A stretch of 64,000 nucleotides of DNA. Source: Candidatus Latescibacterota bacterium. GTDB taxonomy: Bacteria; Latescibacterota; UBA2968; GCA-2709665. The notes beneath the pieces are model-generated. The model saw nothing but the letters and a program-made list of their open reading frames with translations, searched no databases and was not told where the DNA came from. Position 1 is the first letter of the stretch; every line of letters begins with the position of its first letter. Made by a program: the position numbers and the translations under genes. Where the stretch lies: assembly GCA_965237675.1 (NCBI GenBank), contig OZ250150.1, forward strand, positions 3,776,001 through 3,840,000, read 5' to 3'. Below, piece by piece: positions 1-64,000 of the stretch.

Positions 1-906
1 GCCGGCAATATGGGGTGTGCCGGCCTCGAAGCGGGCGGGTGGATCGGCATAGGTGGTTTTTTCAAGCGAAACTTCACGAATCATGCCGCCTCCGCCCTTG
101 TAGGGCGGCATCGATTCAAGCAGTTCACTTCTCCCGTAAAGAACCCCGATGCCGGTCGGACCGTATAGCTTGTGCCCCGAAAAGGCGTAGAAGTCACATC
201 CGAGTGCCTGAACGTCCACTTTGAAATGGGGAACCGCCTGTGCTCCATCCAGGAGTACGGGGATACTGCGTTCATGTGCCAGTTCCACGATTGCGGCTAC
301 CGGATTGAGGGTGCCAAGGACGTTCGACACGTGTACGACGGCCACAAGTTTCGTACGCTCGTTCAGCCGTCTTTCAACCTCGTCGATCTGCAACTCGCCC
401 CGGTCATTAATGGGTATCACACGCAGTTTTGCACCTTTTTCCTCGCAGAGCATCTGCCACGGCACGATGTTCGAGTGGTGTTCCATGGCGGAAACGAGGA
501 TTTCGTCACCGGCTTCCACGTTTTTGCGGCCGAATGTCTGGGCAACGAGGTTAATGCTGTCCGTGGTGCCGCTGGTGAAGATGATTTCTCTGTCGTGGGC
601 CGCGTTCAGAAACTGACGGACCTTGCTGCGTGCCCCTTCGTAGGAATCCGTTGCAAGCTGGCTGAGAAGATGAACCCCGCGGTGCACGTTGGCGTTGGCC
701 GTTTCGTAAAAAACCTCAAGCACGTCCAGCACATCTCTGGGTTTCTGGGTTGTTGCCGCGTTGTCAAGGTAGACCAGCGGGTTGTCCCGTATGGATTGGC
801 TCAGTACCGGAAAATCCATCCGGATACGGTAGGGATCGAAAGGACCCGCGCGTTCAATGAGCGGGCAGGAAAGCCGTTCGGCCAGGGCATGCGCTGTCAG
901 GCTCAT
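1..906 (-). CDS. sufS: Cysteine desulfurase SufS (3' end runs off the window)
   Basis: Not in the ORF track. Manual minus-strand translation from ATG 906 (ATGA overlap with the sufD stop) gives YLDNAATTQKP, ANVHRG, MEHHSNIVPWQ, LDGAQ, FSGHKLYGPTGIG and RFEAGTP. Confidence 0.95.
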   Translation of the reverse strand, partial: MSLTAHALAERLSCPLIERAGPFDPYRIRMDFPVLSQSIRDNPLVYLDNAATTQKPRDVLDVLEVFYETANANVHRGVHLLSQLATDSYEGARSKVRQFLNAAHDREIIFTSGTTDSINLVAQTFGRKNVEAGDEILVSAMEHHSNIVPWQMLCEEKGAKLRVIPINDRGELQIDEVERRLNERTKLVAVVHVSNVLGTLNPVAAIVELAHERSIPVLLDGAQAVPHFKVDVQALGCDFYAFSGHKLYGPTGIGVLYGRSELLESMPPYKGGGGMIREVSLEKTTYADPPARFEAGTPHIAG

Positions 907-2228
907 GGGATTTTCCCGACGTTTCGCGCCTGTTCGAATCTGTCCATTACAATCCGTTCGAGATAGTCCCGGACGGAATCGGGTTTGATTCTGTTCAGGA
1001 TGTCGACCGCGAATGCATGGACAAGGATGCGCTGTGCGGCCGCGTGACTTAACCCGCGAGAGCGCAGGTAAAAGACCGCGTTCTGATCGAGTTGCCCTAT
1101 TGTTGCGCCGTGGGAGCACTTCACCTGGTCGGCGTAGATTTCGAGTTGGGGTTTGGTATTGATGCCGGCGCCGTCGGAGATGAGCAGGCTCTGGCTGCTC
1201 TGGTAGGCGTCGGTCTCCTGAGCCTTCCGGTGGACGTGTATCTTGCCGCGAAACACGCCACTGGATCTGCCGCCGAGAATACCCTTGTAGAGTTCGTGGC
1301 TGTTGCAATTCGGCTCGGCGTGTTCGATCAGGGTGTGGTTATCGATATGCTGCTCTTTGTCGGTCAAATAGAAGCCGTTGACCGTGGCTTCACCGGCTTC
1401 GCCGGCCAGCAACGCGTTGACTTCGTTGCGGACCAGTTTGCCGCCCAGAGAAATGGCGTGTGTGGACAGATTGCTCCCGGCGCCCTGACGGGCTTGCATG
1501 GTGGCGATATGAAACGCGTCCGGGCTCTCGAGTTCCAGTTTGTAGTGATCCACCACCGCGCGGTCGCCGGCGATGACTTCGGTGACCGCGTTTGTGAAAT
1601 AGGCGCCGCCACCCGTGTAGGTTTCGATAATCGTGGCCTGGCTGTCTTCTTCGGCCAGGACAAGCGTGCGGGGGTGTGAAATGGACGGGTCGCCTGAAGG
1701 GATTGAAACAAACAGGATGTGAATGGGAGATTCGACAGCCGTGCCCCGTGGGACATATACACAGGCACCATCCTGGAGAAATGCGGTGTTGAGCGCGACG
1801 AAGGCGTGCTCCTCGTACGCGGCGTGCCGCGCAATATGGGTTTCCACCCATTCGGGTTCGAAGGCCATCAATTCGGACAGACTGCACACCCGCACGCCGG
1901 GCGGGAGGTTCCCCGTGCGGGAATATTCGGCATTGTAGAATCCATTGACGAAAACCAGGCGTGTGGCAGCCAGTTCCTGGATGGGATCTTCCGTTTTCCA
2001 GACCTGACGTACATCCTCTGCTGTCGTTGTGCGAAACGGAGTCCGGACAAGCGGAGCAACATTTGTGTGGAACCACGCTTCGTCCCTTGTGCCGGGAAAC
2101 CCGAGTTCCGCAAATCGTTCAATTGCAGACTTGCGAAGTGCGTGCAAGGGCGCGGCGAACCGTCCGTTCAGGCTCTCTTCAAAAGCGGTAAATGCCGACA
2201 GATAGGCGTGTGTGCCTCTGTTCCCCAT
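903..2228 (-). CDS. sufD: Fe-S cluster assembly protein SufD
   Basis: Motifs KPQLEIYADQVKCSHGATIGQLD and FYLRSRG. Start moved to ATG 2228 (AAGGAGG RBS upstream, clear of the sufC stop). Confidence 0.93.
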   Translation of the reverse strand: MGNRGTHAYLSAFTAFEESLNGRFAAPLHALRKSAIERFAELGFPGTRDEAWFHTNVAPLVRTPFRTTTAEDVRQVWKTEDPIQELAATRLVFVNGFYNAEYSRTGNLPPGVRVCSLSELMAFEPEWVETHIARHAAYEEHAFVALNTAFLQDGACVYVPRGTAVESPIHILFVSIPSGDPSISHPRTLVLAEEDSQATIIETYTGGGAYFTNAVTEVIAGDRAVVDHYKLELESPDAFHIATMQARQGAGSNLSTHAISLGGKLVRNEVNALLAGEAGEATVNGFYLTDKEQHIDNHTLIEHAEPNCNSHELYKGILGGRSSGVFRGKIHVHRKAQETDAYQSSQSLLISDGAGINTKPQLEIYADQVKCSHGATIGQLDQNAVFYLRSRGLSHAAAQRILVHAFAVDILNRIKPDSVRDYLERIVMDRFEQARNVGKIP

Positions 2229-2244
2229 GGTGCGGCGACCTCCT

Positions 2245-3018
2245 TTAAGGACGGGCGAATCGGGCCGTCGACTCTTCACGAATCCAATCGTAGCCTTCCG
2301 CTTCGAGCTTCTGGGCGAGTTCCTTGCCACCCGATTTGACAATCCGGCCCTTCAGAAGAACATGCACGGCGTCCGGCACGATGTAGTCCAGCAGCCGCTG
2401 GTAGTGGGTAACCACGAGAACCGCGCTCCCGGGGTTTTTCCGGTGAAGCGTGTTCACGCCGTTGGCCACGATCTTCAGGGCGTCGATATCCAAACCGGAG
2501 TCCGTTTCGTCCATGATAGCCAGCCGGGGTTCGAGCATTGCCATCTGGAATATTTCGTTTCGTTTTTTTTCACCGCCGGAGAAGCCTTCGTTGACCGCCC
2601 GATTGAGAAACGACTGGTCCATTTCCACCAGTTCCAGCTTCTCCCTGGACAGAGCGAGAAAATCCATGGCGTCGAGTTCATCCTGGCCGCGTGCTTTTCG
2701 AAGTTCATTGAGCGCAGTCCGAAGAAAATAGGCGCTGTTGACGCCGGGAATTTCCACCGGGTACTGAAAAGCCATGAAGACGCCGGCCTGGGCGCGTTCT
2801 TCCGGTTCCAATTCCAACAGGTCTTCGCCTTCGTAGAGAATCTCGCCGCGGGTCACTTCGTATTCTTCTCGGCCGGCCAATACCTGGGCAAGGGTGCTCT
2901 TTCCGGATCCGTTGGGACCCATAATGGCGTGGATTTCGCCGGCGTTGATTTTCAGGTCGATGCCGGTAAGGATGCGGGTGCCTTCGACGCTTGCGTGGAG
3001 GTCGTTGACTTCGAGCAT
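2245..3018 (-). CDS. sufC: Fe-S cluster assembly ATPase SufC
   Basis: Walker [45 protein letters not shown]. Confidence 0.97.
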
Positions 3019-3159
3019 GCGTGTTCCTTATTTATAGACTGTCCTTTGTTGCAGTCGTGAGGCGCTGTCTGGCCGGGCGTTTTTTTAAAGGCCTCCGGCG
3101 ACGCCTTCGATGTGTTCGCAGATTCTTTCTGTGTCGCCTGGGCGCGTTCCCCGTGCGTG

Positions 3160-4626
3160 TTATCCCACGCTGCCTTCCAGGCTGATGCCAAGCAACTTCT
3201 GGGCCTCGACGGCGAATTCCATCGGGAGTTCGGCCAGCACTTCCCTGCAGAAGCCGTTGACGATCATGGAGACGGCGTCTTCGGTGGAGATGCCGCGCTG
3301 GTTACAGTAGAAAATTTGATCTTCACCGATTTTTGAGGTGGAGGCTTCGTGCTCTACCTGGGAGGTGGTGTTTCTCACGTCGATGTACGGGAAGGTGTGA
3401 GCCCCGCAACGGTCGCCGATGAGCATGGAGTCGCACTGGGTAAAGTTTCGGGCGTTCGCTGCGCCTTTTAGTACCTGCACCCGGCCCCGATAGGTATTCT
3501 GACCGTTCTTGGCGGAGATGCCTTTCGAAATGATGGTGCTGCGCGTGTTTTTACCCAGATGAATCATCTTCGTGCCCGTATCGGCCTGTTGGCGCCCGGT
3601 GGTGACGGCCACGGAGTAGAATTCGCCAACGGAGTTGTCGCCCTGGAGAATGCAGCTGGGATATTTCCAGGTGATGGCCGATCCGGTTTCAACCTGCGTC
3701 CAGGAGATTTTCGCGTTGGCGCCGCGGCAGGCGCCGCGTTTGGTGACAAAGTTGTAGATCCCGCCAACACCGTTTTCGTCTCCCGGATACCAGTTCTGAA
3801 CGGTCGAGTATTTGATCTGCGCGTTGTCGAGGGCAACCAGTTCCACGACGGCGGCATGGAGCTGATTCTCGTCTCTCTTGGGGGCCGTGCAACCTTCGAG
3901 ATACGATACGTAAGCCCCGTCTTCAGCGACGATCAGCGTCCTCTCGAACTGGCCTGTATTGGCTGCGTTGATTCGGAAGTACGTGGACAGTTCCATGGGG
4001 CACCGCACACCGCGGGGGATGTAGCAGAAGGACCCGTCCGTAAAGACCGCGGAGTTGAGAGCGGCGAAGAAATTGTCATTGTAGGGCACGACCGAACCGA
4101 GGTATTTCTTCACTATTTCGGTGTGTTCTTGCACGGCTTCCGAGAACGAGCAGAAAATGATGCCCAAGTCAGACAGTTTGTCTTTAAACGTCGTGGCCAC
4201 GGAAACGCTGTCGAAAACGGCGTCGACCGCCACGCCGGCAAGTATTTTCTGCTCTTGGAGAGGGATGCCCAATTTCTCATACGTGCTCAGGATTTCAGGG
4301 TCAACCTCGTCGAGGCTCTGGAGCGCGTCCTGGTTTTTGGGTGCGGAGTAATATATAATGTTCTGATAGTCGATGTCCGGATAGTCGACCATGGCCCACT
4401 GGCGGCTTTGCTTGCGACGGGTCGGATCATCCATCTTCAGCCAGTTGCGATAGGCTTTAAGGCGCCATTGCAATAGCCAGTCGGGTTCGCTTTTCTTCTC
4501 GGAAATAAACGCGATAATGTCTTCATTCAGGCCAGGGGGCGCGGCGTCCGTTTCGATGTCCGTTACGAAACCGTATTTGTACTCTCTGGTCGCCAGTTCT
4601 TCAATTTCCTGCACTTCCTCGCTCAT
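3160..4626 (-). CDS. sufB: Fe-S cluster assembly protein SufB
   Basis: [60 protein letters not shown]. Confidence 0.98.
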
Positions 4627-4711
4627 CGGGTGCTCCTTCCATCGCTTGAAAGGGCATTAGTTTTGTTATTGTTTGTGCGACTCGACGATAACGTTTCCTG
4701 AATTCAAGCTT

Positions 4712-4740
4712 AACATACCCAATCCGTATCCATGTGTCAA
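4712..4740 (-). promoter_or_regulatory. Sigma70-type promoter of the suf operon
   Basis: Minus strand TTGACA-17 nt-TATGTT, about 85 nt upstream of the sufB start. Confidence 0.65.
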
Positions 4741-4835
4741 GATTAAAAATGTACAAAAAAGTCAAGTTTGCCGGATCCGTTATCACGAGGACTGGCTCAA
4801 CCATGGGGAACGAATGCGCGAGGGGTGCTTTTCTC

Positions 4836-4865
4836 TTGACAGATGCGCAAGGATTTCGCTAATTT
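4836..4865 (+). promoter_or_regulatory. Putative sigma70-type promoter of the nuo operon
   Basis: TTGACA-18 nt-TAATTT, about 100 nt upstream of nuoA. Confidence 0.5.
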
Positions 4866-4963
4866 ATCGCCGTCAGTTCGGAAAGCGGATAACGATAGAT
4901 TGAAGCCCTGCGCAACGTCGGAGTTTCTTTTCATGGCGTTGCTCCTCGGGAGGTCCCGAAACG

Positions 4964-5383
4964 ATGCTGGATCAATATGCCAACGTTCTGATATTCCTGG
5001 GGATCGGCGCTCTCTTCGTCGTGGTCAATCTCTTCATCGGCAGTCTGATTCGGCCCCGGAATCCCAGCGCCGAGAAACTGAGTACATACGAGTGCGGTGA
5101 AGAACCCGTCGGAGGTTCCTGGATTCAATTCAATATTCGGTTCTACGTGATTGCCCTGGATTTCATCATCTTCGACGTGGAAGTGGTATTGCTTTATCCG
5201 TGGGCGGTGGTCGCCAACGACTTCGGCTGGTATGGCTTCGGCGCCATGTCGATTTTCGTGGTGGTGCTCCTGCTTGGCTTGGCGTATGCCTGGCGGAAGG
5301 GCGCCCTCGAATGGGTGCGTCCCAAGCTCTCGGGGCGGCAGGCGCCGGTAGCCGCTCCCGCCGGCGGAGGCCACGTTGCCTGA
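4964..5383 (+). CDS. nuoA: NADH-quinone oxidoreductase subunit A
   Basis: YECGEEP, RFYVIALDFIIFDVE, KGALEW; three TM segments. Confidence 0.96.
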   Translation: MLDQYANVLIFLGIGALFVVVNLFIGSLIRPRNPSAEKLSTYECGEEPVGGSWIQFNIRFYVIALDFIIFDVEVVLLYPWAVVANDFGWYGFGAMSIFVVVLLLGLAYAWRKGALEWVRPKLSGRQAPVAAPAGGGHVA

Positions 5384-5523
5384 TCCGCCCGCCCGTTCCG
5401 GTCACACAGAAGGCGTGTGGGTTGATTTACGCCATTTTTTCAATGACCTGATATCAATCCGTTGCCCTTCACGGTGTTCGGATTCCATCGTCTGCTTGGA
5501 CGCTTCAGGAGGCATGCCTACTC

Positions 5524-6009
5524 ATGGGAAAGCTCACAGGTCGTTTCCAGGATAATGTAATCGTGACGTCGGTCGATTATTTCGTCAATTGGGCCCGTCT
5601 GTCCTCGCTCTGGCCGATGACGTTCGGATTGGCGTGTTGCGCCATAGAAATGATGGCCACGGGGGCGTCGCGGTACGATTGGTCGCGGTTGGGGATGGTC
5701 CCGCGCGCCACACCCCGGCAGTCTGATTTGATGATTGTGGCTGGCACGGTTACGTTGAAAATGGCCAGTCGCGTGAAGAAATTGTACGACCAGATGGCTG
5801 AGCCCAGGTACGTCATGTCCATGGGCTGTTGCGCCACGTCGGGCGGACCCTATTGGCAACACGGGTACCATGTATTGAAGGGTGTCGACCGGGTTGTGCC
5901 GGTTGACGTCTATGTCCCCGGCTGTCCTCCTAGGCCGGAGGCCTTGTTGGAGGGCGTACTAAAACTCCAGGACAAGATCCGAATCGATTCCATTGCGAGA
6001 GTGAGTTAG
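5524..6009 (+). CDS. nuoB: NADH-quinone oxidoreductase subunit B
   Basis: [42 protein letters not shown]. Confidence 0.97.
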
Positions 6010-6053
6010 GCAGCGTCCGCAAGTTCGCGCCGGACCGGATGTGGGGGCAATCA

Positions 6054-6524
6054 ATGACGCCGCAGGAGATTTTTGATCGTCTAAAGGAGAAATTCGCCGA
6101 CCGGGTTCTGGATCTGGCCGAAAACGTGGATCCGTTTGTTCGGGTAAAGGCCGACGCCATACAGGAAATTGGCCTGTATTTGCGAGACGACGAGACAATG
6201 CGGTTCGAGTCGCTGATGTGTCTGAGCGGGGTGGATTATCCGGAACACCTGACGGTGGTCTACCATCTGTTTTCGACGTCCCGCGGTCACAAGATAACGT
6301 TAAAAGCGGAGGTGGGAAGAGACGAACCCCACGTGCCAACGGTCGAAGGTGTATGGCGGGTGGCGAACTGGCACGAACGCGAGACGTACGATATGTTCGG
6401 GATTGTCTTTGACGGGCACAGCGATCCGCGCCGGATTCTGTGTCCCGACGACTGGGAAGGGTGGCCCCTGCGCAAGGATTACCAGGTGCAGGAATATTAC
6501 CGCGGCATCAGAGTTGAGGTATAA
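6054..6524 (+). CDS. nuoC: NADH-quinone oxidoreductase subunit C
   Basis: ANWHERETYDMFGIVFDGH, GWPLRKDY. ATG 6054 preferred over upstream GTG. Confidence 0.95.
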   Translation: MTPQEIFDRLKEKFADRVLDLAENVDPFVRVKADAIQEIGLYLRDDETMRFESLMCLSGVDYPEHLTVVYHLFSTSRGHKITLKAEVGRDEPHVPTVEGVWRVANWHERETYDMFGIVFDGHSDPRRILCPDDWEGWPLRKDYQVQEYYRGIRVEV

Positions 6525-6527
6525 ATT

Positions 6528-7727
6528 ATGGCAGAGATTTCACGGGGGGCGGCCGCGGTTGCGGTGGAACGGCCAGGACTGCCGCCGGTTGCGGAAACGG
6601 GGGACGATAACTTAAACAGCGAGTTGATGACAATCAATATGGGACCCCAGCATCCAAGCACGCACGGGGTGCTGCGTTTGGAGATCAAGACCGACGGAGA
6701 GATTGTTGAGGAGGCAAAACCCCATATTGGTTATCTTCATCGTTGCTTTGAGAAACACGCCGAGAATCTGCCGTATCAGCAGGTGATACCGTTTACGGAT
6801 CGAATGGATTACCTCGCGGCGATGAACAACAATATGGGGTACGTACTGGCCGTTGAGAAACTCCTGGGACTCGAGATTCCGGAGCGAGTGGAGTATATCC
6901 GGATCATTATGTGCGAGTTGAACCGGATTGCCAGCCACCTGGTTTCCTTTGGGACCTACGGAATGGATATTGGGGCGTTTACGCCCTTTTTGTTTGCCTT
7001 CCGGGAGCGGGAAGATATTTTCGACCTGTTTGAAATGACGTGCGGGGCCCGGATGTTGTACAATTACATCTGGGTGGGCGGAGTTTCCCACGACCTGCCG
7101 CCGGGTTTCGTGGAACGCTGCCGGCATTTCCTGGGCGCGTTCAAGGGCAAAGTGAAAGAGTATAACGACCTGCTGACGTACAATAAAATTTTCATTGAAC
7201 GCACCGCCAACGTTGGTGTGTTGTCGCGCGAGTTGGCGTACAGTCACAACATTACCGGACCGAATCTGCGCGGTTGCGGGGTGCAATGGGACCTGCGTCG
7301 GGACGAACCGTATTCAATTTACGACCGTTTCGAATTTGACGTGCCCTGCGGCAAAGGGGAGATGGGGACCCTGGGGGATTGCTGGGATCGCTACATCGTG
7401 CGGATTCGTGAGATGGAGGAAAGCGCCAGGATTGTGTCTCAGGCGCTCGATCAGTTGCCCGAAGGGGGAGACGTACAGGCGGCGGTCCCCAGAAACGTGC
7501 GGCCACCGAAAGACACGGAGTGTTATGTTCGAAGTGAAAATCCCAGGGGCGAACTGGGAATATACGTGATCAGCGACGGTTCCAACGTGCCGTACCGGGT
7601 GCGCGTGAAATCGCCCTGTTTTACCGTGATGAGTGTTTTTGACGAACTCGCCAGGGGCCATTATCTGGCCGATATCATTGCAATTATCGGGAGCATCGAT
7701 ATCGTACTGGGCGAGATCGACCGTTAG
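6528..7727 (+). CDS. nuoD: NADH-quinone oxidoreductase subunit D
   Basis: NMGPQHPSTHGVLRL, GYLHRCFEK, DRMDYLA, ENPRGELG, GSIDIVLGEIDR. Confidence 0.97.
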   Translation: MAEISRGAAAVAVERPGLPPVAETGDDNLNSELMTINMGPQHPSTHGVLRLEIKTDGEIVEEAKPHIGYLHRCFEKHAENLPYQQVIPFTDRMDYLAAMNNNMGYVLAVEKLLGLEIPERVEYIRIIMCELNRIASHLVSFGTYGMDIGAFTPFLFAFREREDIFDLFEMTCGARMLYNYIWVGGVSHDLPPGFVERCRHFLGAFKGKVKEYNDLLTYNKIFIERTANVGVLSRELAYSHNITGPNLRGCGVQWDLRRDEPYSIYDRFEFDVPCGKGEMGTLGDCWDRYIVRIREMEESARIVSQALDQLPEGGDVQAAVPRNVRPPKDTECYVRSENPRGELGIYVISDGSNVPYRVRVKSPCFTVMSVFDELARGHYLADIIAIIGSIDIVLGEIDR

Positions 7728-7748
7728 GTGTGGTCCGAGGAGTACCTT

Positions 7749-8921
7749 ATGCCCGAGTTTGCGGAGGCTCTTGTAAATCAGGTTGGTTTTTTGAGTGCTG
7801 TGCCGATCGGTCTGGTGTCCCTTGCGTTGGGTCTGCTCGCCGGGATCGTGGTTGTTACGCTCGTTGCCGTGCTGGGCCTGATTATGGTGTATATGGAAAT
7901 GAAGATATCGGCCCATATCCAGGACCGATTGGGGCCGATGCGTACCGGCGGGTGGCACGGCTGGGCTCAGCCGCTTGCCGACGGTGTCAAGCTCCTGTTG
8001 AAGGAGGACATCATTCCGGCGGCGGCAGATAAATGGCTCTTCATTCTCGCGCCCCTTCTGGTTTTTTCCGGCGCTCTCGCTGTCTTCGTGTGTATCCCGT
8101 TCGGCGGCAACCTGATCGTGAGCAATCTGGACATTGGTATTTTTTATATTCTGGCCATTTCGTCGTTGGGAGTACTGGGCATTCTCATGGCCGGGTGGGC
8201 GTCCAATAACAAGTGGTCTCTCCTCGGCGCCATGCGTTCGGCCGCACAGGTGGTGAGCTATGAAATCCCGGTGGCCATGGCTTTTTTAAGTGTAATCCCG
8301 CTTGTGGGTTCCCTGAGCATGCAGGACCTGGTCGCCGCGCAGTCCGGGTCGTTGTATCACTGGTTCGTTTTTCGAAATCCATTTACGTTTCTTGCATTCA
8401 TCCTTTACTTTATCGCCTCTCTCGCAGAGGTCAACCGGACCCCGTTCGATATACCCGAGGCCGAATCCGAACTGGTGGCGGGATATCACACCGAATACAG
8501 CGGCATGCGCTTCTCGTTCTTTTTCGTGGCGGAATACGCGGCGATGGTTGGCGTGAGTATGGTTGGCGCGGTTGTATTTCTGGGTGGCTGGCAGGCGCCC
8601 TGGGGTGGTTCGTTTCCGGCTGGTCCCATCTGGATGATCGGCAAGGGCCTCTTCCTGGTGGCGGTGCAGATCTGGATTCGATGGACGCTTCCCCGGTTGC
8701 GCGTCGATCAGTTGATGTTCGTGGGCTGGAAGGTACTGACGCCGGCGGCGTTTCTGTGTCTGCTCGGGTCGGTCGTATGGCACTTCGCCGCTCCAGGATG
8801 GCTGCAGGAACTCGCGAAGGTTGGATTGATGGGCGTGATGGCCGTTGTTCTTATCTTCCTGTTGCGGTCCGCCGCTCAGGGATTGATGCAGGGGCGGACA
8901 CAGCGGGCCCGGGCAGCATGA
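7749..8921 (+). CDS. nuoH: NADH-quinone oxidoreductase subunit H
   Basis: [67 protein letters not shown] before ATG 7749. Confidence 0.97.
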
Positions 8922-8993
8922 TTCGCGGGCCAATTGCGTACGTATTCGAGCCATAGTCAGGATCAACTGGACGACTCCTCCAAAGGTGGTGCT

Positions 8994-9482
8994 ATGGGAT
9001 CGTATTTCAGAAATCTCTTTCAGTCGGCTTCTTCCATCTGGGTGGGCCTGAATATCACATTGAAGCACATGTTTACGCCTTCGATTACCCTGCAGTACCC
9101 GGAAGAGCGCTGGCAGATGCCGGAACGGTCGCGCAACCAGTTATTCAACGATATCGACGATTGTATCGGTTGCGATCAGTGCGCACGAGCCTGTCCGGTG
9201 GATTGCATTTATATCGAATGTGAAAAAGCCGGTCCGGACGAGGATCTGGGCCTGACGTCCATGGGAACAAAGAAGCGGCTCAAGGTTCTGCGTTTTGATA
9301 TCGACATGGGGCTTTGCTGTTATTGTGGTCTTTGTACGTATCCCTGCCCCACCGAATGTCTGATTATGACCCCCGATTACGAGTCGTCCGTCTACGATCG
9401 GACGGATCTGATCTACCGTTACGCCCGTCCCTGGGACTACGAACAAAAGCCCGCTGTCGCGGAGTCGGCGGAGCGTCAATAG
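8994..9482 (+). CDS. nuoI: NADH-quinone oxidoreductase subunit I
   Basis: TLQYPEE; two 4Fe-4S motifs CIGCDQCARACP and CCYCGLCTYPCP. Confidence 0.96.
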   Translation: MGSYFRNLFQSASSIWVGLNITLKHMFTPSITLQYPEERWQMPERSRNQLFNDIDDCIGCDQCARACPVDCIYIECEKAGPDEDLGLTSMGTKKRLKVLRFDIDMGLCCYCGLCTYPCPTECLIMTPDYESSVYDRTDLIYRYARPWDYEQKPAVAESAERQ

Positions 9483-9588
9483 ACTGCGGCGGCCCCGTCA
9501 TTTCAAGGCGCCGGGAACATGGGAGCCAGCCTTGCAGACGAAGGCGGTCGTCTATTGATGGCCCGGGGCTTCCGGAAATGGTTGTTAT

Positions 9589-10107
9589 ATGGAACTCTCG
9601 ACGATCGTGTTTTACCTGTTTGCCGCCGTGACCGTGGGCTCGGCGGCAGCAGTCGTGTTTGTGAGCCGGCTGATTTATGCAGTATTTGCCCTGCTGTTTA
9701 CGTTTTTCGGTGTTGCCGGTCTGTACGTCTTTCTCGATGCCGATTTCCTGGCGGGCGCGCAGGTATTGATCTATGTCGGAGGCATCCTGATTCTGTTGCT
9801 CTTCGGTGTGATGTTGACCAACCGGATCTACGATTTGAATTTGCTGGCCGAACGGGTGCAGTTTCTGCCCAGCGTGGTTGTTGTCGGCGCCGGTTTCGCG
9901 CTGCTGGTTATGGTGATCGTGAAAACGTCCTGGCCGCTTTCCGAGGGTCCCGCGCCGGCTTCCAGTACAGCGGAGATCGGCAAGTCGCTGATGACAACTT
10001 ACGTCCTGCCGTTCGAGGTGGCCGGAATGCTGTTGCTGGCGGCCCTGCTCGGGGCTTCGATGCTGGCCGGAAAGGGGAAGGGGGAGGAGGAGGAGGGGGA
10101 CTCATGA
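9589..10107 (+). CDS. nuoJ: NADH-quinone oxidoreductase subunit J
   Basis: QVLIYVGGILILLLFGVML, YVLPFEVAG. Confidence 0.95.
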   Translation: MELSTIVFYLFAAVTVGSAAAVVFVSRLIYAVFALLFTFFGVAGLYVFLDADFLAGAQVLIYVGGILILLLFGVMLTNRIYDLNLLAERVQFLPSVVVVGAGFALLVMVIVKTSWPLSEGPAPASSTAEIGKSLMTTYVLPFEVAGMLLLAALLGASMLAGKGKGEEEEGDS

Positions 10108-10409
10108 TTGGATTGGAGCACTATCTGGTCGTGGGGGCCATTCTTTTCTGCCTCGGTATTCTGGCGGTTGCCACGCGCCGCAACGCGATCAGCATTCTGA
10201 TGGGGGTGGAACTCATACTGAATGCCGCGAATCTGAATCTTGTCGCGTTTGCGCGGTTCTCCGATTCGGGATTGGAGGGGCAGGTTTTCGCCGTTTTCGT
10301 CATTGTCCTCGCGGCGGCGGAAGCGGCGGTTGCGCTGGCGATCGTTTTGAATATCTACCGCAATTATCAGATGGTCAACATCGACAGACTGGACTCTTTG
10401 AGCGGATGA
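10104..10409 (+). CDS. nuoK: NADH-quinone oxidoreductase subunit K
   Basis: C-terminal part of ORF 9519..10409 from ATG 10104 (ATGA overlap with nuoJ): MGVELILNAANLN, AAAEAAVALA. Confidence 0.95.
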   Translation: MIGLEHYLVVGAILFCLGILAVATRRNAISILMGVELILNAANLNLVAFARFSDSGLEGQVFAVFVIVLAAAEAAVALAIVLNIYRNYQMVNIDRLDSLSG

Positions 10410-12505
10410 CGTCCCCGGGGGAGTCAATGCCCGTAGATCTGCTGCTAATCCCTTTGCTGCCGCTTGCGGCCTTTGTCGTACAGACCTTCGTGGGACGGCG
10501 CCTGCCGCGTGGGGGCGATTGGGTACCCCTGGCGGCTATTGCCATTGCGTTTCTCCTTTCTCTCCGGTATTTCATCCAGGCGCTTTCGGCGTACGATCCG
10601 GGCTGGCGCCTCGAGCTCGATACGTGGGTCTGGCTGGATTTGAGCGCCGCGAAGATTACCGTTGGCCTGCTGGTCGACAATATAACTGCCGTCATGTTGA
10701 TGGTTGTAACGGTGGTGAGTGGGCTGGTGCACCTGTATTCGGTAGGTTATATGCACGGAGATCCGCGTTATTCCAGGTTTTTCGGGTTTCTGGCGATTTT
10801 TTCGTTTTCGATGCTGGGTCTGGTTCTGGTTGACAACTTCCTGCTGCTTTACGTGTTCTGGGAACTCGTAGGGCTCTCTTCCTATCTGCTGATCGGATTC
10901 TGGTACGAAAAACCGTCGGCGGCAGCGGCATGTAAGAAAGCATTTCTGGTGAACCGTGTGGGCGACCTCGGCTTTTTCATAGGTATTATGATCGTGTTCT
11001 GGAAGGTCGGCGCTTTCGACTTCGCAAGTGTTTACGACGGGGTAGCCAGCGGGCGGCTCAGCGGGGGACTGCTGACGGTTGCGGGCCTGTGTCTGTTCTG
11101 CGGCGCGGTGGGCAAGTCGGCGCAGTTTCCACTGCATGTGTGGCTGCCCGACGCCATGGAAGGTCCGACGCCCGTCAGCGCGCTGATCCACGCCGCCACC
11201 ATGGTTGCGGCCGGTGTGTATATGGTAACGAGGATGTTCCCGATCCTGACGCCCGACGCGTTGTTGGTGATCGCTTACATTGGCGGGATCACGGCAATTC
11301 TGGGTGCAACCATCGCCGTGGCCCAGTACGACATCAAGCGCGTTCTGGCTTATTCGACCATCAGCCAGCTGGGATATATGATGATGGGGTTGGGCGTAGG
11401 CGCATATGTTGCGGGGTTCTTTCACCTGATGACGCACGCGGCTTTCAAGGCATGCCTCTTCCTTGGGTCGGGCAGTGTGATCCACGCTGTTCAGCATGCG
11501 TTCCACCGGACACACAACGACAACGATCCGCAGGACATGCGAAATATGGGCGGCCTCCGGGCGAAAATGCCGTTGACGTTCTGGACGTTTCTTATTGCGA
11601 CCGTAGCCCTGGCTGGCGTACCGTTTACCTCCGGATTTCTCAGCAAAGACGCAATTCTGGCCGGGGCGCTGGGTTTTGGAGGCTTCTCCCGTCCGGCCCA
11701 TTTCCTGCTGCCCCTGTTCGGATTTGCCGCTGCCGGACTAACCGCCTTTTATATGTTCCGGTTGATCTTTCTCACGTTTTATGGAAAGCCGAGGGACAAG
11801 GCCCTGGTCGAAAACGCCCACGAGTCCCCCCGTGTGATGACCGTTCCGCTGATTGTGCTGGCGGTGCTGAGTATCTGGATCTTCTATACCTGGAATCCGC
11901 TGGGCGGCGAGGGCTGGTTTCACCATCTCGTCAAGCTGCCTGAAGCGGGGCTGCTCGCGGCCAACGGCGAAGCGTTGCCGAATGGAACCGAGGTTGAGGT
12001 TAGTGCGGCCGGTTCGAATAACGACGCCGCGCACGCGGCGCACTACCCGGCGATGATCCTGTCTTTACTGGTTGCCGGCGCGGGCATCTATACGGCCTAT
12101 CGTCTTTACTACAATCGGCGGGAGGAAATGATCGCGTTGGAGGAGGCATCGCTTCAGTCGGGTGGGTTCTTCCGCACGTTGAACCGGAAGTGGTATTTCG
12201 ACGAAATATACGAAGCCAGTTTTGTCCGCGCCGTAGTGGTCGGGCGAACGGCGTTGAACTGGTTCGACGCTCACATTGTGGACGGTCTCGTGAATCTGTC
12301 GGCCACGGTGACGCGGGGTATTTCTTTCATCGATCGATTGTTTGATGAATGGGTGGTCGATGGGCTCGTGAACGCCGTTGCAGGGGTGATCGGGTGGGCC
12401 GGCGCGGGGCTGAGACGCATTCAGACGGGCCGCCTTCAGACCTATGTTGTTCTGGTGATGGCGGGCATCCTGGTTCTGATGGTGATCCGATTGATGGTTG
12501 CCTGA
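10406..12505 (+). CDS. nuoL: NADH-quinone oxidoreductase subunit L
   Basis: YSVGYMHGD, WELVGLSSYLLIGF, KSAQFPLHVWLPDAMEGPTPVSALIHAATMV. Alternative start ATG 10427. Confidence 0.96.
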   Translation: MTSPGESMPVDLLLIPLLPLAAFVVQTFVGRRLPRGGDWVPLAAIAIAFLLSLRYFIQALSAYDPGWRLELDTWVWLDLSAAKITVGLLVDNITAVMLMVVTVVSGLVHLYSVGYMHGDPRYSRFFGFLAIFSFSMLGLVLVDNFLLLYVFWELVGLSSYLLIGFWYEKPSAAAACKKAFLVNRVGDLGFFIGIMIVFWKVGAFDFASVYDGVASGRLSGGLLTVAGLCLFCGAVGKSAQFPLHVWLPDAMEGPTPVSALIHAATMVAAGVYMVTRMFPILTPDALLVIAYIGGITAILGATIAVAQYDIKRVLAYSTISQLGYMMMGLGVGAYVAGFFHLMTHAAFKACLFLGSGSVIHAVQHAFHRTHNDNDPQDMRNMGGLRAKMPLTFWTFLIATVALAGVPFTSGFLSKDAILAGALGFGGFSRPAHFLLPLFGFAAAGLTAFYMFRLIFLTFYGKPRDKALVENAHESPRVMTVPLIVLAVLSIWIFYTWNPLGGEGWFHHLVKLPEAGLLAANGEALPNGTEVEVSAAGSNNDAAHAAHYPAMILSLLVAGAGIYTAYRLYYNRREEMIALEEASLQSGGFFRTLNRKWYFDEIYEASFVRAVVVGRTALNWFDAHIVDGLVNLSATVTRGISFIDRLFDEWVVDGLVNAVAGVIGWAGAGLRRIQTGRLQTYVVLVMAGILVLMVIRLMVA

Positions 12506-12802
12506 AATCCCTGAATTGATTCGATGGGTATTACAGGTTTTTCCATTTCGAGGGTTTCGGAATGCGCGGTGCCGTCGGTAAACACGGAGAGAATGCGGAA
12601 ATCGGCATGTCCCCGATCGAGAATCCTGACGTCGCCCGAGGCGAAACGCCTACCACGACCCGGCGCGTGAGACGGTTCGAAACGCGCCCACCTCGCTGCG
12701 CCGCATCCCGGCCGCGAACAGGAGTCCGGCAATTGGGACAAGGCGGACCGGTCTGCCGTCCGTCATTTGCGTTGCGACATTGTTGAGGGAGGTAGCCGAC
12801 AG

Positions 12803-14380
12803 ATGGCTCAATGGATTCTAACGTTTTTAACGTTTATTCCAGTTCTGGGTGCGGTGGTGATTCTGCTGATGCCGGGCAGGGCGGTCGATGCGATCCGCAG
12901 GGTTGCGCTGGCTGCAACCGGTCTCTGCCTTCTGCTGGCGATCTGGTTGTTTCAGGATTTCAATCGGTCCGTGCCCGATATGCAATACGAAGTGCGGCTA
13001 CCCTGGATCGAGTCGTTCAACATCCACTATTATATGGGCATAGACGGCCTGAGCGTTTCGATGGTCCTGTTGACGGCGCTGCTGGGTTTCCTGTGCGTTC
13101 CCGCCTCCTGGTCCATCAACCGTGGCGTGAAGGGATATTTCGCACTGTTTCTGCTGCTTGAGACCGGCATGCAGGGTGTGTTCGTGTCCCTTGATTTCTT
13201 TCTGTTCTACGTGTTCTGGGAAGTGATGCTGTTGCCGATGTATTTCCTGATCGGGATCTGGGGAGGTCCTCGAAAGGAGTATGCCGCCATTAAGTTCTTC
13301 CTGTTTACATTGGCGGGGAGCGTATTGTTATTGCTGGCGATGTTGGCGCTTTACTTCAATGTAACCGATCCGGATACGGGGAAACATACGTTCAATATGC
13401 TGGTGATGATGGACCAGGCCAACCACTCCGATTGGCTGCGGGCCGGGATGATTTTCGGTTACTCGGCTCCAGTAATGATCTGGTTTGCCATGTTTATCGG
13501 TTTCGCCATAAAGGTGCCCCTGTTTCCATTCCACACCTGGCTTCCCGACGCGCATGTCGAAGCGCCTACGGCCATCAGTGTGATTCTGGCCGGCGTGCTG
13601 CTTAAAATGGGCACTTACGGTATTTTGAGGTTCAATTACCCTATGTTGCCCGACGTGACACGCGATTTCAGCTATTTTCTGGCCGTGATCGGGGTCATTA
13701 ACATCATCTATGGCGCACTTGTTGCAATGGCGCAGACCGATTTGAAGAAATTGGTGGCGTACTCCAGTATCAGTCATATGGGTTTTGTGATGCTTGGCAT
13801 GTCGTCGTTTACGCCCCACGGAATCAACGGGGCGGTATTTCAGATGTTCAACCACGGCACCATCACGGCGATGTTGTTTCTTCTGGTGGGCGTCATTTAC
13901 GACCGAGCCCACCACCGGTATATTGTCTATCCCAATGATTACGAAGATCCGGATTTGCGTGGAAAACTGGGATTTGGCGGATTATGGTCGCACATGCCGG
14001 TATACGGCAGTCTGACGATGGTGGCTTATTTTGCCGCATTGGGGTTGCCGGGGCTTTCAGGGTTTATCAGCGAAGCGCTATGTTTCCTGGGTGCCTTCCA
14101 GGTCCATCGCACGATGACAATCCTGGGCACGTTGGGGGTGCTTCTGGGTGCGGCATACATGCTCTGGGCCTTTCAGCGTCTGTTCATGGGGCCGTTTAAC
14201 GAAAGGTGGCGGGACCTGCCCGAGATTAACGGTCGCGAGATCTTCTGCCTGGCGCCGCTGGCGGTCATTGTCATCGTTCTGGGCATTTATCCCGCGCCCG
14301 TGCTGGACCTGCTGGCGCAGTCTCTCGGAGAACTCGTAAAGGATCTTAACGGGCCGGTTATGTCCGCGTTACAGCGATAA
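12803..14380 (+). CDS. nuoM: NADH-quinone oxidoreductase subunit M
   Basis: GIDGLS, FWEVMLLPMY, FPFHTWLPDAHVEAPT, LKMGTYG, AYSSISHMG. GGAGG RBS before ATG 12803. Confidence 0.96.
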   Translation: MAQWILTFLTFIPVLGAVVILLMPGRAVDAIRRVALAATGLCLLLAIWLFQDFNRSVPDMQYEVRLPWIESFNIHYYMGIDGLSVSMVLLTALLGFLCVPASWSINRGVKGYFALFLLLETGMQGVFVSLDFFLFYVFWEVMLLPMYFLIGIWGGPRKEYAAIKFFLFTLAGSVLLLLAMLALYFNVTDPDTGKHTFNMLVMMDQANHSDWLRAGMIFGYSAPVMIWFAMFIGFAIKVPLFPFHTWLPDAHVEAPTAISVILAGVLLKMGTYGILRFNYPMLPDVTRDFSYFLAVIGVINIIYGALVAMAQTDLKKLVAYSSISHMGFVMLGMSSFTPHGINGAVFQMFNHGTITAMLFLLVGVIYDRAHHRYIVYPNDYEDPDLRGKLGFGGLWSHMPVYGSLTMVAYFAALGLPGLSGFISEALCFLGAFQVHRTMTILGTLGVLLGAAYMLWAFQRLFMGPFNERWRDLPEINGREIFCLAPLAVIVIVLGIYPAPVLDLLAQSLGELVKDLNGPVMSALQR

Positions 14381-14454
14381 ACGCGAGATAGACAGTCCGA
14401 TTCTGCCGGGCTTCAACGCGATTCGGGCCCATCACCGATGGGAGGAACGACCTT

Positions 14455-15984
14455 TTGGCCGAGGCCATTGGAAACGCGGTCGCAGTGAATCTTGACAGCC
14501 TGCAATATGTCTGGCCGGAGATCATCATCACGGCTGCAATTTTAGGTATTGTGACCGTCGATTTGATCCTGACCGGAAAGAAGAAGGCATTGTTGACGGG
14601 CATCTCGCTTCTGGTGCTTGTGGCATGCCTGTTTTCGATCGCCGGATTGTACGATGAGCCGCCCAGGTCGTTGTTCATGGGCATGATCGCCTTGGATGGT
14701 TTTGCCCTGTTCTTCAAACTTCTGATTGTGATCGCAACCCTCGTGGTCACCCTGTTCGGTTTGCAGTCGCGGGACATCGACGCGGACCGCATCGGTGAAT
14801 TCTACGCGCTCTTTCTTTCGGTCGCATTGGGCGGCTTTTTGATGGCGGGCGCGACGAATTTGTTGATGATGTACCTTGCGCTTGAACTGGTCAGCCTGCC
14901 GTCCTTTGTGCTTGCGGGCTATCAAAAACGGGTCCGGCGATCCAACGAGGCTGCGCTGAAATATGTGGTATACGGCGGGGTGTCTTCCGGCATCATGCTG
15001 TATGGATTTTCCTTGATCTACGGATTGACGGGGACGCTGGACATCTACGGGATTGCGGCCCGCCTGGGGACCACCGCGCCGTACGAAATGACGTTGTTTC
15101 TTGGTGCGACGCTCGCGATGGCAGGCTTTGGCTACAAGGTGGCTTCGGTTCCATTTCATTTCTGGTGTCCTGACGTCTACGAGGGTGCGCCTACACCCGT
15201 GACGGCGTTCTTATCGGTCGCACCCAAGGCGGTCGGTTTCGCCATGCTGGCGCGGTTCTTCTATGTGGGCTTATCCGCCTACGATGGCACTTCGGGTACG
15301 GGTACCACGTTGGGTGTGGCGTGGCCGCAGTTGCTTGCCCTCATTTCGGCCTTTACGATGACGCTGGGCAATCTGACGGCCATCTGGCAGCGCAATCTGA
15401 AAAGGCTGCTGGCGTACTCCAGCATTGCCCACGCGGGATATATGATGATGGGCGTGGTGATGTTGTCGGCAGCGGGATTGAAAGCGGTGATGTTTTATAC
15501 GGGCGCGTATTTGTTTATGAATCTGGGTGCCTTTCTGGTTGTTTTGCTGCTGGCCGAGCGGATCGACAGTGAGGATATTAAAGATTACAGGGGTCTGGGG
15601 TGGCGGTCGCCATGGATTGCGTTGGCGATGTCTGCGTTTCTCTTTTCACTCACTGGATTGCCGCCCACGGCCGGGTTTGTAGGAAAGGTGTATCTGTTTG
15701 CCGCCGTGGTCGATGGTGGGCTCTACTGGTTGGCGGTGGTGGGTGCGTTGAACAGTGCCGTTTCTTTGTATTATTATGCAAGGGTCGTTCGGGCCATGTA
15801 CATGGAGAAGCCGCATTCCGAAACAAGGATCGTCATTCCCCCGTTCGCCACCGCCACCCTGGCGGTGTTGTTTGCCGGCACGGTGCTGTTTGGCGTCTAT
15901 TGGGCACCGCTGGCCGATTTGGCCGAAACGTCTACCGCGATCTTTTTAAACGGAAATGGAGCAGTTCAGGCGTTGATGCGGTAA
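14455..15984 (+). CDS. nuoN: NADH-quinone oxidoreductase subunit N
   Basis: EAALKY, PFHFWCPDVYEGAPTP, KRLLAYSSIAHAGY, GLPPTAGF. TTG start after GGGAGG. Confidence 0.96.
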   Translation: MAEAIGNAVAVNLDSLQYVWPEIIITAAILGIVTVDLILTGKKKALLTGISLLVLVACLFSIAGLYDEPPRSLFMGMIALDGFALFFKLLIVIATLVVTLFGLQSRDIDADRIGEFYALFLSVALGGFLMAGATNLLMMYLALELVSLPSFVLAGYQKRVRRSNEAALKYVVYGGVSSGIMLYGFSLIYGLTGTLDIYGIAARLGTTAPYEMTLFLGATLAMAGFGYKVASVPFHFWCPDVYEGAPTPVTAFLSVAPKAVGFAMLARFFYVGLSAYDGTSGTGTTLGVAWPQLLALISAFTMTLGNLTAIWQRNLKRLLAYSSIAHAGYMMMGVVMLSAAGLKAVMFYTGAYLFMNLGAFLVVLLLAERIDSEDIKDYRGLGWRSPWIALAMSAFLFSLTGLPPTAGFVGKVYLFAAVVDGGLYWLAVVGALNSAVSLYYYARVVRAMYMEKPHSETRIVIPPFATATLAVLFAGTVLFGVYWAPLADLAETSTAIFLNGNGAVQALMR

Positions 15985-16069
15985 ACGCAAGTACGGATCT
16001 GGCGGAAGGTACCAAATTGCGCAGATTGCGTGAGACTCGATACGGAAAGGTTGTTTCAGGGTAGACATT

Positions 16070-16106
16070 AAGAAGGCCCCGCGGTGTTGCATCGCGGGGC
16101 CTTCTT
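16070..16106. terminator. Probable bidirectional terminator between nuoN and the PqqD-like gene
   Basis: AAGAAGGCCCCGCG-9 nt-CGCGGGGCCTTCTT, a 14-bp perfect inverted repeat between convergent genes. Confidence 0.8.
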
Positions 16107-16129
16107 CGGTTGGGACGCGGACTCGGTAC

Positions 16130-16555
16130 TTATCCCCAGGCTTTCCCGCTGGCACTTCTTTTCCTCTTGCGCAGATCGCTTTTCTCGACGAGAAATCCGA
16201 GCAGATTTTTGCGGCCCAGCGTTCTAAGGTAGCTCAATAGGGAGATTTCAGCTTCCTTTGCGTTAAGTTTGTGGGATTCGCACAGGCATTTTATCATGGC
16301 AGCAACCGTTGTACGCCCGTCGCACATCCCCCAAACCTGAGAACCAATCTCATCCAGTACCAGCGTTCGTTTCTCGGGCACCCAGAAGATTTTGGAAAGT
16401 ATTTTCACTTTGGTGGTGTCCGCACGTTTCAGCGTGATGGTCACTTCGTCGTCTTTGTTCGTTTTCCATTCCAACTGGTTGTTCCGTGTCGGTTTGGAAT
16501 TGAACATCGCTTCCCGGCTGATTTTGGGCTGCCGTTTTAGTGAAAACAAGGACAT
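16130..16555 (-). CDS. PqqD-family / RRE-like winged-helix protein
   Basis: LVLDEIGSQVWGMCDGRTTVAAMI...LLSYLRTLGRKNLL matches the PqqD-type pattern LxxxGxxVWxxCDGxxTVxxI. Confidence 0.75.
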   Translation of the reverse strand: MSLFSLKRQPKISREAMFNSKPTRNNQLEWKTNKDDEVTITLKRADTTKVKILSKIFWVPEKRTLVLDEIGSQVWGMCDGRTTVAAMIKCLCESHKLNAKEAEISLLSYLRTLGRKNLLGFLVEKSDLRKRKRSASGKAWG

Positions 16556-16594
16556 GACGCTTCCTGCGGTGTGAGGGAACGGACGGACCGACCG

Positions 16595-17563
16595 TCAGGC
16601 TTGCGGGCTATCCTGGACGGACTCGTCGTGGCAGACGACGGCGTTGCGGGCATGTTCAATGTCCGGAGCATCCTTCTGCCTTTTGTAGTAGGTGTGAACT
16701 GCATATATCTTGTTGACGTCCCTACAGGTCCAGACGCGGGCTTCCATATTCAGGCGCGGTCTCACATTCCAGAATGGTAACGGCATCAACAACCCTCGCC
16801 AGCGGCTTTTGGGTTTTCCGATGACGGCGAGACCCCGATGGTCTCCGAGGCTTGTTTCCTGGGAGTCCAAATAGACATGCCGCAGGTTCTTTCGGAAGAA
16901 TTCCTGGTACCAGTCCAGAAGGGTGCGCTTTTTGAGGAGCACTTCAGCAAGGCTCAGCCGGTCTACCTGAAGGATACTCTGGCCACTCTGAAAACTTAGC
17001 CGAAGGTGTCCGGATTTGAGGTCGTAGGATTCCAAAGAGAAACGGGGAGGCGATGAACACACGAGATCGTAGAGCGCCCACGTCCGGTGACCGTCCGGTG
17101 CTGTATCCCGTATTGAGTTGAGAATTCGCCTGATATTCTCCCCGGGGTCCTCGTTCCGTTCCGACCTGATTCTGACGAAAATAAGCCTGTCAGAGGACTT
17201 GCTGTAGAATGCCAGCGCGTGGATCCGGTATTCGGCTTGCCAAGCGAAAAAGACTGGCGAGCAGACATCGGGCAGTTCAAGCCAGCCGGCGTCGTGAGTG
17301 CGTTCGACGTGGATACTTTTCTTTTCCTTGCGGGCGCTTTGGGTGAGCCCATCGACATATCGGTCCACAATCGGTGCGACCCGCTTGTCGCCGCGGGCAT
17401 CTTTCCACTCGATCTCCAGCCTGGCGAGTGTGGAATCGTCCAGACGGACGCTGCCGGCTTTGGAATCGCCGGTTATCTTGCCAGGATTCCATTCTAAGGG
17501 CACTTCGAGGGTCAGCCCGTGCCATCCAAAAAGAGTCCAGTCCGAATAACGCAACGATTTCAC
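16595..17563 (-). CDS. Hypothetical protein with two similar alpha/beta modules
   Basis: Long ORF co-oriented with the PqqD-like gene. The halves open similarly (WTLFGWHGLTLEVP..W and WALYDLVCSSP..F). Start taken as GTG 17563 because the ORF-track TTG at 17635 coincides with a -35 box. Confidence 0.7.
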   Translation of the reverse strand: MKSLRYSDWTLFGWHGLTLEVPLEWNPGKITGDSKAGSVRLDDSTLARLEIEWKDARGDKRVAPIVDRYVDGLTQSARKEKKSIHVERTHDAGWLELPDVCSPVFFAWQAEYRIHALAFYSKSSDRLIFVRIRSERNEDPGENIRRILNSIRDTAPDGHRTWALYDLVCSSPPRFSLESYDLKSGHLRLSFQSGQSILQVDRLSLAEVLLKKRTLLDWYQEFFRKNLRHVYLDSQETSLGDHRGLAVIGKPKSRWRGLLMPLPFWNVRPRLNMEARVWTCRDVNKIYAVHTYYKRQKDAPDIEHARNAVVCHDESVQDSPQA

Positions 17564-17607
17564 GCGACGCCACCCTCTACCGAAGAGTACGATACTCCGA
17601 ATGGCTA

Positions 17608-17635
17608 AATATACGGAACCCGGCGCACCTGTCAA
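17608..17635 (-). promoter_or_regulatory. Putative promoter of the hypothetical/PqqD-like pair
   Basis: Minus strand TTGACA-16 nt-TATATT. Confidence 0.55.
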
Positions 17636-17791
17636 GCACTTTGTGTTTCAACTAAGTGTAGGTTTTGCAGTGAGTTGTAATAGGTCTTCGCGGACAGACG
17701 GCCAGCGTATCCATTCTGGCGGAGTTTTGCATCGAATGGCGTGCCGGACTCCGTTCCGGTGCGCCATTTTTCTCATCCTTCAAAACAGGTG

Positions 17792-17820
17792 TTGACGAAT
17801 GAACTAATGTTCACTATATT
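17792..17820 (+). promoter_or_regulatory. lexA promoter with an embedded SOS box
   Basis: TTGACG-17 nt-TATATT. The spacer holds TGAACTAATGTTCA (GAAC-N4-GTTC at 17801-17812). Confidence 0.8.
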
Positions 17821-17918
17821 CAAATGAGCACGTGCTGACGTTCGTGGCCAGTATCCCATCGAGCGGGGCTGGTTCGTTTGAGTACTTCGGAAGACATCGG
17901 TTATCGAGGAGTGGCGCG

Positions 17919-18548
17919 ATGCGTCAGAAACTAACGGACAGACAGAGAGACATTTACGAATTTATCGCCCGGACGATCCGAGATGGGGGCGCTCCTCCAA
18001 CAATTCGGGAGACGATGGAGGCCTTTAATATCGCATCCACCAACGGAGTGCGGACCACCCTGGCCGCCCTTGAGAAAAAGGGTTATATCCGGCGACGTCC
18101 CATGGTGTCCCGAGGTATCGAACTTACGGACTACGTGGAACGCGATCTGCCCGGAGTATCCGAGTCGCGAGAGGTGCCGGTTATCGGACGTGTGGCTGCC
18201 GGGGAGCCCATCCTGGCGACTGAGAATGTCGAGAGTACCGTGGCTGTGGATCGTTCCTTTTTGCCGTCGGAGGACGTTTTTATTCTCCGGGTAAAGGGTG
18301 AGAGCATGCGCGATGCCGGCATTCTCGACGGAGATTATGTTATGGCGCGGCAGCAGGAAACGGCGAGTCCGGGCGAAATTGTGGTGGCGGTGATCGGGGA
18401 GGAGGCGACCGTGAAGCGATATTTTCCGGAGGCGGGTCGGGTAAGGCTCACACCAGAGAATGAAGCGTTTGAGACCATCGTGGTGCATCCGGACCGGGAC
18501 GAGTTTCGCATCGCAGGCAAAATTGTGGGATTGATGCGTCGATTCTGA
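17919..18548 (+). CDS. lexA: SOS repressor LexA
   Basis: LTDRQRDIYEFI, PPTIRE, LEKKGYI, cleavage site GRVAAG, catalytic GESM and TVKR. ATG 17919 after GAGGAG. Confidence 0.96.
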   Translation: MRQKLTDRQRDIYEFIARTIRDGGAPPTIRETMEAFNIASTNGVRTTLAALEKKGYIRRRPMVSRGIELTDYVERDLPGVSESREVPVIGRVAAGEPILATENVESTVAVDRSFLPSEDVFILRVKGESMRDAGILDGDYVMARQQETASPGEIVVAVIGEEATVKRYFPEAGRVRLTPENEAFETIVVHPDRDEFRIAGKIVGLMRRF

Positions 18549-18725
18549 GAATTGCTCAAGGGTCAATCGATTCCGCCCTCGTTGGATTTCGAGGGCGTTT
18601 TCTGTTGCAGTACGGTCAATCCACGGTGCCGGAGGAAATCCTCCCCGGATGCCTCCGTTTCTTCACTGGGACATATTCGACGAAGACAACCACGAATTAT
18701 CGTGTATGGTTTTCGGTGTTTTGTC

Positions 18726-19847
18726 TTAAACGGCAGGGGCCAGTTTCCGAATAAAGCGTTTGCCGGGTAGCTGTTCCGCATAGCCGGCCAGTTCCAGACA
18801 AAGCAGCACTGAAAGCGCGTTGGCGGCAGGCATATCGGTACGGTCGGCAATGGTATCGATGTGGGCCGGCACGTCCGCCGAGAGACACTCAAAGATTTGA
18901 CGTTCCGATTTCGAGAGTTCTGAGGGCTCCGGCGCCGGGTGCTGGCGGGTATGTGGTGCCCGCAGTTGTGTCAAGTGTGGACGAAGTTCATCCAGAATGT
19001 CCTCGACGGATTGTACCAGCACGGCGCCCTGCCGGATCAGTTGGTTTGTGCCTCTGCTTCGGCCCGAATGGACCGGGCCGGGAACGGCGAATACTTCCCG
19101 GTTCTGTTCCAGGGCCAGCCGAGCCGTAATCAACGCCCCGCTGCGGTCTCCGGCTTCGATAACCACCACGCCCAGGCTGAGTCCGCTGATGATTCTGTTG
19201 CGGCGGGGAAAATTGTGTGCTTCTGCGGATGCGCCCATCGGAAATTCGGACAGGGTGGCGCCAGCCTCGCTGATGGTGTGGAAAAGGTCTCGGTTTTGAG
19301 GAGGATACGGCCTGTCCAACCCGCTACCGAGGACGGCAACGGTATATCCTCGTTCGGCCAGAGCTCCCCGGTGGGCGTGGGTATCGATTCCGGTGGCCAT
19401 GCCACTGACCACGGTGATGCCCCTCCGAACCAATTCTCCCGACAGCTGGTAGGCGATTTTTCGACCGTACGAAGTGAAGGTTCGGGAGCCGACTATTGCA
19501 ACGGCGGGATGTGCACACGCCGCGATGTCACCGCGTACATACAGAATGGGCGGTGGGTCATAGGTCTGTCTCAGATATCCCGGATAATCGGGGCTCTTCA
19601 GACTCAGCAAGTGAACGCCTGCGTCCTGTGCGCGTCGCAGTTGTTCCTCTGCCCAGGCCGGGTCGCTTGTCTTTTGGATGGCGCGTGCAATTTCAGGTCC
19701 GATGCCTGGCACGGCGCACAGATGGGCGCGGGGCGCCCCCAAGACAGATCCCGGACTGTGGAAATGACGTATGAGTGCGCCAAACGCAACCGGTCCCAGA
19801 CCGGAGACCGAATGAAGTGTCAACCAGTCGAGCATATCGTTGGCCAT
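18726..19847 (-). CDS. dprA: DNA-processing protein DprA
   Basis: DPPPILYVRG, VAIVGSR, VVSGMATGIDT, FPRRNRIISGLS, SGALITA, REVFAVPG, C-terminal winged helix. Confidence 0.96.
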   Translation of the reverse strand: MANDMLDWLTLHSVSGLGPVAFGALIRHFHSPGSVLGAPRAHLCAVPGIGPEIARAIQKTSDPAWAEEQLRRAQDAGVHLLSLKSPDYPGYLRQTYDPPPILYVRGDIAACAHPAVAIVGSRTFTSYGRKIAYQLSGELVRRGITVVSGMATGIDTHAHRGALAERGYTVAVLGSGLDRPYPPQNRDLFHTISEAGATLSEFPMGASAEAHNFPRRNRIISGLSLGVVVIEAGDRSGALITARLALEQNREVFAVPGPVHSGRSRGTNQLIRQGAVLVQSVEDILDELRPHLTQLRAPHTRQHPAPEPSELSKSERQIFECLSADVPAHIDTIADRTDMPAANALSVLLCLELAGYAEQLPGKRFIRKLAPAV

Positions 19848-20091
19848 CGAAGAAAAAAACGGATGTGGTTCACCCGTATGTACCCACGTTGTGTGTGATG
19901 TAGCTCAGGTTTGGCTATCAGGTATGCAAAAAAAGTACCAGCGAAGAAAGCCAGCTATTGCAGGGCGGAAGACCCGGGCGGGATGAAAGAGGCTTTCAAG
20001 AGTCGTAGCGGGAATGAAAGGAAGATGCAGGAACAACCGGTGAATGGATACGGTTTTGCGGATTGCTATGTTCTCCGTTCGCATCCGTATT

Positions 20092-21183
<1,092 letters not shown>

Positions 21184-21439
21184 CTAAGTAGGCGTGAGCC
21201 CTCCGGATCGCCCGTTGCCGTGCGTTGTTGGCCTGTCGGTTTCCGGGTTTCGGATTGCTGATGGTATCTCGCATCGGAAGGGTTCGTTCAATTGGAATAC
21301 GACGATTTGCGCTTTCAATCGGATCTCGCGCTGGTTTGTGGATAAACGAAACGACTTCAGCCTGTGGACAAACGGTCTCTTCCAGGTTGAGCAGGGCTAC
21401 GAAGTCGCCGGTCACGATTCCGTTTGTTGAATGGAGCTG

Positions 21440-21916
21440 TCACGAGAACTTCGCCTTCAGTCGATTTGCAACGGCAGGCGGCACAAAAGCCGTCACATCG
21501 CCGCCAAAACGGGCGATTTCTCTAACAAGGGTAGAATTGAGATACGCATAGTCCAGACTGGGCATCAGAAAGAGAACCTCCAATTGGGGTTCCATTTGCC
21601 GGTTGACAACCGCCATCGAGATTTCCAACTCATATTCGGTGGTGGTACGTAGACTGCGTACAACGGTGAAGACGCCGCTTTTCCTGACAAAGTCGACGAG
21701 CAACCCGCTGTACTGTTTGACTTCCACATTCGGGCAGTGAGATGAGACTTCCTGAATCATCTGGACGCGTTCTTCGGGTGAAAACACCGGATGTTTCTCG
21801 GGATTCAGACCTACGGCGACGATTAGCCGGCTGCAGATGTTGGCCGCTCGTTCGATCAAGTCCAGATGACCGTATGTCACCGGGTCGAAGGTGCCCGGAT
21901 AAATCGCCGCGGTCAT
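21440..21916 (-). CDS. coaD: Phosphopantetheine adenylyltransferase
   Basis: AIYPGTFDPVTYGHLDLIERA, STLVREIARFGGDV. Confidence 0.96.
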   Translation of the reverse strand: MTAAIYPGTFDPVTYGHLDLIERAANICSRLIVAVGLNPEKHPVFSPEERVQMIQEVSSHCPNVEVKQYSGLLVDFVRKSGVFTVVRSLRTTTEYELEISMAVVNRQMEPQLEVLFLMPSLDYAYLNSTLVREIARFGGDVTAFVPPAVANRLKAKFS

Positions 21917-22869
21917 ATTTGCTCCTTTGCGAGTTCCCTAAAGGCCAACCCACTTGCAATGCTGAACGTGGACTGGCTTCCCAGGAAACGCCGCTGTGAA
22001 TCCGGGAGGGTCTGTGTCGCGCAGTTCGAGAAGGGGTCCAGGGTTTCGAGTTGCGGCCCATTGGGAATCACAAGACGCTGGGCAACGGTCGCTATCCGGT
22101 GATCCTCGCCACAAATCAGAACCCGATGAAAGTCCGGTTTACTTGGGTTGGTGCGGCGGGATCCATGGAGCCAGCGACGAATTGTGGCGTCGGTTCGTTC
22201 CGCGTTCGAGTATTGATGCGGGCGATCCACCGGCAATCCGGAAACAACAATCGGGATCTCAAGGCTGGCGGCCTCGGCGGAAATCAGGATGTCGGACTCC
22301 ACAGCAACAAAATAGAGCCAGGGATGCCCAACCATGACGGCCGCAACCCGGGATCCAGCTCCGTTTTTCGCCAACAGACAGGCGTAATACAGGCCCAAGG
22401 GCTCGGCTTCCAGCCGGTACCCTCTCACGCCAAGTGGCGGAAATAAATCAGAACAGAATTCGAAAATTTCCTTGCGAATGGCGACCCAGAATGCTGTTCG
22501 CCCGGCAGCAAAGTAATCGACGATGTACCGTTCGCTGGGGTCCACCAGAGTCTGCGCTGCCTCCCAGGTCATGTGTTCCTTCCGGTCTTCGGTCGAAGCC
22601 AGTTCCAGCGGAGCTTTCTGTAGGTGGAAGAAACCACCTCCCAGAGACAGGACGATGGCGCCCGGTTCGCCGTGGATCTGCGCGAATGCCTGCTTGAGGC
22701 CCTCCGATAGGCATCGCCTGACCGGCAGTGGAACTGGCCACCTGGGAAGCATGGGCGAGGTCAGGCGGGTCTCGAAGAGGGCACACAGGCGGTATCCAGC
22801 CGAAGTCCGTTCCAGGCAGGCCAACCGGAGCACATCTCTGGCGATATGAATACCGGTTGCCCTGTTCAT
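21913..22869 (-). CDS. Divergent PilM/FtsA-like actin-fold protein
   Basis: N-terminal TGIHIARDVLRLACL (resembles PilM GIDIG..IK.VEL), MTWEAAQTL..YIVDY, LEAEPLGL, RVLICG, LDPF, FSIASGLAFRE (resembles A.GLALR). ATGA-coupled to comEA and coaD. Confidence 0.6.
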   Translation of the reverse strand: MNRATGIHIARDVLRLACLERTSAGYRLCALFETRLTSPMLPRWPVPLPVRRCLSEGLKQAFAQIHGEPGAIVLSLGGGFFHLQKAPLELASTEDRKEHMTWEAAQTLVDPSERYIVDYFAAGRTAFWVAIRKEIFEFCSDLFPPLGVRGYRLEAEPLGLYYACLLAKNGAGSRVAAVMVGHPWLYFVAVESDILISAEAASLEIPIVVSGLPVDRPHQYSNAERTDATIRRWLHGSRRTNPSKPDFHRVLICGEDHRIATVAQRLVIPNGPQLETLDPFSNCATQTLPDSQRRFLGSQSTFSIASGLAFRELAKEQI

Positions 22870-23252
22870 GGGGCGCTCACCGTAATCTTCGAACCCAGTC
22901 TTTCCAGTGTCTTTTTTCCAATTCCCTTTATCCGGGTCAATTCATCCACGGACTTAAAAGGGCCCCGGCTATTGCGGTCGTCCACAATTCGCCGGGCAAT
23001 TTTGGGCCCAATGCCTGGCAGGCGCATCAGTTGTCTGGCCGAGGCCCGGTTCAGATCGATGGGTCCCTTATCTTTCTCCACAATCTCGGATTTCCCCGGA
23101 CCGTCGGGTACCGGTACCGCGCCTTTTTGAACGTGAAAGTCCGGGAGGTCGCGGTCGCCGTACCTCTCAATCAGATTTACTGCCCCACCGACCAGCAAAG
23201 CAGCAGCCAGACCCAGCAACACAAACCGTTCTTTGGGATTGAAGGAAAACAT
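22866..23252 (-). CDS. comEA: ComEA-family helix-hairpin-helix DNA-binding protein
   Basis: N-terminal TM segment; IDLNRASARQLMRLPGIGPKIARRIVDDR..GPFKSVDELTRIKGIGKKT. Confidence 0.9.
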   Translation of the reverse strand: MFSFNPKERFVLLGLAAALLVGGAVNLIERYGDRDLPDFHVQKGAVPVPDGPGKSEIVEKDKGPIDLNRASARQLMRLPGIGPKIARRIVDDRNSRGPFKSVDELTRIKGIGKKTLERLGSKITVSAP

Positions 23253-23309
23253 ACGAACCCCGATTTTCGTCACAGAAAATGGTCGAGAACGAACGCCGGA
23301 TGGATGATT

Positions 23310-26300
23310 TCAGTTAAAGCGAATTTCTCCCCACACCTTGAATTCCCAGATTCTATTATTCAGGTCACGGAGTTTGTCCTTGCGACTCTCGTGCCGGAAT
23401 CGGGTACCCCCCGTGAATTTGCTGCTGAACTGATATTGACCCGCCAGGCTGGCGTTCCAGCGGTCATCGCTTTGGCGAACGACGGCCTGGATGGTGTCGG
23501 TGGCTTCCGCGCCCCGGGGAATTTCTTTTTTCAGGCTTGCGCTGGTGCCGTACTCAAGGGTGAGATCCAGGTTGCTTTGCATTCTATTGAAGAATTTCGA
23601 ACTTAGCGAATATCTGAGGGATGCGGTGAACTGAGACGTTTCGGTTATGGTCGTTCCAATCAGGCGCTCCTCCAGCGTCGGCTGTGTGACAGTGCTGTCG
23701 GTGGCCACGTTGCGCTGGTACCGAAGGTCGTTCTGTCTGCTGCGGTTCGTACGGAAATTCGTGTTCATTTTGTTCTTCCATCGGGCCTGCCATGCGATCA
23801 GGGGCCTGAGTTCCGTTCTCCGTATATCGCTGGTCAGAACGTTGTCATCCAGGCCGCCGTCGCCTCGGAAGATACGGTTTGACTTGTAATTAAAGCTTAG
23901 ATTCGAACTGGTGAACAGCCACCTCAAGACAGGAAGTTGCCCAAGACCCCGCCACTGGGCGGACAGATTGGGAAACTCGAGCTTCTGTTCTTCCGTATTG
24001 GCGTTGCCAAAACTTCTGGTATGGTTAAAGGTCAATCCGGTAGAGCCTTGAAAGCCGGCTGGCAGGCGCACACCGCTTTTGAGAGTGGCATTGTCCGTTA
24101 TATTTCTGGTGTTAACGCGTGTGACGCCGCCCGATCCGTAGCGCGGCGACATTGTGGTGTCGGTGAGGCCGAGTTGAAATTTAAACGCAGGGCGGCGTCT
24201 CAGACCAAAAAGATTGAACGCGCGATTGCGAAAGACGTTGGCCTGAACGGCGTCCAGTGCGCCGCCCAGTCTGCCGATCAGCCGGACGATCGAGAATCCG
24301 GTCTGACCTTGCTTTGGCCGCGCAAGCGGACGGAAAAGACCCGGCAGGTTCAGGCTGAATCGGGCGGCGACGCGGCTTTTGTTGCCCACGGTGAGACCCC
24401 TGCGTTCGTTCCCGATGGAAGTGCGCTTCCCCCCCGTTTCAAGCCGTTCACGATAGTGAGAGGAGTAGTCGGTGTTGATGTTGAGCAATTTGGAAACGCG
24501 TGGCGTGAAGTTGAAGCCTATTTCCTGATTTCGCGTGGTTTCGCGGCCGAACTGTAGCCTGGAGAAATCAAACGAGTTCCGGAGATCACGGTTCGCCGCC
24601 AGGGAATAGTTGGCGTTCAGGCTTCGAAACGGAGTCAGCTTTATAACGAAACTCTCGTTGACGTTGAAGGTTTCATTCAGTGCAGCGATGACGTCCGATG
24701 TGTCGCCTTCAACGGCGGAGAAGGAGCGTCTGTTAATGTGCTTCCGATCAAAACGCAGGTTGTAGCGAAGGGTTGACGGAAGGTAGAAGAAGCTGACGTC
24801 CTGAAAATAGGTACCCAGCCGCGGAACCCAATTCAGGATTTTCACTCCCTTCTGTTGCGGCCAGCTGACGTCATAGCTGAAGCTACCGTTGAAATTCTGA
24901 TCGTTGTTGGACCGGCGCCGTGTGATGGCACCGCTAACGGCATTGTTGGTCAGGAAGTTCAGAGACGCATTGATCCGGTCGAAAAAGAGCCGGGCGATCC
25001 AGCGCGGGTTCTGTGTCGCCCGACGCTTGCGAAGCGAGACATTGAACCTGGACGAAGCACGGACAGCGCTCTCCTTCGACTTTTGCTGATCGGTCAAGAC
25101 GATGTCAGAACCCTGTCGAATTCGAGGCACAGACCCGTTGCGGAGGTAGTTGAATCGCACCGGTATGACCGTGTTCCACTTGTCGGGCAGGAATTTATTC
25201 AGATTGAGCGAACTATTCAGGCTGATTTGTGTCGTCGAATTGCCCGTAGAGCGTCCCTGAAGATCCTGGAAGTCGCCGCTCCGGCGTTCCAGATTTAGGC
25301 TTGCGATGCCCAGGTCGGCCAACGTGGTCTGTACGTTCAGTAACATGGATACGGCATTTTTCTTTCGGATTCGATCGACTCGAAGTTCATCCAGCCAGAT
25401 CTCGTTTTCTCCCTCCAGGGGAAATTCCCCCCTGTTGCTGACGCCGATCACGAACGACTTGATTTTTGAAAGCGCTGGGTTGCCCCGCACGGTATATGTA
25501 GCGCCATCCAGGTCTGCGTGGATCTGATTGGATTCAATGTCAAAATCGGCTATAATTTCGCCTGCCGGCAGGGAAAGACGCAGTGTGTCGGACGCCTGGC
25601 CGGTAGCCTTCAGGTCCGTGAGTTTTCCTTTGATCTGCGACAGCACATCCAGTTCGATTTTCAATGTGTTGTTCTCTGGAGACCAGCCCCTGTAGATAGG
25701 TTTCCGGTACTCGTAAAAGTTGAGCGTATCTTCACCGATGGGCGAAAATCTCACGAAGAGTTCAATTGGACTGAAGCGTCCGGCCAAGGAATCGGGTTCA
25801 GCCGGAAAATTGTCCTCGTAAGTGGGTGAAGTGGGATTGCCACCGTGTACGAACATGGTCATCAGACCATATCGCGTATAGTTCTGCCCCTCCGTAAACG
25901 TCCGCGAAGCGGACAGGCTTTCGCCGGGAAAGAGGTCTTCGAACCGGAGAACCAGCGACCGTTCAAGGTGTTGCCTTCCGGTTTGGGGGTTGGTCTCCCG
26001 TTCAAGGCCCGGTGGAAGTTCATAAACCTGGTTGTCGGTACCTATGGTGGCCACCCTTAAGTCCCCCGATTGTTGTCCCTCAGGGGGTTTATCTTCGAGC
26101 CAGTCGCTTCCCACCGCGGCAATTGTGTAGATGTCGAGGGAGGTCGTATCGTCGTGTTCGATCCAGATTCGTGCAAAGTCAAACACACCTGCGAAGGTCG
26201 TGTCCGGATTGCCTTCGATGGTGCGTGGGGCATTGTTGCCACGTAATGGGATGCGTAACAGCCTCCACGGGCGGTCGGACGGATCCGACTGGCTGCCCAC

Positions 26301-29300
26301 CACGAGCACGGACGGTCCGTCGTACCCGCCGGTCATCCCATTCCAGCCCCGATCGGATGCCAGGTCGGCGCTATAGTGCAGGTAATGGTTCCGGGTGTCC
26401 AGGATGCCGTTCTGGTTCAGGTCTTCGGAATCCGGCCTCTGTTCCCGTTCGGGATTGTTATTCTGGGTGCCGTTTACACCCGACGGGTACCGGAAACGAA
26501 AGTTCTCCTGGTTGAGGTCCACGTCCTTGAAATTGTCATCAGACGGGTCGTCGGGGACGGTGACGCCGGGGAAGATAAGGCGGAAGACCGAATCTTCCTG
26601 AGCGTCGGTCAGACCGTCCAGGCCGATGTCTTCTTCCGGAATGGCCACGTCATCGCCCGTAGGAAAGCCGGGCAGTGGGCGGTCTTCCGTGCGAAACTGA
26701 CCGGTCGGCGGCGGATTCAACGTTGCGTCGTCAAGCAGCAGGTCGGTCTGTTCGGAAATTTCACCGAGGTCGATATGGAGCCGGCCTCTATTCCCCCTGA
26801 TCCACAGTTCGATAAACTTGGACCGTGAGAAGTCCATGCCGCGCAGGTAGCTCGTAACGCCCGCCCACGAGATCTCCGGGAGGCCACCGGCGGGGTTTCG
26901 TGAGGTTTCGGGAAAACCGTTGGACCGATGCGGTTCGAAACGGATACTGAGAACATCGTCGACGATGCTGCTTTCCACGGGAATATCGTCTCGCCCCGGC
27001 TGGATGTCGTAGATCGATATGCGGTCGCGATGCACCAGATTGTACCAAGTAAGGCGTCCCTTTGGCATCGAAAGCTGCAGGCCGTTCCGCATCGGGGAGC
27101 TGCCGGCGGACCAAGGGAATTTAAACGTAGAAAACGACTTCCTGCTTTCTGCGCCTTCGAAATCGTCAATGTACGCGACATTTTTCGTATTCGGGTTGGG
27201 CAGGCTCTGCGCGATTTCCATATCGACATTAAATGCCGAGGGCGCCTGGGTGGAGATAAACGGCAGCCTGTTGGCCAAGTCGGTTAGGGCCTGTGGCTTG
27301 AAACGGAACCTTCCATTCAGGTCCCAAATCAGGGTCCGGGCCGGCTCTTCGCCCACGCGAACCCGCTGATGACTGGCGCTCTCGCTTCCGTAAAGCAAGC
27401 TCATTCCCAGCATCGAAACGTTGTCCTTGAACGGATGTTCCGCGCGGATGCCAAGAAGGCTTTTTTGTCCGCCTCCAAAACCGAACTGGCTCTTGGATCC
27501 GTAGTTGATGACCAGGTTGGCGGAAGGGTCGGCCGCAAGGTCTGAAGCCTCACCGACCAACTCGATGGTGCCGAATTCATATTTGATGTTGTAGTCGCGC
27601 CCGCGAGTCAGCCGGCGGTTATTCAGCAGAACCTCCTCGCTGTTTTCAATCAGGCCAAAGCCCAGGTTGAATTTGGTGTCCCTGCTTTTCGATCGGATGC
27701 GCAGGTAATACTGTCCTTTCTGGGCACGTGTGGTGTTATTCGTGGTGTTGTAAATTTCTGGCACGCGGGCGTCGTCGGATAGCGCCTCCGCGCCGACACC
27801 GGGTTCACCAAAAGGCTCCAGATCGCGAAAAACCAGGTGGCCGGTGCGCAGATTGAGTCCGGGCAGGTTCGTGCCGCCGTCAATATCGATAAGGTTGTCG
27901 GGAGGTGAGGACTCCGAGGAGCCGTTGGTGTGTCTGTCCAGGTCGAAGATCTGGAGGTACGGCGTACCACGCTGGTTGTCCACCGCCTCCTGTCCGGAAA
28001 CATCTCTGAGGATCTCCAGTTCAAAGCCCTCCGGCTCGATGTCACGGCTTCCCATGTAGTACACATTGCGCCACGCGAGGTCCCACGATGGAAATTCCGG
28101 CCGTTGCTGACGGGCGTGAATGAGCTTTAGTCGAATCCTGGCATCCGGATTGGAGGGGTCCTGGATAAAATTCAGATCGCCGAAAACCCTACCGTCGGCC
28201 GTTCGGTAGGCGACTGCCAGGGTGTGACCTCGAGAGATTCGTCCCCTGGTCATAATCAGATATCCTCTGGCGTCGACCAGAAACTCGGAGCGGTCCAGTT
28301 CATGAAAGAATCCCTCTTCAATGCCCCCGTTCTGCACCCCCGTGACGCCGGCATCGGGTTCCGGTATAGGCCCGGCGGTCCAGAAGGCAAAGGCAACCCC
28401 TCGGCCGGCGCGTTGTTCGATGTCGTTGCGATCGTTGAAGTCGTTCAGGAAAACACGGACAGAGCTGATGTCCACGAGGTCGGCCCGGGTCGGTTCGTCC
28501 GGAAAGCTCTGGCGATACACACCGTCTAGAAAGAAGTAGAGATTCTCTTCGTAGGCATAGTCTCGAATTCTATTTGCGATTTCCTCTGCCTGCCCCTGGA
28601 ATGATTTCCGGTTGCTGGCGCCCTTATCGTGGCTGGTGACCACCGTCACGTCCAATCCGCCCAGGCGTCCGCGGCCTTTGATTCCGAACAGACCGCTCCG
28701 GTTGGATGAACTGAAGCCAACCAGACGCGTGCCAGGCAGGCTGAGGGAGGTTCTGCCCGCTTCAATCTCCTGAATGATGTCGTCTTCGTCTCCGTCGTAA
28801 CGAAATTGAAGCGACTCGCTGATATCGGTCTGACCGCGGCTGTTCTGTTGGAGGTTCAGCGTAATGCGGTCGCCGATGGAGCCCTGCACGTTTAATTGGG
28901 ATTGCTGTTCGAAATTGACGGTAAAACCCTCGGCTGTCCTTGCACGAACGGTCTGAGCCTGTCCGCCCACGGTGGTATTCACGCCGGACAGATCGATGCG
29001 CCGAGATCCGGTAATTTTAATATTCGTGTCGCCTTCGCCCGTGATAACACTGAGCGCTTTGGGCACGTTGACCGGTATCTTGATATCCAGCAGAGCGCTG
29101 CCCGCGCCCCGGCGAGGTCGTGCCGGCGGATTGAGTTTCTCTAAGGTCATGCGATAAAAATCGGCATCGAATTTGTACGCGGACAAGCGCTTTATCGTAA
29201 TGACGGCCGGTATGCCATGGACAACGTCGCCGATGGCTTGAAAAACCATCAGCGTGCCGGTATCGGTATCAAGAAGGCGGGTAACCGTCTGGGTGAACTG

Positions 29301-29534
29301 GCGACGTTGTCGGAAGAGGGGCTGATAGGCGGTGGAAAGAGAGTAGGTTAACTTGCTCGGAGGACGATTGAAGACGTGAGTGGGTGCCTTCCCGAGCGTA
29401 AGTTGAATACCCGGTTCCGCGCGGAGGGTGTCCGGATTGGCCAGAAGACACGTGCTGAAGATGCAAGCGAGGACTGTCGGTAGCGGGAGGGTCAATCCCT
29501 TTTGAGAATCTTTGGCGATGGATGGGGTTTGCAT
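23310..29534 (-). CDS. sprA: SprA/Sov-like giant outer-membrane beta-barrel (T9SS translocon homolog)
   Basis: About 2070 aa with a signal peptide. SprA-like motifs: Q.QLNVQGSIGDRI, YDGDEDDIIQEIEAG.TSLSLP, GLFGIK, WDL.WRNVY, LTRGRDY.I.Y..G, AYIDDFEG, LHIDLGEISE, PDSEDLNQNG.LD, IWLDELR. Terminal beta-strand EFKVWGEIRFN. Start uncertain (29534 or 29624). Confidence 0.85.
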   Translation of the reverse strand: MQTPSIAKDSQKGLTLPLPTVLACIFSTCLLANPDTLRAEPGIQLTLGKAPTHVFNRPPSKLTYSLSTAYQPLFRQRRQFTQTVTRLLDTDTGTLMVFQAIGDVVHGIPAVITIKRLSAYKFDADFYRMTLEKLNPPARPRRGAGSALLDIKIPVNVPKALSVITGEGDTNIKITGSRRIDLSGVNTTVGGQAQTVRARTAEGFTVNFEQQSQLNVQGSIGDRITLNLQQNSRGQTDISESLQFRYDGDEDDIIQEIEAGRTSLSLPGTRLVGFSSSNRSGLFGIKGRGRLGGLDVTVVTSHDKGASNRKSFQGQAEEIANRIRDYAYEENLYFFLDGVYRQSFPDEPTRADLVDISSVRVFLNDFNDRNDIEQRAGRGVAFAFWTAGPIPEPDAGVTGVQNGGIEEGFFHELDRSEFLVDARGYLIMTRGRISRGHTLAVAYRTADGRVFGDLNFIQDPSNPDARIRLKLIHARQQRPEFPSWDLAWRNVYYMGSRDIEPEGFELEILRDVSGQEAVDNQRGTPYLQIFDLDRHTNGSSESSPPDNLIDIDGGTNLPGLNLRTGHLVFRDLEPFGEPGVGAEALSDDARVPEIYNTTNNTTRAQKGQYYLRIRSKSRDTKFNLGFGLIENSEEVLLNNRRLTRGRDYNIKYEFGTIELVGEASDLAADPSANLVINYGSKSQFGFGGGQKSLLGIRAEHPFKDNVSMLGMSLLYGSESASHQRVRVGEEPARTLIWDLNGRFRFKPQALTDLANRLPFISTQAPSAFNVDMEIAQSLPNPNTKNVAYIDDFEGAESRKSFSTFKFPWSAGSSPMRNGLQLSMPKGRLTWYNLVHRDRISIYDIQPGRDDIPVESSIVDDVLSIRFEPHRSNGFPETSRNPAGGLPEISWAGVTSYLRGMDFSRSKFIELWIRGNRGRLHIDLGEISEQTDLLLDDATLNPPPTGQFRTEDRPLPGFPTGDDVAIPEEDIGLDGLTDAQEDSVFRLIFPGVTVPDDPSDDNFKDVDLNQENFRFRYPSGVNGTQNNNPEREQRPDSEDLNQNGILDTRNHYLHYSADLASDRGWNGMTGGYDGPSVLVVGSQSDPSDRPWRLLRIPLRGNNAPRTIEGNPDTTFAGVFDFARIWIEHDDTTSLDIYTIAAVGSDWLEDKPPEGQQSGDLRVATIGTDNQVYELPPGLERETNPQTGRQHLERSLVLRFEDLFPGESLSASRTFTEGQNYTRYGLMTMFVHGGNPTSPTYEDNFPAEPDSLAGRFSPIELFVRFSPIGEDTLNFYEYRKPIYRGWSPENNTLKIELDVLSQIKGKLTDLKATGQASDTLRLSLPAGEIIADFDIESNQIHADLDGATYTVRGNPALSKIKSFVIGVSNRGEFPLEGENEIWLDELRVDRIRKKNAVSMLLNVQTTLADLGIASLNLERRSGDFQDLQGRSTGNSTTQISLNSSLNLNKFLPDKWNTVIPVRFNYLRNGSVPRIRQGSDIVLTDQQKSKESAVRASSRFNVSLRKRRATQNPRWIARLFFDRINASLNFLTNNAVSGAITRRRSNNDQNFNGSFSYDVSWPQQKGVKILNWVPRLGTYFQDVSFFYLPSTLRYNLRFDRKHINRRSFSAVEGDTSDVIAALNETFNVNESFVIKLTPFRSLNANYSLAANRDLRNSFDFSRLQFGRETTRNQEIGFNFTPRVSKLLNINTDYSSHYRERLETGGKRTSIGNERRGLTVGNKSRVAARFSLNLPGLFRPLARPKQGQTGFSIVRLIGRLGGALDAVQANVFRNRAFNLFGLRRRPAFKFQLGLTDTTMSPRYGSGGVTRVNTRNITDNATLKSGVRLPAGFQGSTGLTFNHTRSFGNANTEEQKLEFPNLSAQWRGLGQLPVLRWLFTSSNLSFNYKSNRIFRGDGGLDDNVLTSDIRRTELRPLIAWQARWKNKMNTNFRTNRSRQNDLRYQRNVATDSTVTQPTLEERLIGTTITETSQFTASLRYSLSSKFFNRMQSNLDLTLEYGTSASLKKEIPRGAEATDTIQAVVRQSDDRWNASLAGQYQFSSKFTGGTRFRHESRKDKLRDLNNRIWEFKVWGEIRFN

Positions 29535-29819
29535 GCGTGATTTGGAATGACTGGTTCGGAGACGGGTCCACGCGTAGAGATTAAGAGTTAGAATAATAAT
29601 ACCGAACCATGTGTTAAAGATCAAGGGAAAACCCGAACCGGATGATCCATATATAAGAGACTCAGAAACAGTGAGTTAGGAATAAGAATCGGCATCCCGA
29701 ATCTTGTAATCGTTAGAGAAAGGGCTTCCGCCGAAAAAAAAATCGCGTATATTCTGGCCGCATTCCGATGTCTGGATCTTTAACTCTTTTGAAGACACAC
29801 GGTTCCTCGGAGACTTGGC

Positions 29820-31118
29820 ATGGTGCTTTCCAAGTATGTTCTCAGGGAGCATGTCGTGCCATTTGTGTTTGGCTTCTCGGTAATTATGTTTCTGCTGGTG
29901 GTTGACCTGATTCTGCAGAAGATGGATTTGATGTTGGGTAAGGGAATTGCACCGGGGGTTGTTCTGGAGTTGTTTCTGTTGAATACCGCCTGGATGATTG
30001 CTCTGGCAGTACCAATGGCGGTGCTTGTCGCCACTCTGATGGCTTTCGGACGCCTGAGCGCCGACGGTGAAATTTCTGCGATGCAGGCACTGGGAGTCGG
30101 GATCTTCCGCGTGATCTGGCCAGTATTGCTGGCTGGCGCCTCCCTCGCCCTCGGGCTGGTGATCTTCAATGACCGGGTGCTGCCGGAATTCAATTACCGG
30201 GCCCGGTTGCTGATGGGTGACATCCAGCGGAAGCGTCCCGCTGTCGCCCTCGAGGACCGGAGCGGTGTCTTTATTCAGGATTTCGCCAACTACAGGATTC
30301 TGATAGGCGATATCGACAGGCGGACCTCAATTCTCAAGGATGTCCTGATTTACAAGTTCGAGCCAGGGGGATATCCGGTATCCATCACCGCCGAAACGGG
30401 CCGGATTCGAATTGTTCGGGAGAGTGACGAAGCGCTGGTGACGCTGGAGAATGGAGAGTGGCATCGCGTGGACAGGGTCGATCCGGACGTCTACGTAAGA
30501 GCCCGTTTCAAAAAAAAGAACCTCCGGCTCGGAGAGGCCGGACGGCAGCTGATCCGCACGTTGTCACACTACCGGACCGACAGAGAGATGGGACTGGGTG
30601 CGATGATGGACCGGGTGAATGATTACCAGCGAGAAGCGGCTGCCCTGAAGGCCGACACCGCCGACAGGGCAGGCGCCGCATTCAGACGCCTGCTTTTCGA
30701 ACCGGACATCGAGCGCCTCCCCTTGCGTATGATCGCGGATCTGGCCATGCAATTTCGAACTGACGCAGCCATTCGACATCACAAACTCCGGCAGGCGGAT
30801 CGGTACCTGGTTGAGATCCATAAAAAGCTGTCAATTCCTGTTGCATGTATTGTGTTCATTTTGATTGGCGCGCCGCTCGGCATCCGGGTGCGCGGGCGCA
30901 GCCCCGCTGTCGGCGCCGGAATCAGCATTGGGTTCTTTCTTCTGTGGTGGCTCTGTCTGATCAGCGGGGAAACGCTGGCCGATCGAGGATACCTGCCACC
31001 GTGGGTTGCGATGTGGAGCCCCAATTTCATCGTTCTCTTGTGCGGCTCGTGGCTTGTATTAGGCACCCTGCTCGAATGGCGTTTCGGTCTGAGGAGGCGG
31101 AAACCGTGCGTATCCTGA
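29820..31118 (+). CDS. lptF: LPS export permease LptF-like (YjgP/YjgQ family)
   Basis: LAVPMAVLVATLMAFGRLSADGEISAMQALG, VEIHKKLSIP..C, AMWSPN. Confidence 0.88.
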   Translation: MVLSKYVLREHVVPFVFGFSVIMFLLVVDLILQKMDLMLGKGIAPGVVLELFLLNTAWMIALAVPMAVLVATLMAFGRLSADGEISAMQALGVGIFRVIWPVLLAGASLALGLVIFNDRVLPEFNYRARLLMGDIQRKRPAVALEDRSGVFIQDFANYRILIGDIDRRTSILKDVLIYKFEPGGYPVSITAETGRIRIVRESDEALVTLENGEWHRVDRVDPDVYVRARFKKKNLRLGEAGRQLIRTLSHYRTDREMGLGAMMDRVNDYQREAAALKADTADRAGAAFRRLLFEPDIERLPLRMIADLAMQFRTDAAIRHHKLRQADRYLVEIHKKLSIPVACIVFILIGAPLGIRVRGRSPAVGAGISIGFFLLWWLCLISGETLADRGYLPPWVAMWSPNFIVLLCGSWLVLGTLLEWRFGLRRRKPCVS

Positions 31119-32176
31119 GCCGGTACGTACAGAATCAGTTTTTCGTATTCATGGCGCTGTGTTTTTCAGGGTTTTTGGCCGTTTTCGTCGTTGTGGACCT
31201 GGCCGGCCGACTCAGCGGCTTTATAGACAGGGGGGTGAGTGGCGGCACCCTTGCCTTGTATTACACGCTCTCAATTCCTTATATGGGTATTCTCATTCTT
31301 CCCATGGCGACGTTGCTGGCCAGTCTCTTCTGTTTTGGCAACCTTGCCCGTTTCGGCGAGCTGTCCGCAATGAAGTCCGCGGGTATTTCGCTGTATCGTA
31401 TTGCCGCACCCGTTCTGGCAGCAGCTCTCCTGGTCTGTGCGGCATCCTTCTTCCTGACCGACCGGGTGATGCCGGGCGCAAATCGGAAGCGTACGGCCAT
31501 TATTCGGGGCAATCGTCAGGCCGTCTTCACGCCCGTTTTGTTGCAGGTTGTCCTGCAGGACGTCGACGGGCAAATCCTCTCGGTGGGTACCTACTTCCGC
31601 AATGAAGCGCGTGGAACGAAGGTGACACTGGACCGGTTTGAGGGAATGCGTCTGGTCAAAAAGTTGCGCGCCGAGGAGATGGTGTGGCAAACCGAGGGAT
31701 GGACGTTTCGCAGGGGCGAAGTGCGGCGGTTTTCTCCAGAAGGAGAAGAACGCGTGGTCAAGTTCAGGGCGATGCCTGGTCGCGGGATCACACTGAGGCC
31801 CGAAGATCTGGGCCGGGACGTTCGCTCGGCGGATGAGCTGAGTTTTTCCGAATTGACCGCGCTTATCCTGCGGAGGCGGCGAATGGGGGAGGACGTTGTT
31901 CGAGTGCAGGTCGCGCGTTACATGCGACTCTCATTTCCGTTTACCGGGTTCGTGATGGTGTTGTTCGGCATCTCCCTTTCGTCCCGAACCCAACACGCTG
32001 GCAAGCCCCTTCTGGTGGGAATCTGTTTGTTGATCTCGTTTGTGTATTATGGGTGTATTCAGGCAGGGCGGGTGATGGGCTGGAATGGCATTCTGCCACC
32101 GTTTTGGAGTTGCTGGGCGGCCAATCTCCTTTTCCTGAGTCTGGGCGTCGGCCTGCTGGCCCGAACCCGGAGGTAG
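31106..32176 (+). CDS. lptG: LPS export permease LptG-like (YjgP/YjgQ family)
   Basis: GTG 31106 start MRILSRYV; LPMATLLASLF..GELSAMKSAGISLYRI, RLSFPF, WAANLLF. Confidence 0.88.
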   Translation: MRILSRYVQNQFFVFMALCFSGFLAVFVVVDLAGRLSGFIDRGVSGGTLALYYTLSIPYMGILILPMATLLASLFCFGNLARFGELSAMKSAGISLYRIAAPVLAAALLVCAASFFLTDRVMPGANRKRTAIIRGNRQAVFTPVLLQVVLQDVDGQILSVGTYFRNEARGTKVTLDRFEGMRLVKKLRAEEMVWQTEGWTFRRGEVRRFSPEGEERVVKFRAMPGRGITLRPEDLGRDVRSADELSFSELTALILRRRRMGEDVVRVQVARYMRLSFPFTGFVMVLFGISLSSRTQHAGKPLLVGICLLISFVYYGCIQAGRVMGWNGILPPFWSCWAANLLFLSLGVGLLARTRR

Positions 32177-32208
32177 AGGATTCAAGCCACCGGGCGCACA
32201 AAAACGAA

Positions 32209-32229
32209 AGGCGCATTGTCGATGCGCCT
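32209..32229. terminator. Small hairpin between convergent lptG and M23 genes
   Basis: AGGCGCAT-TGTCG-ATGCGCCT. Confidence 0.45.
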
Positions 32230-32258
32230 ATTTACATGATTATGACGAAGACCATCCA

Positions 32259-33233
32259 TCAGTAACTCGAGAGCAGATTTCTACGAACCTTTGGGTTATG
32301 GATAAACTTGCGAGGATTTACCGCAAGTTCCTTTTCGCCATTGATCTTCGTCACTGCATAATGCAGATGCGGCGCCGTTGCACGTCCGGATCTGCCCATT
32401 CTGCCAATCACCTGCCCGCGTTTGACTTTCTGGCCCTTTTCGAGGGACGGTTTCTCCAACAAATGGGCGTACAGTGTCCGATAGTGTGGCGTGTGGTCGA
32501 CGGCTATGAACCACCCGAGGTACCTGTCTCTGTCGACAGATTCCACCCGACCGTCAGCGGCGGCGAGTATCTTCGTACCGGACCGCCCCGCGATATCTAT
32601 GCCTCTATGAAACTGCCTATCGCCGGAAAATGGATTGGTCCGAAAGCCGAAGCCCGAGGAAATCCAGCAACCGGTCTGAGGCGGTACGGGAAGAATGGAA
32701 GGGGTATGCAGGCGGGCGACCTCGTTCTGGTTGAGGATGGTCGAAATATGCTCGAAACTGGCTTCCAGAAAACGGGCTTCTCGCAAGAGTTGGTCCAGGT
32801 CCGTGTATGCTGTGGTAAGCCGTTCGCCCGTCTGGTGAGTCACACGGCCTTCCCATTCCGGCTCGCCCCTGTAAAGCCCACCCACGCCCATTTTCCGCAC
32901 CTCGTCTCCCGGTTCGGCCAGGTTGACCCAGGTTCTGAACATACGGTCCATTTCCGTAAGGTCGTCCACGTTTTCCCGCAATCCATCTACCTTTTGCTGC
33001 AACCTGCCGACCTGGTGTTTGAGTACGGTGTTTTCAGACGACAAGGCCAGAAGCTTTGTTTCCTGATGGCGGTTTACAAAATACCCCAATGAATAAAAAA
33101 CGACGGCGAGGGCAAAACACGCGAACAGCAATACGGCCCCAAGTCCCCAGACGGTAGGGCTAGAGGCCCTGACTTGGCGCATCTGATCTTTATTGTGGGG
33201 TATGACCATCAACGTCAGGTTTCTCTTCCACAT
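32259..33233 (-). CDS. M23-family metallopeptidase with N-terminal TM and coiled coil
   Basis: ISSGFGFRTNPF, HRGIDIA (HxxxD), TLYAHL, GRSGRATAPHLHY (HxH). Confidence 0.93.
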   Translation of the reverse strand: MWKRNLTLMVIPHNKDQMRQVRASSPTVWGLGAVLLFACFALAVVFYSLGYFVNRHQETKLLALSSENTVLKHQVGRLQQKVDGLRENVDDLTEMDRMFRTWVNLAEPGDEVRKMGVGGLYRGEPEWEGRVTHQTGERLTTAYTDLDQLLREARFLEASFEHISTILNQNEVARLHTPSILPVPPQTGCWISSGFGFRTNPFSGDRQFHRGIDIAGRSGTKILAAADGRVESVDRDRYLGWFIAVDHTPHYRTLYAHLLEKPSLEKGQKVKRGQVIGRMGRSGRATAPHLHYAVTKINGEKELAVNPRKFIHNPKVRRNLLSSY

Positions 33234-33570
33234 GACCGACGCCTTTCGTCAGTGGTTCTCTTGTTTAAAGATTGGCTGCACCTGACCTTTACCCGTCAGA
33301 GTCCCACAAATTAAGGTCTTTTTCGAGTTTGTGTCAAGTCAAAACTTGACCCATGTGTGTCAATCGGGAAACCGCACCCACGATTGCCTTTGTGGATCGA
33401 TGGTGCGTGCAGGTGTCCCCGGGCGGGTAGGCGCTTGTCGCGCTTTTCGGATGTTTTGTCGCCCTTAACGTTCGAAGGGATGCGGACTTCGGGGACGTTC
33501 AGGACAGCGGCCCACCCGCGGCACGACAACCCGACCGGCCCGTCGGTCCCTGGTAGGGCCCCCAAACCTC

Positions 33571-34920
33571 CTAAGCTGACTTGATGTGGTCAATGACCCT
33601 GGCCTTGAGCGCTTCTCTGAGAATCGGGTGGTCGACGCAGAAGACACGTACGACCTTGACCTGCGTCTCAAAATTGCCTATCAGGTACTCCTTGAGCATG
33701 GATACTTCCGGGTCATCGAACCGGAGAGGGTCGGCTTTGTCGACCGGGATGTGGGACCCGAAGTAAACATTCAGGTTTACTTCGGGGCTCTTCCCAAGGC
33801 GCGGAATATCGATCAGAATTTCGTCGCCGCAGAATTTGAGCCCGGTCTCTGCTTCGAATGTCTCGCACAATTCGATTTCGAGTTTTCGCCTGGCGGCTGG
33901 GTGGTAATATAGCTTTTCAAATTTGGGGGTCAGACCCTTTTCTCGCTCGTGGGGGAAGAAGATTCGGGCAACTTTGTGGAGTTTGCGCCGTTTCAGGCGC
34001 CCTATCATGCTGTTCCGCCGATCGATGCCCAGGCGATCCATCTCAAGTTCCAGGCGATGAATCAGGTCGGCTTCCGTCGCCCGGTTGAAGTCGTCTTCGC
34101 CGAGGCCGGAAGCGGGATGGTGAAGCAGATCCTGAACCCCCCGCTTGAACATCGCGTTTGCCGACCGAACGGCATGGTGCCAGTAGACGTTCCGATACAT
34201 CAGGTAACTGGTGAAAATCAGGGCTTCCACCGCCGAGACACCTTTATAGGTAATTGCGGGACGTTGGCCCTCCGGGTCGCACGTGATCGAGCCCAGCAGA
34301 CGGTCCCGGTTGACAGATTCGCCAAAAGGCACTCCGCAATAGCGCGCGTCTCTCAGCAGGTAATCGATTTTGTCGGGGTCGAGTGTGCCGCTCAGTATAT
34401 GCGCCAGGCGCAGGTCCCGATCTGATATGGCCACGTTTTTGTTGCGATAGTCGATGACGTTTGCTACCCTGAGCGGATCGGTCTCGGCCTGGATGAGGGC
34501 ACGGTTGACTTCAGTGGACGGATCTACGATAATCTGTCGGCCCCGTTCTTCGTGGTCCGCGAAAAACATCTGCATTTCTTCAAGGACATGGCAGAACGGG
34601 TAATGGCCAATGTCGTGCAGTAGGCTGGCCGCCAGAAGAACACGGGCATCCTCGATGGTAATGTCCAGCGGTGGTTCAGCCTTGAGTAGCTGCCGGAGAA
34701 ACTGTCCGGCAATGTGGAAGACGCCCAACGAATGTTCAAAACGGGAATGCCGCGCGCCGGGATAGACCAGGAGCACATGGCCTAGCTGGGAGATGTCCCG
34801 CAAACGCTGGAACTCCTCGGCGTCGACGAGCGGTACCAGATATTCGGGGATGTGAATGTGCCCCCAGATGGGATCGCGGATGACTTTGCCCGTGTCGAGA
34901 AACCGGAGGTCGATAGGCAT
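33571..34920 (-). CDS. HD-domain phosphohydrolase, SAMHD1/dNTPase-like
   Basis: IRDPIWGHI, FQRLRDISQLG, YPGARHSRFEHSLG, LLHDIGHYPFCH, DPDKIDYLLRD, MYRNVYWH. Start ATG 34920; the upstream ORF extension overlaps tetR. Confidence 0.9.
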   Translation of the reverse strand: MPIDLRFLDTGKVIRDPIWGHIHIPEYLVPLVDAEEFQRLRDISQLGHVLLVYPGARHSRFEHSLGVFHIAGQFLRQLLKAEPPLDITIEDARVLLAASLLHDIGHYPFCHVLEEMQMFFADHEERGRQIIVDPSTEVNRALIQAETDPLRVANVIDYRNKNVAISDRDLRLAHILSGTLDPDKIDYLLRDARYCGVPFGESVNRDRLLGSITCDPEGQRPAITYKGVSAVEALIFTSYLMYRNVYWHHAVRSANAMFKRGVQDLLHHPASGLGEDDFNRATEADLIHRLELEMDRLGIDRRNSMIGRLKRRKLHKVARIFFPHEREKGLTPKFEKLYYHPAARRKLEIELCETFEAETGLKFCGDEILIDIPRLGKSPEVNLNVYFGSHIPVDKADPLRFDDPEVSMLKEYLIGNFETQVKVVRVFCVDHPILREALKARVIDHIKSA

Positions 34921-35060
34921 GGAGTAATGCTCGGAGGGAAGCCGTTCAGGGGAAGGGGTCTGGTTCTTCGATGTCGACGCAGGCGTATCCGCTTCGGCCG
35001 AGGCGGTTGCTGCAGTGTCGTGCAAGAGAGAAACAGCGCGTAGAACGACGAACAGGTCGT

Positions 35061-35702
35061 CTATCGTTCCGGCGCCACGTCCGAAGGATGGTGTGGCAGG
35101 GTCAATGCCTCCATGAAGATCTGAACCAGATTGTCGATCATTCTTCGATCTTCGGACCGGCCGACGGTCTCGTGGCTGGCGATAAACCTGCTGATACAAT
35201 AGTGGAGCAGTGCCCAGAAAAAGGACCTCAAGGTCAGCTGCACGTCCACCTTTCTGTATCTTCCCTGGACGATACCCTCTTCAATGGCCCGTCGAATGGC
35301 TTTCATACGTGGTGATGTGTAAATGGCGAAGAATTTTTCCCGGAACTTATGGTCTTCGAGTGCGCTGTACATCATCAGACGGATAAACGTCGGATCCTTT
35401 CGATTGCGTTGAATATAGAAGCAGGCGAACTGACGCAGCAGGGTCTCAAGGTCGTCCGTCCGATTTGGGTTGTCTTCCTGTTCCCAAACCTTCAGCCGCC
35501 TGTCAACCGTGAAGTTGATAATGGCGTCATAGAGGTCTTCTTTGGTGGCGAAGTGCCGGAATATGATCGCCTCGGAGACGCCCGCGGCGCTGGCAATCGC
35601 ACGTGTCGTGGCGCCCTTAAAGCCCTTGGAGGCGAAATGGGCGATCGCGACGTTGATGATTTGGCGCCGCCGTTCTTCCTGCGAGAGTCGTTTTCTGGTC
35701 AT
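35061..35702 (-). CDS. TetR/AcrR-family transcriptional regulator
   Basis: RRRQII..A...FASKGFKGATTRAIASAAGVSEAIIFRHFATKEDLY. Confidence 0.93.
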   Translation of the reverse strand: MTRKRLSQEERRRQIINVAIAHFASKGFKGATTRAIASAAGVSEAIIFRHFATKEDLYDAIINFTVDRRLKVWEQEDNPNRTDDLETLLRQFACFYIQRNRKDPTFIRLMMYSALEDHKFREKFFAIYTSPRMKAIRRAIEEGIVQGRYRKVDVQLTLRSFFWALLHYCISRFIASHETVGRSEDRRMIDNLVQIFMEALTLPHHPSDVAPER

Positions 35703-36030
35703 AGTTGAATGGCAAACTCATGCATTTGCAATCAGGGGTTCAACCAGGTAATGTCAGATTTTGGCGACATGTATCGGCATGACACCGGCCTGTAACAACG
35801 CTCGCTCGGTGTCTGGTTGGTCTGAATATCGGTATCGTAGGCACGGATGTCAAGTCCCATGCCCCGGAAAAGGGATGGAGTGCCGTGAGCCAGACGAACA
35901 CACAAGATCGAGAATAGGTACGTACCGTGGATCTTGATAAGGCGTGGCTGCACACTGCCGTTGACGCAACCCACAGGGCATTACACACCCGAATGTGCCG
36001 GCGACCGACCTGGTTTCGGAGAGCGTGCCT

Positions 36031-36747
36031 ATGAGTTTTCTCAAGGCGTGGTGGGACAGCCCGGAGCGTCAGGTGCGGGTCGCCGTGGTAACCGAAATGT
36101 CCAGGGTGCTGGACGGCACCTTCGGGGGCGCGGCGTGGGACCTGCGGCGTACCTGGCCGGATGGCCTTGATGCGCTGATGCGTACCATCCTGTCGCAGAA
36201 TACAACGGATGGCAATCGGGACCGGGCTTACGACAGGATGCGAGCGCGTTTTCCGGAATGGGAGGACGTGCTGGCAGCGGACGAGACGGACCTGAAGGAC
36301 GTCATTCGAGTGGCAGGATTGGCGAATACAAAAGCCCCGAATATGCAGGCGTTTCTACGATGGTTGAAGGGCGAACGCGGGATCTTGAATTTGGATTTCT
36401 TGCGGGATCTGCCGAATCCGGCGGCTGTGGCGCTGCTGACCGCTCATCGGGGTATCGGTATCAAAACGGCCTATATCGTGCTGGCCTTCGCATTTGACCG
36501 GGATCTGTGCGCGGTGGACACGCACGTGTACCGCATTCTTCGCCGGGTGGGGATTGTCTCCGCGCGATGCAGCCGAGAAAAAGCACATACTGAACTTGCG
36601 CCTTTGATTCCAGGGGGTCAGGCCAGGCCCTTTCATATGAACCTGGTTGATTTTGGCAAGACAGTGTGCGTGGCGAGAAATCCTTCCTGTGGGGTCTGTC
36701 CGATTTCCCACCTGTGCAGGTACTATTGTGAAACCCGCAGTGGATAA
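36031..36747 (+). CDS. nth: Endonuclease III-family DNA glycosylase (HhH-GPD, 4Fe-4S)
   Basis: TILSQNTTD, GIGIKTA, AVDTHVYRI, CVARNPSCGVCPISHLC (CX6CX2CX5C). Confidence 0.9.
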   Translation: MSFLKAWWDSPERQVRVAVVTEMSRVLDGTFGGAAWDLRRTWPDGLDALMRTILSQNTTDGNRDRAYDRMRARFPEWEDVLAADETDLKDVIRVAGLANTKAPNMQAFLRWLKGERGILNLDFLRDLPNPAAVALLTAHRGIGIKTAYIVLAFAFDRDLCAVDTHVYRILRRVGIVSARCSREKAHTELAPLIPGGQARPFHMNLVDFGKTVCVARNPSCGVCPISHLCRYYCETRSG

Positions 36748-36818
36748 GTTTCAGATGGCTCCGCGCCGGAACCTCCCACGGCTTCCCGTGTCCTCTGCAG
36801 ACCATCCGCGCGTACGTC

Positions 36819-37895
36819 TCAGTCGATCCTGATTCGCTGAAGATCGAACGAGTTAACATTGTAGGGTTCGAAGGTGTCTTCGTCGCCGAGCGTAAAGACC
36901 GCGATATACAGGTATTGGTCGTTTTGGTCGATGACGATGCCGCGTTCCCTGAGGTTGCCCGCCGCATGGTAGTAGCGCTTCTCCAGTTTGGTCCGGGTAT
37001 CGAATTCTACGATAAAAACGCCGGCTCTGTCCGCGTCCGTCGGCGCGACGAACAGGCGACTGCCATCGTGGCTCGCGGCAAGCCCTAAAGCCGGAGATTT
37101 GATTTCGTATTTGCCCGTTAGCGTCAGATTGTCGGCGCTGAATGCCCAGAGATCCTTTATGTGGCCTCGGTCCTGAGGATCCGACAGACCCAGGTAGAGC
37201 TGGTCCCTGAGAGGGCTCATAACAAAGTCGTTTATCGTGGCTGAGAAACTGAAACGGGACGAGGTGGTTTCGTTCGTGGGGAAATGACCTGAGGCGTCGT
37301 ATTTCAGGACGTTGTTCCTGGCGGCAACAAAGAGCTTGCGTTCGCCGTGATCCATGAGAAGTGCGCCCGAGCGCACGTTCCCGCCGGTCTCAAGGTTGTC
37401 CACAATGGATACGGCGATCAGCAGGGGTTCGTCGAGGGAGGATACGTAGACAATGGAGTCGGTTCCGCAGGCGACGTGGGATATATTGTTCAGTGAGATG
37501 GGAACTGTTTTCACAATGGCGAACGTACTCAGTTCGATAACTTTCAGGTTCGATTCACCGTTCAACCCCACCACCAGATGGCGCTGATTAGGTGTGATGT
37601 CCAGGTCGACCGGGTGGGAACCCACCTGGAGGTTCCCGTCGATGGCCATCTGCTCGCCAAGGCGGATGCGGAGAATCCGGTTGTTTCCATAGTCGGCCAG
37701 ATAAAGATATGGCTGGTTCGGATCCACGACCATATCCGAGATGTTCACACCGAGTTCCAGGATTTCGAAATCGCTGAATTCATAGAAATGATCCGGCTCG
37801 TCGTCGTCCAGATAAAGCGAGCAGCCCAACACACAAAAGAGCATGCCCACGGCATAGAAAACGAACCGGCCGTGTGTTCTTCCTGTCTGACGCAT
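36819..37895 (-). CDS. YncE/YVTN-like beta-propeller lipoprotein
   Basis: Lipobox VLG-C after a hydrophobic stretch; blade-like repeats (YLYLADYGNNRI, VGSHPVDLDITP, GLAASHDGSRLFVA). Confidence 0.75.
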   Translation of the reverse strand: MRQTGRTHGRFVFYAVGMLFCVLGCSLYLDDDEPDHFYEFSDFEILELGVNISDMVVDPNQPYLYLADYGNNRILRIRLGEQMAIDGNLQVGSHPVDLDITPNQRHLVVGLNGESNLKVIELSTFAIVKTVPISLNNISHVACGTDSIVYVSSLDEPLLIAVSIVDNLETGGNVRSGALLMDHGERKLFVAARNNVLKYDASGHFPTNETTSSRFSFSATINDFVMSPLRDQLYLGLSDPQDRGHIKDLWAFSADNLTLTGKYEIKSPALGLAASHDGSRLFVAPTDADRAGVFIVEFDTRTKLEKRYYHAAGNLRERGIVIDQNDQYLYIAVFTLGDEDTFEPYNVNSFDLQRIRID

Positions 37896-37905
37896 GCCGG
37901 ATCGC

Positions 37906-38877
37906 CTAAAGCGAGATGATGTAAGACGTGCTCAGCTCAATCAGATAATCTGACGTCAGCTGACTCTCGTTCACGTCTTGAAACAGGACGATGGGCATAC
38001 GGAATTCTACGCTTAGGTTATCCAGGATGCTGACCCCCAATTCAGGCGAAAGATACAACCACTTCCCTCCCCGTTCTCTTGTAATCTGACCGAACTGGTA
38101 GCGGTCCCGTGAGGTGATCAGATTTTTCAGACTCAGCCCGCCGTAGAACCGTCCTTCGCCAGTGTACTCTGTGGAGAGGGTGGCGTGCAGTTCGTTTCCA
38201 TATTTGTAGCCGTAAATGTTCTGTCTGGTGGTAATGCGCGTGAAGACGCCGCCCGAAACCGTCAGGTTCTCTAGACGATGGAATACGTTGAAAGCGAGGA
38301 TCGGGTCAACGCTGCCCGAACCGATCTGCAGATTGTCCGAGAAACGCTCCCCGTACAGGTCTTTCGCATTTGCCGATCCGTTTGCAAGCTTCAATCCGAT
38401 GCCGAGATTCAGGCCCGGGAAGCCCGCTGAGAGCGGTGCCGCGTAATTCAACATAACGACAATATCGCCCAGCCCGGACGCGTGTCGAATATATTTCCCG
38501 CCCGCATACTGGTTGTGGTTCTGGCCGCGCAACAACACCTTCTCGTTGGCTACTGAACGAAAGGGTAGGGCAAGCGTCAGTCCGATGCGTTCGGTAACGC
38601 CGTGCGAGGCAAATACGGTGGTGGTGGCGTTATCCGTTCGCTCACGATTCACGTTCGGTATAGCCCGGGTACCGTAATGAGGATCGGATAGGAATTCGTA
38701 ATCGTAGTGTACGCTCAGGGTCAGTTGATCCTTTTCGGCCGGATCATTCCTCATCAAGCTCCCGCCCGGGAGCACTGGACGCCGTCAGCTGACGCCGCCC
38801 TGGGCATGGGCGGCGGGCACCATGAATGTTGGCACGACAAGAAACAGGCACATAAAAAAAACTGAAAACGGCCGCAT
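37906..38877 (-). CDS. Outer-membrane beta-barrel 'transporter' (MetA-pathway-of-phenol-degradation-like) with in-frame TGA; probable selenoprotein
   Basis: ATG 38877 after a GAGGAA RBS encodes signal peptide MRPF...PAAHA, then QGGVS-TGA(38785-38787)-RRPVLPGG, continuing in frame into ORF 37906..38775. Family-like motifs: SGLGDI, GLKL..G, QIGSGSVD, GYKYGNE, alternating C-terminal strand. Confidence 0.8.
38758..38773 (-). promoter_or_regulatory. Candidate bacterial SECIS hairpin
   Basis: GCUCCC-GGGC-GGGAGC (6-bp stem, G-led tetraloop) starting exactly 11 nt 3' of the in-frame UGA. Confidence 0.65.
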
Positions 38878-38940
38878 GCAGGGGTTCCTCGATCAGTTAA
38901 GGTGTGAATGTGAGGCTTCAGCCTTTATTTCTTGCGTTGA

Positions 38941-38969
38941 AATATACCTCACGCGCGTCTGGATAGCAA
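38941..38969 (-). promoter_or_regulatory. Putative promoter of the barrel/beta-propeller operon
   Basis: Minus strand TTGCTA-17 nt-TATATT, about 65 nt upstream of ATG 38877. Confidence 0.5.
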
Positions 38970-39047
38970 GGCGGATTTTGTTTCGCGAGGCCACATAGAG
39001 CCCAAATTTACAGATCTTTACATAACCCCCAGCCATGCCGTTTTTAC

Positions 39048-39076
39048 TTGACACCACCGGGAGATTGGGCTATCTT
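39048..39076 (+). promoter_or_regulatory. Promoter of the tRNA-Arg/tRNA-His pair
   Basis: TTGACA-17 nt-TATCTT. Confidence 0.65.
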
Positions 39077-39120
39077 TAGCGGTCGGTTTCCAATAGATGG
39101 CTTTGCGCGCAGGACTTGAA

Positions 39121-39194
<74 letters not shown>

Positions 39195-39209
39195 TTATGT
39201 TACAGCAGT

Positions 39210-39287
39210 GGTGGGTGTAGCTCAGATGGTTAGAGCGCCTGGTTGTGGCCCAGGAGGTCGGGGGTTCAAGTCCCCTCACTCACCCCA
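39210..39287 (+). tRNA. tRNA-His(GTG)
   Basis: G-1, acceptor GTGGGTG/CACTCAC, C73, CCA; anticodon arm CCTGG-TTGTGGC-CCAGG. Confidence 0.96.
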
Positions 39288-39366
39288 ATCTCTCTTCTGC
39301 TATCCCTTGCCTTTGGCTCTCGATGGAATATGGGGCCAAAGGCTTTTTTGGCATCTATGATTTCCT

Positions 39367-40728
39367 ATGTTTCCGGTTGAACGTTTTCGAAAAGCGCCCT
39401 CGCGGGCCATGATTATTGGCTTGGATGGAACCCCCTGTAGCCTGATAAAACGCCTTGTTTCCGAGGGCAGGATGCCTAATTTCGCCGCCTTGCTGGGTAA
39501 TGGAACCCTGGCGCGAATGGAGTCGGTCTTGCCTACCGTATCGTCGGTCGCCTGGGCGTCTCTGGTAACCGGGTGTAATCCCGGCAAGCATAATATCTAT
39601 GGTTTCATCGATCGTGTACCGAAGACTCATGAAATGTACATTCCTACGTCCAGAACGATGCGCGCCAGAACCTGGACGGAGATTTTCAGCGATATGGGCA
39701 GGCGTGTCTTTTCGATGGGTGTGCCGACAACTTACCCTCCAAGTGCGGTAAACGGCATTCTTATTTCCGGATTTCTGGCACCGGATCTGAATCGGGGAAC
39801 CTATCCCGCCGGGGTAGCGCGTCAGCTGGCTTCAATGGGGTACCGGATTGACATCGACGCATGGCAGGCCCGTCGGGATCGGGAGCGGTTTCTGGACGAT
39901 GTCTTCCAGGCCATGGAGCGGCGGTTCGACGCCATGTTCCATTATCTGAATCAGGAACCCTGGGACCTGTTTGTTGCCCACGTGATAGAAACGGACCGGC
40001 TTCACCATTTTTTGTGGGGGCTGGTTGAAGACGGCAGCGAGGTGTATCTGCCGTGGTTCCACAGGTTTTATGCTCGGGTGGACCGTGCCATCGGCGAGGT
40101 GGCGGACCGGCTTGACGACGACGTCCTGCTGATGATTATATCAGACCATGGATTCTGCAAGTTGAAGTTTGAGGTGCATCTGAATTACTGGTTGCGCCAG
40201 GCTGGTTTTCTGCGTTTTCTGGGCAGAACGGCCAAAGGGCTTCGCGACCTGGCGCCGGATACACGATGTTATTCGCTCTTGCCCGGGCGTCTATATCTCT
40301 GTTTGCGAGGGCGGGAACGCGGGGGTTGTGTGGAGCCCGGTGCGGAATATGAGGCACTGAGACAGGATATCGCCAACGGGCTGATGGAAATCCGAAATCC
40401 GGTCACGGGTGAACCGGTGATCCAGAGGGTGTTCATGCGCGAGGAACTCTATTCTGGCGATGCTTTTGAATTGGCGCCTGACCTGGTGGCCATGCCGGCG
40501 GAGGGGTACGATTTGAAGGGTGGTTTCGATAAGGAAGAACTGATGGAGCGGGGGCCTGTCAATGGCACTCATACCTTCGCAGATGCGATGTTTTTTATCA
40601 ATTGCAGGGCGGGATTAACACAAGAGATTCGACTGATCGACGTCTTTCCTACGCTCTTCGATGCCGTCGGACTGGATATTCCCGGTGGTGTCGACGGTCG
40701 TTCTGTCGTTACAGGACAACTGAGCTGA
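39367..40728 (+). CDS. Alkaline phosphatase superfamily protein (type I phosphodiesterase / nucleotide pyrophosphatase)
   Basis: IIGLDG, PTVSSVAWASLVTGCNPGKHNIYGF, ETDRLHH, ISDHGF, GTH. Confidence 0.9.
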   Translation: MFPVERFRKAPSRAMIIGLDGTPCSLIKRLVSEGRMPNFAALLGNGTLARMESVLPTVSSVAWASLVTGCNPGKHNIYGFIDRVPKTHEMYIPTSRTMRARTWTEIFSDMGRRVFSMGVPTTYPPSAVNGILISGFLAPDLNRGTYPAGVARQLASMGYRIDIDAWQARRDRERFLDDVFQAMERRFDAMFHYLNQEPWDLFVAHVIETDRLHHFLWGLVEDGSEVYLPWFHRFYARVDRAIGEVADRLDDDVLLMIISDHGFCKLKFEVHLNYWLRQAGFLRFLGRTAKGLRDLAPDTRCYSLLPGRLYLCLRGRERGGCVEPGAEYEALRQDIANGLMEIRNPVTGEPVIQRVFMREELYSGDAFELAPDLVAMPAEGYDLKGGFDKEELMERGPVNGTHTFADAMFFINCRAGLTQEIRLIDVFPTLFDAVGLDIPGGVDGRSVVTGQLS

Positions 40729-40810
40729 AGCCTGCCGGGAAACCCCGACGGCGCGCGGGGTGAGGCGAATGCTTGAGTGAGTCGCCGAGTTGACTTTACA
40801 AGGAGGCGTT

Positions 40811-41410
40811 TTGACGAAATCGTTTCTTATTGTGCTTGCAATGGGTGTCTCGGCGGCGGTCGCGCACTCCGAACGTGGCCACGTGCTGGACACAAGCGAT
40901 GAGAACATGGAGCGCATTGCCAAGTCGCTGGGGGTGCGGTGTACCCACTGTCATGTTGCACGCAGACCGGATGGTAAACCCGATTTCGAGGCGCCTTCCC
41001 TGTTCAAGCAAACAGCCGTCCATATGAAGGTTCACTTTGTGGATGGGCTGAAAACCGCGGAAGGGAAGGTCCTGGACTGCATGTTCTGCCACCAGGGCCG
41101 GGCCCGGTTCATTCCGCGGGATCTTAACGACGCCAGGCCGTCCAACCTGTCAGAACGTCTGCCCAGGCGGGAGATTTCTCAGAAGATGAAAGCCATAGAG
41201 AAGGCGCTGGGAGTGAACTGCGACTTCTGCCACATTCGACGCGAAGACGGACGGCTTGCGCCCGAGCAGCCGACCAAACACAAGCTGATGGCCAAATATA
41301 TGATGGAGCACTACGAGGGTTCGTTGCTCACGTCGGATGGGTCGCCGGCCACCTGTGCAACCTGCCACATGGGTGAGTCGGAGTTTTTGCCCCGTTCGAC
41401 CGGCGATTGA
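40811..41410 (+). CDS. Periplasmic tetraheme cytochrome c (two diheme repeats, PufC-like module)
   Basis: TTG start after AGGAGG; signal peptide; four CxxCH motifs (CTHCH, CMFCH, CDFCH, CATCH); repeated M..I.K.LGV.CxxCH. Confidence 0.85.
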   Translation: MTKSFLIVLAMGVSAAVAHSERGHVLDTSDENMERIAKSLGVRCTHCHVARRPDGKPDFEAPSLFKQTAVHMKVHFVDGLKTAEGKVLDCMFCHQGRARFIPRDLNDARPSNLSERLPRREISQKMKAIEKALGVNCDFCHIRREDGRLAPEQPTKHKLMAKYMMEHYEGSLLTSDGSPATCATCHMGESEFLPRSTGD

Positions 41411-41428
41411 AGGTTTAAGGTCGGCATC

Positions 41429-41476
41429 GAAACGAAGAAGGGCCGGACGGCTTGCCGTCCGGCCCTTCTTCGTTTC
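41429..41476. terminator. Bidirectional terminator / long perfect inverted repeat
   Basis: GAAACGAAGAAGGGCCGGACGG-CTTG-CCGTCCGGCCCTTCTTCGTTTC, a 22-bp perfect stem between convergent genes. Confidence 0.85.
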
Positions 41477-41485
41477 ACCGGGTGC

Positions 41486-44400
41486 TTATGAACAGCCGAC
41501 GGAGTTTCCACAATTCAGGCAGCGATAGCACGACCCGTTACGAACCGTAATGTGGCCGCATGTATCGCAAAAGGGAGCATCCCCCATCATCCGGGAGAGT
41601 TGGTCGTCGAGGACCACCGTTTGTGGATGCATGTGCGCCTCCGTGTGGGACGACGACCCGTTGGACGCCGGTTGTTCGGCTTTTGGCGTGGGGACAGCCG
41701 ACGGCGAAGCGCCCACCGCGTTGGCGCGCTCGGTGGATGTATCGGGACTCTGTGTTGATAGTGAAATCACTTCCGTTTCCAGATCGTGGTGGTCGTTGAT
41801 GTCGGAAGCAATATCTTCCGGTTTCACGTGGAGAAAGTCGGTTCGGCCGAGGTATTCGTAGCCGAGGACGCGGAAGATGTAATCGATGACGGAAGTTGCG
41901 AATTTGATATTCGGGTGGTCGACGGTTCCCCATGGCTCGAAACGCGTGAAGGTGAAGCCGTCTACGTATTCCTCGAGGGGTACGCCGTATTGCAGGCCCT
42001 TGGACACTGCGATGGCAAAGCAGTTCAGCATGCTGCGGAAAGGTGCGCCTTCCTTGCTCATGTCGATAAAAATTTCACCCAGGGAACCGTCCTCATATTC
42101 GCCGGTGCGCAAGTAGACTTTCTGGTTGGCCACACGCGCTTCCTGAGTGAATCCGCTTCGTCGTTTCGGGAGCCGTCTTCTTGTGGGCTGGCTTACCACC
42201 GGGACGGGCGCTGGTGTGTTCTTTCCCGTCGCCCGTCCCGCTGAATCCGTAAGCGATTCTTCGGACTCGGCGGTTTCCGCTTCGGCGTCGGTTTGGGTGG
42301 CTGTACTCAGTGGCTGAGAGAGTTTTGAACCGTCTCGATAGATGGCCACAGCCTTTAACCCCAGATTCCAGCCCTTGATGTAAAGGTCTTCAATCTCTCC
42401 GGCGGTGGTTTCGCCAGGGACGTTTACGGTTTTGGATATGGCTCCACAGATGAACTTCTGGGCGGCGGACATCATGCCGACGTGCGCCATGGGTGCAATA
42501 AAGCGTTTACCGCGTCTGCCGCATTTGTTTGCGCAGTCGAATATGGGCAGGTGTTCATCTTTGAGATGAGGCGCGCCTTCGACGGTCATTTGGCCACAGA
42601 TAAATTCGTTGGCTTCGTTGATCTGTGTATGGGTAAAGCCGAGTTCGGCAAGCAGATTGAAACCGGGTGAGGTGTACTGTTCAGGAGAGAAGCCCAGGCG
42701 TTCCATCAGGCTTTCTCCGAGAATCCAGGAGGTGAACGCAAATTCGAGTTCGAAGACGCCGGGCAGCGCTCCTTCCACTTTATTCAGATCCCCGGGACCG
42801 AAGCCTTTTGCCTTTAACGATTCGGCGTTGACGTGCGGTGCATCTTTCAGGGATAGCCTGCCGCAGAGGTAGGTCAGAATGTCCACGATTTCGCCTTCGG
42901 AATAACCGAGGCGCTCCAGGGCTTTGGGCACGGTGTGGTTGACAATTTTAAAATAACCGCCGCCGGCGAGCTTTTTGAATTTGACCAGTGCGAAGTCGGG
43001 CTCGATACCGGTGGTGTCGCAGTCCATCAGAAGGCCAATGGTGCCGGTGGGCGCAATCACTGTGGCCTGCGCATTGCGATAACCGTGTCTTTCACCCAGT
43101 TCAACCGCCATGTCCCAATCTTCCCGGGCGGCTCTGAGCAGATCGCGTGGGCAGGCGTGGGCATCGATGTTGTAGGCGGCATCCCGGTGCATGTTCATGA
43201 CGTTGAGCATGGGATCACGGTTCTTCTCGAAGCCCGGAAACGGACTCTTGTCGGCTGCCATGCGGGCCGACGCCACATAAGCCTGTCCACACATGATGGC
43301 GGTGATGGCGGCGCATATGGCCCTTGCTCCTGCGCAGTCGTAGGGCAAGCCCTGTACCATCAGAAGCGTACCCAGGTTGGCGTAACCCAGGCCGAGGGGG
43401 CGGTAATCGTGGCTGTTCCGCGCGATCTTTTGGGTGGGATAGGATGCGAAATCGACCAGAATTTCCTGGGCGATGAAAAAGAGCTTGCACGCATATCGGA
43501 AACCGGCGATGTCGAAGGTGCCATCCTTATTGAGGAACTTCATGAGGTTGATTGAAGCGAGATTGCATGCGGTGTCGTCCAGAAACATAAACTCCGAACA
43601 CGGGTTCGATCCGTAGATGCGGTCGGTGTTAGCGCATGTATGCCAGTGGTTGATGGTGGTGTCGTACTGCATGCCCGGGTCGGCGCAAGCCCAGGCAGCC
43701 GACCCTATTTGTCGCATGAGATCACGGGCTCTGTGTGTTTGGTAGACTTCACCGGTGGTGCGCAGCCGGGTGTGCCATTCGCCGTCGTCTTTGCATGCCT
43801 GCATGAATGCGTCGGTGACCCGAACCGAATTGTTGGAGTTCTGGCCGGACACGGTCTGGTAGGCTTCGCCGTTGAAGTCGGAACTGTAACCAGCCGCCAT
43901 AAGGGCGGCAACCTTCTTTTCTTCTTTGACTTTCCAATTGATGAAGTCGAGTATTTCAGGGTGGTCCATGTCCAGGCAGACCATTTTGGCGGCTCGACGT
44001 GTCGTCCCGCCCGACTTGATGGCGCCGGCGCCTTTGTCCAGCACTTCCAGAAAGGACATCAGACCCGATGAGACGCCTCCTCCGGAAAGCTTCTCCATTT
44101 TACCTCGAATCTTGGAGAAGTTGGTTCCCGTGCCGGATCCGTATTTGAAGAGTCGGACTTCACTTTTCAACAATTCAAAAATACCCATGGTGTCGTCTTG
44201 TACGGACTGGATGTAGCAGGCGGAGCACTGGGGATGGGAATAGGAGTCTTCGGTTTCAGATACACGATCCTGGTTCCAATCCCAGTGCCAGTTACCGCCG
44301 CTGCCTTGAATGCCGTATTCGTGGTACAGCCCGCAGTTGAACCAGACCGGCGAGTTGAAAGCGCCCATCTGGTGCACGAGATGGTAGGCAAGTTCCGCTT

Positions 44401-44716
44401 CGAAGGTATCCGCGTCTTCGGTTGAGTCGAAATATCCACCCTGGTCCTCTCCGGCCTTGCGGATGGTATGGGCCACCCGGTGCATCACCTGGCGCACGGA
44501 GGTCTCGTGCCCGGTTTCGGGTACGCCTCGTTTTCTGAAATATTTGGATACGACGATATCCGTTGCCAGTTGGGACCACTCGGCCGGGACTTCGGCTTGG
44601 TCCATGCGAAAGACTTCAGACCCGTCGGGGTTGGTGATAACGGATGTCTTCTTTACGTATTCGACCTGGTCCAGTGGATTCTGGACGGGTGTGGTCTGCC
44701 TGCGTTCAAGCTTCAT
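41486..44716 (-). CDS. nrdJ: Class II (adenosylcobalamin-dependent) ribonucleotide reductase
   Basis: FNSPVWFNCG, PQCSACYI, SGGTTRRAAKM, SNPCSEF, CNLASINL, IAPTGTI, GAISKTVN, YRDGSK; C-terminal TSCPD-like domain and Cys-rich tail. Confidence 0.96.
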   Translation of the reverse strand: MKLERRQTTPVQNPLDQVEYVKKTSVITNPDGSEVFRMDQAEVPAEWSQLATDIVVSKYFRKRGVPETGHETSVRQVMHRVAHTIRKAGEDQGGYFDSTEDADTFEAELAYHLVHQMGAFNSPVWFNCGLYHEYGIQGSGGNWHWDWNQDRVSETEDSYSHPQCSACYIQSVQDDTMGIFELLKSEVRLFKYGSGTGTNFSKIRGKMEKLSGGGVSSGLMSFLEVLDKGAGAIKSGGTTRRAAKMVCLDMDHPEILDFINWKVKEEKKVAALMAAGYSSDFNGEAYQTVSGQNSNNSVRVTDAFMQACKDDGEWHTRLRTTGEVYQTHRARDLMRQIGSAAWACADPGMQYDTTINHWHTCANTDRIYGSNPCSEFMFLDDTACNLASINLMKFLNKDGTFDIAGFRYACKLFFIAQEILVDFASYPTQKIARNSHDYRPLGLGYANLGTLLMVQGLPYDCAGARAICAAITAIMCGQAYVASARMAADKSPFPGFEKNRDPMLNVMNMHRDAAYNIDAHACPRDLLRAAREDWDMAVELGERHGYRNAQATVIAPTGTIGLLMDCDTTGIEPDFALVKFKKLAGGGYFKIVNHTVPKALERLGYSEGEIVDILTYLCGRLSLKDAPHVNAESLKAKGFGPGDLNKVEGALPGVFELEFAFTSWILGESLMERLGFSPEQYTSPGFNLLAELGFTHTQINEANEFICGQMTVEGAPHLKDEHLPIFDCANKCGRRGKRFIAPMAHVGMMSAAQKFICGAISKTVNVPGETTAGEIEDLYIKGWNLGLKAVAIYRDGSKLSQPLSTATQTDAEAETAESEESLTDSAGRATGKNTPAPVPVVSQPTRRRLPKRRSGFTQEARVANQKVYLRTGEYEDGSLGEIFIDMSKEGAPFRSMLNCFAIAVSKGLQYGVPLEEYVDGFTFTRFEPWGTVDHPNIKFATSVIDYIFRVLGYEYLGRTDFLHVKPEDIASDINDHHDLETEVISLSTQSPDTSTERANAVGASPSAVPTPKAEQPASNGSSSHTEAHMHPQTVVLDDQLSRMMGDAPFCDTCGHITVRNGSCYRCLNCGNSVGCS

Positions 44717-44926
44717 AGGGGGACTTCCTCCGGGTTTTTTGGAACCGATCTGAAACGGTAAAGCGAAAGGGGACGTGCCAGGTTAGATTGATGTGACGAT
44801 TCACGCCAAATTTTCCCTTCACGGTCGACACATCGAGACCGCAGGCAACAACAACGCACGCTGAAGACGCATCTGAAGGGGAAAGGCGCGTCAGGGTAAC
44901 TTTGGTAAGAGGGGAGTGTACTTTGT

Positions 44927-45391
44927 TCAGTCGCTTGCTTGAGGGGAAGTGAGTTGCCGGAGTTCCTTTTCGAAGTCGCTCAGGTCTTTGAACTGTCTGT
45001 AGACCGATGCGAAACGGACGTAAGCGACATGGTCGAGGTCTTTAAGTTCCTTAATCACCAGTTCGCCGATATCGTTGGCCTCAACCTCCCGTTCGCCGGT
45101 GCCGCTCAGACGGGCTTCGATCCGGTCTGCGATCTCTTCGAGCCGTTCCATTGAGATGGGCCGCTTGTTGCAGGCGAGATGCAACTTTGAAAAGAGTTTG
45201 TTTTTGTCGAAGCGTTCGCGACGACCATCGGATTTGACGACCATCAGCGGCGTGTCTTCGATCGATTCGTAGGTTGTAAACCGCCGACCGCAATTCAGAC
45301 ATTCCCGGCGCCTGCGGATGGCCGTTGCCTCCTTGCTGGATCTGGAGTCTACGACCTTGTCCTCCACTGTTCCACAGTAGGGACACTTCAT
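44927..45391 (-). CDS. nrdR: Transcriptional repressor NrdR
   Basis: MKCPYCG, VVDSR, IRRRRECLNCGRRFTTYE, ATP cone, VAYVRFASVY. Confidence 0.98.
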   Translation of the reverse strand: MKCPYCGTVEDKVVDSRSSKEATAIRRRRECLNCGRRFTTYESIEDTPLMVVKSDGRRERFDKNKLFSKLHLACNKRPISMERLEEIADRIEARLSGTGEREVEANDIGELVIKELKDLDHVAYVRFASVYRQFKDLSDFEKELRQLTSPQASD

Positions 45392-45429
45392 AAAAATTCT
45401 CCCATAACCTCACGGAGAGCGGGGAATAA

Positions 45430-45510
45430 GGATAGATATAGGGTCCTTGGGTTAAAGGACCCTATATTGTGGGTGCAACCATATTATAATACAAAATATT
45501 GGGTTGTCAA
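45430..45510 (-). promoter_or_regulatory. nrdR-nrdJ promoter with NrdR boxes
   Basis: Minus strand TTGACA-16 nt-TATAAT (45510-45483). NrdR-box-like 16-mers at 45458-45473 and 45490-45505 (32 bp apart), with a third candidate at 45430-45445. Confidence 0.75.
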
Positions 45511-45603
45511 GAAAAATTTCGGTGATTCGGGTCAATTGTTTCGATCACTCGTGGCAGGCGACGACAATACGATGGCTGCTCCTTTGTGTTGGTCCTCGTC
45601 CTT

Positions 45604-48033
45604 CTACGGCCGGTGTTCCTGTGGCGGATCAAGGCCTTCAAGCGCCGACACGTCGAGGTTCCGATCCTTGAAGATCAGCCTGGTGCCGGAAACGGCGGCG
45701 TGCGACAGATAAACACCGTCGGACCCGGTTCTTACGACGACGCAAATCGCATCCGTACTGAGGTCGTTGGCCCCAAACGTCCGGTAGGATCCATCTGTGA
45801 CCACGATGTGATCCACGATGCTGCCGTGCTCCACGACCAGGTAAACGGTGCCGGGCGGACCTGCGTTCTCTCCGCGTCGGATCCGTACTTTCGGAAGCGG
45901 CATGCTTTGGAAGGGATAAAGTACGACGGCGAGGTCGTTCACAAGGCCGTCGCCGGAAGTCATCAGGTCCAGAGAAGCCCACCTGATGAGCTGCCGGCCG
46001 GGAGACGCGATACCGCCGAGATGCGCCATTCCGGTTCCCTGGCGAATGGCCGGTGCATCGGGCGTGGCCACGAGCACGCCCGGCGCCTCGGTGGAAAACA
46101 CGGCGGTTCCGCCTCGCTGCAGCGGCGTGGGGGAATGTAGCATGAACGAGGCCTTTCTTGGTTCGGTTTCAGAGGAAAAGGCATCAAATACCAGGAAGTA
46201 GGGATTGGCCTGAGGATCGGGATCCACGGGCTTCATGAACAGGAAATGCCGGCGATGGCGGACGCCCAATGAGCGGTAGCCACTGTGTTCCGCGGAAAAG
46301 TAGTCCATGCCGGCCTGGCTGTTCCATATGGGATTCTCGCCTACCGCGATCTTGCGGTCGAGGTTCTTGTCGTCTATCACCAGCATATTGTGCGCCTTGG
46401 AAGTCTTGTACCACGGTCCGTGGAGCGGATCGTCGTAGCTGACGCCAATCCCCGCGTCGACGGCAAGCGCTTTACCATAGGCGAACAGCTCGAAGCTGAG
46501 GATGTCGGCGTGAGAATGCCCGCCGCCCCACGGACCGTAATTGATGATCATGTAAGGGCTGTTTCGGGTCCAATCCATTCGCATCACGGCGAATCCCGAC
46601 GGTCTGAAGTCGACCGACGTACTCGACGGCGGTTCGACGGCGTCGTCAATGCTGCCTCCCAACAGGTTTTTGGCAACCCAGAGCAGGTCCGGCCGATTGA
46701 ACGCGCGCCCGCCGTCGATAAAGATGTTGCGGTCGAACCGGCCGCGCCCGCCATCGTTGACAGCGGGCTGGGTGCCCAGGGGGCTCATCAGGTACATCCA
46801 GTGATTCAAGGTGCGTTCGAGCCGTGGCCGCAGGGCGGTCGCACGGTCGTCCTGACCTCCGAAACGCTCCAGAAGGTGGGCGAGATTTCGTGGGTCCCGG
46901 TAGACAATTTGGGAATAGCTCGACGGGCACCGCTCGGAATGGCAGCCATCTTCAAAGAAGTCCTTCGTGAGATGCTCTTCTATCCGATAAACCCCGAGTG
47001 AGACCCACCGTTCCGCCTCTTTGAATTCCGGAAGGTTGAGACCCAGTTCGGCCAGGGCATAGGCGCCCATCACCTGCCAGTTGCCCGGCCGGTAACCCTG
47101 TTTTTCCAACTCGTTCAGCCAGCGCGCCGAGCCGAGGAAGTTCTTGAGGATTCGCTCGTGGGTCCGCGCGGATAGCCGTCCTCGATTGAGGCGGTAGAAG
47201 TCCAGAAATATGCGATTCCTGGCCGATCCGAGGCCAAGTTCATACCAGATCGGATCCAGCCGCGCGATGGCGCCCACGACGTCGTCCCGTTGCTCGTACC
47301 ACTGATTGAAGAGGTCGTCGAAGGCATCCAGATATTTCGTGTCGCGCGTACTCAGGTACGCCCACAGTAAGGGTCGGGACCAACCCCAGTAGTGGAAGCC
47401 GTACTTGCCGCTTCTGCCGTAATCGGCGTTGAAATCGACGACCGCGCCGTGCTGGATGGTGACGCCGCCCCATCCCATGATGTTGTGCGCGACCACGCGA
47501 TCAGCAGTGGCGGTGTACGATCCCGGTCTGAAGGCGTTGAAGGCTTCTTCAATGGTGTAGAACGGGGTACTGACGTTGACATACGCGAATCCGGGACCCG
47601 CATCCCAGTATTTCCCCCAGGCCGCGTAGGCCGTGGCGTAGTCTCCCTGGTCGACGGCGCGCTTTACGTCCTCGAGGCCGGCCCTGTTCAGGTCCAATGC
47701 GGCAATGAGATCCGGATCGCTTATGTGCTTGATCTGCTGATCCAGGTAGGCAGGATCTTCGCGCAGGTCGGTATTCGCCTCACCGAAGGCCCCTGCAAAC
47801 AGAATGAAATCACCAAAACCGACACGTCCGTCGAGGTCCAGATCGAAACGGGCGTCGAACGTGCTGTCGGACCGGGAGGTCCCGAAGTTTCCGGCAAAGG
47901 CGACAAAGTCTTCGAAGCCCACGCGGCCGTCTCCGTTGAAGTCCCCGGGCACACCCGAATGGGCAACGGAGGACGCCAGTATGACGACCAACAACGGTCC
48001 AAGACGCTTCCATCGCAGGAATCCAGGTGTCAT
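45604..48033 (-). CDS. Secreted heparinase II/III-like polysaccharide lyase with N-terminal dockerin/EF-hand-like repeat
   Basis: Signal peptide; GDFNGDGRVGFEDF...DLDLDGRVGFGDF duplicated Ca-loop; GNWQ, DGCHSE..SSY, GHSHADILSF, HNMLVID, HRRHFLF. Start ATG 48033. Confidence 0.82.
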   Translation of the reverse strand: MTPGFLRWKRLGPLLVVILASSVAHSGVPGDFNGDGRVGFEDFVAFAGNFGTSRSDSTFDARFDLDLDGRVGFGDFILFAGAFGEANTDLREDPAYLDQQIKHISDPDLIAALDLNRAGLEDVKRAVDQGDYATAYAAWGKYWDAGPGFAYVNVSTPFYTIEEAFNAFRPGSYTATADRVVAHNIMGWGGVTIQHGAVVDFNADYGRSGKYGFHYWGWSRPLLWAYLSTRDTKYLDAFDDLFNQWYEQRDDVVGAIARLDPIWYELGLGSARNRIFLDFYRLNRGRLSARTHERILKNFLGSARWLNELEKQGYRPGNWQVMGAYALAELGLNLPEFKEAERWVSLGVYRIEEHLTKDFFEDGCHSERCPSSYSQIVYRDPRNLAHLLERFGGQDDRATALRPRLERTLNHWMYLMSPLGTQPAVNDGGRGRFDRNIFIDGGRAFNRPDLLWVAKNLLGGSIDDAVEPPSSTSVDFRPSGFAVMRMDWTRNSPYMIINYGPWGGGHSHADILSFELFAYGKALAVDAGIGVSYDDPLHGPWYKTSKAHNMLVIDDKNLDRKIAVGENPIWNSQAGMDYFSAEHSGYRSLGVRHRRHFLFMKPVDPDPQANPYFLVFDAFSSETEPRKASFMLHSPTPLQRGGTAVFSTEAPGVLVATPDAPAIRQGTGMAHLGGIASPGRQLIRWASLDLMTSGDGLVNDLAVVLYPFQSMPLPKVRIRRGENAGPPGTVYLVVEHGSIVDHIVVTDGSYRTFGANDLSTDAICVVVRTGSDGVYLSHAAVSGTRLIFKDRNLDVSALEGLDPPQEHRP

Positions 48034-48345
48034 CTTGTACTCCAGTAGAGAAGTCAAACGGGATTTGAAACGAAACCACGCGCGAAGCAGGGTAGGGGAG
48101 TCACACGATCCCAAGGTCGTTGCGGACTCGACCGCGCGCAAACGACACGGCCTCTCGCGCCTGCCGTTTCACGTGGTCGGGAAGGCGTCGATAGGCATCC
48201 CAGAAGTTTTTCTGTGCGAGCGGACGCACGCCTATAGTTCTTCCAGATTAATAGGTTGAGTTAGTCCTTCTCGGTGCGTTGACAGAGCCTCATCGGCCAG
48301 CCGCTCTGGCAACTCCACAGATTCGAAAAGGGGGACAGAAGCATA

Positions 48346-48588
48346 TCAGACGGCTGCCAGAACCGTTCTGGCGTGTGTGAGGTCCGTGTTGGTCACGGGA
48401 CGCCCCTGTGACGGCAACACCGTCGCGATGGCCACTGTGTCGCCATCGAGGGACATGAACTCCACAACAAGGGCTTCTTCATCCGGATGGATATGGATGA
48501 TGGTGCCTACGTCGCCCGATTTCAGTTCTTCCCCTTCGTCACCGAATACATCGGCAGTGAGCACAATCTGCTCATGTTCCTTGAACAC
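48346..48588 (-). CDS. DUF4926-like small protein
   Basis: MFKEHEQIVL..D...LKSGDVGTIIHIH....LVVEF..DGDTVAIATV; typical partner of a DUF6883-like gene. Confidence 0.75.
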   Translation of the reverse strand: MFKEHEQIVLTADVFGDEGEELKSGDVGTIIHIHPDEEALVVEFMSLDGDTVAIATVLPSQGRPVTNTDLTHARTVLAAV

Positions 48589-48591
48589 CTC

Positions 48592-48928
48592 TCACCTCCT
48601 GTGCGGGTGCGCCGTAATAAACCTGGATTAGTCGCTCCCAAGGTCAATATGCCAGACGGTCCTGACTCGTGGATTGCGTCCGTCACGTCTCTATTGCGCC
48701 GTCCACATGATAACGCGGTCCGTATGCGGTCTCTACAATCCGGGCGACCTCATGGGATGGCGCTTGAACTCTCAATGCCGCAGCGAAGTCCTCCCAGCGA
48801 TCTTTGCTGAATCCAAATCCGAGAAAGAAATCTGCCTTCGTTCTGCCGCGCGGATTGACGGTCGATAGCAGATAATCCGTAATTTTCTGCCGGTCGATCC
48901 GAGCTAGATGTGCATTGGGCAGCCTCAA
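48592..48928 (-). pseudogene. DUF6883-like protein, frameshifted and with a nonsense codon
   Basis: MRLPNAHLARID..KITDYLL....PRGRTKA.FF stops at ET-TGA. The expected tail DGRNPRVRTVWHIDLGSD*SRFITAHP continues in another frame and contains a TAA. Confidence 0.75.
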
Positions 48929-49013
48929 TCACGATCTCCTTGTCTTGCCGCTTCACAGTGATAAATGCTGTTCAACCCAGGCCCATGCGACATCTTGATG
49001 ACGCTGGCCACTG

Positions 49014-49197
49014 AAAGGCGGCGAGCGGTTTGCCTCTCAACTCATATACCGTGATGACGAAGACCTGATCCGGCTTGCGGTCGGGCACATAGATGACCCG
49101 GAGGTATCGTCCGCCAGAAGTCCGCCCGACCACAATGCGTGACCCTCTCGACCGGGCGGGTCTTCACCACGTGACGCGTGCCACGTCATACCTCCAT
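49014..49197 (-). pseudogene. Decayed BrnT/DUF4258-like (RelE-fold) toxin gene
   Basis: Manual translation: MEV-TGA, then GEDPPGREG, a frameshift, then SRIVVGRTSGGRYLRVIYVPDRKPDQVFVITVYELRGKPLAAF, matching the G.T..GRYLRVIY...VFVITAY pattern. Confidence 0.6.
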
Positions 49198-49739
49198 GTT
49201 ACAGCTTGTCATAGCTCCCGAACCAGGCTATCCATCATTGAACACGCATCGTTTGCCGGGGTCCGTCGGGCTCGTTGCTTCTCCTTTCACGATCCCCTGT
49301 TCGATCATGGCTAGCATGTCTTGCTGTAGTGACCGGCAATTGTTGCCTGCGTTCAATCGCCGAGACATCAAGGGAGGAAATCTAAGACATTATCGGGACA
49401 TTGTGTAAGATTGGTAAAGTTGCCGTATCTGATATATTACACGATACAGGGGTTTGTCAATAGCATTCCAATCGTGGGACGTTACAGGGTCCGCAGAAAG
49501 TCGCGTAATTGGTTCGTGGCCACGGTTGAGTCACCCCCATGAGAACCGCTACGTTCATTTGGTTTCTTGGCCTAACGTCGACGAGAATCCAATCCTTCTG
49601 GAAGAAATTCCAATATGCATTGGACATGTCGCCAATCACGTCCGGATTCAGGCAGGTGTCGGGCTCGTGAAAACGAATGGTCACATGTTTGTAAGCAATC
49701 AGAATAGCACGGCAGGGATGGTCCGGGTTTGTCCCGCGT

Positions 49740-50972
49740 TCAAGCCGACGGACCGGCTTTCTTCTCGAAAACAGTGTTCCAATTGGTGCGCCCGGTGAAC
49801 TGCATTGCCGCAAACAGGGTGGCTATGCACAACATGGTAATAGCCAGGCCGGTATACCCGGAAAAGAAAAACGTGTAGGAGAAGAGCACCAGGTAGATGA
49901 ACTGGCCCACGCCGATTTCTACGAAGGCCAGGCGCGCGCCCAGGACCAGTCGCATGTACGATGTGACGAGGAAAATCGAGACCGCGGAGGCGAGTACAAA
50001 CGCGTAGTGGATAAGCAAGTGGTCGACCAGGTAGGCCAGCATCAGGTGGAAGCTGAAGAAGGCGGCCCCGATGAAGGAATAGTGCATCGGGTGCAGGTCG
50101 AGGCGGCGCACGGTGGTGAAAATGAAGAGCAGGAAGAAGAACAGGAACAGGGAGATCGGGGCCGCGAACACGACCTGCCTGACCCAGGGGCCGGGGTTGA
50201 GCCGGGCGGGCATGATCATCCCCAGATCGACCCCGGTGAGGAGATGGTCGTAACGCCACTTCAGGGTCAAGGCGTCGCCGTCGCGGGCCTTGGAGGTGGG
50301 GGATACGCTGTCTGCGGGAAAGTCGATGGCGGCGAAATCAGTGCGCATCACCAATTCGAAGTCCGACACCTGGTTGACATCCTTGCCAAAACTGTAGCGC
50401 CACTGGTCCAGTCCCTGGGAGCGGTAGGACACGTGGACGGGAAGTTCCTGGCCGGGCGCAAGATCGACGGGTTGGACCAGATGGCCGGCGAGGATCGGGA
50501 CATCGGAGATGCGAAAGCTGTCGACACTCACGGTAAAATCATCGTACACGGCGCGATGGGCGGGCAGTTCCAGATCGAAATACAGGGTCAGGCTCTGGTC
50601 GGTAGGGTTGGATAGGGTGTACGTGGAGGCGAATTGGACCTGGTAGGTGGAGTACCACAGCAAGCCCTTGCGGCGATGCCCAAGGGAAAGGTCGACTTCA
50701 ATGCGGCTGGCCTCGAGGCTCAGGAAGCGTTTTTCGTCTGCTGTGCGCGAGATGGACTCGCCTTCAGAGCTGGTTTCAATGCGGTTGACGCGATTCAGGC
50801 GGTAGATTTGCGGGGCCTGCTGGGTCTGGGCCGTACCCCAGAGTTGTCCCACGGCGTCTTTGAGCTTGTCGTCCTGTCTCATCGTGCGCAGGTGGATGGT
50901 CTGGCCCAGAATGAGCCACGCGACTGATATACACAAAAAGATGAAGCCGATGGCGGCAATGCGTTGGACCAT
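49740..50972 (-). CDS. CreD-like inner membrane protein
   Basis: N-terminal TM, periplasmic domain with RRKGLLWY, about six C-terminal TMs with LHPMHY..IG..FF.FHL.L.YL.DH. Confidence 0.75.
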   Translation of the reverse strand: MVQRIAAIGFIFLCISVAWLILGQTIHLRTMRQDDKLKDAVGQLWGTAQTQQAPQIYRLNRVNRIETSSEGESISRTADEKRFLSLEASRIEVDLSLGHRRKGLLWYSTYQVQFASTYTLSNPTDQSLTLYFDLELPAHRAVYDDFTVSVDSFRISDVPILAGHLVQPVDLAPGQELPVHVSYRSQGLDQWRYSFGKDVNQVSDFELVMRTDFAAIDFPADSVSPTSKARDGDALTLKWRYDHLLTGVDLGMIMPARLNPGPWVRQVVFAAPISLFLFFFLLFIFTTVRRLDLHPMHYSFIGAAFFSFHLMLAYLVDHLLIHYAFVLASAVSIFLVTSYMRLVLGARLAFVEIGVGQFIYLVLFSYTFFFSGYTGLAITMLCIATLFAAMQFTGRTNWNTVFEKKAGPSA

Positions 50973-51373
50973 TACACCTCCCGAATTTAGAGATGAATAA
51001 GGACTTTATGTTGAACGCATCGCCTGGTGTTCCGTTCCGGAAATAGATTGCCGAAATTCGGCCGATCAGAAGCCGCAAAAACAGCTATCAGCTCTCAGCC
51101 GTCAGCTTGAACCAAAAACCCAAACAGTTGACATCAGCGCCGTGAAGAGACGAGACCAGAACGGGCGCAGCGAGACGGGATGTATCGGCGCCTGCCTGTG
51201 CGTGCAGCCTCACGCACGCAGACAGGGATGAATGGTAACATATTTCTGGGACGGGACACTAAACCGGAGTTCCATCGATACCTGCTGCGTGCTGTCCGCT
51301 GATCATGGAGTCGCCCATGGCGTATACTGAAGTTTAACGGAGTCTTCATAAAGCCGATGCCGTGCATCCCATT

Positions 51374-54164
51374 TTACAGGTAATGCGATAGACGCAGATA
51401 AAGATATCTACCCAAAAAATCGTAGGAACTGGCGTCCGAGGTGCCGAGAAAGCCATTGAAAATCACCGCCGGAGCCTGATTGAAGACGTTGTTGATTCCG
51501 GCGGTGAATACGGAAGCGCCTGCGGCGTTTCCGACACGTCCGCGCGATACAGGCCCTTCCGCAATACAGGCCCTTGCAATCGTCTTTTTCGCATTCCAGA
51601 AAGCCGCCGACGTACTGCCAGTTCAGACCGAACGAGGCGCGCGGCTGCCTCAGACCGACCGACGCCGCGTGCCGCCATCTGGGGAACACACCCAAATCGT
51701 AGAACCCTCTGCCCTTTACCAGTTCCAGCCCGCTTGCCGACGGCATCAGTTGATCGTATTTCAAGAGCATGTTGGTCTCCATGCGAGCGGTAATGAAGCC
51801 CAGCCGGGAATCGGCCGTGTAGTCGAATTCGATATCCAGTCCGGTGGTTTCGGTTTCGCCAACGTTGGCGCCTTGCGAAAAGATGGTCGTAATCAGATTC
51901 GTTCCGGGATCCCGAACGATCTGATCGCAGTAGGACGGTGTGTCCTGCGAATAGCAGTTGCTCAAGATGAGTCCGGCGGACAGGGCCCCGATCACGTCCT
52001 CGATTTTGTTGGTATAATAGGTGATGGCAATATCCAGGTTTTCGGCGAAATCCGGCTGGTAAACAAGACCGGCCGTAATCATGGCGGCGGTCTCCGGATC
52101 GAGATCGGTAGAGCCGCCTACCCTGGCTCTCAGCTGCGCCCGTGAGTCCCGAAAATTGGCCGGCACGCCCGCGGCCGCGCAATGTCTCTGTTGCTCAGCC
52201 GTCAACGTCCGGGGATCGCCCGCTTCGTCCACCACACTGCAAGGATCGCTTACCGCCGGGAAGGCATCGCTCTGGCCGAGGAACATTTCGGCGATGCCGG
52301 GAGCACGAAACGCGTTGGATATCGTTGCCCGGAGTGTGAGCCCGCGGGGAAGTTCGCAACGGGCGCCTGCCTCGTACGTAAAGCCGCTGCCAAAGGTGTC
52401 GTAATCGAATGCCCGGCCGGCTGCCGTCAGATCCAATCCAAAGGCATCCGCTCGATAAACCGGCACGGAGGTCTCCCCGTAAAGGGCCCTCACCGAATAG
52501 GCGCCTTCCGTGGCTTCTTCCTTGCTTCCGGTGGTATTGCCTGACTCGGTTATCGGATCGGGAAGATAGGCGCCGGCCTCCCAGCGCGAAGACACGCCCG
52601 CGGCCACAGCCAGAGGCCCGGCCGGCAGTTTGGCGATCTGCCCGGTCAGGTTCCATTGGAGAATCTTCTGCCTGGAATGGCCCGTGGCGATGCCCGAATA
52701 CTGGATGTAGTCCAGCATTTCCCGTGTAATGGTACCCGCGCCGTGCAGCAGATCGAGCGGTACGCAGTCGCCGATGGCGGCGCATTCCGCGTCGGGCCCC
52801 AGCGCACGGGCGACGTTGCTGCGGATGAATCGGCCCTCGTTGATATTAGTGCCCTCGCTGCGGCCGTACGAATACGATAAATCGGTGTCGAAACCCGGAA
52901 GCGGATATTCAAGGCCGAGGACGATGCGATAGGTGTTGATATCCTGAAGAAAATTGCGATTGCCCGCTTCGACGAACCGGCGGCGGACGTCGTAAAAGTC
53001 ACGGCCGAATTCATTATATATGTTCGTGGACGATACGGCGAGGCCCTCACTGATGATGAAAAGGGGGGTCGGCGCGAGCTTCTGATCGGATTGCCGGTTG
53101 GTGTACGAGACCTCGAAGAAGCTTTTCGCCTCCGGGGCGAATTCATAGGAACCGCTGAGAAAGGTCGTGTATCGGGTCTGCGGCGTGTAGAGGTAATTTT
53201 CCGGCTGGAAATTGTAGAGGTCTCCGCTGCCGTCCGAAGAATTGCCCGCCCAGTTGAACGGGCGCCATCCTGCGTTGGGGTCGCGGTGGAAGTCGCCGGC
53301 GCTTTCACCGGCAGCCGCAGCCAGGGCCTGCCACGCCGCGTTGCCGGGCGCGCCCGTTTGGTCGATGATGTGGCCCTCGGGGGTGGCCGAACTGCCGCTC
53401 GTGGCGTAGGTGCCGTCGTTCTTTTCCCAGTCGTACGTCTTGTCCTCCGTACTGAAGGGCCGGTTGCCGGTCCATACGGGCTTCCGGTTGTGGTAGCCGG
53501 CCGTAAACAGGACGCTGCCCTTTTCGCTCGTCAGGCCGGCGGTCACGCTGATATCCAGCGACTCGCCGTCGCCCTCGCCCGAGACACCCTGGTAGAATTC
53601 GAATTCAAGGCCCTCGGTTTCGGACCTCGTGATGATATTGACAACGCCCCCGACCGCATCCGAACCATACACGGCCGACGCGCCGTCCTTGAGCACTTCG
53701 ACGCGTTCAACGGCGGAGGCTGGAATGGCGTTGAGATCGACCGAGGAATTCGCGCCGGTGCCGCCCGGCACGAAGCGGCGTCCGTTGAGCAGAACCAGGG
53801 TTCGATGAGCACCCAGTCCCCGGAGACTGATACGGGTCGATCCGTCTCCTCCGTTATTTGCCTGGGTATTGATGGCATTGGACTGAACGGTAAGAGTCTG
53901 CAGCACGTCTCCGATCGACGCCAGGCCCCTTGCCTTGATTTCATCCCGCGACAGGACTACGACGGTGGCCGGCGTAAGGAGTTCATCGCTCTTGATCCGC
54001 GAACCGGTCACGGTAATGGCTTCGAGTTCGTAGACGATCTCCTCTTCTTCTTCGGTCTCTTCAACATCTTCGACGTCTTCGGCAGACGCCCGGGTAACGC
54101 ACGCGGCGCCGATGAGAAAGGCAAGGGAAACCGCAATCCGGAGGAAGGGGAATCTGACGCGCAT
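51374..54164 (-). pseudogene. TonB-dependent receptor with a disrupted C-terminus
   Basis: TonB box EAITVTGSRI; plug SLRGLGAHRTLVLLNGRR, VDLNAIP..AVERVEVLKDGASAVYGSDAVGGVVNII. The canonical tail AGINNVFNQAP...YDFLGRYLYLRLSHYL* (stop 51374) is out of frame after a duplication near 51547-51575. Confidence 0.8.
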
Positions 54165-54569
54165 GATGGCAATCTACTGTGATGGCACGGCGGATGGCAG
54201 AAACCCGCCGATACGAGCGTGCACGGGGATTTTTGAGCCTTTTTGAGTCGGCGCCTTTGGCCGAGAACTCGCACGGCCACTTACGATTTAAAGTAAAAGT
54301 GTCGCAAAATATAACACCTCGAATCAAATCGCTGCAAGATGTTTCGACAATTGTATAAAACAAGCCGATACATCCGCGACGATCGTGAGGCGTCGGGATG
54401 GAGATCCGCCTTCGGATAACTCTTTCGGCGAACCATGGCAAATCCGCTGAACCCACCGCCGGCGGTCATGCGATACCGGTTGTGTTTTTCACGTGCCCTC
54501 TGTAATTTGACGCCCTTGATCTCGCTCATTCTACAGACAGCAAAGGCAGTTTCATTCAGGAGGGTGACG

Positions 54570-55166
54570 ATGATTAGAACTTTCCGGCGGTGGATGCGGA
54601 TAGCCGCGGTATCCCGCCGGCAGTGGCCGTTGATTATGCTGCTGGCAGCGGGCCTGTTCGCCGCCTGCGGTAAGGACACCGTATCCGAGGAAGCCTCACA
54701 GGATTTGAGGGATATCAGCCGGATTGAGGATCTTAAGGCGATCTTCAATCAGGACGCGGGCGTCCCGCGTCTCATTTTGCTGCTTTCTCCCACCTGACCG
54801 GTCTGCCAGGCAGGCGCCAGTTGGGTGCAGGAAGAGATTCTGGGAAAGAACACCGGTGCAAACGTGAACGTTTACGCGGTCTGGCTTCCGATAATCGCCA
54901 GCGATGCCCGGTCGGAGTGGAAGAAGAGCCTGCTTCCGGACCCGAGGGTGATGCATCTCTGGGACGAGCAGCGCGTTACCGGGCGATGGTTCGCGCAGCA
55001 GGAATGGTATGGGAAGGACGTGGACGTCGCGTGGGACATCTATGTCCTGTTCGGCCCGGAAGCACGATGGGACAGGTCGCCCGGCCCGGTAATCAGCTGG
55101 GGGGAAACGGTCGTGGACACCCGTGAGCGGCTAAGGCGGGATTTTCAGTCACTGCTGGGCGGATAG
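54570..55166 (+). CDS. Thioredoxin-fold lipoprotein with UxxC motif; probable selenoprotein
   Basis: ATG 54570 after AGGAGGG; lipobox FAA-C; LILLLSPT-TGA(54795-54797)-PVC joins ORFs 54435..54797 and 54825..55166 in one frame; VYAVWLP, DPRV.HLWD, AWDIY.LFGP. Confidence 0.85.
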
Positions 55167-55257
55167 GGCGGGGGCGAGAAACAACGCGAGGCACCACGTC
55201 TGGTATGTGGGAGGGTACGGAAAAAGGGGGCGGCTTTCCGGAACGAAGCCTGCGAGT

Positions 55258-55290
55258 AAAAAAGGGGAGTCGATTTCTCGACTCCCCTTT
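55258..55290 (-). terminator. Rho-independent terminator after tRNA-fMet (probably bidirectional)
   Basis: AAAGGGGAGTCGA-TTTC-TCGACTCCCCTTT with a T-run on the minus strand. Confidence 0.85.
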
Positions 55291-55298
55291 GGCTTTAT

Positions 55299-55375
<77 letters not shown>

Positions 55376-55422
55376 ACCATTAATGTCAGTGCAGTTGAAA
55401 TCTACCAATCCGACATCATTTG

Positions 55423-56712
55423 TCAAGCGATTTCTTGGGTTTTGTCCTGTTTGTTCCGGTCCGGTTCCTGTTTGACAATTCGGACCGTGGTGATGCGCTG
55501 ACCGACCACTTCCTCAACCGAGAGGGTGAGGTTTTCGAATACGAACGTCTCTTCCGGGCCGGGGACGCGTCCGAGGTGGTTGTAGATAAAGCCGCCCAGG
55601 GTTTCGTAACCGTCGCGCGGAAGTTCGATATTCAGGATCATGTTCAGATCGTCGATATCGAGTCGCGCGTCGGCGACCAGCACTTGCCCGTCTTTGTCCC
55701 AGTGGAAGAGCGGCTCCTCCTCGTCGTATTCGTCATGGATCTCACCGACGATCTCTTCAATGAGGTCCTCCAGAGTGACCAGCCCGGAGGTGCCGCCGAA
55801 TTCGTTGATGACAATAGCCATGTGCACCTTGTGGGTGTTGAACTCCCGCATCAATTCGTCGATCTTTTTGTTTTCGGGAACGAAATACGGCTGGCGCATG
55901 GCGCCCTCGGGCGTCCAGGACTGTCCTTTGCTGAGGAGTTCGAGCAGGTCCTTGGCATAGACCACGCCTTCGATATGGTCCACGCGTTCACGATAAATCG
56001 GAATGCGGGAATGCCGTTTCTGCTGAATCAGGGAAAGGATATCCGCCGGTTCCGAGGAGACTTCGGCGCACACCATGTCGATGCGCGGCACCATGACTTC
56101 TCTAACCGTGGTTTCGCCGAATTCGAAAATGCCGGCGATCATGTCTCTTTCTTCCTCTTCTATTGTGCCCTCCTCGGTCTCGGTTTCCACCATCTGACGC
56201 AGTTCTTCCTCCTTTATGGCTCTGGTATCGGTTTCGCTGATAAAAAGGCTCTGCGCCTTCAGGAGGAGCAGCGTTGGGGCAAGCAGCAACAGATAGAGTG
56301 GATAGTAGACGGCAATCAGATGAGGTAGAGGTCGATCGGATCCTTCTTCGCGCATGTAGAAAGAGACTGTATTGCCAATCAGCAACGAAATCAGTACGAA
56401 CGCGGCGATGCTCAGCAGATCTCGTAGAAGTGGCCACGCGAAGTCGTTCAGCCCGGACCGTGTAAGGAAGGCGAAGGCAAGCCCACCCATCGCGATGGAG
56501 ATCGATTGGCCGAACGTGACCGTCAGGCCCAGGGCGTACCTTGGTCGGTACATCGATAGAAGGAGGTTCGCGCGCGGGACGGCTTCGTCACGGAGGCGTT
56601 CGAGCGTAGCCCGGGAAATCGTGCTCCCGATTGCGCCTACTCGGGCAATGAGAGCGGTGGCGACCAGAGACACACCCGCGACAAGTGCTGCCAGCCATTC
56701 GGAGTCATCCAA
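55423..56712 (-). CDS. HlyC/CorC-family CBS-domain protein
   Basis: N-terminal TM region, VREVMVPRIDM, HSRIPIY, HMAIVINEFGGTSGLVTLEDLIEEIVGEI.DEYD, ETLGGF. Confidence 0.92.
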   Translation of the reverse strand: MDDSEWLAALVAGVSLVATALIARVGAIGSTISRATLERLRDEAVPRANLLLSMYRPRYALGLTVTFGQSISIAMGGLAFAFLTRSGLNDFAWPLLRDLLSIAAFVLISLLIGNTVSFYMREEGSDRPLPHLIAVYYPLYLLLLAPTLLLLKAQSLFISETDTRAIKEEELRQMVETETEEGTIEEEERDMIAGIFEFGETTVREVMVPRIDMVCAEVSSEPADILSLIQQKRHSRIPIYRERVDHIEGVVYAKDLLELLSKGQSWTPEGAMRQPYFVPENKKIDELMREFNTHKVHMAIVINEFGGTSGLVTLEDLIEEIVGEIHDEYDEEEPLFHWDKDGQVLVADARLDIDDLNMILNIELPRDGYETLGGFIYNHLGRVPGPEETFVFENLTLSVEEVVGQRITTVRIVKQEPDRNKQDKTQEIA

Positions 56713-56719
56713 AATGGAT

Positions 56720-57172
56720 TCACGCTCCTTTCAGATCTATGCCTTCTCGAAAACGGGCCATATACTCCCGCTCCCTGCATCGCATGGAGTCTCTGGCCAT
56801 GGGAGAGTCGTGGCGGTACCCGAGCAGATGCAGGGTTCCGTGAATTGCGAGCCATGCAATTTCGTCGGACACGCATCGGGAAGCTTCCCGGGCCTGTACA
56901 CCGGCTCGATCCACCGAAACGTAGATTTCACCCAGGTCGTCGCTCTCCGGATGGACCGGATCCGCCAGATCGAAGGAAAGAACGTCCGTTGGCACAAACG
57001 TGCCCTTGAATTCCCCGTTTAAACGGCAAAGCGCTTCGTCGTCGGACAGAATCAGGGTGATAAAGCCATCCGCGCCATGATCCTCCAGGACCCTGGCAAG
57101 CAGGATGTCAAGATTCGTCAGGTCCAACGTTTCCGAAAGTGGCGCCGCCTGTTCAATGCGGATCCGGTTCAC
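56720..57172 (-). CDS. ybeY: rRNA maturation endoribonuclease YbeY
   Basis: LN..F.G...PTDVLSF, LGEIYVS, HGTLHLLGYRH (H3xH5xH). GTG 57172 overlaps the upstream stop (GTGA). Confidence 0.92.
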   Translation of the reverse strand: MNRIRIEQAAPLSETLDLTNLDILLARVLEDHGADGFITLILSDDEALCRLNGEFKGTFVPTDVLSFDLADPVHPESDDLGEIYVSVDRAGVQAREASRCVSDEIAWLAIHGTLHLLGYRHDSPMARDSMRCREREYMARFREGIDLKGA

Positions 57173-59475
57173 AGAACTTCCTTCCTGCGCCTGGATTGAT
57201 CCCGTTTCTGCTCGTGTTGCCACGGATAGGCAACGCGGCTGTGCCAGGTGGCCTCGAGAATGGGCAGAAATGCTTTCTGAATTTGGGTCAAATCTCTGAG
57301 TGTCAGGTCGCATTCGTCCAATTCTCCGGCGGTAAACCTTCCCTTCACGAGCGTTTGAACCATGTCACGTGTTTCGTCGTGGGAGTTGCTGGTGAGGGTG
57401 CGGGTTGCGGACTCCACAGCGTCGGCCAGGCTGATGATGCCGGCCTCGATGGTTTGGGGCCTCGGACCGGGGTATCGAAAATCCTCGCCGCGTACCTCGT
57501 GCGCTGCGCCGCGTTCTAAAGCGCTCTGTTTGAAGCCTGCAATTTCGCTGGTACCGTGATGCTGGGAAATCATATCGATGATGACCCGAGGCAGACCTTC
57601 CTCTTCGGCCATTCTGACGCCGTCCTTCACGTGCGAGATCAGAATCAGGGCGCTAAGACGCGGCTGGAGTTCATCGTGTGGATTCACGCCTTTCTGGTTT
57701 TCGATAAAATAGTGGGGTCGAATCATCTTGCCGATGTCATGGAAATAACAGCCAACCCGCGCGAGCAGGGCGTTGGCTCCCGTGACCTCCGCGGCCGCCT
57801 CCGAAAGCCTGGCCATGATGATACTATGACTGTACGTTCCCGGCGCCCGAATGGCCAGGTTACGCAACAAGGGCCGGTTCAGGTCCGAGAGTTCCAGCAG
57901 CGTGTAGGTTGTGACCACGCTGAATGCGCTTTCGAAGATCGGCAGGAGACCGATGGTTAGAACCGAGGATGCACAGGCAGTAAAGGTACCCAGAACCAGG
58001 TCCCACTTGACCTTCTGGAAAAATTCTCCGAAACTGGAATAGCTGAACAACAGGGTGACCGTGGCGAGGGTGGAGAGGAGATAGGCGCCGACCAGGAAGG
58101 CGATGGATCGGTAGAAGAAGTCGCTGCGACGGTGGACCGGGCGTACGCAGTACGCTCCGGCGGCCCCGGTTATCAGGTAGATCAGACCATGCGACAGGCT
58201 TCCCACGATGCTTGCGCAAAGGGTGGCGCAGACGAACGATACGACCAGGCCGATTTCGGTGTCGAAGAGTACGGTCGCCAGCATCACCGAAAGCGCTACC
58301 GGTACCAGCAGGGGCGTGACCGCCGACACGGTTGCCGCATAGGACGCGACAAGGCATGGCATGACCACCAGGATGCCGAACAGGACAAGGTTCGACGTGG
58401 ACGCGAAGACCGACGGGCGGGACACCTGAAGAAACATAAACAGAACGGCAACCAGCAGTGCACTGATAACGGCCTGGGCGGCGACCTGAAGATGATACAG
58501 ATAGGGGACCTTTTCGATCGCCCGGTTCATTTGCACGGCCAGAGAACGCAACTGGTCCATGTGTTCGGAGGTGACACGGTCGTGTTTGTCGACGATGCGT
58601 TCACCTCCCAGAACCGTTCCCTTGTAGGGTGTGACCCTTGCCGCGGCCTCGTCCGTGCGACGTTCGGTCTCCTCTTTGCTGTAGGTGAGGTTGGGCGCGA
58701 GAAATACAACCACAAGTTCGTAGACGGTCTTTATCTCTGCGGGGGTTCCCTGCGGGACCTGCCTGTCGATTTCATCCTGCAGGCTCCGCTCATACCATTC
58801 CAGGCCCCGGATGGGGGCAGCCGAAATGCGCTTTTCCAGGTCGTTTTGAACGAGAAGCACCTCCGTGACGTCGTTTCCGAAGACCTCGGCGTCCTGGTCC
58901 AGGACACCATCAGTGTAACTGGATTCGAGAAGACCGCGTACGGTCGTGCGAAGGTTTTCGAATCCGGTGGGGTAATTGGCCGCCTGATTGATAAGAAAGC
59001 GCAGACTGGCCTGCGATACCGAACCGATTTCCGAATGTGCCTGCTGCAGGCGGTAAACGGCCGAATCCGGATCGGTGGAGACACTAAACGCAGCCAGATC
59101 TTCGAGGAATTTTTCCAACGCGCGTTGTCGATCGATCGACACGTCCGCATTGGAAATCAGAACCGGAAGAACTTCGCTGCGGGCGGTTTCCACTTCGCGG
59201 CCATATTCGGTCTCGTTCTTGAGCACTTTGAAGTTTTCCGGCGCGATAACTTCGTAAGGTGCGATGGTGCCCTCGCTGAAGGCGTTGTGTTCGTTGTTTC
59301 TCCTGGCAATCGGGAAGAAATACGTCAACAGGGCAACCAGCGTCAACAGGAGCCCCGCGCGTAACAGAACCCTGATGCGCTGCCGCAGCCCTGGCTGCGG
59401 CAGCGCATCAGGGTCACCATTGCCCGCGCCCGCGAGTCCGGTGTACAGGAGCATTCGTCGGAGACTTCGCATCAT
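57169..59475 (-). CDS. 7TM-HD (HDIG) phosphohydrolase, PgpH-like
   Basis: Extracytoplasmic domain, TM bundle, APGTYSHS, GCYFHDIGK, YFIENQ, ISHVKDG, HHGT, FRYPGPRPQT.E, ADAVES. Confidence 0.92.
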   Translation of the reverse strand: MMRSLRRMLLYTGLAGAGNGDPDALPQPGLRQRIRVLLRAGLLLTLVALLTYFFPIARRNNEHNAFSEGTIAPYEVIAPENFKVLKNETEYGREVETARSEVLPVLISNADVSIDRQRALEKFLEDLAAFSVSTDPDSAVYRLQQAHSEIGSVSQASLRFLINQAANYPTGFENLRTTVRGLLESSYTDGVLDQDAEVFGNDVTEVLLVQNDLEKRISAAPIRGLEWYERSLQDEIDRQVPQGTPAEIKTVYELVVVFLAPNLTYSKEETERRTDEAAARVTPYKGTVLGGERIVDKHDRVTSEHMDQLRSLAVQMNRAIEKVPYLYHLQVAAQAVISALLVAVLFMFLQVSRPSVFASTSNLVLFGILVVMPCLVASYAATVSAVTPLLVPVALSVMLATVLFDTEIGLVVSFVCATLCASIVGSLSHGLIYLITGAAGAYCVRPVHRRSDFFYRSIAFLVGAYLLSTLATVTLLFSYSSFGEFFQKVKWDLVLGTFTACASSVLTIGLLPIFESAFSVVTTYTLLELSDLNRPLLRNLAIRAPGTYSHSIIMARLSEAAAEVTGANALLARVGCYFHDIGKMIRPHYFIENQKGVNPHDELQPRLSALILISHVKDGVRMAEEEGLPRVIIDMISQHHGTSEIAGFKQSALERGAAHEVRGEDFRYPGPRPQTIEAGIISLADAVESATRTLTSNSHDETRDMVQTLVKGRFTAGELDECDLTLRDLTQIQKAFLPILEATWHSRVAYPWQHEQKRDQSRRRKEVL

Positions 59476-59490
59476 CGCCCGCGTAACCTT

Positions 59491-60483
59491 TCACAACCCG
59501 TCGGTTTCGTGCTGCACAGGCGCGTCCGTTCCCTGAAGCCGCTTTTGGCTTTCATAACGGTCGTATGCGGAGATAATCTTCCGGACCAGCGCGTGACGCA
59601 CAACATCCTGATCGGTGAAGTACACGAACCGGACGGCCTCAATATGCGAGAGGATCTGCTGAACGTGCACAAGCCCGGACACATTGTCCGGGGGGAGGTC
59701 GATCTGGGTGACATCGCCGTTGACAACGGTTTTGGAGTTGGCCCCCAGTCGTGTAAGAAACATCTTCATCTGGCTGATGGTCGTGTTCTGAGCCTCATCC
59801 AGAATCACAAAGGCGTTGTTGAGTGTGCGACCCCGCATGAATGCCAGCGGGGCGATTTCCAGTGTCCGGCGTTCAAGCAGATGTTGCATATGCTCGCCGG
59901 GAATCATGTCTCTCAACGCATCGTATAGCGGTCTCAGATAGGGATCGACCTTCTCCTGGATATCGCCCGGCAGAAATCCCAGGTTTTCTCCTGCTTCTAC
60001 CGCCGGACGGGTCAGAATGATCCTCGAAACTTCCTTGCGTTTCAAGGCGGCGGCGGCGCACGCGACTGCGAGATAGGTCTTGCCGGTCCCGGCGGGGCCG
60101 ATACCGAAAACGATATCGAAGTTCTCGATTCCGGTCACATATTGTTGCTGGGCCGCCGAACGGGGCCGAATCACGCATTTCTGCGTGACCAAGCCGGTCT
60201 GTGCGGATTCGGATGGACCGTTTTCGGCAGATTTCATGCTTGTCAGGTTGGGACGTTCGGGCGTACTCCCGCGCCGCAAGCACGAAACCATCTCTTCCAA
60301 TAGGCCGGAAACATGCCGAACTTTGTAGGCGGGCCCGGTGATCGTGACGGTTTCGCCTCGTGCCGTAAGGTGGACGCCGTAACGGGCCTCAAGCGCCAGG
60401 AGGTTGACGTCGTTGTGGCCGTAGAGGGTTAGCGGATCGACACCCTGGATGGTTAGCTGATGGGATAAAGTTGGATCTCTCAA
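59491..60483 (-). CDS. phoH: PhoH-like ATPase (YbeZ type)
   Basis: GPAGTGKTYLA, TRPAVEAGE.LGFLPG, PLAFMRGRTL, DEAQN, GDVTQIDLP, DVVRH. Confidence 0.95.
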   Translation of the reverse strand: MRDPTLSHQLTIQGVDPLTLYGHNDVNLLALEARYGVHLTARGETVTITGPAYKVRHVSGLLEEMVSCLRRGSTPERPNLTSMKSAENGPSESAQTGLVTQKCVIRPRSAAQQQYVTGIENFDIVFGIGPAGTGKTYLAVACAAAALKRKEVSRIILTRPAVEAGENLGFLPGDIQEKVDPYLRPLYDALRDMIPGEHMQHLLERRTLEIAPLAFMRGRTLNNAFVILDEAQNTTISQMKMFLTRLGANSKTVVNGDVTQIDLPPDNVSGLVHVQQILSHIEAVRFVYFTDQDVVRHALVRKIISAYDRYESQKRLQGTDAPVQHETDGL

Positions 60484-60505
60484 CAGGTTACGTCTTCTCC
60501 CAAAT

Positions 60506-60550
60506 AAAAAAAGCCCTCGTTCCGGGCAGACTCCGGGAACGAGAGCTTTT
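60506..60550 (-). terminator. Probable terminator after the LysM gene
   Basis: AAAAGC.CTCGTTCC...GGAACGAG.GCTTTT inverted repeat with a 7-T run on the minus strand. Confidence 0.7.
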
Positions 60551-60635
60551 CAGAAGCCTTATTCGTCGTGTGAGTCGTTTTCCATTTTCTGAGGACGTAA
60601 ATCTCCGTAGTTCGGAACCGAGGTCCGGAGATTGA

Positions 60636-61487
60636 TTAGTTTTCCGGAACGTCGATGACCTGTGCCGGGAAGATAAGGTTTGGATTCATGATCTGTGACT
60701 TGTTCGCCCGATAAATGCGATGCCACTTCGACGGGTCGTTATAGACCATGCCGGCAATGCTCGTGAGGGTATGGCCGTGCATGACCAGATGTTGGCCTCT
60801 ATCTACGCCAAAGGGGATTTGAAGAACCCAACTGGGGTAGATGAGATCCGGATTCTTAATCTTGTCGCGGTTTTCGAGGTATATGCGTGGCCAAAGGTAG
60901 GCGTTGTCGTAGATTTCCTCGCTCTTGGCAATCTTCCACAGGTTGTCGTTCCGGAGCACCGTGTAGTCTTTGATCTTCTTCGCGGGCATCCGGGCGGATA
61001 TTCTTTCGACCAGTTGCACGATGGTCTTCAGCTTCGTCTGCGCTTTGAGAAGATGACGGATTTTGTTCTGTTTCAGTCCCTCTACCTCTTCGGAAATCGC
61101 ATCGAAATGATCCCGTTGGTCAAAAAGATCCGCGTCGGGAAGATTCATCAGGGCTCGAAGCTGGCCCTCGACACGATCCAGGGCGGCCATGTAGGCGTCG
61201 ATGCACGATTGATCGGGACAGCCAACCAAGCCCAGGATCTCCTGCATTGTACTTGCAATTTGCTCTTCCACGCCGGCGATTTGCTGTGCGATCCTATCTC
61301 CCGCATCTTTACAATCCTGAACTTTTTGCTTGACTTCCTGGATCTCTTTCTGCACGCTCGCAAGCTGCATTTCGTACTCTTCGTAGGTCATTTCGTCTTC
61401 CGACTGGGCAAAGGCCGCCAGCGGGACCAGAGCCATCGCTAACGCGGTGCAGACGAGCAAAAAACCGATGTGTTTGCGTTTCTTCAC
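60636..61487 (-). CDS. Secreted coiled-coil protein with two C-terminal LysM domains
   Basis: Signal peptide ending AAFA-Q; heptad-rich region; YTVLRNDNLWKIA..IY....W.RIY.EN...I.NPDLIYP and HLV..G.TL..IA..VY....WHRIY.AN..I.NPNLIFP. Confidence 0.88.
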   Translation of the reverse strand: MKKRKHIGFLLVCTALAMALVPLAAFAQSEDEMTYEEYEMQLASVQKEIQEVKQKVQDCKDAGDRIAQQIAGVEEQIASTMQEILGLVGCPDQSCIDAYMAALDRVEGQLRALMNLPDADLFDQRDHFDAISEEVEGLKQNKIRHLLKAQTKLKTIVQLVERISARMPAKKIKDYTVLRNDNLWKIAKSEEIYDNAYLWPRIYLENRDKIKNPDLIYPSWVLQIPFGVDRGQHLVMHGHTLTSIAGMVYNDPSKWHRIYRANKSQIMNPNLIFPAQVIDVPEN

Positions 61488-61503
61488 AGGAAACTCCTTT
61501 CCA

Positions 61504-61779
61504 TTACGGATTCAGGGCGTTCTGCACGGCGTCCCGATTGGCGGTAATCCCTTGAAGTTCTTGTTTCTTTTCAGCCAGGGTGCGTTCCAGTTCAGCCCGC
61601 TTCTGGCGGCAGGCATCCAGGTCCGCTTCGGCCGCCCGCGCGTTGTTCCGTGCGTCTTCCAGCATCTGGAGATCTTCTTCCGAGGTCATTGCAATACAGC
61701 CCGAAAGAAGAGGCAGAAAGACCAGCGCCAGCACGACGCCAAATCCGGTAAAACGATCCGTCAATTTGCGCTTAGCCAT
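61504..61779 (-). CDS. Small coiled-coil lipoprotein
   Basis: Lipobox LSG-C; Ala/Glu/Leu-rich helical mature part; AGGAG RBS; 16 nt from the LysM gene. Confidence 0.78.
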   Translation of the reverse strand: MAKRKLTDRFTGFGVVLALVFLPLLSGCIAMTSEEDLQMLEDARNNARAAEADLDACRQKRAELERTLAEKKQELQGITANRDAVQNALNP

Positions 61780-61993
61780 CGATGTCTCCTTGGGGACATG
61801 TATTCATGCGTTGAACGAACGTCGAATTCACAGACAAACCGAATACGGCGCCTATCGTGGACGCATTCTGTGAAATGCGCAAGAACACCGTCTGTTCGAG
61901 GTGCTTTTAGTGCCTCCAAATTACTACAAGAACGGGTTAAAGTCAAGAAAAAAATCTACATGATTTCTTAGTAGGACGGTGGATATAGGGGGT

Positions 61994-63790
61994 TCAGGGA
62001 CTGGAGATTTCGCCGCCCACCAGCCGGATTCCGAGTTCCCTCAACTGGTCTGTGTCCACCGCCGACGGAGCACCGTCCATTAAAGAGGCGGCATTGTTGG
62101 TTTTGGGGAAGGCGATGACGTCGCGGATATATTCCCGTCCCGCCATCAACGCCACCAGGCGATCGTACCCGAAGGCGATCCCACCGTGGGGAGGCGCGCC
62201 ATAACGGAAAGCATCAAGTAGAAAACCGAATTTCTCTCCTGCCTCCGCGGGAGAAATATTCAACAGGTCGAACATTTTTTCCTGTATTTCCCTGCGGTGA
62301 ATACGAATGCTGCCGCCCGCAATTTCGTTTCCGTTCAGGGCGAGATCGTAAGCGCGTGCCCGAATCCCGGAAGGGTCGGTGACCATTTTCTCGATGTCTT
62401 CATCCACGGGCGAGGTAAACGGGTGGTGACATGCCGCGTACCGTTTTTCGCGGGCATCCCACTCCACGAGGGGGAAATGGGTAACCCACGTAAAACTGAA
62501 GCGATTGCGGTCCAGCAGGTTCAACTGGCTTGCCAGATTCAGTCGCAGATTGCCCAGGACGTCGGCCACAATGCCGGGCTGGTCTGCCGCAAAAAGCAGC
62601 AGATCGCCGGGCTCAGCCTCAAGGGCCTGCCGCAGAAGGGTCTGCGCCTGTTCAGGGAAAAATTTGACAATGGCCGATTCCATGCCGTTGTCGGTTACTT
62701 TGATCCACGCGAGGCCTTTGGCGCCGAAACCGCTAACGAATACGCCCAGGTCGTCGATCTGTTTGCGCGAAAACGTGCCACAACCCTTGGCATTAATGCC
62801 GCGAACCTGACCACCGGCGGAAAGGACACTCTTGAAGACCTGGAACTCGGAGGCTTCGGTGGCGGCGGTCAGATCGACGATTTCCAACCCGAAACGGGTA
62901 TCCGGTTTGTCGGAACCGTAGGTGTCGATCGCTTCCTGGTGAGTGAGGCGGGGAAACGGTCGAGGCAGGTCGATATCGAGGATTTCCTTGAAGAGGTGGA
63001 CAGTGAGCCGTTCCGACGCCCCCATCACGTCTTCTTCGTTGACAAAAGACATCTCGATGTCGATTTGGGTGAATTCCGGCTGCCGGTCCCCTCGCAGGTC
63101 TTCATCTCTGAAGCAGCGCACGATCTGAAAATATCGGTCAAACCCGGCAACCATGATCAACTGTTTGTAGGTTTGGGGGGATTGTGGCAGGGCGTAGAAG
63201 TGACCGGTGTTGATCCGGCTGGGTACCAGATAGTCCCGTGCACCTTCCGGGGTGCTTTTCATCAGAAACGGGGTTTCGACCTCGATAAAACCGTTGTCGG
63301 AGAGGAATCGTCGCGTCGTTTGCGATATGCGGTGCCGGAGCAGGATGTCGGATTGCAGGTCCGGGCGGCGCAGGTCCAGGTAACGATAGCGCAAACGGAC
63401 CTCTTCGTTGGCGTCCGACTCCGCTTCGATGAGAAAGGGCGGGGTTTCGGATGCGTTCAGAATTTTCAGTTCCGATGACTCGATGTCGATTTCGCCCGTT
63501 GACAGATTGGGATTCGCCATGCCGTCGGGCCGGGATTCCACCCGTCCTTTTACGGCCAACACGAATTCGTTCCGTATGGCTTCTGCCTTCCTGTGCACCT
63601 CCGGATTCAAATCGGGGCGGAAGACAACCTGCGTGAGCCCGTGCCGGTCGCGCAGGTCAATGAAAATTACGCCGCCGTGGTCCCTCCGTTTGGCGACCCA
63701 GCCCATCAGGGTGACTTGTCTGCCGATGTCCTGGGCGCGAAGATCGCCGCAGGTGTGCGTGCGTTTCCAGTCGCCGAGGGATTCCGCCAT
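61994..63790 (-). CDS. aspS: Aspartate-tRNA ligase (probably non-discriminating)
   Basis: RTHTCGDLR, RRDHGGVIFIDLRD, STPEGARDYLVPSR, LPQSPQ, CFRDED.R.DRQPEF, GAPPHGGIA.G.DR. Start ATG 63790. Confidence 0.97.
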   Translation of the reverse strand: MAESLGDWKRTHTCGDLRAQDIGRQVTLMGWVAKRRDHGGVIFIDLRDRHGLTQVVFRPDLNPEVHRKAEAIRNEFVLAVKGRVESRPDGMANPNLSTGEIDIESSELKILNASETPPFLIEAESDANEEVRLRYRYLDLRRPDLQSDILLRHRISQTTRRFLSDNGFIEVETPFLMKSTPEGARDYLVPSRINTGHFYALPQSPQTYKQLIMVAGFDRYFQIVRCFRDEDLRGDRQPEFTQIDIEMSFVNEEDVMGASERLTVHLFKEILDIDLPRPFPRLTHQEAIDTYGSDKPDTRFGLEIVDLTAATEASEFQVFKSVLSAGGQVRGINAKGCGTFSRKQIDDLGVFVSGFGAKGLAWIKVTDNGMESAIVKFFPEQAQTLLRQALEAEPGDLLLFAADQPGIVADVLGNLRLNLASQLNLLDRNRFSFTWVTHFPLVEWDAREKRYAACHHPFTSPVDEDIEKMVTDPSGIRARAYDLALNGNEIAGGSIRIHRREIQEKMFDLLNISPAEAGEKFGFLLDAFRYGAPPHGGIAFGYDRLVALMAGREYIRDVIAFPKTNNAASLMDGAPSAVDTDQLRELGIRLVGGEISSP

Positions 63791-63868
63791 ATTGAAGGCT
63801 CCGGTAAATGGGACGAAGCGAGACGCGTGAGTGCCGGTAAGCCGCGCCCACATCCCGATTTTCGGCTG

Positions 63869-64000
63869 CTAACGCGCTGTGTTTATGTGCGCCAGGAGCG
63901 TATCGATGTTGTCCGCCGGCAGGCTTGTCTGTACGCCCGTTGCCAGGTTCTTCACGACAACGGCGTTCGTTCGAGCTTCGTCGGGTCCGACAATGGCGAC
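63869..64000 (-). CDS. hisS: Histidine-tRNA ligase, C-terminal end (partial)
   Basis: VAIVGPDEARTNAVVVKNLATGVQ resembles the HisS anticodon-binding tail; hisS-aspS synteny is common. Confidence 0.75.
   Translation of the reverse strand, partial: VAIVGPDEARTNAVVVKNLATGVQTSLPADNIDTLLAHINTAR

Follow-up and report, generated by a model that had tools for sequence, protein, structure and literature searches.

A Latescibacterota outer-membrane beta-barrel gene with a conserved in-frame TGA, almost certainly read as selenocysteine, beside a beta-propeller lipoprotein gene

The window analyzed here is a stretch of 64,000 nucleotides from a Candidatus Latescibacterota bacterium (contig OZ250150.1, positions 3,776,001 to 3,840,000), and all coordinates below are counted from its first letter unless marked otherwise. 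Two closely spaced genes on its minus strand encode a predicted outer-membrane beta-barrel and a beta-propeller lipoprotein, and the reading frame of the former contains an in-frame TGA shortly after its signal peptide. In the direction of transcription, the features of the locus are as follows.

38941..38969, minus strand: weak sigma-70-like promoter candidate, TTGCTA-17-TATATT, a consensus match only
38885..38890, minus strand: Shine-Dalgarno-like GAGGAA, 7 nt ahead of the ATG at 38877, by direct reading
37906..38877, minus strand: full barrel gene, 323 codons including one proposed selenocysteine (Sec) codon, translated with TGA as U
38877, minus strand: ATG start of the barrel gene, read from the sequence
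38803..38877, minus strand: predicted signal peptide, codons 1-25, ending A-H-A before Q26, with cleavage between AHA and Q
38785..38787, minus strand: in-frame TGA, codon 31, proposed to be read as Sec; residue 6 of the mature protein; context QGGVS-TGA-RRPV
38758..38773, minus strand: SECIS-like hairpin GCUCCC-GGGC-GGGAGC, starting 11 nt past the TGA
37906..38775, minus strand: truncated, signal-less ORF (table 11, 289 aa) starting at GTG 38775, as given by standard gene calling
21 nt beyond GTG 38775, minus strand: ATG, alternative start of the truncated ORF, yielding the 282-aa database entry
37908-37906, minus strand: true stop TAG of the barrel gene, read from the sequence
36819..37895, minus strand: beta-propeller lipoprotein gene, 358 aa; ATG at 37895, 10 nt after the barrel stop; lipobox VLGC; mature N-terminus CSLYLDDDEP

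This layout agrees with an earlier, sequence-only reading of the locus, which had noted that the ORF at 37906..38775 is devoid of a signal peptide, that GAGGAA, the ATG at 38877, a signal peptide (..AHA) and QGGVS-TGA-RRPV lie upstream in the same frame, that the TGA is codon 31 and the sixth mature residue, that a GCTCCC-GGGC-GGGAGC hairpin (38773-38758) follows 11 nt past it, and that the lipoprotein gene (ATG 37895) begins 10 nt past the barrel stop. The promoter that it also placed upstream holds up in part: the TTGCTA-17-TATATT site is there and matches the consensus at 9 of 12 positions, but it is weak evidence, since the region holds five such sites against 2.0 expected from shuffled sequences. 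TGA is still an ordinary stop in the host, as the adjoining propeller gene terminates with it. The prediction that standard gene callers would truncate the barrel also proved correct, with its own database entry (P0002) and most homologs at 282-289 aa, covering 87-89% of the query; the family is widespread and is routinely truncated in annotation.

At the DNA level, the TGA is found at the same codon in 85 of the 85 homologous loci whose sequence extends to the N-terminus (57 distinct DNA stretches, 60 distinct proteins), in Latescibacterota, KSB1, Calditrichaceae, Fidelibacterota and Marinimicrobia, which settles in favor of another TGA the question, left by the sequence-only reading, of what aligns at this position in homologs. 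When genomes are restricted to one per species across five phylum-level groups, 56 of 58 loci carry it, the exceptions being a locus whose N-terminus falls outside the match (L111) and a distant relative without the motif (L113). Within the host phylum exactly one TGA is present in 34 of 36 match rows, the remaining two being a fragment of the C-terminus and a partial match of 28% identity, and each of the 15 genomes of the host genus encodes two paralogues with exactly one TGA apiece. Equivalent signal peptides precede the codon in all homologs, the flanking S-U-R-R-P residues are conserved over the five phyla, and URRP is kept as amino acids while its arginine codons are of both the CGN and AGR types. 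In public sequencing data, the site shows no difference in assembled contigs of runs X1 and X3, which belong to two studies and one of which may be the source of the window itself; runs X5 and X8 stop short of it, and none of the runs listed for this DNA is an RNA run.

Because the TGA occupies the same codon in all 85 N-terminus-bearing loci, we conclude from this comparison that it is neither a sequencing error nor the mark of a pseudogene. A related explanation, that the locus holds two ORFs, with a leader peptide of 30 codons followed by a barrel translated from an internal GTG or ATG, could draw on the fact that gene callers deliver exactly the signal-less 282-289 aa ORF. However, a barrel without a signal peptide cannot get to the outer membrane, no start past the TGA is conserved (the first one comes only 57-90 codons downstream in five loci of Fidelibacterota and Marinimicrobia), and the reading frame stays conserved through the TGA, as does the peptide URRPxLPGG. 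We thus give next to no credence to a pseudogene, an error or a split gene, readings already refuted by this conservation.

At the protein level, the picture includes seven database sequences with tryptophan at the Sec site. Homologs with a non-Cys residue, Trp among them, were what the sequence-only reading had named as evidence against itself, and taken at face value these seven are such homologs; all of them come from short metagenome contigs, however, and where genome DNA encodes a near-identical N-terminus, the codon is TGA. When metagenomes were scanned for TGG or TGY at the site, using a pattern of G-[VI]-x before it and RRPxLPGG after it that would miss divergent forms, 16 stretches came up, all of them chance matches in G+C-rich DNA; no barrel gene was among them. 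Given the TGA in near-identical genome DNA and a scan that recovered no TGG family member, we regard the W entries, on this comparison, as gene-caller artefacts. They would otherwise favor Sec-independent read-through, in which a near-cognate tRNA places Trp, Cys or Arg at the UGA with stimulation by the hairpin, and residue 6 is an ordinary one. The failure to find Cys orthologs also fits such a scheme, and hairpins past stop codons promote read-through in some systems. Yet a need for Trp would predict some TGG among the 85 loci, where there is none, and the absence of TGG from the 16 metagenome stretches fits a gene caller using a code in which TGA means Trp. We consider this explanation very improbable, the more so in view of the hairpin and the Sec machinery described below.

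The hairpin has a core 5-bp stem, CUCCC/GGGAG, that begins 12 nt past the UGA and a loop of the form NGGN; across the family, stems of 5-6 bp lie 11-12 nt past the UGA and carry NGGN or GGUC loops. The covarying hairpin positions are synonymous third positions of Leu and Gly codons. At the pair formed by positions 27 and 36 (n=57), we count CG in 33 sequences, UA in 19, UG in 3, AU in 1 and GC in 1, with no unpaired case, such that all four Watson-Crick pairs are found at a single stem position. The covariation score of 0.259 compares with 0.154 in shuffled alignments (0 of 500 reach 0.259) and with at most 0.158 when the partner position is slid. On the tree, the pair has undergone 12-15 changes, and among nine phylogenetically independent sister pairs the partner follows in about seven and moves in the opposite direction in none (sign test ~0.016). 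As two synonymous third-codon positions co-vary, the hairpin is, by this comparative evidence, selected as RNA. The same property, four Watson-Crick pairs at a stem position not constrained by the protein sequence, makes the family a clean set of natural sequences from which to study bacterial SECIS rules.

In its geometry (TGA-N12, loop GGGC), the barrel hairpin matches those at three other Sec sites of this genome: a selD-like gene (TGA-N12, 5-bp stem, loop GGTC), an FdhA-like gene (N13, loop GGTCT) and an AhpC/Redoxin-like gene (UPTC; N11, loop CGGGT). The shared spacing and GG loop argue against Sec-independent read-through at the barrel. The comparison is limited to the three sites confirmed by family searches; a genome-wide selenoprotein list built from in-frame TGA, hairpin and a codon-usage score was discarded because the score failed to separate real genes from antisense frames. 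A scan of 38650-38900 with Rfam (E up to 10) gave four chance-level matches and no SECIS family. The arrangement resembles the E. coli fdhF paradigm (SelA, SelB, SelD and tRNA-Sec) in its in-frame UGA, its short G+C-rich hairpin within the coding region and the GG in the apical loop, with the stem 11-13 nt past the UGA in the barrel and in the selD-like, FdhA-like and AhpC/Redoxin-like genes alike.

The machinery for Sec insertion is also in place. The check for it suggested by the sequence-only reading came out positive, with selA, selB, selD and tRNA-Sec all above their cut-offs in this genome, and selA and selB both above cut-off in five of five sampled carriers from other phyla, a co-occurrence that again speaks against read-through by an ordinary tRNA. 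Within the host phylum selA accompanies the barrel in 18 of 19 carriers, a figure that discriminates little because selA is common there (131 of 168 genomes). We infer Sec decoding of the UGA from this strong comparative evidence, and the sixth residue of the mature barrel is almost certainly selenocysteine. The core of the sequence-only reading, a Sec codon in an outer-membrane barrel with a SECIS-like hairpin, is thereby supported by the conserved TGA and the Sec machinery.

To what kind of protein this residue belongs can be said with high confidence from profile matches and structure prediction. The barrel matches Pfam PF13557 (Phenol_MetA_deg; 25.6 bits against a cut-off of 22, E 1.6e-5, residues 66-260), and its AlphaFold2 model (pLDDT 85.3, pTM 0.83) retrieves with Foldseek both the amyloid transporter FapF (5o65, E 9e-14, TM 0.68) and a COG4313 channel (4rl8, E 8e-13, TM 0.69/0.76), consistent with a predicted 12-stranded outer-membrane barrel of the COG4313/FapF type. 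Profile searches against PDB sequences (family profile, E up to 1) and NCBIfam models (barrel, E up to 0.01) returned no matches. Approximately 25 residues precede strand 1, and Sec lies on this segment as residue 6 of the motif Q-G-G-V-S-U-R-R-P. The chain is without Cys, and neither CxxU nor UxxC occurs in it. The N-terminal segment of the solved COG4313 channel 4rl8 is described as occluding the lumen from the periplasmic side (PMC4493636); by analogy only, since AlphaFold2 confidence is low for residues 1-19 (pLDDT 47-52), Sec may sit on a lumen-plugging N-terminal segment.

The closest full-length relatives without the TGA carry, at the protein level, Ser (P0015, P0020) or Glu (P0091) ahead of an RRP/RHP motif, so not every member depends on the residue. 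No close Cys form is present among 60 database matches of the barrel, and a word-based search with residues 20-62 (U entered as C) gave nine candidates, of which only the truncated entry of the window was listed, a result that is little evidence. The absence of a close Cys ortholog is unusual for a selenoprotein family. A more distant, Cys-rich sister family does exist, with mature N-termini of the form A-Q-x-C-C or A-Q-x-C-x-C. It aligns to the barrel by hhalign with 100% probability (E 6e-42, 27% identity, 283 columns), placing an invariant Cys opposite U6, although with U written as C such a C-to-C match is favored; in a MAFFT alignment, U falls one position past the second Cys of the CxC form (P0079, P0098, P0096) and two past that of the CC form. 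The two families thus share the barrel and a thiol-bearing motif few residues past the signal peptide, but differ in that one Sec and RRPxLPGG are found here and two or more Cys without RRPxLPGG there.

These relatives bear on a further possibility, namely that the inserted Sec is chemically incidental, the codon serving mainly as a switch that ties channel production to selenium supply. That Sec sits on a flexible tail at the N-terminus, with no redox motif of the CxxU type, and that relatives tolerate Ser and Glu would be compatible with such a switch. Nevertheless, S-U-R-R-P is conserved as amino acids in five phyla, the sister family has an invariant Cys that hhalign places opposite U6, and an exported thioredoxin is linked to the gene, all of which argue for selection on the chemistry of the residue itself, and we hold a UGA acting mainly as a selenium-availability switch to be highly unlikely.

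In the gene neighborhood, the lipoprotein downstream of the barrel matches the seven-bladed Lactonase profile PF10282 (25.8 bits against a cut-off of 21.7), has a conserved mature N-terminus, and is encoded immediately after the barrel in 44 of 58 genome loci, at 29-83% identity. This linkage, along with the 10-nt gap in the window, supports the operon proposed in the sequence-only reading and makes the beta-propeller lipoprotein, by gene linkage, a conserved putative partner of the barrel; at paralogue-2 loci of Latescibacterota an NHL propeller is encoded upstream instead of downstream. Furthermore, in 23 of 58 loci, drawn from at least three phyla and including all paralogue-2 loci, the gene immediately upstream of the barrel encodes an exported WCxxC thioredoxin-fold (TlpA-like) protein. 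The window's locus has no thioredoxin gene beside it, nor does any type-1 locus of its genus; the second paralogue of this genome has its own upstream thioredoxin gene at C1:3232309-3232992. No copper, mercury or other metal-handling gene was found in the 10 neighborhoods examined. That the barrel gene is linked to genes for the propeller and for an exported thioredoxin supports, in our interpretation, a redox-active or thiophilic role for Sec. As to the export of the propeller, we considered a Bacteroidetes-type lipoprotein export signal and set it aside, as the acidic run of the propeller at +6 to +9 after the lipid Cys bears only a weak resemblance to the published signal, given in PMC5080379 as position-sensitive and located at about +3 to +6.

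Taken as a whole, these data support a model to which we assign a probability of roughly 0.85, in which an exported selenoprotein barrel with hairpin-directed decoding would carry a selenol-tipped plug, be kept reduced by thioredoxin and have the propeller as its partner. The gene at 38877..37906 (minus strand) would yield one exported protein, SelB and tRNA-Sec decoding UGA codon 31 as selenocysteine under the direction of the coding-region hairpin 11-12 nt downstream. Cleavage of the signal peptide would leave a 12-stranded outer-membrane barrel with Sec at residue 6, where the selenol, acting alone because the chain is without Cys, would tip the channel plug with a thiophilic or redox-active group. 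This tip might capture or hand over a soft-metal or chalcogen substrate, or might gate the channel by its redox state, while an exported TlpA-like thioredoxin would keep the selenol reduced and the co-transcribed propeller lipoprotein, as judged from gene linkage, would be the putative partner of the barrel. A more specific version, in which the plug selenol is a selenium-based capture or gating device by which a thiophilic substrate, be it a soft metal or a species of sulfur or selenium, crosses the outer membrane, is recycled by thioredoxin, is capped by the propeller and cannot be replaced by Cys, is tentative and in our estimate rather unlikely; were it true, the irreplaceability of Sec would account for no Cys ortholog being seen in five phyla, the abundant marine Marinimicrobia included.

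Most of the known selenoproteins of bacteria are redox enzymes that are soluble or sit in the inner membrane. In contrast to such classical hosts of Sec, the barrel is of an outer-membrane channel type and not an oxidoreductase, bears its Sec alone, and has no close Cys orthologs that we found. From its predicted fold it resembles the COG4313/PF13557 channels (Pput2725, PDB 4rl8) and the FapF amyloid transporter (PDB 5o65) in its 12 strands and its pre-strand-1 segment, but sequence identity to 4rl8 and 5o65 is only 11-14%, and the described COG4313/FapF members are without Sec, the word "cysteine" occurring 0 times in the main text of PMC4493636. Propeller lipoprotein and TlpA-like thioredoxin partners are likewise not described for COG4313/FapF members. 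An outer-membrane beta-barrel has been tabulated as a selenoprotein before, namely the MtrB-PioB barrel of the GSU2204 family (NF041027), and no other outer-membrane barrel appears in the catalogue tables of PMC13188914 and PMC9312934. That barrel is a different one (Pfam MtrB_PioB, with a CXXCH motif), NF041027 does not match the present protein, and Pfam assigns the latter to PF13557 only. The family described here was not found in the catalogue tables of these two reviews, whose text contains neither PF13557 nor "phenol", and a literature search joining "COG4313" and "seleno" returned crystallography papers; the supplementary lists of recent large surveys may contain it.

If the proposal is true, public databases throughout mis-annotate an envelope protein that is conserved in Latescibacterota, KSB1, Calditrichota, Fidelibacterota and Marinimicrobia, and the selenium demand of widespread marine and sediment bacteria has an outer-membrane part. 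With Sec alone on a flexible plug and apparently without a Cys alternative, the question of why Sec is used rather than Cys would become testable outside a classical active site. Database entries of the family are currently labeled as a signal-less "transporter" or as a hypothetical protein.

The table-11 ORF at 37906..38775 (minus strand) runs on upstream in the same frame across a single TGA (38787-38785) to an ATG at 38877, with GAGGAA 7 nt further upstream, giving a barrel gene of 323 codons in which the TGA is codon 31. Codons 1-25 encode a typical signal peptide ending in A-H-A, and the mature protein, with the TGA translated as selenocysteine (Sec, U), begins Q-G-G-V-S-U-R-R-P-V-L-P-G-G and contains no Cys. 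The elements that a sequence-only reading had listed in proposing a Sec-containing outer-membrane barrel were all found where it had placed them, and the locus is laid out as follows.

39211-39287, plus strand: tRNA-His(GTG), directly upstream of the barrel promoter region, on the opposite strand
39121-39194, plus strand: tRNA-Arg(TCT), likewise directly upstream and on the opposite strand
38969-38941, minus strand: weak promoter-like site upstream of the barrel gene
38773-38758, minus strand: hairpin GCTCCC-GGGC-GGGAGC, starting 11 nt 3' of the TGA
37908-37906, minus strand: barrel stop codon TAG, read from the sequence
37895-36819, minus strand: propeller lipoprotein gene, 358 codons, lipobox VLGC, starting 10 nt past the barrel stop and ending in TGA

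The propeller gene thus indicates that TGA serves as a normal stop in the host organism. The reading we favour, with a probability of about 0.85-0.9, is that codon 31 is decoded as Sec in an exported 12-stranded barrel protein.

Used as the query of a protein search, the read-through product returned 60 relatives, most of them 282-289 aa long and covering only 87-89% of the query, and therefore cut at the same place as the window ORF. A six-frame search of 168 genomes of the same phylum found the barrel gene in 19, with exactly one TGA in 34 of 36 match rows, and all 15 genomes of the genus carry two barrel paralogues that are about 52% identical. One genome per species was then scanned, yielding 58 barrel loci assigned, on the basis of record titles, to Latescibacterota, KSB1, Calditrichaceae, Fidelibacterota and Marinimicrobia/Neomarinimicrobiota. 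In genome DNA the TGA occupies the identical codon, between the signal peptide and R-R-P-x-L-P-G-G, in 85 of 85 loci that contain the N-terminus (57 distinct 63-nt stretches, 60 distinct proteins); set aside from this count were a partial match at 28% identity (L044), a match excluding the N-terminus (L111) and an Oligoflexia relative devoid of the motif (L113, 36% identity over 84 residues). The sequence-only reading had asked for homologues and raw reads to be checked at this codon; besides the homologues, assembled contigs from two public runs, each of a different study, show no difference at the site, although one of the two may be the source of the window itself. Sequencing error or pseudogenization is excluded by these loci and contigs, and a pseudogene or a pair of separate ORFs retains almost no probability.

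The same reading had regarded non-Cys homologues as pointing to a pseudogene or sequencing error, and such residues do appear. W occupies the Sec site in seven predicted proteins (P0027, P0029-P0031, P0033, P0068, P0169), those among the 60 relatives being encoded on 1.3-2.8 kb ENA contigs. Where genome loci share almost the same N-terminus (e.g. L091-L093) the codon is TGA, and a metagenome collection scanned for TGG or TGY in the motif gave 16 matching stretches, none of them a barrel gene; these comparisons lead us to regard the W as a gene-caller artefact, apparently caused, as we infer, by selection of a TGA=Trp code for short A+T-rich contigs. Such entries in public metagenome gene calls could mislead homology tests for Sec or Cys. 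At the protein level, Ser precedes the RRP/RHP motif in P0015 and P0020, and Glu does so in the more distant P0091.

Covariation of its middle pair, in the alignment as well as on the tree, indicates that the hairpin is kept as RNA. In the 57 distinct sequences aligned, Leu-Pro ... Gly-Ser codons spell the stem C-U-N-C-C / G-G-N-A-G, and the middle pair joins the third positions of the Leu and second Gly codons, both free at the protein level; it reads C-G in 33 sequences, U-A in 19, U-G in 3, A-U in 1 and G-C in 1, and is unpaired in none. The whole-structure covariation score is 0.259, as compared to 0.154 +/- 0.014 for shuffled alignments (0 of 500 reach it) and 0.010-0.158 with slid 3' partners; sliding also lowers the paired cells from 90.5% to 33-63%. 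On a tree of barrel proteins stripped of their N-terminal residues, the first column shows 15 changes and the second 12. Of nine independent sister pairs that differ in the first, about seven show the matching change in the second, about two leave it unchanged (U-G intermediates) and none opposes (sign test ~0.016).

A crude scan of the same genome for in-frame TGA followed by a hairpin retrieved three recognisable selenoprotein genes, listed here with the barrel.

selD-like gene (TIGR00476, 363 bits, one TGA): TGA-N12-AGTCC-GGTC-GGACT
FdhA-like molybdopterin oxidoreductase (U in S-R-A-U-H): TGA-N13-TTGCC-GGTCT-GGCAG
AhpC/Redoxin-like protein (U-P-T-C): TGA-N11-GGCGG-CGGGT-CCGTC
Barrel, window: TGA-N12-CTCCC-GGGC-GGGAG

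The barrel hairpin shares spacing, stem length and a GG-containing loop with the three controls, and the E. coli fdhF element has its conserved loop G at a comparable distance; no Rfam model matches the barrel hairpin. The Sec machinery that the sequence-only reading had called for is present, with selD, selB, selA and tRNA-Sec (73 bits) each over cut-off and the last three clustered at C1:4984023-4987542 (C1, the genome's contig numbering outside the window). Five carriers sampled in other phyla, of which three are Marinimicrobia, one Fidelibacterota and one KSB1, each have selA and selB over cut-off. Within the phylum, 131 of 168 genomes have selA, as do 18 of the 19 barrel carriers, the exception being an 80%-complete assembly of 820 contigs, a distribution consistent with Sec use that discriminates little. 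Sec-independent read-through of the UGA is an alternative, but no family member with TGG was found among the 85 loci or in the metagenome scan, the hairpin geometry is SECIS-like and the Sec machinery is present, and we consider it improbable.

The AhpC/TSA-Redoxin control (L131, C1:3456019-3457173, minus strand) encodes an exported protein of 385 codons with Ig-like (DUF1573/HYDIN-type) and EF-hand-like C-terminal domains. Separately, C1 holds seven identical copies of a stretch (981554, 1944502, 2706888, 3715967, 3865541, 4564277 on the minus strand, 4936179 on the plus strand) in which one in-frame TGA, with the hairpin CTCCA-GGATC-TGGAG downstream, connects an open frame of 177 or 102 codons to a following one of 239 codons; the stretch resembles a multicopy mobile element containing a recoding site or a two-ORF junction.

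The barrel is assigned to PF13557, just above cut-off, and has no NCBIfam model. AlphaFold2, given 59 family sequences, modelled the mature chain (pLDDT 85.3, pTM 0.83) with 12-13 strands; strand 1 begins at residue 26, and residues 1-19 are at low confidence. Foldseek matched the model to 5o65, the FapF transporter (E 9e-14), and to 4rl8, the COG4313 channel Pput2725 (E 8e-13, TM 0.69/0.76); in Pput2725 the N-terminal ~14 residues block a 12-stranded barrel at its periplasmic side (PMC4493636). By analogy, Sec at residue 6 would lie on the channel plug, where as a lone selenol it could bind a thiophilic substrate or gate the channel.

An exhaustive profile-free search found 6 relatives at E <=1e-30 and 440 distant full-length ones at E <=0.001. 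Among 17 distant relatives chosen because their match extended to the N-terminus, 15 have at least 2 Cys within ~10 residues of the signal-peptide end, typically starting A-Q-x-C-C or A-Q-x-C-x-C. Profile-profile comparison, in which U was written as C and the match thereby favoured, aligned the Sec family with 13 of these relatives (probability 100%, E 6e-42, 283 columns), U6 falling on the invariant Cys of the latter; in the MAFFT alignment U lies one position past the second Cys in the CxC form and two past it in the CC form. The Cys-rich N-termini and the alignment of U6 suggest that a mature tip bearing a thiol or selenol is a theme of this superfamily branch. The UGA might instead be mainly regulatory, a 'selenium switch', but this Cys sister family exists and the residues around U are conserved at the protein level, as both CGN and AGR encode the two Arg of URRP; a mainly regulatory role appears about as improbable as Sec-independent read-through.

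Sec insertion into the barrel follows canonical bacterial decoding and the fold is already known among outer-membrane barrels; what appears to be new is their combination, for which we found no description in the literature consulted. Tables of the 2022 and 2026 reviews, in the parts available, contain one outer-membrane barrel selenoprotein, of MtrB/PioB type (PMC13188914, PMC9312934), and these parts mention neither PF13557 nor 'phenol'; supplementary tables of recent surveys may list the family. Literature joining COG4313 with 'seleno' concerned crystallography only, and selenoprotein papers naming Marinimicrobia or Latescibacter, judged by title and the opening of the abstract, are apparently unrelated. 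We class the barrel as a new selenoprotein family with an unusual cellular place and a lone Sec, for which no close Cys form was found, with prior listing possible in survey supplements.

The propeller gene lies directly downstream of the barrel in 44 of 58 loci, in all five groups (29-83% identity); its product has a strongly conserved mature N-terminus, C-S-L-Y-x-D-[DE]-E-x-P, with the lipid-bearing Cys as sole conserved Cys, and may be a physical partner of the barrel. Directly upstream in 23 of 58 loci is an exported W-C-x-x-C thioredoxin-fold gene (AhpC-TSA/Redoxin/Thioredoxin_8 matches), whose TlpA-like product could hold Sec reduced; these loci belong to Calditrichaceae, KSB1, Fidelibacterota and relatives, and include all Latescibacterota paralogue-2 loci. 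The window module comprises barrel and propeller only, with no thioredoxin gene. Paralogue-2 loci are ordered NHL propeller, thioredoxin, barrel(U), methyltransferase, as seen in L071, the orthologue of the second copy in this genome (L132).

C1:3232309-3234143 (within C1:3231000-3236500), outside the window: paralogue-2 copy, L132
C1:3232309-3232992: exported WCxxC thioredoxin gene, directly upstream of the barrel paralogue
C1:3233277: TGA of the L132 barrel, motif AQPGVS-U-RRPVLPGGRM, hairpin CTCCC-GGGC-GGGAG as in the window barrel

No metal-handling genes were found in the 10 neighbourhoods examined. In eight of them, from several phyla (L069, L084, L088, L090, L093, L101, L105, L108), a large FG-GAP/UnbV_ASPIC repeat protein is encoded near the module, bearing a type-IX secretion C-terminal sorting domain in six; it is adjacent to neither barrel locus of this genome. 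Past the propeller (L084, L088, L101) or before the barrel (L093, L100), lineages of Fidelibacterota and Marinimicrobia encode a cyclomaltodextrinase or an esterase that carries a starch-binding CBM20 domain; this flanking arrangement may reflect no more than lineage synteny.
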